This document shows positions 1-64,000 of a DNA stretch of 64,000 nt, piece by piece. The stretch comes from the human T2T-CHM13v2.0 reference genome, Homo sapiens. A program made the position numbers and the translations under genes. Every line of letters starts with the position of its first letter. The stretch's first letter is position 1. The DNA is taken from assembly GCF_009914755.1 (NCBI RefSeq), contig NC_060944.1, one strand, 5' to 3'. The notes below the pieces were generated by a model. It saw only the letters and a list, made by a program, of their open reading frames with translations, did no database searches and was not told where the DNA came from.

Positions 1-107
1 GATACACAGAGACTCCCAAGAACACCTGTGAGGGGAATGAGGATTTCCCAAATAAGTGACATAAAATATTCTTGTTTGCTTTTAATCTTTACACAGAGTT
101 ATCCTTA

Positions 108-1872
<1,765 letters not shown>

Positions 1873-2524
1873 TTACTCCTCACTGGAGGGTGACTAGGCT
1901 AGAAAATGAGATGAGTATTCAAAATATTGATCCCAAAGAGTTCCTATCCTTTGACGAATAAGTAAGAAAATGCATGTGAAAATGGAAAAAAAAAATTAAA
2001 AAAAATCGCAAACATCTTTAAAGTAATTTCCAAATCTTAATTATATATGTACATTTTTTAAAAGATTGTCTCATTTTATTTTTTGTATTGAGGTCAAATT
2101 CACTTAACAAAATCAACCATCTTAAAGTATACAATTAAGAGACACTTAGTCATTCATGATGTTGCACAGCCCCCAAGCTGGATTATCTTCACAAACATGT
2201 ACATTGCACAGGGCTCTGGGCACGATGGGCTTTGCTATTTTATCGTATAGTCATTTAGTGTCCCTCAAGGACACTTGGCTCCTGAAGATTTTCCCAACCC
2301 TAGGCCTCTGGCTCATACTGGGTTTCCTGCCTCTTCTACATCTTGTCGTTGAATTTCAAAGCTTTATAACACACTAAACAAATTGCTATGGGTCTTAATT
2401 CACAGTCTCTTTGATATGTGGCTGGTTTATACAGCAAGTAAATGTCTGGGTCTCTGATTGGTTACAAAGCCAAAAATAATCCAGATAATGAGAAAATTTT
2501 AATTATAACCATACTTGGTTTTAA

Positions 2525-2829
<305 letters not shown>

Positions 2830-2999
2830 GAATATTTACATACAAACTCAAAATAATCTCCTCTGCCCTTTGTCAGGTTGTTTGATGGGGGATAGATTCA
2901 ATGCTTACTGTTGAAAATTTCCAGAATAAATTTGGGCTCTATAACATTTAATACTTATAAGTGCACTGAATTATAGAAGACAGTTCAAAGCTTTTCCTA

Positions 3000-4320
3000 T
3001 ACTGATAATTTGAACTATCATTTCTTTTCAAATGCAAATAAGTTCTTTGGGGGTATTATTAGAAAAAAATTAAAACTCCATTATTTGCATCATAGTGTAG
3101 GAGGATTACTTTTTAAAATAATGACTGTTTTCACCCAAACCCCCGCCCTGCTTTAGCTTCCAGACAGGTAGTTAGAGATTCACAAAAAAAGAGAAATCCT
3201 GGCTATTCTTTGAAGCTACAAACAAGCCCTGCATTTCTGTATGTTCTTAGAAAAAGCTCTGGCCAGGCAGTTTTTTTGTGTGTGTGATCACACCAGTAGC
3301 ATCACTGAGTTCAAAGTGGGGGGAAAACCCATTTTAACAATGCAAGAATTTCCCAAAGTCCAAACGCCCGGGCCACACCGCTCCCACAAATGGAAATAGT
3401 ATCAGATCTGCATCATAATTGATCCTCCAGATTTCCACCCACAAAAGAAGGATGTGGTCAGTAAGAACAAATAACACAGGGGCCGCGGAGAGAAGCTTTT
3501 TTGCAAACTTTCCCCTCACTCCACCCACAAAAGTCAGGCAACCGACGTACATGTCAGCATAATCGCTCAAGATATGATCGCGTTTGAGGCTTATGAAATG
3601 TTATCAAACGCAGTGGACAAGCACATCGGCGATATTTCTTTTTTCCGCTGAGATGTGAACTGCTGATAAATATCCATGGTTGAGTTTTTTCCATACTTTG
3701 ATTCTTCAAAAGCTAAGCCATTCAAGGTGTCAAGGCTTTTTGCCCCTGCCTTCCACAGACAACAAGGGGGAGAAAAAAGAAAAAAAGAAAAAAGAGGATG
3801 AAAATGAGGGGGAATAAGAGAAAAAAAAAATGGACACAGATAAAAGAAATTAAGCGAGCCATAATGTCTGTGCTTTATTTTAACTGGGTTGTCCTGTCCC
3901 GCTGTGCAGCCCATAATCCAAGCTGGGAGAGAGGCCCCCGCTGGGTAGCTAATTAAAACAATTATAAATACAAAGAAGGTATCAATGGCATTCCAAGACT
4001 CAAACAAAGAGATAAAGCACTGAAGATTTAAATTGTCAATGGCCAGTCTCTTTAGGCAATTCTGAAGAGGAGTCAGTGTCCCCAAGTCCCCCGAACTCCT
4101 TTGTAAACTGACTTATGTTTGGTTACAGGGGACCCTCCTCCCTCCTTTTTGGGGGGCTTATCGACATGAAAATTCATCAGTGATGGAATTAAGGGAAGTT
4201 AATTTATAGGCTCACATACAGTTATTTGTCCTGGCGCGTCAGAATAGTGGACCTGAGTTTAAAATTAAAATCTAATCTGGAAAAAAGACCCCAGCCCTCC
4301 TTATTGAATCAGTATTTTTA
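3000..4320. promoter_or_regulatory. Candidate conserved non-coding element / distal enhancer
   Basis: About 1.3 kb repeat-free, with clustered octamer, homeodomain, SOX and GATA motifs and retained CpGs. Confidence 0.45.
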
Positions 4321-4832
4321 TTCGTATTTTTTGGCAAGAAATTAGATGCAGGTATCAGTATTTTTAAAGACAAGAAAACAAACAAAAAGATCTTTTAGCC
4401 CCAATTGAAAGTGACACAAACCGTTTTTTTTTTTTTTTTAAGTACTGTGGGCAACTTTAGGAATGTTAAAAATGTAGCAAGTGTGCTAGACTACTTTCTC
4501 AGTGTATTTTTATAAAATGATTTGCAGAATCAAACTTACCCAACAAAAATAGAAAGCTTTCCTAATTTCTTAGACCTAGGATTTCCCCTGCCTGCTTTCT
4601 GGCTTTTGTAGAGCACTTAAAGGAACACTCAAATCATACATGCTAAGAGATAGCAGCCCAGTGCAGTTTAAAGGGACTCTCAGCCTACAGTCTGAACGAA
4701 TAGAATGGATCGCAGAAGTTTCCAGGTGGGTCCCTTGGAGAGGGTGGTCAGTTTGCTCTCAAGAGCTGGGTGTGATCAGCGACAGCCTGAGCTCCAGGGC
4801 CTGGCCAGTGTGCTACAGGAGAGAGAGCCAAA

Positions 4833-4881
4833 GGCCTCAGCTCTTAGAAGGCTCAATCGGCCTCAGCTCTTAGAAGGCTCA
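4833..4881. repeat. Tandem duplication, period 26 (ggcctcagctcttagaaggctca x2)
   Basis: 23-nt exact direct repeat at 4833 and 4859. Confidence 0.9.
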
Positions 4882-5142
4882 CTCTGAAAAGGAGGTGGTG
4901 ACAGCAACTCTGGTCCTTCTTTTCACCATGAAAGAAAGCGCAGTAACTGGTGTAACTGGTAAAAGCCAAGAGGGAGGGAGGCAATTAAGGTCGAGGAGAC
5001 TGATAAGAACTCAGTAGGGGTCAGAGCCCTTCTCCTACTCCTTCACCCACCCTCCTCTGCTCCTTTCTCAGCTCCTCCCACTACCACTCCTTTTTCTTCT
5101 CCCCTCTTCCCCTCCTCCTTTTCCCTCCTTTTCTTCTTCTAA

Positions 5143-5928
<786 letters not shown>

Positions 5929-6281
5929 TTACTTTGCCTCTATTTGTAAGGAGATTGAGACTTTCTTCTTTAGGAATATCCATGGCTTTTCACTCTTTGC
6001 CTTTGTGCAAGTAATTGGAAGATGTGCTTCTTTCCTGGGTGGAAATATTATCAATAAAAAAGATGGAGGTCTGAGACTGAATGGAAACATTGGCCTGAAG
6101 CATTTGCCACAGGTGATGGTGATTACCAAAAAGAAAAATGGGATTTGACCAGAATGACTTTGTTTTCTGGGCTAAAAACGTTGCCTAATAAAGCACCTTA
6201 GCTGATGTATGTATTTATGAGTTATTATGTGTCTAGAGTATTAACATAAAGTACAGAGGCTCCTCTGGTTATGAATGTTCA

Positions 6282-6700
<419 letters not shown>

Positions 6701-7267
6701 TCAAAGTTTCTGGGGTAAGACAAGGACTGAAACTCGCTTAAGAGGCAGAGCAAGACAGACGGGCAGATTTTTCAACCATGTTTGTGGGCCATAGCCCACA
6801 TATCATATGCTGGAATGTGTAAAAATAAAAAAATCAATCTTAAATAAAACATTTTATCCTCCTACTTTGACAAGTATACATTCATAATGACAGAAGCAAA
6901 ACATATCTGTCAAGCTATGGTTTACATGTGATTAAAAGTCAGAAAACTATCAAAGATGAGGGAATTTAATTATTATTGCATATGTCTGGGTGTTGTATTG
7001 CTGGGCCTCTGATATTATTAGTATGAGTAACAAACATAATTAATAAATTATTATATATTTATTCCATAACATTTCTTTTTTTTGTGTTGATTTCAGCAAA
7101 ATCACTAAATGTGTAGTGATCAAGTTTTTACATAATTTATATTCTACTGACCTGGATGTGGCAATTTTTTTTTTTTTTTTTTTTTGGTAAAGAGCCAGGT
7201 AGTACTAGGCTTTGTGGTCCATACATGCTTCTTTGTTTTACAAATCTTTAAAAATATTAAAAAAATA

Positions 7268-7559
<292 letters not shown>

Positions 7560-7562
<3 letters not shown>

Positions 7563-7790
7563 TTTATAAAATATTTATTAAAATACTTGTAAAATATTGT
7601 ATATTTAATATTTATAAAATACTTTATAAAAAATTATTTAAAATATTTATATGTTACATATATAAATATGTGCAATTTGTATATGTAATATATAAATATT
7701 TTAAAGAAATTTTAAAATATTACATATATAAATATATGAATATACAAAAATACCTAATAAATATATATTTGTATACTGTATATATACCAT
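7560..7790. repeat. AT-rich low-complexity tract
   Basis: Degenerate TA/AAAT repeats. Confidence 0.8.
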
Positions 7791-7863
7791 TCTTAGTTCA
7801 TGGGTTAAATTCAGCCCTTAGGCTGTCATTTGCTGGCCTTTGCTATTGACAATAATCATCTAA

Positions 7864-8186
<323 letters not shown>

Positions 8187-8516
8187 GAAATGCAATTATA
8201 AAGTATAAAAAATTTTAAAAAGTAAACCAAAAAACTCATAAATGTTTACAAATATTTTTCTTCTAAAATATTCAAAATATTTAAGATGGAAAAGTAAAAT
8301 ACACGATAATTGATATTAAGCCTTCATATCAAAATTAAAGAAAATGTAAATATATTTTTTAAAGTTTTGGCTAAATCCCACTAAATATTTCTTATAAAAA
8401 TAAAACTAGCTTCAATTCCGGAATTCAGTGTCCATCTATAGTTGCCAATGTGAAGAATCTGTAGGCATGTTAGTTACATCAAGGCCAATGTATAAGCAGA
8501 TTCAAGAATAATCTGG

Positions 8517-8828
8517 GGTTGGGTGCAGTGGCTCACATCTGTAATCCCAGCACTTTGGGAGGCTGAGGCGGGTGGATCACTTGAGGTCAGGCATTCGAGA
8601 CCAGCCTGGACCAACATAGCCAGACGCCGTCTCTGCTAAAAATATAAAATTAGCTGGGCATGGCGGTGCGCGCCTGTAATCCCAGGTACCTCAGGAGGCT
8701 GAGGCAGGAGAATCGTTTGAAACCAGCGGGTGGAGGTTGCAGTGAGCCGAGATTGTGCCAGTGCACTCCAGGGTGGGCGACAGAATGAGACTCCATCTCA
8801 AAAAAAAATTAAAAAAATTTAAAAAAAG
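8517..8828 (+). mobile_element. Alu
   Basis: Alu consensus. Confidence 0.9.
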
Positions 8829-9237
8829 GGCAATCTGAATTATTTATTCTGCAAAATGTTCTTCAGCTGCCGTTTGCAACTAGTACAAATACTGTGCTTT
8901 TTGTAAGCACCTTTGGAATAATGACGGGACACTGAGAAGCAAGAATGAGGATGCTCAGGTGTTGCTGGGGACACTTGGCTCTGCAAGTATCTAGCTACGG
9001 GAGAGAAAGATGGGAGGGTTAACTCAGTTGTCTTTTCTCTTTCCACAGTGTTTTCCCTGATCAAATCCTCCCTGCACTGTGGAACAGTGCCTTTCAATTT
9101 ACAGATATAGGACAAAAGATGCAGAGAACGGCTTCCCTGGGGCCTGAGCAGTGTTAGTGTCAATGGTGGGTGTTTAGTGCTATGGATGGCACAATGCCAG
9201 TGCTAAGTAGCAGACACTGAGGGGCTGATTTACCCGT

Positions 9238-9547
9238 GTTTTGTTTTTTTGGGGGGGTTTGTTTGAGACAGGGTCTCACTCTATCATCCAGGCTGGAGTG
9301 CAGTGGCGCAATCTCAGCTCACTGCAGCCTTGACTTCCCTGAGCTTAGGTGATCCTCCCATCTCAGCCTCCCAAGTAGCCGGGACTACAGGCATGTACCA
9401 CCATGCCCGGCTAATGTTTGTATTTTTAGTGGAGACAGGGTTTCCCCATGTTGCCCAGGCTGGTCTTGAACATCTGGGCTTGAGTGATCCTTCTGCCTTG
9501 GCCTCCCACAGTTCTGAGATCACAGGCGTGAGCCACCATGCCTGGCT
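9238..9547 (-). mobile_element. Alu (AluJ-like)
   Basis: Reverse Alu consensus. Confidence 0.9.
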
Positions 9548-10059
9548 TACCCATGATTTTTAATGAATATTTTGTGTGTGTATTTTATATCGAGAGCCGG
9601 TAAAACAGGGCAGGGGCTCCTTTTGCCCAAGTCTAAAGGTAGACTGCAGGTTGGATGACATAAACACACAGCTCAAGTGGGAGATGAAGGCAGTGCTGAC
9701 ACAGCAGGCAGGACCACAGAGGTGACGGATGTGGCAGAGGCTGTGGTGACCTGGGGAGCCTGTGCTCGTCTATAGAGCACTGTCAACATTCTGCCCTTAC
9801 CAGTGACTGACTGGTAGGAAAGTGGACCAGGCCTTGTTGAAATGTTTGATTTCTCAAGAGAATGCCACATTTTAAATTTTCATGTGAAAAGTGAATATTG
9901 ATGAATAATTAAAATTTAAAAAACTGAAAAGCACATTTGGGTGGGGATCACATCTCTGGGCTGGATTTGTTCCCAAAGCCACCATGATCAGCCCTCTGGT
10001 CTACTGCATTATGCTATATTTGTGCACACTTTTGAAGTGTTTATGGTCATTAATTCCTT

Positions 10060-10353
10060 ATTTTTTTTTGAGATGGAGCCATGCTATGTTAACCAGGCTG
10101 GAGTGCAGTGGCATGATCTTGGCTCAGTGCAACCTCTGCCTCCTGAGTTCAAGTGATTCCCCTGCCTTAGCCTCCCAAGATGCTGGGATTACAGGTGCTC
10201 ACCACCATGCCTGGGTAATATTTTTGTATTTCTAGTAGAGATGAGGTTTTGCCATGTTGGCCAGGCTGGTCTCGAACTCCTGACCTCAAGTGATCTGCTC
10301 ACCTTGGCCTCCAAAAGTGGTGGGATTACAGGCGTGAGCCACTGTGCCCGGCC
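10060..10353 (-). mobile_element. Alu
   Basis: Reverse Alu consensus. Confidence 0.9.
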
Positions 10354-10483
10354 AAATTCCTCATTTTAGAAAAGAAAGTGAAAGTTAAGTGTATAGCAAT
10401 GTGTACACAAGGGTTATATGTGTGCTGCCACTTTGACTTAGCAAAACATGGACCAAGCAATCTCCTGTTTATATGTAAAGAAA

Positions 10484-10851
<368 letters not shown>

Positions 10852-11170
10852 TTAGGATAATTTTTCAGAGATCTTCATTCTACTGCACCTTATTTTCAGT
10901 AAGAGCAGAGTAGAGAAAATTTTCTAGTGAGATTTTCCCAGTCTCTAATAGAAGAACAAAGTTAGAGATCCAAGGAGAGTGTTTCTAGAAGATGTGAAGC
11001 CTCAGGACATGGTTTATCCTGCAGTTCTGGAAGGGACAACAGAAGATATCTGGTATGGGAGTAGCGAAGGCACCAGAAGAGAGGAAGGCAGCAAGTTATG
11101 TTTCCAGCATTTTGGAGCACAAGTGGGATGTCTGGTGTAGTGGTTAAGAGGTCAGACTTTCCCAAGTTCA

Positions 11171-11482
<312 letters not shown>

Positions 11483-12619
11483 CCCAGTTTTTGTACTCAC
11501 CAGCTGGAAAAAGTTGCTTTTCCCTCTGAGCTCCTTCCTGCTTCATCATTTATATAAGGTGGTGATGATTACCTACCTCAAAGGGCTGCTGCGGGCAGTA
11601 AATGAGTGAATCAAAGTCAAAGTCTAGTACCCATTCCTCAGTAAGTACTCAATAAATGCTGCCTATTCTTCACTGGAGAGTGATTGGAATTAGCAATGAG
11701 AATTTGTGTAGTTTATATTCAAAGCCACTAAAATGAGAAGTCCAGGGCAGGGGCCCCTCTTGCCCAAGCCTAAAGGCAGACTGTGGGCTAGATGAGACAT
11801 CTGCAGTGAGGTACACAGTTGATATCTGAAGAGAGCACCTAGCAGAGCCTATACATTTAGAGGCATATGTATTTGGGGGAGGAGAAGGAAGTGGAACCTT
11901 CAAAGGGGGTCAGAGAAAGAAGAGTAAGGAAGGAGAAAAGCCAAGGGAGGGATAAGGGAAGGTTCTGTTTGAAAATAAAAAGTAGAGGCCTTATTTTCAG
12001 AACAGTGCTGAGAGTGCAAGTGAGTTAGAATGGCATTTTATAAGCTTCAGGACATCCATGAGTCACCTTGGAGAGGGAAGAGGTAGATATTTAAAATGAA
12101 GATTCCCAGAAAGTATGACTCAGTAGTTCTGGGCTGAGGCCCAGGAATCTACAGGAATTCTAACTGGGTGTCCATGTGTCTCACCCCCACTACCCATGTA
12201 CAAAAAAATACAAAGTCTACAAAAGAAAATGGGTAGCTTTCAACAGGTTGCTAAGGGAGTAAAGGAAGGGATGGTGGCTGGAGGTGTTTATTTTTCCTGT
12301 ATGTATATAATGGTCAAAGGCACTCAAATATCTGTGACTTTGGGTCTGGATGGATGAATTAAATTGGTTGGTTTTCCAGGATTAAACCAACCTTGCATTC
12401 CAGGAATAATCCAACTTGCTCATGATGGTTAGTGGAGAAGAGATACATTGATCAGAACTCAGTCTCAGGCTCAAGGCAGTTTGTCTTTCCTGAGCTCTAG
12501 GCTGACGTGACCTTCTGTCTAAACAACACAGTAGCTTCCTAGGACTTGGACATAAACATGGGGTCTTCTAAAGCAGTGATCTTCAAACTATCTTCCTCAT
12601 ATATACCCTCTAAAATAAA

Positions 12620-13088
<469 letters not shown>

Positions 13089-13379
13089 AATAATTTTTAA
13101 AAAGATATATAATTCCTTCCATGTTCTAAACTTGATATCTATAATGTTTTCATATCTTTAGATATCTTTAGAGGATTCTGGGGTATTATAAATATTTGTA
13201 AATAATTCTTAAATTTGTATTCATCATCATCCATTTAAACTACGCATGAACAAGCTGTTTTTCTAACAGTTGAAGTTTTACATCATTTTTTTCCCCTTCA
13301 TCTTGTACTTCAACTCCACTTCCCCTGTGGGATTTTATGTGAACATAATAATTTGGGGGTCTTTGAAATTGTTAATTGA

Positions 13380-13716
<337 letters not shown>

Positions 13717-14285
13717 TCTCAGCAAGACAATTGATAGAGAAATTTAAAAAATTTAACTTCCTTTGATCAGAATTAAACTACTCTTACAATTATTATTTTT
13801 ATGTAATTAATGAAAACAATGTGAATGTCCCACACAATCTGAATGATGGAACGTTGATAACTGAAGCTGGTTCCTGGGGCAGGGAGGATCATTATGGTTC
13901 TCACTCCATTGTTTATGTTTGACATTTCCCATAATAAAAAGTTTAAACACATGTTTAAAAAATAAGTATGTCACAAATTCTGGTTAACAATTTCTAAACA
14001 AAAGAAATGTAATATTTTACCGGCAATAACATTTTAACAAGATGTTTAACAAGATGGATGTGACTTGAATGGTCTCTGGTTTTGGTGTCAACCAAGTAGG
14101 AAATACTGTCATCAGGTTCTTGTGTATCTTTCCAGAGATATTGATGAACATATGAATAAACACTCATTCATACTTTTTTGATCTGCAAATGGTAACATAC
14201 TGTGTGTTCCATTCTGCATTTTTTTTCTGTCTATATAGCTTTAGCTATGGCCATGTCATATATCTATAAAGCAAGTCTGTGTTTA

Positions 14286-14663
<378 letters not shown>

Positions 14664-15231
14664 TGCTTTATATTTTTTAATATAAAGCTTTTAATGTTTT
14701 CAATGAATTCCATGGAGTGAATTTAGCCAGGCTCCTCCCTATTTAGAAACATTTAAGTGGTTTTCAATCTTTTGCCTTTACAATCAGTGCTATCATGAAT
14801 AACCTTCACAAATATTATTTTGCTCATCTCTGAGATTATCTTAGAAAAAAATCCACAATTTTTCAAGACTAGTTATAATATAAAAATGCCTCCTTCCAAT
14901 AGCTTAAGAAGTATGTTTCCTAAAATTGAAACTGACAGAGTGATCCTCTTGGGTCACCTTTGTGCGGGATTCTTGTCCAGCTTCCACTTCTCTAACTTCA
15001 ACCTTAGCCAACTCCAATGACTGACTACAAATCTAATCTTGTTATTTCTTTTCTGAATCCTGAAGCCCAACTGATTGCTACTTTTCCTGAAATGACAGAG
15101 AAGGAAAAAACCAGCAGGTATTGAGAATTTACCCTGTGCAGGCACTGGACCAGGAGCATTTATATATTATCTCCTGGAGACTTCACAGTAACTTCATGAG
15201 CTTGGTGTTTTTTAAAACTAAGAAAACTGAG

Positions 15232-15535
15232 GGGCTGGGCACAGTGACTGATGCCTATAACACTCTGGGAGGGCGAGGTAGGAGAATCACTTGAGGCCAG
15301 GAGTTTGAGACCAGCCTGGGCAACATAGTGAGACCCCATCTCTACAAAATATAAAAATTTAGTTGGGTGTGGTGACATGCACCTGTAGTCCTAGCTACTC
15401 AGGAGGCTGAGGCAGGAGGATTGCTTGAGACCAGGAGTGAGGTTGCAGTGAGTGGTGATTGCATCACTGCACTCCAGTCTATGCAGCAGAGCAAGATCCT
15501 GCCTCTAAAAAAGAAAAAAATTAAAAATTAAAAAT
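15232..15535 (+). mobile_element. Alu within a MIR
   Basis: Alu consensus, TSD aagaaaactgagg. Confidence 0.9.
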
Positions 15536-15744
15536 AAGACAGAAAATAAAGAAAAAGAAAACTGAGGTTCTGAAAGGTTAAGTCACTTGCCCTAAGTCAC
15601 ACAGCTGGTAGCTGGTGGGGAGAAGGACTCAGTTTCAGGTCTGAGTCCAGGGATTCATCCAGTATCTCTGGACTACTACAATATACATGCAGACCATCCA
15701 AGCCAACACTGTCTTGAATACTTTTAAAGCTTTTAATTTTGGAC

Positions 15745-16048
15745 ATTTATTTATTATTTATTTATTTATTATTTTGAGACGGAGTCTCCCTCTGTCTCCC
15801 AGGCTGCAGTGCGGTGGCGCGATCTTGGCTCACTGCAACCTCTGCCTCCAGTGTTCAAGTGATTCAGCCTCCCGAGTAGCTGGGAATACAGGTGTGCACC
15901 ATCACGCCTGGCTAATTTTTGTATTTTTAGTAGAGACGGGGTTTCACCATGTTGGCCAGGCTGGTTTCGAACTCCTGACTTCAAGTGATCCTCCTGCCTC
16001 GGCCTCCCAAAGTGCTGGGATTACAGGCATGAGCTACCGTGCCTAGCC
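15745..16048 (-). mobile_element. Alu
   Basis: Reverse Alu consensus. Confidence 0.9.
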
Positions 16049-16059
16049 AATTTTGGATT

Positions 16060-16300
16060 ACTTTAAATTTATGGAAATATTGCAAAGATAGTATAGAGAG
16101 TTCCTGCATATGCTTCACCCAGCTTCTCCTGATGTTAGCATCTTAGGTAACCATGATATATTCATCGAAACTAAGAAATTAACATTGATACAACACTATC
16201 AACTAAACTAGAGGTTTTATTTGTACTTTGCCAATTTTTTCACGAATGTCCATTTCTCTTCTCCAGGACCCAATCCAGAATACCACGTTGCCTGTAGAAT
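16060..16300 (-). mobile_element. L1MC-type fragment
   Basis: tgcaaagatagtatagagagttcc...aaactaagaaattaacattg...ccaggacccaatccag. Confidence 0.6.
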
Positions 16301-17101
16301 CTTGTACTATTTTAAACTTTTTCTTTCCTGTATGTCTTAGCCCCCCAACTACTTCTGGAGAGCAGAAATATTACGGAACGTTTCTGTTGAGTCTATCCTA
16401 GAGCCCTAGAGACAGTGCTGGACCCACAACAGGAAGTCAATCATGATGTGATATGATTTATCCAGCTTGGTCTGATTTGTCAAGGTTCTGGTTGTAGAAG
16501 GAAACAGAAAGTTCCATGGCTCTGGAATATCAGGTGTGCTAATGAACAGCTTGTAAAGCTGGGTGGGGGACATCAGCGCCTTGTCACCTTGTCTGCCAGG
16601 CGCTGGAGGAAGTGGGAGATTTGTTCATAACACCGGGTCATTTCCTCCCTTCCTGTCCTGACCTCCCAGCTTTTCCCTGACAGCCAGTGGAAGCCATGGC
16701 CCAAGTCATTTAGTGACATCTTAAGGTGAGGCAAAGAACTGACAGGGAGCGCTGGCCCTAAACTCAGACGGGAACTTCCAAATCCAGATCCCCCTCCTTA
16801 AAGGGGTTGCCACCTGGAAACAGGAGAAATCTAGACCCTTAATAAAAAGAACATTTTGCTGTGTAATTTCACCCCATTCCCACAACCATCTGCTACCTAC
16901 TATCCATAATGGAGTTTTTAAAAAATATGCGAGTTTCATTCACTTATACATTCAACAAACATTTACTGATACCTCCTGCATTTCAGACAGATTTAGGAGC
17001 TAGGTATAGGCAGTAAATGAAAGAGTCCTGACCCCTATCCTATCAATAGTACAGGAAATAGGCAAGTGAACTGCTAACCAATTGTGCTAAGTGTTACACT
17101 C

Positions 17102-17459
17102 ATTTATTTATTTATTTATTTATTTATTTAATTTTTAACTTTTTTTAAAGCGTGATTTTTGTTTTTGTTTTTGTTTTGAGACAGAGTCTTGCTCTGTTAC
17201 CCAGGCTGGAGTGCAGTGGCACGATCTTGGCTCAACGCAATATCTGCCTCCTGGGTTCAACTGACTGTCATGCTGCAGTCTCCCAGGTAGCTGGAATTAC
17301 AGGCACCTGCCACCACTCCCAGCTAATTTTTGTATTTTTAGTAGAGACAGGGTTTCACCATGTTGGCCAGGCTGGTCTCAAACTGCTGACCTGAGGTGAT
17401 CCACCTGCCTCGGACTCCCAAAGTTCTGGGATTACAGGCGTGAGCCACTGCGCCTGGCC
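17102..17459 (-). mobile_element. Alu with (TTTA)n tail region
   Basis: Reverse Alu, TSD tgttacactcattt. Confidence 0.9.
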
Positions 17460-17594
17460 TGTTACACTCATTTAACACATATTTGAGCACCTCTGGGTGC
17501 TAGGCACTTTTCTAAATCCTGGAGATGTGATGGGGAACAAAAAGGTTTTGAAGCAAAGACAGATTCTAATAAAAGGGGAGCCTATTTTATTGCG

Positions 17595-17980
<386 letters not shown>

Positions 17981-18453
17981 AAGAAGAAGAAGAAAAAACA
18001 AGACAAAGAGCTAGTTTTGGAACAAGCGTGGAAAGAAGATTCCAAGCAAATGGAGCAGTGTGTGCAAAGGTCCTGAGGCAGAAAAGTCTTGAGCAGTTTG
18101 AAGAACTGGGAGAGAAGAAGATAGTGACGAGTGTGCAGTGAACAAAGAGAGGAGAGGGCAGCATGATAAGGCTCTCCTTCCCTGAGTTCTGGGTTAGAGA
18201 TTGTTGGGGGAGGTATGCCTGGGAAACCTGGCAGTCAGAAGAGAGGCTAGCTGGAGGCAGCTGCAGGCTAACGAGGGGTGTCAGACAACTTCCTGGGGAA
18301 CGTCATGAGGATTAACTGTGGTTGCTGCTCAGTGAGAGCTTCCTAAAGGTTTGAAGGGGCTTCTGGCAAGCTTATGAAAACTACCCACTAGGGCTGGGTT
18401 GGTAAATTACGGTAATCTATGGCTTGAGAATTCTGGCCCTCTGCTTGTTTTTA

Positions 18454-18837
<384 letters not shown>

Positions 18838-18989
18838 CTACTTGGAGGGTAAATTGGAAGAAGGTAAGATTTGAAGTAGGGAGGTAATAAAGAGGCAATT
18901 ATTCCAGTGAAACATGACAATTACATGTACCAGGAGGGCAGTGGTGGGGATGGAGAGAGGGAGATTCAGAAGATATAGTCTAGAGACAC

Positions 18990-20365
<1,376 letters not shown>

Positions 20366-20517
20366 AAGGGGGGAGAAAAGATTTCAGTTGGAGACACCAG
20401 TAACAGAATTGCTGGTCAATAGGTGTGCTGGGGAGGAGGGAGAAGGAAAAATATTTACTGCTTTGTTGCATTGTCATCAAGCAAGATAAGAAGAAATAGA
20501 CACATGTAGCAATTCTG

Positions 20518-20668
20518 GGCCAGCTGTGGTGGCTCATGCCTGTAATCCCAACACTTTGAGAAGCCAAGGCGGAAATGCAGAAAGACTGCTTGAGGCCAGG
20601 AGTTTGAGACCAGCCTGGGCAACAAGGAGAGACCTCTCATTTCTAGCAAAAGAAGAAAAAATAAAAAA
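20518..20668 (+). mobile_element. Alu monomer
   Basis: Left-arm consensus. Confidence 0.8.
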
Positions 20669-21799
20669 GCCCTAACACTTAAGATCAATTGTATAATCTG
20701 TGCATTTCCATCTGTTTGCATACAGTAAAATCTGTTTTATATGTTAAGCATGAATTGTATTACTGGGCATCATCTCATTCATAAATTTCTGGAAGGGCTG
20801 CATGTGACGGTGAGGAGAGGAGACCAGCTTTATTAATTTATATCTTGATTTCATTATCTGAAATTAGAATATTTTCTGAATATTTGAGACCAAACATTAG
20901 AATTAGCCAGTATTTATTTTGTGTCTGTACCAGAGTCTATTTTGACAGGTCAAAAATTTTTGGAGGATCAAATACAATGATCCATTATTAACTGAGCACC
21001 TATTATGTGCCAGGATTTGGACCAGGTGCCAAAAATGCCTCATCTCACTTAATCCTCCCAACAACCCTGTGACCACCACTTAGCTGAGGATGCTGAGCTT
21101 CCAAGAAATTGATGGACCTGCTTACGATCTTACCGTGAGGGAACAGTATCGGAGGCATTTGGGAGTAACTTGCCCACGTCTCTCAGCCAGTGAGCAGCAG
21201 AGCTGGTCTGAGATGTGAGTCTATACTTCTAACTACAGCTGCAGGGCCTGTTCTGTCTTCCATTCTCTGCAACTAACCAAGGGCAGGACCATTTAGGGAG
21301 TCTTTACAATTTTGTCCCAGTCAGTGTGTTTGCTTGCAAGAGCAACATGGCAAGTTTGTATATTTTGGGGACTGGATGCTCAAATCCCATGTTTATGTTT
21401 TAGCTACCCCTGCCAACACGTGATATCACCAACTGTAAAACGTCTGCCAGTCTTAGGATGGGAAACAATCTCGCTTGTTCTTAAGTCTATTTCTCCACCA
21501 GGTTAAGTCCAGCTCTTTGTATGTGGCACTAACCACGTCTGTCCTCTTTAACCAATGTCTGTCCACAGCTTTTGTCCACATTCTCCCCATAGGATCAACT
21601 TTTTCTGATTGATTTGAAGGAGTTCTTTGTGCATTCTGCATGCTGGATGTTAATCATTTATTTAATACAGGTGAAAAATATTTTTCCCCGTATCCTGCTT
21701 ATCTTTTTACTTTCCTTTTGGTGTCTTTTTTTTTTCTTTGAGATGGGAGTCTCACTCTGTTGCCCAGGCTGGAGTGCCTGTTGCCTCCACCGTGCCAGG

Positions 21800-22693
<894 letters not shown>

Positions 22694-23105
22694 TCAATAA
22701 ATATTTCTGAACTTAAGGCACCAACTTTTCTATTTTCTATTTAAAAATATTATGAACAATACCTTCTTCTTGTTAACTATGGCATCATTCCAGGCATTTG
22801 GTGGTAAGATCACAGTACTGAAGGTTTTGTTCTTAGTGTCAGCTTTTTAGCTAGATTGTAAAGAATCCCATTCTACAGATATAAAAACAGTAATGTTGGG
22901 TGCCAGGATTTGCTATTTGAAAAAATGAAATTGACAAGCTACATGTAATCTTTATACCCTCTAATGCCCTTATTGGATTATTCATATCACACTTTTTCAG
23001 CTATTCTTAAACTACCTTGCAGCAGTACTGGATCTTTTCCCAAATAAGTAAACGAGGTTACAGAAAATGAGGGCACAATGAGTAGCATTTAATAGATACT
23101 GCCTG

Positions 23106-23429
<324 letters not shown>

Positions 23430-24060
23430 TTAAATAGTCAAGTTTTAAGGGATCTCTGGGGGAGGATTTCCTCCAGCTCCCTCGCCCCTCCCCAAAGCGG
23501 CTCCCATTCATTTTCTGACATAAGGAGCTTTGTCAATGGCTGCTCGTTTCCAATTTTCAGGTTGCCCTCAGAGTTACTGAAAATCCGGCAAAGCTGTCCA
23601 TTTATTTTACTGTGGCACCCACCCCATTGGCTTTCCTTGATCACTGCTTTGTCCGGCGATCAAGATTTACATTTAAATATAGGAATAGAAACAGTCTTTG
23701 AGGCTATTAGCAATGAAAGATAATCAATTGGAAATGGTTCCCTGCTGGGCAATTTTCAAGCAGAGTCATCACCAAAAACCAATTGTGCTGGCAGCTTTTG
23801 GCCGTCGTGAACATCACTGTCCAATTAGAATTACAGCCCTTGCCGAGTCCCGTGATTTATACACAATTGATATTGAATATTGCTTCAGCAAACAAGGCCT
23901 ATGGGATAAATTCCCAACATTTGGGGCACAAAAAGATTTTAAATAATTCCTCTTTTTGCTGGTGACTGCAATGGTTATGTAGGAAAATGGTGAAACTTCA
24001 AATGATTTTATGCTTATAGCACTTAACGTTGTCTGATTAAGGGGTTGGTAGATTTTATAT
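23430..24060. promoter_or_regulatory. Candidate conserved non-coding element / enhancer
   Basis: Repeat-free block with TGATTTAT (PBX-HOX), CAATTA/CAATTG and AGATAA motifs. Confidence 0.4.
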
Positions 24061-24509
24061 TTGTATATTGACACCTGGTCATTAGAACACTCATGATCCT
24101 TGATATTTTTGGTATACTTTTATTTAATATACTATATATCACCTAAACAATGCAAAAATATGATCTCATATGGATTTTCAAAAATTCTTTACTAATGCCA
24201 TTAAGAGTTATTAATGCTATAACAATAATCAGCTTATCTAAATTAGTACAGTACTTAATAAAATAATACGCAGTTTGGAAAAGGGGACAGTCACCATTTC
24301 AGCCTTTCACCATTGCTGATGAGGGTGAACCGGTATAGTCTTTTTGGAAAACAATCTGGCAACATTTAGCAAAAGCCTTAAAAATGCTCTAACCTTTAAC
24401 CCAGTAATTCAATTTCTGGGAATCTATCTGAAGAAAATAACCCTATATACGGAAAGAGCTCAAAGCATTGAGATGATAAATGCAGGATTATTTTTAATTA
24501 CAAAAATGC

Positions 24510-24670
24510 AGAGTGAGGTGGCGCACACAGTCCTGGCTATGGAGAAGGCTGAGGCGGGAGAATCGCTTGAGCCCAGGAGTTCGAGGCTGCAGTGAGCTAT
24601 GATTGCACCGGAGAATACCCACTGCACTCCAGCCTGGGCTATGGAGCAAGACCCATCTCTTTAAAAAAAT
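24510..24670 (+). mobile_element. Alu monomer (FAM/FRAM-like)
   Basis: Partial Alu consensus. Confidence 0.7.
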
Positions 24671-24971
24671 GAGAAGAAAACCAAACGTCTACCAAGAGAT
24701 TCATGGTCAAGTAACATGTTTTTAAGTCATATATAATAATAGGAAGAAATGCCATATTAGTTTTCAAAGAAGGGAAAATAAAATGCTCACGTTGTACATA
24801 CGTTAATATACACCATACAATGATGGAAAAACATAATAGGCAGAGCAAAAGACTAATAGAGCAAAATGTTAGCAGTAGTGGCCTATAGATTTGGGACTAG
24901 ATTATATAGGTAATTCTACTTTCCCGTATTATTTTGTATTTTCCAAAATTTCTGTATAATAAATGAATTTA

Positions 24972-25400
<429 letters not shown>

Positions 25401-25754
25401 AGGAGTGGTAAATTTTTTGGTAATATTTTATTAAACAAAAGCATAAGAGTGGGAGGTAAACTATAGATGGAATCTGGGAATAGACCCACTCTATGATGGA
25501 AATGGGTTTTTTTGCAGTAACAAGGTGAGCTGCTGAAATGACTGTTGCACTAACCGAATAAACTCCTGTTTATCCTAAAATTAGAATCCTGGAGGAATAA
25601 CAAAGAAGCCCAGGAAGGCAATTTGTTCTTCCAGACACACATCTAGAAAGGAGAGATGACATGCAATTCACAAATTGCATTATAAAAAGCTCTTTGCAGT
25701 TTGTCACCCAAGTACTTTCCAGAGAGTGGCAGAAAACCAAGTTAAAAATGTCCA

Positions 25755-26267
<513 letters not shown>

Positions 26268-26429
26268 TCACAACTGCATGTGAATCTACAATGATCTCCA
26301 TGTAGACTGAGATTCAAATAAAACTACTTACAAAAATGGGTGGCAGGACAGACTTAGCCCCTGGACTGTAGTTTGCTGATCCCTGGATAAGACTATTGGT
26401 GCCAGTTTTTACTTCCCTGGGACAGGATT

Positions 26430-26825
26430 CTTTGTGATATAAATTTGCAGAGGTCTCCCATTGCACACAAAGTATATTTCCCCACCCTCTGATGGCTGGA
26501 CTTGCTCTAGGCGATGGAACATTAGTAGACATGATGCAAAGAGGGGCTTTACCCTGTTTTGTGAGTTTGCTTGCCCTCTTTTACTCCCATGATCTGCCAT
26601 GAGAAAATCACAGTCATTGTTGACCCAGGGAGAATGTAGTGATCCAGGGAATAGAACTGAATCCAATCTAAAATGTGAAGCCATGCCCAGTTACCCAGAA
26701 GCCTAGAACAGAGCTGCCCTGTTCAAGCATGAGCCAGAAAAATAAGCACTTGCTGTAAGGCCCTGGGCTTTTGGGGGTGGTTTGTTATGGGGCGTTATCT
26801 TAGCAATAGCTGACTAATACACCAT
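26430..26825 (+). mobile_element. MLT1-type (ERVL-MaLR) LTR fragment
   Basis: Ends ...tgctgtaagg...ggggtggtttgttatg...gcaatagctgactaataca. Confidence 0.65.
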
Positions 26826-26987
26826 CCAGCATTCTTGGCCAACAAGCAATAGATGTTGCTTTGCACAGCTGGGGTGACCTCTGTCAGGGTATGTGTTTTC
26901 TTCACTCCACTATAGTCTCTGTTTTCCGGATGAAGGACTATTGATTTGCAGCAAATAGTCAAAAAAAACAAATGTGGAATTATTTTA

Positions 26988-27393
<406 letters not shown>

Positions 27394-27477
27394 TTAGTCT
27401 TGGCTTACCCAAGAACAATCCTTAAATCTTTAATAATTTTAAAGAAAAGAGCAGATCATCAGTCCATCCTTAGTGCA

Positions 27478-27762
27478 CTGACCCTCGAACAATGCAGGGA
27501 TTAGGGGCACCAATGGCACATATTTTGTGTATGTATTGTATACTGTATTCCCACAATAGTGCAAGCTAAGGAAAAGGAAATGTTACTGAGAAAATTAAGT
27601 GGGAGTGGATCATCATGCAAGTCTTCATTCTCGTCATCTTCACATTGAGTAGGCTGAGGACGAGGAGAAAGAGAAGGGGTTGGTCTTGCTGTCTCAGGGG
27701 TGGCAGAAGAGGAAGAATATCCACATATAACTGGACCCACATAGTTCAAACCTGTGTTGTTG
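27478..27762. mobile_element. Tigger2-like DNA transposon fragment
   Basis: gtcttcattctcgtcatcttcacattgagtaggctgagg...ggacccacatagttcaaacctgtgttg. Confidence 0.65.
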
Positions 27763-27763
27763 G

Positions 27764-28056
27764 TTTTTTTTTTTTTTTTGAAGACAGGGTCTGTGTTGCC
27801 CAGGCTAGGGTGCAATGGTCCTATAATAACTCACTGCAGCCTCCAACCCCTGGCTTCAAGTGATCCTCCCACCTCAACCTCCCAAGCACCTGGGACTACA
27901 GGTGTACACCACCATGCCCAGCTCATTTTTTATTTTTCTGTAGAGCTGAGGTCTCACTCTGTTGCCCAGGCTGGTGTCAAACTCCTGGGCTCAAGTGATC
28001 CTCCTGCCTTGGCCTCCCAAGGGGCTGAGATTACAAGCATGAGCCACCATGCCAGC
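27764..28056 (-). mobile_element. Alu (AluJ-like)
   Basis: Reverse Alu consensus. Confidence 0.9.
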
Positions 28057-28531
28057 CAACCACGCAGCTTTAATGAGATGGTCACCGGCAATGCATTATG
28101 ACAGGCGGGAATGTGTCTCCAAGGTGACGGGCAGTGACCCTTGCAGGAGTCTTGTATTGCACATCCTTCTCAGGTGAGGCATACGTGTTGATGGAAGCAG
28201 TGAAGAAAAAAGAGAGCAGAGAGATGTCATTCACAAGGTGGCGATGAGAAGGGTCATTGCTGCTTGGTGTGTAGGAATGAGGTAGTGTGGTTAGAGGGAG
28301 GCATCGCAAAGAAATGCCCTGGGAGCACTACCTGCTGATGTCTGATGACTCCGCCCTTCGGGAGCCTCATCCGTAATGTGGGTCAGCATCACTTATGTTG
28401 GAAAGTTGCTGGATGATGCCAAGGTGTTTGTGAAACTCACAGCAACACCTGGCACTGGTAGCTACTGTAATTGTTAATTTGGCAGCTAACACAAAAACAG
28501 CCACGATGACAAATTTTAAATCAAAACTTTT

Positions 28532-28818
28532 GGCTGGTCATGGTGGCTCACGTCTGTAATCCCAGCAATTTGGAAGGCCATGGTGGGCAGCTCACTGGAG
28601 GTCAGGAGTTCAAGACCGGCCTGGCCAACATGGTGAAACCCCCTCTCTACCAAAAATACAAAAATTAACCAGGCATGATGGCATGTGCCTGTAATCCTAG
28701 CTACTCTGGAGGCCGAGGCACGAGAATTCCTTGAACCCAGGAGGTGGAGGTTGCAGTGAGCTAAGATTGCACTACTGCACTCCAGCCTGGGTGATGGAGT
28801 GAGACTCTACCTCAAGAA
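28532..28818 (+). mobile_element. Alu
   Basis: Alu consensus. Confidence 0.9.
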
Positions 28819-28961
28819 AACCCCACAGACTTTTACAAATACACAAGACACTATTAATGATGACTGCTTTTTGGGAGGTAAAATAAGGGACAGTGAAAAG
28901 AGATGTTTTCCTATACATCCCCAGGTATTGCTTGACAAAAAAAAAAAAGCACAATATTTTA

Positions 28962-29378
<417 letters not shown>

Positions 29379-29564
29379 TCATTTATATATATTCTTGAGA
29401 AACACTACAGTCTCTAAATATACCCACAGCTAGATGGCAAAGGCCTTTGTGTCTGAGCTTAATATAAAGGAATATTTGGGAACAGCATACATCAGAAAAA
29501 AAATCACATTCAAACATTGTGTTCATGTCAAAAACAATCTGAGAAATAAGAGCAGTTTAATTCT

Positions 29565-30775
<1,211 letters not shown>

Positions 30776-31324
30776 TTAAAGCAATAGTTTAAAATTCAAT
30801 ACCATATCTCATAAGCTGCTCTGACCAGCTAGAGCAGGAGTTAGGAAATTACGGCCTATGGGTCAACTCTAGCCAATAACCTACAAGTTAAATTGAAATT
30901 TTTATTGAGATAATTGTAGATTCATGTGCAGTTGTAAGAAGTAATACAGAAAAAGCCCTTGTATGCTTCGCCCAGTTTCTCCAGTGGTAATCCACCTGTT
31001 TTACGTAATCTACCACCATGAGCTAAAAGCAGTTTTTGAATTTTTTTTCTTTTTGGAAAAGGGTTTTTCTCTGTTGCCCAACCTGGTGTGCAGTGGTGCA
31101 ATGATGGCTCTGGGCTAGAGACTGGGCTAGGATTAGTAAAGAAATGAGTATCTGGAATAAAAATTATTCTTTCAAAGAATAAAAATTCTATGTGACATCT
31201 GAACCATTAATTCTCTTAAACATTGATATAAAAACTGTTTTCTTGCAACCAGGAACAAATGGATAACTGAAGTACAGTCAATATTTGTTTTTTCTCAAAA
31301 TCCAGGGTTGTCTATGTATTCATT

Positions 31325-31592
31325 CATTCTGTCACCCAGGCTATAGTACAGTGGCGTGACCATAGATCATAGCAGCATCTGCTGGGCTCAAGCGATCCTC
31401 CTGCCTCAGCCTCCCATGTGGCTGGGACTACAGATGCATGCCATTGTACCTGGCTAATTTTTAATGTTTTTTGTAGGGACGGGGTCTCCCTATGTTGCCC
31501 AGGCTGGTCTCAAACTCCTGGCCTCAAGCAATCCTCACATCTTGGCCTTCCAAAGCACTGGGATTACAGGCATGAGCCACCGCTCCTGGCCA
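31325..31592 (-). mobile_element. Alu (AluJ-like)
   Basis: Diverged reverse Alu. Confidence 0.85.
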
Positions 31593-31963
31593 CGTCTATG
31601 CCTTTTAAAAGAACTATACACAGAGAATCAATTTCTCTTAAAGAGATAGTTTATCAAAAGGATGCTTAAAGCTAACAAGTGCAGATGACACTGGGCTGGG
31701 TACTAGAATTAACTGTTATTCATGTGTTGCCCCTCTCAGCTATGGGATAAAAATCCTGCCCTTAGCATTAGGGTGAAATCAGTCTTTGGCGATCTTTCAA
31801 GAAATACATACTGCACAGCATGAGAAAGAGCATGTGAGTGCAATGCCTTTAGAATTTTGGAATTGACAAATGTACATTTGTTTTCTGTATGCCTAAGTCC
31901 CTCAAACTAACACATGAAGATTGAGCCATCTGAAGAGCAGTTTATGGGGGAAAAGACTAATAG

Positions 31964-33110
<1,147 letters not shown>

Positions 33111-33634
33111 AGAAAATGAATCTTTAGTTTCACTAGCCTCTGAACGAAATCCAGTATTTCTGCCAATTTTGGATGTAGGCACCAAATCACAGTAGCATTA
33201 GACAACCTGTGCTTTAGTCAACAAAATAAATTGGATATTTTCGTATAACATCATGGCCATTGTAGATTGCTACTTCAAAATAAAAGTAGTTACTAGATCT
33301 GCTGATAGATCTTGTATTTAGTGTTAATAAAAACACACAACAATTTAAAAATATTTTGATAACTATTATTTTAATGGCAGTTTCCTTTTGCAAACCTATG
33401 TATTTTATTCTTTTAAACATCACTGAGCAGATTCACAGATTTCATCGAATTGCCAAAGGGGTCCATGACTCAGAATGCACTGTGTCTTAAAGCAGGTCCT
33501 CCTAAGCAAGGGGTATTGAAAGGGGATCCACCTCAGAGACCTAAGACGCAGGTTCTAATCCTGACAAGTTGCTTGACCTCAGACAGGCTTCTGTCTCTCA
33601 TGCCTTCACTTTTATCTCTATTAAAATAGAAGTG

Positions 33635-33770
33635 GGCCAGGTGCAGTGGCTCACAGCTGTAAAAAGCACTTAGGGAGGCCAAGGGGGGAGGATAGCTTGA
33701 GGCCAGGAGTTGAGACCAGCCTGGGCAACAAAGCAAGAACCCATCTCTACAAAAAAAAAAAAAAAAAAAG
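33635..33770 (+). mobile_element. Alu monomer
   Basis: Left arm plus A-tail. Confidence 0.8.
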
Positions 33771-34153
33771 CAGCATCTGAAGCAGCATGTGGGGAGCAAA
33801 CGAGATGCAATTGTGAATGTCTCCTGACAGCAGCTTCTCAAGCTCAGGTGGCCACTTAAACTCACATAAATCCATGTTTGGTTACCAAAGATAAGCATTT
33901 AAGCAACATTTATAATTTCGTAACCTGCCTATGTTGGGGGAATGCAACATTGGTCATTCCTGCAATACTTGCCCTAGCACACACGCAGCCCAGGGACGTT
34001 TTTCCAACCTAATGATGCTCACATTTGAAATTTTTTCCCACCCTACTATAGACCTCACTATTCTTGCAAAGACTTTGTTCTATCTAAACACTTAGAACTC
34101 ATGATTCTGTTCCTGAGCTGTCCACCTCTGCCAGTGGGAGACACCCTAGACTA

Positions 34154-34647
<494 letters not shown>

Positions 34648-34814
34648 TCAAAATAATGGAGGGGATACTAGTGAATGTTAGTGGGCGCCAGTGCTTGTCC
34701 CTCCCATCCAGAGACCTGGTCCCCCCTATCCAGGAGTCTTGATTTCAGTGGTCGAAGGCCCTTCCCACAGCTTTCCAGTGATGCAGACAGGCTGAGGTAT
34801 GCCCTTTTCTTCAG

Positions 34815-34975
34815 AAAACTGGCTGTTACAATTTGCAAAGCCCGATGCAAAATATTTTCAAAATTGCTATTAAAAAAATTAAGAATTTAAAGTCGATGAC
34901 AGAACATGCAACCAAACAGGGGCCTCCTGACTATGGGGCCCTTTGTGACAGCACAGCCTATGAAGACGGTCTGTC
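34815..34975 (-). mobile_element. MER45A-like hAT DNA transposon
   Basis: accaaacaggggcctcctgactatggggccctttgtgacagcacag resembles reverse MER45A. Confidence 0.5.
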
Positions 34976-36092
34976 TCCAACTCACATGGCTCTTCCCACC
35001 CTGGTTCCACACTACAATCACCTGCAGAACTTTAGAAAGTAGAGATGCCCTTGTACCTCCCCTGAGATATTTCAAACACCAAAGAGTCCCCCAGGGGACC
35101 GCAGCAGGCAGGCACGGTGGAGAGCTACTGGAGTAGAGCCTTAGGATGCCTTGGAAGACTGTCATGGCCCAACATCCACAAGCAGCAGGCAAAACTGTCC
35201 CCATAAAGCCCAGATAAGACAAATACTTGCAAATGTAACATCTCAGGGTCTTTAGGACCCGTATCACGTGCCCCATGGAAAAAGCTATTAATACCTCCCA
35301 CCCCTATGAGGCTGCCTTACTGTGCAGACAGCAGAGGATGCTCATGAGTTCAGCATCTCCCCTTCCAGGTTTTCACCGGCACAGCCCACTCCAGAGGAAC
35401 CTGCTTCCCCGTGTCCTTTGTAGAGCTATGGTGTGTGACTAGGTGGGGAGGCAAGCAGCAGCTTATGTGCGACTTCCCAGCGGTGTTAAGGACATGACCT
35501 TCTGTCCTAGTTGGCGCTTAAGGTGTCATCTGAGACTATGTGTTGAAGATGTGTGTGGCAGGGGGCATGGGAAGATAGAAATCATGATCCCTGCTGATCA
35601 TAAGGCCACAGTACCTAGATCTTGGTTATTCCTCCTCCCCCTACAAAAGAAAAAAAGCAAGCAGGGCTCAGGGGGTGGGGGAGACAGAGGGAAGCCAACT
35701 TCTCTTAAGTCAGTAGATTGTATCATTAGGCCAAATGCCTGACATGACCCATTTTACAGAAGAGTAAAATAGACTCAGATGACATCCCCCTAGCTGAACG
35801 AGGCAGGGATTTCCCATCTTCAGCTGCATTCGCTTATAACTAAAAAAAAGGTGGCTTCTCAGAGTAGAAGGATGGTTGCCAGGAGTTGGGGGAAACGGGG
35901 AGATGTTGATCAAAGGGCACAATCTTTGTCATGACATGAACAAATTTTGGGTTGTAAGGCACAGCATGAGTGGTGGCAGCTGTGTTAATCTGTGGTAGTC
36001 ATTACACGATGCTTAGGTATTTCCAATCAACACATTATAGACACCGAATATATACAGTCTTTGTCTGTTAAATATTTAAAAGAGGCAGCTTT

Positions 36093-36432
<340 letters not shown>

Positions 36433-36489
36433 TCATATTGTTTTAGGAAGTTTCTTCCCCTTATCCTTTAGTTTCTGCATTTAAAGAGG

Positions 36490-36850
36490 GACAGGGGCTA
36501 GGTGGGGTGGGAGAGGCCATGGCCTCAGGCACACATTTAAGGTGGTATCCCAAATCTCAGCTGATCAAGGTAAATACCATAACGCAACTTTTTAAAAACC
36601 AAAATGAATGCAAAAGAAACCTACAATGAACAGGATGTCAGAACTCTAAACACGGGATCCAACTCTGCTTGCACAGCCCTGACTTGCCCTAATCCCAGGC
36701 CAACTTTCCACAGAACTACAAAAACAAAGCAGATGACCTGTGGGGCCACCGTTTGCCAATCTGCATTAAAATATTTTTTGGCGACTGAGTTCTCGGCACT
36801 CCCTTAAGTCTCATGTCCCAGGCAAGTGCCTCACCCTATCCCAGCTCTGG
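36490..36850. mobile_element. Palindromic hAT-type non-autonomous DNA transposon (MER96B/MER53-like)
   Basis: Degenerate inverted ends (…ggcctcaggcacacatttaagg…ctcagctgatcaag vs …ctgagttctcggcactcccttaag…ggcaagtgcctcacccta). Confidence 0.45.
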
Positions 36851-39444
36851 GTAGCACCTGGGAGAAAAACACCTGCAGACAGGTAAAGTTCTTAGTGCAG
36901 TGCCTGGCTCAGTCATGATGGCAACTCGAATTGAGGCTCATCTGCTTTCTTAGAAGAGGTTAAATACAGGGAGACAAACAAGCTATTTGTGTTCTGTAGT
37001 GTCTAGAAGGCAGCAAGAAACCTTAAGCAGAGGGGCGGGAGATCGCCTTGATTTCTGTTCTTCAGTGGAGATTTTACAAGCTGATCTGAGTAAAGATCAA
37101 AAGGATCCAGTTTTCCCCAATACCTAACCGGAAACTCATCTGTCTGTGGCATGGAGCAACACCTTCCTTAAAGTGGCCCCACGAAATTTTTCTAAAGATG
37201 GAGTCGCATTGCTACCCAGGCTCGACTTGAACTCTTGGGCTCAAATAGTTCTTCCTAGCTCAGTCTCCCAAGTAGCTGGGACCATAGACACTCATTACTG
37301 ATGCTGGCTCAATTTCATGTTAACATTTCCCCCTTGCCTTTTATCCAAGGCCAATCACCCTGTTGCTTGTACTTAGGGGTTAACAGACTGGCCTTCCAAA
37401 TCATGTCCTTTTTATAAATAAAGTTTTATTGGCCCACAGCTAAACTTATTTCCTTCCCTATTCTCTGTAGCTGCATTACAGTGGCCGAGTTGGAACCTCT
37501 GTGCTACAACAGCAGTGGCAACAGAGCTGATAACAAGTAGGACCAGCAAAGCTCAAAACATTTACTATCTGGCCCTTAACTGAAAAAGTTTGCGGATCCC
37601 TGGGGCTCAGGTGAAGTCAAACTGCAAACATTCTCAGTTTCCTCTTCCAGATCCAGAGGGCTCTGCAAATCAAGGCTGGTGTAAGAATTGCCATTCTGGT
37701 CTGTGCCATGTCAGCTGCTCCTTTCTATTAAGGCTGTTTTATTTGGTTATTACCTGTACATTTTAAGTCTCATTCTAGCAGGTTTAGCCAGTTCAGCCCC
37801 CAATTCCGAATGATTTAACCCCATCCACTGCCATCTTCTAATTTCCTAGAAATGGTAAGGTAAGACTACCCCTACTCCTACAAGTTTCCTGGTCCTAGAC
37901 TTCCCTCTTAGCCTACTTTTCTCTGAATCTTGGAATTCTTGCCAGTCTCAAAAATTCTTTTAAGTTACCCAAATTCTTTTTAATACTCATTCAGCCTTAT
38001 TCTCTTGAACTACACTCTCAGCTTTGTGCAAATCCCATTTGTGTCTCTGCCAGAAAATTTGGTATCTTTTAGTGTGTTTTACAAGTCACACTTGCCAGTT
38101 CAGAGCAAAGTACTCTGCAGGAGGGCTTGCTACATTCTAAGACCATGGGCCAAATCTAGCCTGCCACCTGTTTTTGTAAAGTTTTATTGGAACACAGACA
38201 CATTTGTTTTTTCTTGCAATCTATGGTTGCTTTTGCACTAAAACCACAGAGCTGAGTAGTTGCAAAAAACTTTATGGCCCCACCCACTGCCTGAAGTAAA
38301 TATTGGGTTCACAGCTTTTTACTCACCTCTGCTCTATTGGGAATCCAAGTTTGCTGGGTGATACCAGCTTGGATATAAAATCCTTAAAGTCCATACAGCT
38401 GTTAACAAAAAATGCCTTCTAAAAAGGCTGATATCTTTCCTCTTTGTCTAAAGAGCTATAACAAGAAGTACAAGGAACGTTTATGTGATTTCAATCTATG
38501 GGTTCCCACTTGAAAGGTCAACAACCTTCTAGAACAGAAACGCAGATCAGACTCACGACAAACAGCAGAAAGGTAACAATAGCAACTGTACAATAGCACC
38601 AGCATTCAGTAACCAAACACTTTTCTGATCAAAACGATCATCTCCAAAGAGACTAATTCTATCCTGGGTCTCTGTCATCATTTTAATCTTTTCTTCTTAC
38701 AATAGAGATTCAGCAGTACACCATCACCTACCTGATGTAAAACTTAAACGGAGTCAGATTTGCCCAAACTACCACCATTCACAAAATAAACTAGGTACCT
38801 CTATTTCACAAGTGAAATAGTCCCTTCTACACAACCTATAAAATCTTACATCCTTTTTTCTTAGTTTACCAGGAACAATGGATCTACTTAATCTGTTTCA
38901 ATTCCAGAGATGTTCAGCTTGATGAGGGCACACAAGACTTTATATTTAAAAAGAGTATTTGAAGGAAAGATGCCAAAAGTAGAAACCAAGCAACTTTGGG
39001 TAAGTATTATATCCACTGAGATTTCATAACCTCCTAAGGGTCCATCTATGAGAAGAGGTTGGATTTTCAGTAGTTTGTGGGTTCAGCAAACACTAAATGC
39101 TTTCCGTGATGAAACAGATGCTGGTGTGAGGCTGTCCCACGTATCACATATCCCAGCACCCAGCACCAAGCTCAGGGCCCACTGGGCCCCTGGACTTTTC
39201 TCTCCAAATAGAATTAAACAGAATTTTGAATTCCACAACAGACAAGCACAGGCTGGGCTAGTTAGCTTGATCTTTGGCGCCACCTCCAGATCAAACTGCA
39301 TTTCGTTTTACTACAGTAGGAACTCATTGAGAAATCCAATGTGCGTTTATAATTAAGTTACTGAATGGGGCGCGGGCTGGGGATGGAGAACCTTCTACCG
39401 TAACTGTCTGTGGAGGGCTGCAAAATTGAGTGTTCCTTACATCA

Positions 39445-39993
39445 TGCTACCATGAGTCTGCCTTTTTTATTGTAAGACAACAGGTAAAAGAAACCACACA
39501 AACATATAAGGCAAACACTCTTAGAACGATCACCCAGGTTATGAAATAGAAGTTTTCCAGCAACCCCAGACCCTTCACGTACACCTTCCTCACTTTAACC
39601 CTTTCCACTCTAGAGATTAGTTTTAGTTTTCTATATCGTCTAAGTTTAATAATTCCATCAGAGATGGATCAGTTTTAAAATTGGAATCCGTTACGTAGAA
39701 GCTATCCCCATTGGATAGAGCAGGGCTTGGCAGACCCCGCCTTTGAATGAACAAGTCGACTTGCTCAGATAATCCTTGGAGGGAAGAGACAAATGCGAGG
39801 AGTGTCTCCACAGCCCTGCTTTGCTTTGCTTTCGTCACTGTCGCCCAGCCATCGCCTCTGAAGGCCTGTGAAGTTGGAGCGGCCAGCCCCAGAAGTGGTG
39901 CCCAAAGCCTGTCTCTCAGTGGCCTCACCTCTGGAGGGCTGGGCAACAGCACTGGTCAGAAGTTCCGACAGCTGACCACCCTCTTCGGCTGAG
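39445..39993 (-). other. ZFP64: 3' UTR of the terminal exon (end approximate)
   Basis: Lies between the stop codon and a minus-strand AATAAA. Confidence 0.7.
39466..39471 (-). terminator. Polyadenylation signal AATAAA
   Basis: tttatt on plus strand, about 520 nt past the stop. Confidence 0.7.
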
Positions 39994-40703
39994 CTAGAGG
40001 TCTTGGCTGGGCTCTAGGGGAGCCTCGAGCTGCCCCACGGAGACCAGGGTGCTGAGCTGTCCCGAGGCACCGCTTTCCGGTGGGAAGGTGACCAAGTCTG
40101 AGTTCTTGTTCTCACTCTGATCACTGTGCTGCTTCTTGTGGCATCTCAGAGAGTCATCCCTGACGAAGGAGGCGCCGCAGGTCTCACAGCGGAAGGCCCT
40201 CTGCGTCACGATCTTGGCCACGTGCTGGGAGCTGCCCTCTCTGAGCCCTTCCTTGCCCAGAGGGGCCCGGTTCTCCGTCTTGGCCTCGTCCCTGTGCACC
40301 TTGTCGACGTGCTTGGCCAGGCTGCTGGGCCGCTTCGTGTCGAAGCTGCAGAAGTCACACTTGAAGGGACGGTCCTTACAGTGGACTCTGCTGTGCACGC
40401 GCAGGGCGGCCGCGCTGGAGCAGGAGTAGCTGCACTCTGGACACTTCTCCGGGTGGTCGGCCTGGTGCAGCCGGCTGTGCTCCAGGAGGTCAGCCCGGTC
40501 CCGGCCCTGGAAGGCACAGTGCAGACATTTGAAGGTGTGCTTGATGCGGATGTGCGATTTGAGATTCGCCTTCATGGTGCAGCGGACGTCGCAGAACTCG
40601 CACTTGAAAGGCTTCTCCCCCGAGTGCACGATCATGTGCCTTTTCAAGTCCGAGCTGATTTTGAACTTGGCGCTACAGAGCCAGCACTGGAAGGGGGTAT
40701 CCC
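39994..40703 (-). CDS. ZFP64: Terminal coding exon: six C2H2 fingers plus a short tail ending EPSQDL*
   Basis: ctag| acceptor at 40704-40705, frame GDTPFQCWLC..., TAG at 39996-39994; within ORF 39994..40764. Confidence 0.95.
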
Positions 40704-40829
40704 CTAGCAATGGAAGGTGTGTTTCCATTAGAACAGGCAGGCAAAACAGACCCTCCCACCCCAACCTGCCTTAGCACACTTGGCCGCCATGAGATGGTTG
40801 GGTTTTGTGAACTCTAAACCCAACCTCCT

Positions 40830-41005
40830 AATGACAACACTTGTTGTGCATATTAATGCAATCCTCACAACAATCCTATGAGTGGGTACTATTACCCCCA
40901 CTTTACAGATGGGACAACTGAGGCTCAGAGAGGTCAAGTTACTTGGCTCAGGTCAAACAGCAGGGATTTGGAACCCAGGCACTATGGCACTCAAGTCCAT
41001 ACTCT
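40830..41005 (-). mobile_element. MIR
   Basis: aatcctcacaacaatcctatgag...ttacagatgggacaactgaggctcagagaggtcaagttacttg. Confidence 0.8.
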
Positions 41006-41676
41006 TGATGACCCCTTCAGTTTCAAATCTAAACTCCCATTTAACTTGACATCCCAGAATTGAATGTGGAAGAAGAGGTGAGATTTAAATTACAAACAAC
41101 TGCTTCAAATCAAGCTAAGACCTGTGAAGACGCTTACTATAGTGTTTAATCTATATGACATCAGTTATTGAGCTTGTATTTCAAGTTAAAGTTTCTTACT
41201 TTTATAACTACAGGCTAAATTTTATTTATAATATTAATGCATAATTATGGCAGCAGGGGACAAATAATAAAGAGCCATGGTCTTTAGAGTCCCATTCCCT
41301 GGAGACATTGCTAAGGGTTTCTAGTTGTTTTTGAGGTTGCTGCTTTAAACGTCAGTTGAATATACACAAAGATAAGCATCTTATCCTACACACCCATCCT
41401 TTCCCTAACCTCTCCCCTGCATTCTGGTGGTTGTGACTTTTACACTTTTAAGCTGAGTAGTAGCCTCACATTTTAGTCCATCAGCTTCTGAGATTTTTTG
41501 AGGATTCACTCCTCTTCTCCACACTTAACTTCTCACTTGTTAGAAGTAGCTTTCTTTTCACCTTTAAGTAAAAAAATATTTCCATTCTGTCTGGTGAATT
41601 CTTATACTTTAATCATTTTCAGATTTCAAGTTCAGAAGCCAACTATAAATAATTTAAATGGTGACTGGGAATGTGA

Positions 41677-42212
<536 letters not shown>

Positions 42213-43829
42213 CTTTCACAAGGAATTTTTAAAATGGATTTTTAAAACTTCTGATTTAGTTTCTCTTGACTTTCTATACAAGTATCAGCCTGATATTTCT
42301 CTTTGCTGCAATCCCAGTTAGCCATATTCAGGTATTCACATATCAAATATATCATGCCAGATGTTTCCTCCCTTCCTTTGCTAGAGTTTATCTTCTAGTA
42401 ACTCCCACTAGCATGGTGGCTGGGAGTAAAATCTTGAGTCCTTGCACATCATTCTATTTTGCTCTCATACTTGAGATAGTTTGGCTGGGTATAGAATTCT
42501 AAGTTCAAAATCATTTCCCAACTCTTGAGGGCACTGTTCCATTGTCTCCTAGAAGCCAATACTACCCAGACATATTTCTAGATATAGATGTCCCCTGTCC
42601 ACTCCCTTCCATCCTGATTGGAATCCTGTGAGCACTTTTACTCTCCTGGCCCCTTAGAATTGTGGACTTCATTTCTCATTTGATTTTCTATTTTCACTCT
42701 ATTTTCTTCTCACTTCCATTTTCTTTTCTTCCTAGACCTGGTCAGAAACCAGACTTCAGGACTGGCTCTTATTCTCAGTTCACTCACCCAATTTTTTTCC
42801 CGTAATCTCTGGGACATTAATTTTATAGCTAGCAATCCTAGTTTTATTTCATACTTCTTTGTTCTCATTATCTCTTCATAGGTCTCTATTTGGATGCAAC
42901 ATTTCTGCCAGTGGGTAGACACCAATTAGAATGTGAAAATTACCCAAGTACTCTTACTTCCAGGATTAGTTATTGACTTGGCTCATTTTATTCCATTCAT
43001 TTCCTATAGATGACTCATGATCCTTGGTGGACTATATTTGGGAAAGTAGACTGGTTTAATGATTAGACATGGATGCCAGAGGTTTCACCTGCTACTGGGT
43101 TGGTTGGGCAGTTTTGCCAGGCCTTGGCTAGTCCCCCAAGCTTTGTGGCCCTGGCTGTCTACATGCTTGTTCCAAGCCCAGAGCCCTCAGGGCCCTTGGA
43201 TATTGGCTGGAAACTTTGGCTTCCAACTGTACAGCTGCCTCCCATTTGTCTGCTGGGACACAGCTTTCTATACTCAGTTTTAAACATCACTATGTTCCTG
43301 TCTGCTCACCATTTTCCAGGAATTCATTGAAAATTTTCAACTTATGAGCATCTTTATGAATATCTCAAACCCCATTTTTCCATGCCACGATGAGTTGGTC
43401 CTATCATTATTTCAGTAGGGTCCCATAAAGGAAGTTCCTAAGATTAAAAGTTTGTGATTTTTAATTATACTTAATGGATCCTGCTACATTCCAAATTTAG
43501 CCATGCAATCAGTGTATACATTTACTGAAACATCTAGTTTATAGGTCTGACTTGAGATACATCATTGGCTTCTTGGCAGTTATAGTGGGTATCTACTCCC
43601 AGCTGGATTCTATATAGTCAAGATATAAAACCCAGCTGTCAGTCATATTTTACCAAAAGTTGTTGTTCCGGCAACAGAAAAATGACAAATCTCACAATTA
43701 TCACAGAAGTTCCAAATTCTTGTACTTCTACCACACCAAGTCATTTAAGTTGCTTGTGTTGTTAAGTAAATGAAGGTTAAGAAATTAGAGAAAAAGTAAG
43801 GGATTGAGGTTTCCTGGTCAGGGACTCAC

Positions 43830-44081
43830 CCGTGTGAGATCGCAGGTGGACGGTGAGCTGGCTGGAGTTGCGGCTGGCATAGGGGCAGAGCTGGCATTTG
43901 TACGGCCGCTCATCAGAGTGGATCCGCAGGTGCTTCTTGAGGCTACTGCTGTCCACGGCAGCGTAGTCACACAGGTGACACTTGTGTGGCTTCACACTGG
44001 TGTGGCACCGCATGTGCATGGTCAGGTTGTCCTTCCGGCTGAAGCACTTGTCACAGAACTCACACTTGTGCGGTTTGTCTC
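43830..44081 (-). CDS. ZFP64: Coding exon, 252 nt: three tandem C2H2 zinc fingers (GDKPHKCEFC...LTVHLRSHT)
   Basis: gaag| acceptor, |gtgagt donor, 84 codons = 3 x 28-aa fingers; within ORF 43777..44124. Confidence 0.95.
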
Positions 44082-44829
44082 CTTCAAACACATAAGGAGT
44101 CAAAGTTAAGGGTTTTTTGGTCAAGATGGCTACAAAGATTTGACCAAGATGATAGCCTGGGCATATGGGTGTGCCGCCTCCTCCTGTCCAAATACTGAGA
44201 GAGAAAGATACTGAAGTCTACATCAGCATATTGGGAAACAAGAATGTGTATCATTCATTGATAGTTCAGAAATCCTAAGGGAAAGATGACATAAAAATCT
44301 GATTGATGGAGAAAATTACAGGCCAAACCCTGTTTGGGAAAAATGGCAGTGGTTATAGAAGTACTCAGGATAAGAAGTGGCAGCTGTAGGGATCTTGGGC
44401 AGCTTCATGAACCACATGGAGAATGGTCAGGTGGACCCCTTCCTCTCACTTCTTCCAAACAGCAAGCAGCACGGCATCTCCCTCTAGGCTGTTGGTCAAA
44501 GGGTGCTGAGGTCAGAAAAAGAATACAAGGGCCTGGTAAGTTAGAGATGCCAGGGACAGCAGAAGACCACATACCCAGAACACTTCCATCCAGCCATGTT
44601 TCATCACTACCCCCTAGCCCAACCCTTCCAGGCTGATCATATCCAAATAAAATTAGTTTACCCAATAAACAAATGCTTGGGGAAAGCCAGAACCAGAAAG
44701 ACACGCCCAAGTCAAGAACTTAGTTACTAAAGCAAAGGGAGGAAATGAAATTAGAGAAATGAAAACTATGGAAATCAAAATAAAAGTTCTAATAAGTTGA
44801 CCAGCAAAAAGGGTGTCGAATGACAGCTA

Positions 44830-45210
<381 letters not shown>

Positions 45211-45954
45211 CTATGGTCTTTGGTTGAGAATGTTGTGTCAGTGCAGGTTCATCTATGGTAAAAATGCACTATTCAAATGTAATGTTGGTAATGGGGAAGG
45301 CTGTGCATGCGCAGGAGCAGGGAGCATGTGGGAAATATCTGTATCTTCTTGTCTTTAGGTTCACTTTTGCTGTGAACCTAAAACTGCTCTTATAAAAACA
45401 AAACAAAAAGAAAAAGCCACCTATTAAGAAAAATCTTAGAAATGGAAGATACAGCTAAAGAATCTCCCAAAAGGACAAGGGGGAAAAGACGCCAAAAGGT
45501 AAGACACGAAAGCTCGTTCTAGATGGTCCAGGATAGAACTGAGAAGAATTATTTCCCAACACTAAAGACAGCCATGCATCTTATTTAGAAGCAGGGTGGT
45601 CCAATTTCAGAACCCTAAGAAGGGTGAGATCTGGAAGCTTCCAGAAAGAAAACCACCAGCAAAATGCTCACATCAGCATAAAGCTCCTCAGAACAGTGGA
45701 TGCTAGCAAGACAGGAACAGGATCTTCAACTTTCTAGAGAAACTGTTTTAATAGAATCTTATACTTGAATTAGCATTCAGTGAGAGGAGAAGATAGTTGA
45801 TATATGACTTGGTATCACACTTAAACACTGTACACCAGAAAAAAAAATAAGGGTGATGGTGAAGGTAAGATGGCAATATGAGAAAATAGTACAATGGAAA
45901 AAGTATAGCTTTCAGACAAGAGAAAAACAACCATCAAAAGACTTGGTTGGGGCG

Positions 45955-46545
<591 letters not shown>

Positions 46546-47141
46546 AAACAGCACAAAATAAAAATCACATCAAATATCAGATAACTAGATGTCAAAGTAA
46601 ATATTATAAACAAAAACGTATTACATTTCCCTCTTAAAGATTTAAATTATAGGTCAGGTGCTGTGGCTCACGCCAGTAATCCCAGCACACTGGGAGGCCA
46701 AGGCAGGAGGATTGCTTGAGGCCGGAAGGTTGAGACCAGCCTGGGCAACACAGGGAGAGCTCATCTCTACTTTAATAAAAGTTAAAAATATATTTAAGTT
46801 AAATTAAGAAAAAAAGCCACTAAATGCTCTGAAGATACCTAAATCAAAGTGATAGGAACACAATAGAAATTCTAGAAAAATGCTTAAAAAAAGTAGGAAT
46901 ATCAATTTTAGCATCAGGCAAAATAGAAATCATGGTGAAATCCATTAAAAATTTCATATGGATGAGAGAGTTCAGTATGTAGATAAAAGTCAAACTTTTA
47001 TGAGTGTAACATGGCTTCACAAATGGTTTTTCAAAAATGTCATCTTGGAAGTTTTAGAATGTCTTTTAGGACAGTTTTTGTCAAAATTAGATTACAAACT
47101 CCAGAAACAGATAAGTTTCCTATTTCAAAACCTATGGCCGT

Positions 47142-47447
<306 letters not shown>

Positions 47448-47642
47448 CCTATAGTCTATAATGGCTTTAAAGTAGTTTGTAGATTTAAGTTCACTTCTAA
47501 CAAAATGCTGAAATCAAGTGCACAGTATGCAATTCAAGAAACCAAAAGAAAGAATTGAGGCTACGTATAGCACTTGATCAATAAAAGTAAAAATGGTGCT
47601 TAAGAAGGAAGGCTTAGCTCAAAAAGAGAGGATACCAACAGA

Positions 47643-47840
47643 TCAGGGTTCTTAATCTCAACACTATTAGAAATTCTCTGCTGTTTGGTGCTTTCCTCTG
47701 CATTGTAAGATGTTTATCGGCATCCCTGGCCTCCACCCACCAGATGCCAGTAGAACCCTTTCTTCTCCAGTTGTAACAATCGAAGATGTCTCCAGACATT
47801 GTTCCCTTGGGGGGTGAAATCATACCTAGTTGAAAACCAT
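47643..47840 (-). mobile_element. MER20 (hAT-Charlie)
   Basis: ctcaacactatt...gcatccctggcctccacccaccagatgccagtag...gtctccagacattg...ggggggtgaaat. Confidence 0.75.
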
Positions 47841-48003
47841 TCCAATAGACTTTGGAAAAGCAGAAGGGGACTACAGATACACAAAGTCAATCGTGACTAT
47901 TAAGTAGAACTTTATACCCCAATAAATTTAGAAGACTCAATAAGATGGGTGATGGTCCAGGAAGATGTAAAATTGCGAAGTCTCTATTAAAAGATCAAAA
48001 ACA

Positions 48004-48318
48004 GGCCGGGTGCAGTGGCTCACACCTGCAATCCCAACACTTTGGGAGGCCAAGGCAGGCGGATCCGCCTTGACTTGAGGTCAGGAGTTTGAGACCTGCC
48101 TGGCCAAGGTGAAACAGCATCTCCACTGTAAAAATACAAAAATTAGCCAGGCATGGTGGTGCACAGCTATAATCCCAGCTACTCAGGAGGCTGAGGCACG
48201 AGAATCACTTGAACCAGGGAGACATAAGTTGCAGTAAGCCAAGAGTGCACCACTGTACTCCAGCCTGGGTAAGAGGAAGACTGTCTCTCAAAAACAAAAC
48301 AAAAAAACTGAAACAAAA
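48004..48318 (+). mobile_element. Alu
   Basis: Alu consensus. Confidence 0.9.
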
Positions 48319-48571
48319 CAGATCGATAACAATGACAAATTATGCTAAAGATCTACTCTCTAAGGTAAATTGTTTATTGTTCGCAAGTATTTGCTGTAAC
48401 TTATGGGGAGAATTATGCTTCCCTGTCCCAATAGCCTCTGGTTTGGACATGACGTACTCCGGCTAATGAAATATGACAGAAAGTGACAAGAATTGTTGTC
48501 AAGGGCCACTGTGTGGTTCCTCACACTTGTTTCTCTTGCTCAAGATACACTGTTCCAAATCAGGAGATTAA

Positions 48572-48921
<350 letters not shown>

Positions 48922-49909
48922 TAAGATCTTATATGGGAAATGATTGCATTTTTATCTTCCCTACCTTAACTACTGTTTAGCATTGCCTTCAATTATGGAT
49001 GTAGGCAATAAACCACACTAGTAACAGTGCTGGAGACCCTCGTCAATGGACATGAAATGTGGTCGTACCACATTACACTCATTGTAGTTCTCCAAGTTAT
49101 CACTTATGCTCACTTTTGCAATTAGGGTAGTTAATATGCTAGCCACTAGCTCCTGACATTAAATGCAGGGCTTCTCTGGGACTACTGTGCATATTAACCA
49201 CCCGGGCTTGGGAGCATCTCATTAAGATGCAGATTCTGATTCAGTAGGTCTACGGTGCAGCTTGGGTTCCTGCATTTTGATCTACCAAGCTCCCAGCTGA
49301 TGTGGACACTTCTGGTCTTTGTACCAGTTTGGGTAGCAAGGGCTTAAAGTATGAAAATTGCACATTTAACATTGATGATTATATCACAATATGATTTTTT
49401 TAAATGTGATATATCTTATTAGATTTAAAGACATCTTTTTGAGAAGAGTCCATCCAAATTGCCAGGAGTGCATAGCACAACAAAGGTCAAGAACGCCTTC
49501 ATCTGGCTGTTCCGGACAGAGGCAGATCTACCAACTGGGTCCTGGAGAGAAGACCACAAGGAATGCAGCTGGGGTGACTGTGGGGGACAGTGGCATATAT
49601 GGAGCAGTCTTCAGTTGTCACTGAGGTTGACAGTGCTATCTCAGCCTAATCCATCCTCCTTCTATGCTCCTAAGGATTGGAGCAGAGAGGGGATTGTGTG
49701 CACGTTCTACCAAACTTTCAAGGAAAGTCGTTTCTGTAGTCAACTGTTTCAGAGCATAGAGAAAGATTTTGCTTCAGTTCACTTTATAACAGCTACCTGA
49801 TACCAATGCCAAATGAAGAAATACAAAGTGGGATAAAAATACAAACATAAATCAGTCTCCTTTACGAAGCTAAATAAATGCCACAGGACCATCTTAAACT
49901 AGCAATATA

Positions 49910-50205
49910 GGGCTGGGGGGGAAGGGTGGCTCACGCCTGTAATCCCAGCACTTTGGAAGGCCGAGGCAGGAAGATCACTTGAGGCCAGGAGTTTGAGACT
50001 AGCCTTGACAATAGTGAGACCTCGTCACTACAAAATAAAATAAAATTAGCTGGGCGAAATGGGGCATGCCTGCAGCCCCAGCTATTCAAGAAGCAGAGGC
50101 ATGAGGATCACTTGAACCTGATTGCACTACTGCATTCCAGCCTGGGTGACAGAGCAAGAGAAGACCCTGTCTCAAAATAAATAAATAAATAAATAAATAA
50201 TAAAA
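49910..50205 (+). mobile_element. Alu (AluJ-like) with (TAAA)n tail
   Basis: Alu consensus. Confidence 0.85.
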
Positions 50206-52043
50206 AGGAAAATGCAATACATTTGAAATACAACCACTATTCCCAGTTAAACACACACCTCAGTATTCCTAGCTTTCTGAGCTTGGTTTTAACTTGAATG
50301 TGATAAGTGATCTCAACCAAAATCCCAGGGGTTCTAACCCTACAATGATGGTGACCTTGAGGCATGCCCAAAGCATGCCCATGACGGGGAATAAGACAGA
50401 TGGTTTGAGTTGACTGCTACTCTTCAATTTGAACTGAAGCACCAAAGCCAAGGCACACAAGGTCAAATACGAAGTCAGAAAGAGAAAGCTTATTTGCATA
50501 TGTTAATTTACTTAAGCAATCCAAAAGAACCACAGGTTAGAATCCCTGCCTCCCACTTACAACTGGGTCAGAGACACACGCTGACCTTTCCCCTCTCCTC
50601 TTGGTAACAGAACCTTCTTTGCAGCTGGGCACACAACCGCACAGGAGAAACTTCCTTTTCCCAGCCTTCATTTCCACAGCTGGGGGTGGCCATGGGATTC
50701 AGTTCTGGCCAAACAGATGAGCTCGAGTGGTGTGGCTTTAAGGTGGCAGGAGGCCATTGTGGAGCAGGCTAATGAGAGCTGCACCCTTGGGATGACAACG
50801 CAAAGCAACAGCCTGGGTCCCTGAGACCACCGGGCCAGTGCCACACCAGCCTGATCACTCACACCTGGAACATCATGGTGCAGAAATACTTTGGCTTTAA
50901 ACCACCATTACTTGAGTCCCAGTAGTGACAAAGGATGCTACTTCTGGGTCGTGCCCCAAGGGAGGAATACCATGAGGCCTCCATGCCTTTTCTCCTACTT
51001 TCCATTAGTTAAATTCAGAGAACTAAAGCAGTCACCTGGGGCCCAGAGAAGTGGCCTAAGTTTGCTTACACTAGGGAGGCGCGTCTGCTTACCTGACTCA
51101 AGAACAAGGCCTTATCTTTTATGTCCTGGATCCCCAGCATGCTCTGCGGTACCTCAAGAAAACAGTAATCCAGCCCCTGTACATCTCTTGGGGTCGAACC
51201 CAGCACTGTGGATGTTCCAGGCCTTTCATTCTTGTGAAGGTTGTGTTGTGAATTTTAAGATTTTTGGCCTCCACCCACTGAATGGCAGTAGCCTAGCCCC
51301 AGTTGAGAACAAGCACTCAAGTTATTTTCAGGATAAAGTCACCCACTCTGAGATTCCTCAAACTGAGCTGCCTCGTCTTTCCTCAAAGGGCTCCTGAATC
51401 TGCATGCTTTCACTGACATCGTCATCCTGGTAGCCTGTCTTCCAAGGTGAAGATCAAACATTTCCTTGCTAACATGCTTGTCATGATCCACTGTCCCCAG
51501 GCAAAAGTGGCCCTCTATTATAGCACAGTGCCCATCTTTCTGGACAGAGACCACCATCTTTGTCCAGAAATCTCTGTCCTCTCAGTGAAGGGGCTCCAGA
51601 GGCTCATCTGGCCATGTGTTGCCCCGCTTAAAACCATCCCTCAGGCCCCCTTGGTACTCGGTGTGGCCATGACTAAGTCCCGCTCATGTTCCCCTAGGTC
51701 ACAAGGGCCGCTGCTTCTGGGTCACAGCCCAAGGGAGGCATGCCATGGGCTCCCTGGCCTGCTTCCATTGCCTGCTGGCTAAGCGATGCAGAGAACTACA
51801 GCAGCTGCCTCAGACCCAGAGGCTAAGCCAAGTGTTCAGGATGGCAGAGCCATTGGACCAGCTGTGGACTCTATGCCTCTGAAGATGTACTCAAGAAATA
51901 AACTGGATTACGTTTAAGCCACTGAGACTGGTTTCTGAAAGAACAAACCAATATTCTCGCTCAAACATGCAAGTATAGGATTTGTACCACAGATTAAGGG
52001 TTGGCAAAGTGTTTTGTAAAGGGCTAAGTAGTATTTTAGGCAG

Positions 52044-52346
52044 GATGGGCATGGTGGCTCATGCCTGTAATTCCAGCACTTTAGGGGGCCAAGGCAGGTG
52101 GATCACCTGAGGTCAGGAGTTCGAGACCAGCCTGGCCAACATGGCAAAACCCCGTCTCTACTAAAAATAGAAAAATTAGCTGGGCAAGGTGGCAGGCGCC
52201 TGTAATCCTAGCTATTCAGGAGGCTGGGGCAGGAGAATCACTTGAACCTGGGAGGCAGGGGTCGCAATGAACTGAGATTGCACCACTGCATTCTAGCCTG
52301 GGTGACAGAGCAGGACTCTGTCTCAGAGAAAAAAACAAAACAAAAA
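52044..52346 (+). mobile_element. Alu within a MER58-like element
   Basis: TSD tagtattttaggc. Confidence 0.9.
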
Positions 52347-52808
52347 GATAGTATTTTAGGCTTTGTGCACCCTACAGTCCCTGTAACAACTACCTCTTGT
52401 AAGGCCAGAAAGCTGCAAGCAATAGGTAAATGAAGGAGCATGCCAACAGGCTGAGTTGCCCATGGGCTGCAGTTTGTAATCCTGGCATAGATTATGGCAC
52501 TCCTTTGCTTCAGCAGGTCTTATTTCTCTTCTCAGCAGCTGGCTGCCCTAAAAAAAAAAGCACCTTTAAGAAGCCACCTTATTGCTCTAAGATGACTATA
52601 GCCACAGGCTCTGTGTAGCTCATCCTGGGAATCACTTCATCTTCATGTCACAGCCCTTTTGCTCCTTCTCCCAAGCCCACCCCACTAGACTGAGTTTCAT
52701 GAGGCAGATGAGGCAGAGACTGTCCTGTTCATTACTGTGTCCCTAGCGCTTAATTCACATTCACGTCCCATCTTTCTTACTGAGCTGTTGAACAGAATGG
52801 ATACCTAC

Positions 52809-52871
52809 CCGTGTGGATTCTGAGATGGCGGTCCAAGTCTTTCATGCCATGGACAGTTTTGAAGTGGCAAC
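52809..52871 (-). CDS. ZFP64: Coding exon, 63 nt: (G)[20 protein letters not shown](G), second half of an intron-split C2H2 finger
   Basis: ttttctag| acceptor, |gtaggt donor, phase 1-1; completes the C-x4-C...H-x3-H finger. Confidence 0.92.
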
Positions 52872-52875
52872 CTAG

Positions 52876-53211
<336 letters not shown>

Positions 53212-53225
53212 TAGAAGAACCTCAG

Positions 53226-53798
<573 letters not shown>

Positions 53799-53872
53799 TC
53801 AGAGATTCACGTAGGGCTTGCAGATCAGTGCTTGGCTCAGAAGCGGCTCAGCACGCAGGGTTTTACTCTTAC

Positions 53873-54022
53873 CTGGGTAGCAACAGTTGAACGTCCTCTC
53901 TCCAAGGGTGGCCATTTGTTCCCTTGCCTCTGAGGGAAGAGTGATGACAGGGGCCTTCGGAGTGTCAGTGCTTTCAGTGGAGAGGCAGTTTGCTTTTGGA
54001 ACATCATCATCAAGTTCTGAAG
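53873..54022 (-). CDS. ZFP64: Coding exon, 150 nt: (A)SELDDDVPKANCLSTESTDTPKAPVITLPSEAREQMATLGERTFNCCYP(G)
   Basis: tttcag| acceptor, |gtaaga donor, open frame, phase 1-1; matches the recalled ZFP64 long isoform. Confidence 0.9.
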
Positions 54023-54108
54023 CTGAAATTGAGGCATAGTTTTGCTTAGTTTCTCATTTATAACCACCATGCTAAGTCTTAGAATACAGTAGGTTTGGGC
54101 TTATTTCA

Positions 54109-54568
<460 letters not shown>

Positions 54569-55254
54569 CTAAAAAACATATGAGTACTTCTTAAATGGCA
54601 TGAAGACCTAGTTTTTTCTAACAATTTCTAATCCATCCCAGGCTGATATTTCTGTAAAATATGATAAACAAGAATTAGGGGAGAGGTGGAATAAGATAAA
54701 AAGAGCCCAATCATTAGATACAGCAAAAAGCTGGATGCCATGGCAATGTCAAACTTTTTTTTTTTTTTTTAAGATGCTTACTCTGGATTTCTGATTTGTT
54801 TTGCCTCAGTTCAGCAAAAGGTCACAGACCACACATCACTGATCTCCAGGATAAAACAGTTGTTTCAACAAATAACTTGAAAGAAGAAAGATGGAAGAGG
54901 AGAAAAAGCAAAGACTGAGAGACTTGAGGTGGTCGACAATATCGGGACTTTACTTGGCTCCTGATTAGAATATGCTGGAAAAGCTGAGATGGTAAGAAGT
55001 GTGCTCACTCACTGCAAGTTTGCTACAGGGGTTTTATACTTTGGTGTGAAAATGGAATTAGAGTTTAAAGAGCATTCCCCATAGTCTAAGGATGAATGTT
55101 GAAACATTTACAAGTTGTATGATATGTGAATTTGTCTTCAAAAATAATCCAGGGCAGGGAGAGAGCTGGCATAAGGAGAAATGAGATTGACCACATGCAA
55201 TTAATGGTTGAAGTGGATCAATGGATGAGAATTCACTATAGTCTATTTTTAGGA

Positions 55255-55325
55255 AGGTTGAACTAGGTGAAATCGCTATTTTTGTTAGCCAAAACGGTCA
55301 AATAATTTCATGTTTCAATCTAATA
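55255..55325. mobile_element. MADE2-like mariner-derived MITE
   Basis: aggttgaactaggtgaaat...atttcatgtttcaatctaata imperfect palindrome. Confidence 0.55.
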
Positions 55326-55431
55326 TGTAGGTTTTAAGATTCCTACAGCAAAGATTAAGTACTAGAAGATTCTGAAATATCTCAAAATAGACTTAAATCT
55401 AAAAGGAAAAAAGGTCCCATCAAGGTCTGAA

Positions 55432-55999
<568 letters not shown>

Positions 56000-56411
56000 T
56001 GACTAGCTTATGAATTATAGGCCAAGGTCTGGGACTTTCTCTGTCCTAAGGTTATTACAAAAGGTGGATTATCACTTTTATTGAGAAGTTTGTGCGGGTG
56101 AAGGAATCTTAGCATGAGAGGCTGTAGAGCACAGTGGTGAGGGCTTCAGTTTTAGGCAGAGGGTTTGCTCAGCTATGTGCTGTGCAACTATTGGCAAGCT
56201 ACTTAACCTTTCTGAGCTTCAGTTTACTCGTTTGCAAAAGGAGATTACATGCCTCAGAGTTGCAGAGTTAAACAAGATGAAAAAATATATAAGTTCTCAG
56301 TACAGTGTCATCTGAGTAAATACAATTGCGTGGCTTCAGATGTCGCAAGTGAGGACTACAGATTTCACATCCTAGCAGTTGTGCTCGAAGCCCCTTAACA
56401 AGTGATCTAGT

Positions 56412-56632
56412 CCAGTGGCTCTCAACTGGGGGCCATTCTACCACCAAAGGACACTCAGCAATGCCTGGGAACATTTTCAATTGTCATGATTCTGTTTGCA
56501 TGCATGTTTGAGAATGGCATCTAGTGGGTGAAGGCCAGGGATGCTGCTAGACATCCTATAGGGCATAGGACAGCCCCCACAAGGAAACGATGCAGCCCCA
56601 AAGGTCAATAGGGCTGGGGTTGAGAAAGTCTG
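56412..56632 (+). mobile_element. MER20 (hAT-Charlie)
   Basis: cagtggctctcaactggggg...gcatctagtgggtgaaggccagggatgctgct...ggttgagaaa. Confidence 0.8.
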
Positions 56633-56789
56633 CAGTAGTCCTACTCCCAATGTTTCTTCCAAGTGTAATCCTGATACTATCTGTGTCACAATCACCTAGA
56701 TCATGGGTTCAGTGTAGTTTCCCAGGCCTTACCCTATACTCACTGAAAACTTAGGGGCAGGAGGAGGGGTGGTAGTGTGGATCAAGTAA

Positions 56790-57142
<353 letters not shown>

Positions 57143-57204
57143 CTCAGGGCCTTGCATTTTTGAAGCACTTGCCAGATGATTCTGCTGTATTACTTGTAAG
57201 TCCT

Positions 57205-57855
<651 letters not shown>

Positions 57856-58089
57856 CTCTTGCTCTGTGAGCAAGAAACTGGCTCAGATGCTCAAGGTTGC
57901 AGGACTGGAAGTTTTCAGCTCATTGGAACCCACACTTGCCAGATCTGCAACCCATCCTATGTCCCTCAGGGACAGACACAAACAAAGCCTCATTACATAG
58001 CAACTCACATACTAGAAGAGAAAACCATTAAACTCTTGAGGGTTTTAATTCCACAGAAGTCAAGCAAGACTGAAAACAAATCTAAGTGA

Positions 58090-58280
58090 GGCACTGTATA
58101 ACACAGTGGTTTGGGGAACAGACTGGGAAACCAGCTGATAAGTTTCAATTCCAGTTTTACCATTAGCTGTGTCCCACTGGATAAGCTACTCAACTTCCCC
58201 GTTCCTCAGTTTCCACATCTGTGAAATGGGTATTATGGCCGTCTCATTAGCTTAGATGAAGTTCTTTAGTATATGTAAGA
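58090..58280 (+). mobile_element. MIR
   Basis: cctcagtttccacatctgtgaaatggg. Confidence 0.65.
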
Positions 58281-60568
58281 GAACCTCATGTATTAGTCAA
58301 TACTGTATAAATGCTATTAGTGTTATTCACTGATATACACACGTAAGATTCTACCAGATTCTCAGGGGGAGAAAGATGCATGTTTTCAACGCAAACTAGA
58401 AAAGTGAGAGAGAGGTGGGTTAAAGGATGACCCAGATAGAGCCTCTGATGGGGAGGTGTGAGGGGCCTCCGATTTCTTTTACGTTTAGACACCCAGGAAA
58501 CCAAAGAAGGCCTGAAGCCCACTCTCCTGGGAAAGGTGCAGCTGGGGGAGACCCTCTGCCTCTGGAAGTGGGGGTGGGCCGCATTTGACTATTAGAAACC
58601 AGGTTAGCATGGCGAGGGTTTTAACTCCTGGGGAAACGGATGATGTTCCCTCAGTAAGGTTCCTCCAGCCCCTTCGTCATTTTACTGGTGGTGACAGGAA
58701 GTCCACTAATTACTTTCCATTTTATTTTCCTCCAAAAGCTACTTGAGTTGCAAAGACACTTGCAAATTAAGAGTGGCCCAACCTTCGTAAAAAATGTACC
58801 CCCTTGCCAGTGTCGCAGACCAAAGGTACTAGGATAAAACGTCAGTTGGAAGACGGTTTTTTCTCCGAAGTGGTGGCTGGGGTTGAGGCACACTACTGGG
58901 CCGGCAGAGTTTGCGTCCTGCTCCCACAGAAGTCACCTCAGTACTCCAGGACGCACGACACCCTCCCCATGCCCGAAACACTGGGTGCGGCTCCAGAAGG
59001 CGCCTCGCAGCGCTGGCTGCAGGAATCCAAAGTAGCTCAGTGCACAGACTTTCAACTCCAGCCTGGGGTTACTCAGCAATTCTCTTCTATAAACACCTCC
59101 CCCAAAAGACTCAGCATCCCCAGTACCTCCCCAACTTCCCCGAGGCGCAGAGATCAGCAAGAGCCCCGCCCCTCGACCCAGGGGACGGGATCCTGTAAGT
59201 CTCACCTGCCTATCTCCATCCCAGGCCTCGGGCACGAGGGTGGTTGTACTATCCTGGTTATGGTAGCTCCACTCGAGCAAGCTTTATTTTAACATATAAG
59301 CTATTCGTTTAGTGGAGGCTTCATTAAACTACTCCCCTCCACCACCACCTCGGGAAGTTGTGGTCAAAACCCACCAGACCGACTGTGGTGGAAGTTGATG
59401 CGGAAGCTGGAGAGCCCGCGGCTCTGGAGGGGTGAGCCGCCCCGGAGAGGGGACCCATCCTCCTTTCCGCGCCCGGAAAGAGCGGGGGAGAAGAGGAAGT
59501 CCAGTTACAACTCCTTTCCTCAGCCCCTTAAAGGAAAGGTATCAGCTAACCACGGGGAGCTGGCAGCCTAAGAGAAAGTAGGAACCTACAATCTCTTAAT
59601 CTAAGCACAAGATAAGCAAAAAGGGAAGCGCCTTAGAAATGCAGATTCCCCAACCCCACCCCTGAGATTCCAGTGGAGGCGGGGGATGGGGGGATCCCTA
59701 ACTTGCAGGAAGAATTTGGCGAGCGAGAAAAGGTCCCCTCCCGCAGGCTCTTCTGAAGCGGAGGATCCCGGGACGAGAAATGCTGCCCGGGGGGCTTAAG
59801 GTAGCCGACGATCTCCTTGCTACATCCTGTGTCCACGTGGCAGCCGAGGAGGGGGTGTGGGGGCCGCCTGTTAAGTGCGACAGCATCACTGCTCTATCCC
59901 CACCACGGCTCCCACTTCGCTCAGATAAAATGCAGAGCTCTTACCAAGGCTCACGGCCGTCCCCCGCCCCCCACCGTCTGCCCCCATCACCTCTCGGGCC
60001 TCCGGTGACCTCTCGGGCTACAGCAGCGCTGACGCCCTGGGTCCCTGCGCTTCTGTTCCCTCGGCCTGGAATGCTCTTCCCCCGGGTACCTGCACAGCTC
60101 GCTCCCTCCCATCCTTCGGGTCTTCGCTCGAACGTCCGCTCCTCGGTGAGGCCTTCCCTGGACAACGCATTTGAAACGTAACCCCAAGGCAAGAAGCCAC
60201 CTTCCAGGCGCGCAGCCGAAGCCCAGTGCCAAGGAGGCCGGAGACTCGGGTGCCCGCGCATCCCGAAAACAGCCTCTGAGGGGTCCTCTGAGCATCCTTC
60301 CAGCGTGTTTGGGAGGCAAACTCGTTGACTAGCTCTTGAGAGGAGTGGCTAGAGGAATCCAGGCGGGGAAGGGGACGGTGGACTCCAGGAGAGTGTAATT
60401 TACAAAGGCGGGGGGCGGGGACGCCCAGGTCCGAGTCCCAGGACTCTGCGCCGGACGCTTCGCCCGCCCTTTCAGGTCCCCTGCCCGGTCCTCGTACCCG
60501 CGCGGGTCCGGAGAACCTCTGAGCACCGGCCCCCAGCCCCCGGGCGGGGCTCCAGCGGCGCTACTCAC

Positions 60569-60674
60569 CCGGCTCCCCCGCCACCTGCGGGGCCACCTCC
60601 GCACACTCCCGGCGCGCAGGCCGCGGCTCCTCGGAGTTGAGGTGCTGGGGCTTGGCCTGCTTGCGCCGCGACAT
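60569..60674 (-). CDS. ZFP64: First coding exon of the internal-promoter ZFP64 (ZNF338-type) transcript; encodes MSRRKQAKPQHLNSEEPRPARRECAEVAPQVAGEP (SALL-type NuRD-interaction motif)
   Basis: Minus strand reads cgcgccATGTCGCGGCGCAAGCAGGCCAAGCCCCAGCAC...GAGCCGG|gtgagt. Good Kozak context, canonical donor, 106 nt (phase 1) in frame with exon 54022-53873; lies in a CpG island. Confidence 0.88.
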
Positions 60675-60830
60675 GGCGCGAGGACCGGGCTCCCCGCGCG
60701 TCCCTAGGAGTGGCCTACTTCACACAACGAATTCCCGGAGTTCGGAAATTACCCCCCTTCGGCCGGAACGCGCATGTCCCGGCAATTCTGCTCATCAGCC
60801 GAGCAGGGCGATTTATCAAGAGTCCTGACG

Positions 60831-60840
60831 GCTGATTGGC
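60831..60840 (-). promoter_or_regulatory. CCAAT box (GCCAATCAGC, NF-Y consensus)
   Basis: gctgattggc on plus; followed on minus by TATA-like GATAAAT (60817-60811). Confidence 0.6.
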
Positions 60841-60898
60841 CTGGAGCCAAGACCCCAGGAGTCCCGCGGACTTGCGGTCCGCTCCCGGGCAGCCCGCG

Positions 60899-61200
60899 CC
60901 ACCTGGGAGCTCGTTAGAAATGCAGACTCTCGGGCTCTACCCCAGACCCGCTGAATCAGAATCTGCATTTTAACAAGATCCCCAGGTGATTCGCATGCAC
61001 ATTAAAGTTTGAGAAACCGTGTCTGCATTTTAACGAGATCCCCAGGTGATTCGTTTGCCCATTAAAATTTCAGAAGCGCAGCTCTCCTCCAACTTTAATG
61101 TGCGCACGAGTCACTGGGGATCTCGTTAAAATGCAGATTCTGACTCAGTGGGTCTGGGGTGGGGCCTGAGCTCCTGTATTTCTAACGAGCTCCCAGGTGG
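60899..61200. mobile_element. Inverted pair of MER5B-like elements plus a partial third copy
   Basis: 60899-61009 is nearly the reverse complement of 61091-61200; 61022-61077 is a partial direct copy. Confidence 0.8.
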
Positions 61201-62211
61201 CGCTGTGGCTGCTGCGCTGCACAGGCTGCGCTTTTAGATTCGGACTTAATTGGTCTGGGCTGGGACCTGGGCACTGGGATGTTTTTTTAAAAAAGCCGTC
61301 TCCCTCCCTCACCACCCCCATCACACACACAGGTCATTCTGATGTGCATCCAAGCTGAGAAGCACGACCTCCACTCCTGGTTCTCAACCCTGCTGCATAC
61401 CCAAATTTAAATTTTAAATGAGGAGTGTCTCCAACTGCAGGGAGAAATGCAGATTCCGAAAGTTCTGGATTCAGGTGGCCGAGGCCAGAAATGTGTGTTT
61501 TTATATAGCACGCGCCCGCTCCCGCCCCGTGACTCGGGCGCACCGGCTCTTGGACCACACAGGAGTGCTTTTGGGGCCAACCCGGCGCCGGCCCCGCCCA
61601 GCAGGTGACGGAGGCGTGGTCCTCGGGGGGTTGAGCTAATTAGCGTTCATGCTCAGACTGGCTGGGACCTCGATGAGACCCGAGGGAGACCCCTCCTTGC
61701 GCCGCGTAATTGACATCCAATGGGAAGCAAGAAAGCCACCTACATCCCCCAGGTGTTTACTTTCTTCAAATTAGGGAGTTACTTAAGACTGGGTTGTGCC
61801 CCAAGCTTGCCCGAACCTGAGAATCACGTGGGGGCCCTTGTTTCAAAAAGACCCAGCCAGGCTCATCTCCGAGTTTTTGGGGCGGGGCCTGAGAATCTGT
61901 ATTTTTAACAGCGCCGCGTATGAGTTTTACGGGGTGGTCCTGTGGGGTTAGCAGCATCTGTAACGAGCCTTCTGTGAGGTTACCGTTGGCGAACCCCACG
62001 GCGGGGCCTGCGAGAACGGCATTTTTGCTTAATTGTTTCCATTTCTCAAAAGCTGACCTGTTTTCCTCAAACTTCCCCTTGATTTTCAGGTTGTGAATCG
62101 ACTTGGGAATATTTGTGTAATGCCCGGTGAAGTCATGTCAGGTTAAATTTCCGAGACTTAAACTTTTTAAAAAACACAACGCTTCAAGTCTTCTTTGGGA
62201 TGTATGTGTAG

Positions 62212-62538
<327 letters not shown>

Positions 62539-62959
62539 ATATATGTATATATACACACACGTTTATCATATCTCCTTTTGAGGAGACTGGATAAACAGTG
62601 GTTGCCTCTGGGGAAGTTGAAAGAGGGGTGCATGGGGGGATGGGAGACATCTGAGACCCTCTTATACTGCTTGAGGTGTGTACATGTGTTTGCATTTGCT
62701 TTGTTGTTATTTCACCTCAGGTGTACACAATCAATTATTGGTACATGAGGCATTATTACTGGCCTATTGTTAGCCTACACTTGCCTACATTTTTTAGGCT
62801 GCTTGCTTGCACCTCTGTTTATTATGATATAATAAGTACTAGGGAACCTACTGCCCCAAAGTAGGACCTTAACCACAACCTACATCTCTCTTTATATGGC
62901 CTCCTGATGTCCCCTCCCCTCCTCTGCCCTACAACTTAAGAATCAACAGCCTGACTCCT

Positions 62960-63790
62960 ACAGATCTCATTCATTTGCTTTGTCTCTTTAGCAAGTTTTA
63001 TTGTACCTACATGTATTCCTTAAAAAAACAATTTTAATATTTAAAGAATATAAAAAGGGTATGTAATCTTCCAAGAATAACTTTTTTTCACTTAATATTA
63101 TTTTGCTAAGATCATCCAAATTGCTGTCATTGTTTATTGATTTCGACTGCTCTGTAAATATTCCACTGTGTGAAAATGCCAGTTTCTTCACCTACTCTCC
63201 TGTTGATGGGCAATTGGGCCTTTGCCAGGTCTCTGCCATTGTGAACAGTGCTGCTATGATCTTTCTAAAAAGTGTCAGAGTTTCTCGTGAGTGAGTGTGT
63301 ACCTGGGGGTGGTATAAGAGATAATGCCAAAGTGATTGTATTAACTTACACTTCCCTAGCAAGGTATAAGAAATAACGTAGGTCAGTCTCAGTGGCTCAT
63401 GCCTGTAGTTCTGGCACTTTGGGAAGCTGAGGTTGGTGGATCACTTGAGCTCAGGAGTTTGAGACCAGCCTGGGCGACATGGCAAAACTCTGTTTCTACA
63501 AAAAATATACAAAAATTAGCTGGGCGGATGACACACACCTATGCTCCCAGCTACTCTGGAAACTGAGGCAGGAGGAAGCTGACCCTTGGAAGCTGAGGCA
63601 GTGAGTCATGGTTGCGCCACTGCACTCCAGCCTGGGCAACAGAGTAAGAACCTGTCTTGAAAACAAACAAACAAAACCCAAAATGTGAAGCCCATTCTTT
63701 CTCACACTCAGGATTATAAAATGTCTTGATTTTTGCCAACTATATTGATATAAAATGGGATCTCGGTATAGTCTTTTCTTGCATTTTCCA
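62960..63790 (-). mobile_element. Old L1ME-type fragment interrupted by an Alu (63381-63676 +)
   Basis: tattccactgtgtg...tctcctgttgatgggcaattggg...gtgaacagtgctgctatga. Confidence 0.65.
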
Positions 63791-63944
63791 TGTAGGTATA
63801 ATAGTAGCCAAAAACAAAGTGAAAATGATAAATGTGTTCCACAAATATAATGACAACTGATTAGTCTTATTTTTGAAAAAAATTGTTTTTACTCTTTTGC
63901 AAAACATCCAATCAGAGTTCTAGTCCTAAATTAAGTTTATTACC

Positions 63945-64000
63945 TTTTTTTTTTTTTCTTTTGAGACGAAGTTTCACTCTTGTTGCCCAGGCTGGAGTGC
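63945..64000 (-). mobile_element. Alu (partial, window edge)
   Basis: T-run plus gagacgaagtttcactcttgttgcccaggctgg. Confidence 0.9.

What the first reader, a model, noticed from the sequence alone, without database searches (positions are those of the whole stretch)
39623..39996. 3' UTR appears to be a fossil of the ZFP64 C-terminal tail behind a premature TAG
Seen: the CDS stops at CCC AGC CAA GAC CTC TAG CTC AGC. UTR translations in different frames give QALGTTSG...NFTGL and QSRAVET...FVSSLQGLSEQ...IQ...PAL...DS. Recalled canonical ZFP64 continues PSQVPQFSE...QTFITSSG...DFEGL...QNIAVATT...FSSSSQQELPKQ...IQ...PAL...DS. Inference: a CAG>TAG nonsense change plus frameshifts removed the long tail, which I recall being the activation region. 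The duplicate would then have lost activation while gaining a NuRD motif and could antagonise ZFP64.
Basis: partly seen in the sequence, partly recalled or inferred. Interest (0 to 1): 0.75.

Follow-up and report, generated by a model that had tools for sequence, protein, structure and literature searches.

The report
SALL4-ZFP64 fusion gene with tail fossil
A form annotated under human ZFP64 joins a copy of the promoter and first exon of the neighbouring gene SALL4 to a copy of ZFP64's zinc fingers, with ZFP64's reported activation tail left decayed behind a stop codon; it likely arose in early placental mammals and is predicted to repress genes rather than activate them.

Summary
The fossil is real at DNA level only. 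The TAG (39994-39996) aligns with the CAG of canonical ZFP64. UTR 39713-39971 matches the last ~100 tail codons: score 187, best of 546 control tiles 126. tblastn (E 0.067) and a tail HMM are not significant. About 200-240 tail bases are missing, and 39623-39712 is unsupported. All 53 duplicate-type proteins found (all placental, elephant included) stop at essentially the same place.

The internal promoter, exon 1 and splice donor (60390-60858) are a copy of SALL4's (73% over 348 columns), joined in phase to copies of ZFP64 exons 3-6. This fits the junction of one tandem duplication on the placental stem. The NuRD motif is kept in 18 of 19 orthologs, but 5 of 9 fingers changed DNA-contact positions, so direct antagonism of ZFP64 is doubtful. 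The exon duplication and truncation are in print (PMC8373072); I did not find the SALL4 origin in ten searches.

The parts
39994..39996 (-). TAG stop of the duplicate last exon, opposite the CAG (Gln) of canonical ZFP64 exon 6
   Evidence: DNA alignment; same TAG in the chr14 retrocopy; same end point in 53 of 53 duplicate-type proteins
39981..39993 (-). Short run of homology directly after the stop (canonical F-S-E-G-R codons), followed by loss of about 200-240 nt of tail
39713..39971 (-). Decayed copy of canonical tail codons ~86-184 (TDGA...PALLCP), in two main frames, now 3' UTR
   Evidence: 161 of 258 identical, score 187 vs max 126 of 546 control tiles; blocks listed
39448..39712 (-). 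Distal 3' UTR with AATAAA at 39466-39471; no significant match to the canonical UTR; better conserved against the retrocopy than the fossil part
   Evidence: 244 of 262 vs 229 of 274 identical, Fisher p 7e-4
39263..39328 (-). 3' flank element paralogous to an element behind the canonical gene (extended coordinates 106264-106329); indicates that the copied block ran past the end of exon 6
   Evidence: score 168 vs max 119 of 228 controls; the genome search returned only the element itself
39997..40703 (-). Coding part of the duplicate last exon, a copy of ZFP64 exon 6 with six C2H2 fingers
   Evidence: 523 of 698 columns identical to canonical
43830..44081 (-). Copy of ZFP64 exon 5 (three fingers)
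   Evidence: 87% over 273 nt
52809..52871 (-). Copy of ZFP64 exon 4
   Evidence: 79% over 91 nt
53873..54022 (-). Copy of ZFP64 exon 3 with about 40 nt of the upstream intron; acceptor moved 6 nt downstream, same phase
   Evidence: score 283 vs max 118 of 1124 controls
60569..60674 (-). Coding part of exon 1, a copy of SALL4 exon 1; NuRD-interaction motif at 60639-60674; phase-1 donor
   Evidence: 11 of 12 motif residues identical to SALL4; best non-self protein match in the genome is SALL4 exon 1, E 0.43 for this 35-aa query
60390..60858 (-). SALL4-derived block: proximal promoter, 5' UTR, exon 1, donor and start of intron 1; CpG island (GC 0.68, CpG o/e 0.89 over 60401-61000)
   Evidence: 73% over 348 columns, E 1.5e-43 genome-wide, to G000:C20:53573707-53574049; extended alignment
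61591..61734 (-). Second SALL4-derived upstream element, collinear with the first
   Evidence: 75% over 100 nt, E 1e-10, to G000:C20:53574122-53574221; extended
60896..61221 (.). Interspersed repeat with inverted arms between the two SALL4-derived blocks (747-nt gap here, 73-nt gap at SALL4); MER5-like by recall only
   Evidence: most of the 78 genome matches fall here; gap sizes

Best explanation
The UTR holds the decayed remains of the ZFP64 tail, and the unit it belongs to joins a copy of the SALL4 promoter and exon 1 to copies of ZFP64 exons 3-6; this unit likely formed at the junction of one tandem duplication on the placental-mammal stem and is predicted to encode a NuRD-recruiting repressor with partly changed DNA targets. 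Steps: (1) ZFP64 lies upstream of SALL4 on the same strand [shown]. (2) A block from ZFP64 intron 2 to SALL4 intron 1 was duplicated head to tail [inferred from the order and ends of the copied pieces]. (3) SALL4 exon 1 and ZFP64 exon 2 both end in phase 1, so the new splice was in frame from the start [phases shown]. (4) A CAG>TAG change cut off the 193-residue tail, which then lost about 200-240 nt and its frame [shown; order of events not shown]. (5) The fingers diverged fast and were then held nearly constant [shown by tree and alignment]. (6) The ~425-aa product would bind RBBP4/7 through MSRRKQAKPQHL and bring NuRD to its sites [predicted from motif identity with SALL4]. (7) The same exons are also spliced onto canonical exons 1-5 to give a 645-aa form with neither motif nor tail [annotated models].
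For: Fossil. SALL4 origin: the only non-repeat paralogous match of the exon-1 region in the genome search is the SALL4 5' end, covering non-coding promoter, exon, donor and intron start, plus a second collinear element. Copy runs past exon 6: flank element 39263-39328. Phases. Age: duplicate-type proteins in primates, rodents, lagomorphs, bats, carnivores, ruminants, shrew and elephant, none from marsupials, monotremes or reptiles among 53 and 59 hits. 0 of 120 hits of the canonical-tail search carry RRKQ. In a 28-row tree the duplicates are one clade (100/100) that groups with placental canonical ZFP64 against 7 non-placental rows (100/99), on a long stem of 0.52. Selection on the motif: 15 of 19 MSRRKQ proteins have the human 12-mer, 3 have A>T and 1 is degenerate, while the rest of exon 1 varies freely. 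RRKQxxP is the published RBBP4-binding motif of SALL4, FOG-1 and BCL11A (passages, 10.1101/2023.07.31.551264). A spliced retrocopy on chr14 shows that the internal unit was transcribed in the germ line. The event is marked 1 in the Proteomics column of the PMC8373072 supplement.
Against: No binding, expression or reporter data were seen for the short form. Protein-level tests of the fossil are negative. The single-duplication model predicts paralogy between the two spacers. Only the 66-nt flank element and the SALL4 blocks were found in the parts held, and about 200 kb (G000:C20:53.605-53.805 Mb) was not compared. The junction is bracketed only to 54060-60390. The retrocopy derives from the exon variant with the donor at 60090 and is cut short before the ATG, so it does not prove the motif-bearing splice. 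The proteomics mark is for the C-terminal swap of the long transcript. Mouse isoforms 2 and 3 were hardly detectable in Purkinje cells (passage, PMC12178792). The same passage says isoforms 1 and 2 both bind NICD through their C-terminal region; if isoform 2 ends in these exons (my inference from the miRNA targets), not all activating contacts were lost. The homolog searches are word-seeded and clustered at 90%, no xenarthran was listed, and gene conversion between tandem copies could make the duplicate look younger. Three hits break the pattern: P0175 and P0176 end in unrelated C-termini, and P0092 joins duplicate-type fingers to a canonical tail.
Confidence: 0.75

Rival explanations
1. One reading: the short form is a dominant antagonist that occupies ZFP64's own sites (for example the KMT2A promoter) and replaces activation by NuRD repression.
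For: 4 of 9 compared fingers keep identical contact residues (DSSK, NSQV, ISDR, SAAV). Tail lost, motif present. ZFP64 acts through clustered motifs at the MLL promoter (review passage, PMC7465943). An HDAC1 co-IP with ZFP64 is reported, with no mention of isoform in the text (PMC10527061).
Against: 5 of 9 fingers differ at positions -1/2/3/6: RDKT>RDNM, MGNS>MANS, SATK>DADE, QSNK>RSSK, RDSS>RDSC. Each duplicate state is held in 47-52 of 52 proteins, which suggests selection for a different target. A 3-residue linker deletion precedes the most changed finger.
Confidence: 0.28
2. Two separate events: ZFP64 exons 3-6 were tandemly duplicated as an alternative C-terminus, and a SALL4 5' fragment was copied into the intron independently.
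For: No further spacer paralogy in the parts compared. PMC8373072 treats the exons as a C-terminal substitution.
Against: Order, strand and end points of all copied pieces (ZFP64 from intron 2 to its 3' flank; SALL4 from upstream element to intron 1) are what one head-to-tail duplication leaves at its junction. Both parts have the same species range.
Confidence: 0.15
3. The motif-bearing short form is a minor by-product; selection acts on the 645-aa read-through form, and the SALL4-derived block matters as an enhancer or promoter only.
For: Only 17 of 53 duplicate-type hits start with the motif; most others have the canonical N-terminus. RefSeq marks enhancers at 60110-62045 (hub annotation). 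The retrocopy uses the donor at 60090, and that exon variant has a stop two codons past the 60569 donor.
Against: The 12-residue motif is kept in 18 of 19 proteins while adjacent exon-1 residues are not, which points to selection on the peptide.
Confidence: 0.12
4. The UTR similarity is chance.
For: tblastn E 0.067; HMM 2.7 bits; one of four DNA scoring schemes not significant.
Against: 0 of 546 genomic tiles and 0 of 300 shuffles reach the score in three schemes. The retrocopy UTR gives the same alignment (score 130). The match lies in the expected place and order.
Confidence: 0.03

Closest known systems
ZFP64 tandem exon duplication-derived substitution (Martinez Gomez et al. 2021, PMC8373072; one passage and two supplement rows seen)
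   Same: [quoted passage not shown]
   Different: Here the copy covered the tail and reached the 3' flank, so the truncation came after the duplication. An internal SALL4-derived promoter and exon make the copy a separate transcription unit. The data here point to the placental stem rather than all mammals.
Canonical ZFP64 (681 aa activator of KMT2A/MLL; seen only through passages of PMC12178792 and PMC7465943)
   Same: Homologous finger array; 4 of 9 compared fingers have identical contact residues.
   Different: Lacks the 193-aa tail; 5 of 9 fingers changed; the short form lacks the ZFP64 N-terminus and has a SALL4 one.
N-terminal NuRD-interaction-motif (RRKQxxP) zinc-finger proteins: SALL1, SALL4, FOG-1, BCL11A, ZNF296, ZNF827 (passages of 10.1101/2023.07.31.551264)
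   Same: Motif at the extreme N-terminus, 11 of 12 residues identical to SALL4.
   Different: ZFP64 is not among the motif proteins in the passages read. Its DNA-binding part comes from an unrelated gene, and binding is untested.
Chimeric genes formed at tandem-duplication junctions (general class, recalled)
   Same: 5' part of the downstream gene fused in frame to the 3' part of the upstream gene, with both parents intact.
   Different: This one is annotated as isoforms of one parent and shares its exons with a read-through form of that parent.

Membership tests
Coding fossil in a 3' UTR (post-duplication truncation) | Stop codon at a position homologous to a sense codon of the parent | tested here: met
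   TAG opposite CAG
Coding fossil in a 3' UTR (post-duplication truncation) | Collinear DNA similarity to the parent's coding tail above chance | tested here: met
   0 of 546 tiles as high; 3 of 4 schemes
   tblastn E 0.067; HMM 2.7 bits vs control max 5.7
Coding fossil in a 3' UTR (post-duplication truncation) | Released from coding constraint | tested here: met
   frameshifts and deletion; 83.6% vs 92.9% (CDS) identity to the retrocopy, p 3e-5; CpG decay not corrected for
Tandem-duplication junction chimera | 5' part homologous to one neighbour and 3' part to the other, same strand, both parents intact | tested here: met
Tandem-duplication junction chimera | Compatible intron phase at the fusion | tested here: met
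   three phase-1 donors
Tandem-duplication junction chimera | Paralogy of the intervening spacer and a mapped breakpoint | tested here: inconclusive
   one 66-nt flank element; about 200 kb not compared
Tandem-duplication junction chimera | Own spliced transcript | tested here: inconclusive
   RefSeq exons (hub table), protein models in 19 clusters, retrocopy of a variant splice; no RNA data seen
N-terminal NuRD-interaction-motif proteins | RRKQxxP at the N-terminus, conserved | tested here: met
   18 of 19 keep MSRRKQ[AT]KPQHL; motif definition
N-terminal NuRD-interaction-motif proteins | Direct RBBP4/7 binding and repression | not testable with these tools
   needs pull-down and reporter assays
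Dominant-negative paralogue of ZFP64 | Same DNA-contact residues as the parent | tested here: not met
   5 of 9 fingers differ
Dominant-negative paralogue of ZFP64 | Shared occupancy and opposite effect on targets | not testable with these tools
   needs isoform-specific ChIP-seq

The most novel reading that the evidence does not exclude
A placental-mammal-specific transcription factor gene is hidden inside the ZFP64 annotation. It is driven by a copy of the SALL4 promoter, so it is active with SALL4 in germ line and early embryo, and it uses SALL4's NuRD motif and a re-tuned ZFP64 finger array to silence its own set of targets.
Probability: 0.4. Interest if true: 0.78.

Novelty: new member of a known kind. 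Interest (0 to 1): 0.6.

Why it matters
The fossil alone is a modest point: it shows that the whole last exon was copied and then truncated, which refines the published 'part of exon 6' description. The fusion matters more. A conserved ~425-aa protein filed as a ZFP64 isoform is by descent a separate SALL4/ZFP64 hybrid, predicted to have the opposite effector to ZFP64. Gene-level expression, antibody, knockdown and CRISPR data on 'ZFP64' may mix the two, which could explain reports of both activation (KMT2A) and HDAC1-linked repression (NUMB). It is also a clean, datable case of a regulator born at a duplication junction on the placental stem, and each prediction is cheap to test.

Tried and rejected
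tblastn of the 193-aa tail against the UTR and the whole window: nothing significant in the UTR; a plus-strand hit at 58954-59163 (E 0.006, 27%) was treated as chance. Profile HMM of 29 tails, taken from the 103 of 120 hits ending in DSIPD that also held the anchor motif: not significant. An early permissive alignment suggested homology into the canonical 3' UTR; rejected after tile controls. Stop read-through restoring the tail: rejected, the frame after TAG gives 22 unrelated residues and a stop. Codon-position identity in the fossil (58/85, 54/87, 49/86) cannot date the loss, because the canonical branch alone gives a third-position excess. Tree: 32 of about 180 proteins were chosen, and 4 (hedgehog, kiwi, caecilian, coelacanth) dropped out for lack of an anchor; the tree is midpoint-drawn and no AU test was run. 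Finger tallies left out P0092 and the rows without the anchor finger (52 of 53 and 111 of 119 used). Spacer comparison covered only the sequence held. Lu et al. 2018 and Wang et al. 2013 were not held; Sakamoto et al. 2008 was seen only as a citation. No structure or complex prediction was run; a SALL4-like peptide on RBBP4 would pass by likeness to solved structures. Imprinting papers (PMC10012579, PMC6102241, PMC11924184; passages) concern the canonical promoter or intron 2 and add nothing on this unit. The pig chr17 paper lists both genes without comment.

Full report
OBSERVATION. The minus-strand exon 39448-40703 encodes six C2H2 fingers and ends EPSQDL-TAG at 39994-39996. A genome search with the exon found a chr14 copy (89%) and the canonical ZFP64 exon 6 about 68 kb away (76% over 611 nt). 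Read from the genome, the canonical exon continues for 193 residues beyond this point. In the DNA alignment the TAG lies opposite a CAG, and similarity continues 13 bases.

IS THE FOSSIL MORE THAN CHANCE? At protein level no: the best tblastn hit has E 0.067, and a profile of 29 tails gives 2.7 bits while control frames reach 5.7 (1638 frames searched, 892 scored). At DNA level yes. Tail nt 257-551 aligns with 39971-39713 at 161 of 258 columns, score 187, against mean 73.9 and max 126 in 546 genomic tiles. Three of four scoring schemes beat all 300 shuffles; the fourth did not, 50 of 300. About 200-240 nt after the stop are missing and the rest lies in two main frames. The canonical 3' UTR does not match (130 and 313 of 546 controls as high), so 39623-39712 is unsupported. 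A 66-nt element at 39263-39328 matches an element behind the canonical gene (168 vs max 119 of 228) and returned only itself in a genome search. The copied block therefore likely ran past the end of exon 6. The element looks CTCF-like (recalled motif), so part of the similarity could be motif constraint. Against the chr14 retrocopy the fossil part is 229 of 274 identical, the CDS 651 of 701 and the distal UTR 244 of 262 (p 3e-5 and 7e-4), consistent with free decay.

STOP ACROSS MAMMALS. A search with the exon's last 116 residues (proteins of 413 aa or more) gave 53 hits, all placental, elephant included. All end 37-48 residues after the last finger's DSLRxH, 42 of them at exactly 47, in the same kind of terminus. 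Exceptions in other searches: two bat models with unrelated ends (P0175, P0176) and one unnamed protein with duplicate-type fingers and a canonical tail (P0092), either an assembly chimera or a conversion. The canonical tail is conserved to reptiles and amphibians: 103 of 120 listed hits end in DSIPD, none has RRKQ.

WHAT THE UNIT IS. Searching the genome with the exon-1 region gave, apart from a repeat and the retrocopy, one match: G000:C20:53573707-53574049, 73%, E 1.5e-43. That locus encodes MSRRKQAKPQHINSEE; I name it SALL4 from recall of that sequence and from the gene order (pig map). The alignment covers the proximal promoter almost base for base, the 5' UTR, exon 1, the donor and about 180 nt of intron. 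A second upstream element is collinear, separated by a repeat that is absent at SALL4. The next four exons are copies of ZFP64 exons 3, 4, 5 and 6; exon 3 with its acceptor flank scores 283 vs max 118 of 1124 controls. SALL4 exon 1, the copy's exon 1 and ZFP64 exon 2 all end in phase 1. In transcription order the locus reads: ZFP64, its 3' flank, SALL4-like promoter and exon 1, ZFP64 exons 3-6 again, the 3' flank again, then SALL4. One head-to-tail duplication from ZFP64 intron 2 to SALL4 intron 1 leaves exactly this (inference). No other collinear spacer match was found in the sequence held; about 200 kb was not compared, and the junction is bracketed only to 54060-60390.

AGE. A search with the elephant N-terminal 115 residues gave 59 hits; the three non-placental ones (echidna, a bird, a fish zinc-finger protein) match 31-89% of the region weakly and none is duplicate-type. 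In a 28-row tree the 11 duplicates are one clade (100/100, stem 0.52) and group with the 10 placental canonical rows against 7 non-placental rows (100/99). This points to the placental stem. Caveats: seeded searches, 90% clustering, no xenarthran listed, possible gene conversion.

HOW IT LIKELY WORKS. Of 19 proteins starting MSRRKQ, 15 have MSRRKQAKPQHL, 3 have A>T and 1 is degenerate, while the rest of exon 1 varies. RRKQxxP mediates direct RBBP4 binding in FOG-1, SALL1, SALL4, BCL11A and ZNF827. So the ~425-aa form is predicted to recruit NuRD. The lost tail is described second-hand as a transactivation domain. Contact positions are the same in 4 of 9 fingers and differ in 5, each duplicate state held in 47-52 of 52 proteins. 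I therefore favour a repressor with partly new targets over a plain antagonist. A 645-aa read-through form has neither motif nor tail. A spliced, poly(A)-tailed retrocopy on chr14 (44909948-44911863) carries the same TAG and shows germ-line transcription of the internal unit, from the variant donor at 60090. Not shown: expression pattern, translation of the short form, NuRD binding, targets.

WHAT IS KNOWN. PMC8373072 (one passage, two supplement rows) already reports the exon 3-6 duplication and the truncated exon 6 as a C-terminal substitution. I read passages only of 10.1101/2023.07.31.551264, PMC12178792, PMC10012579, PMC9526175, PMC12155391, PMC6102241, PMC11924184, PMC2374978, PMC7465943 and PMC10527061. 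Ten searches, each combining ZFP64 with terms such as ZNF338, SALL4, NuRD, RBBP4, MBD3, chimeric, duplication, paralog, isoform or alternative promoter, were seen as listings of at most 40 rows. Neither the listings nor the passages showed a SALL4 origin, a NuRD motif in ZFP64, or the UTR fossil. Subscription papers, including Lu et al. 2018, were not held, so this is not proof of novelty.

VERDICT. Observation partly confirmed; interpretation partly supported. My odds: fossil real 0.95, SALL4 origin of the 5' part 0.95, single tandem duplication 0.8, NuRD recruitment 0.8, direct antagonism of ZFP64 about 0.3. Novelty: new member of a known kind. Interest 0.6, carried by the fusion rather than by the fossil.

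Noticed in passing
G000:C14:44909948-44911863 (L002, L008, L018): Processed pseudogene of the internal transcript: four splice junctions, poly(A) remnant, frameshifts, same TAG; 5' end truncated at window 60310, uses the donor at 60090.
   Followed up: yes
window 60090-61290 (-): The long exon-1 variant runs through the 60569 donor, and the MSRRKQ frame stops two codons later, so it cannot give the motif-bearing protein.
   Followed up: partly
window 60896-61221: Repeat with inverted arms inserted between the two SALL4-derived promoter blocks; MER5-like by recall. If so, the insertion gives a minimum age for the duplication.
   Followed up: partly
window 39263-39328: The paralogous 3' flank element contains a CTCF-like core (recalled motif) in both copies.
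   Followed up: partly
window 39448-39712: Distal 3' UTR is as conserved against the retrocopy as the CDS (93%), unlike the fossil part (84%); it may hold regulatory elements.
   Followed up: partly
window 54022-54030 (-): The ancestral acceptor AG of exon 3 reads AA in the copy; splicing uses the next AG 6 nt downstream, same phase.
   Followed up: yes
P0092 (unnamed source): Protein with duplicate-type fingers at the start and a full canonical tail; assembly chimera or gene conversion.
   Followed up: no
P0179 (Dipodomys spectabilis model): The only ortholog with a degenerate motif, and more finger-region changes; possible relaxation in kangaroo rats.
   Followed up: no
L010 and L012 (extended coordinates 77091-79110 and 96125-98693) vs L029: Two multi-block inverted matches (70-85%) to G000:C20:53.547-53.551 Mb; probably one repeat family.
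   Followed up: no
window 58954-59163 (+): tblastn hit of the canonical tail, E 0.006, 27% identity, wrong strand; treated as chance.
   Followed up: no
window 60110-62045: The two RefSeq enhancer elements of the hub table overlap both SALL4-derived blocks.
   Followed up: no
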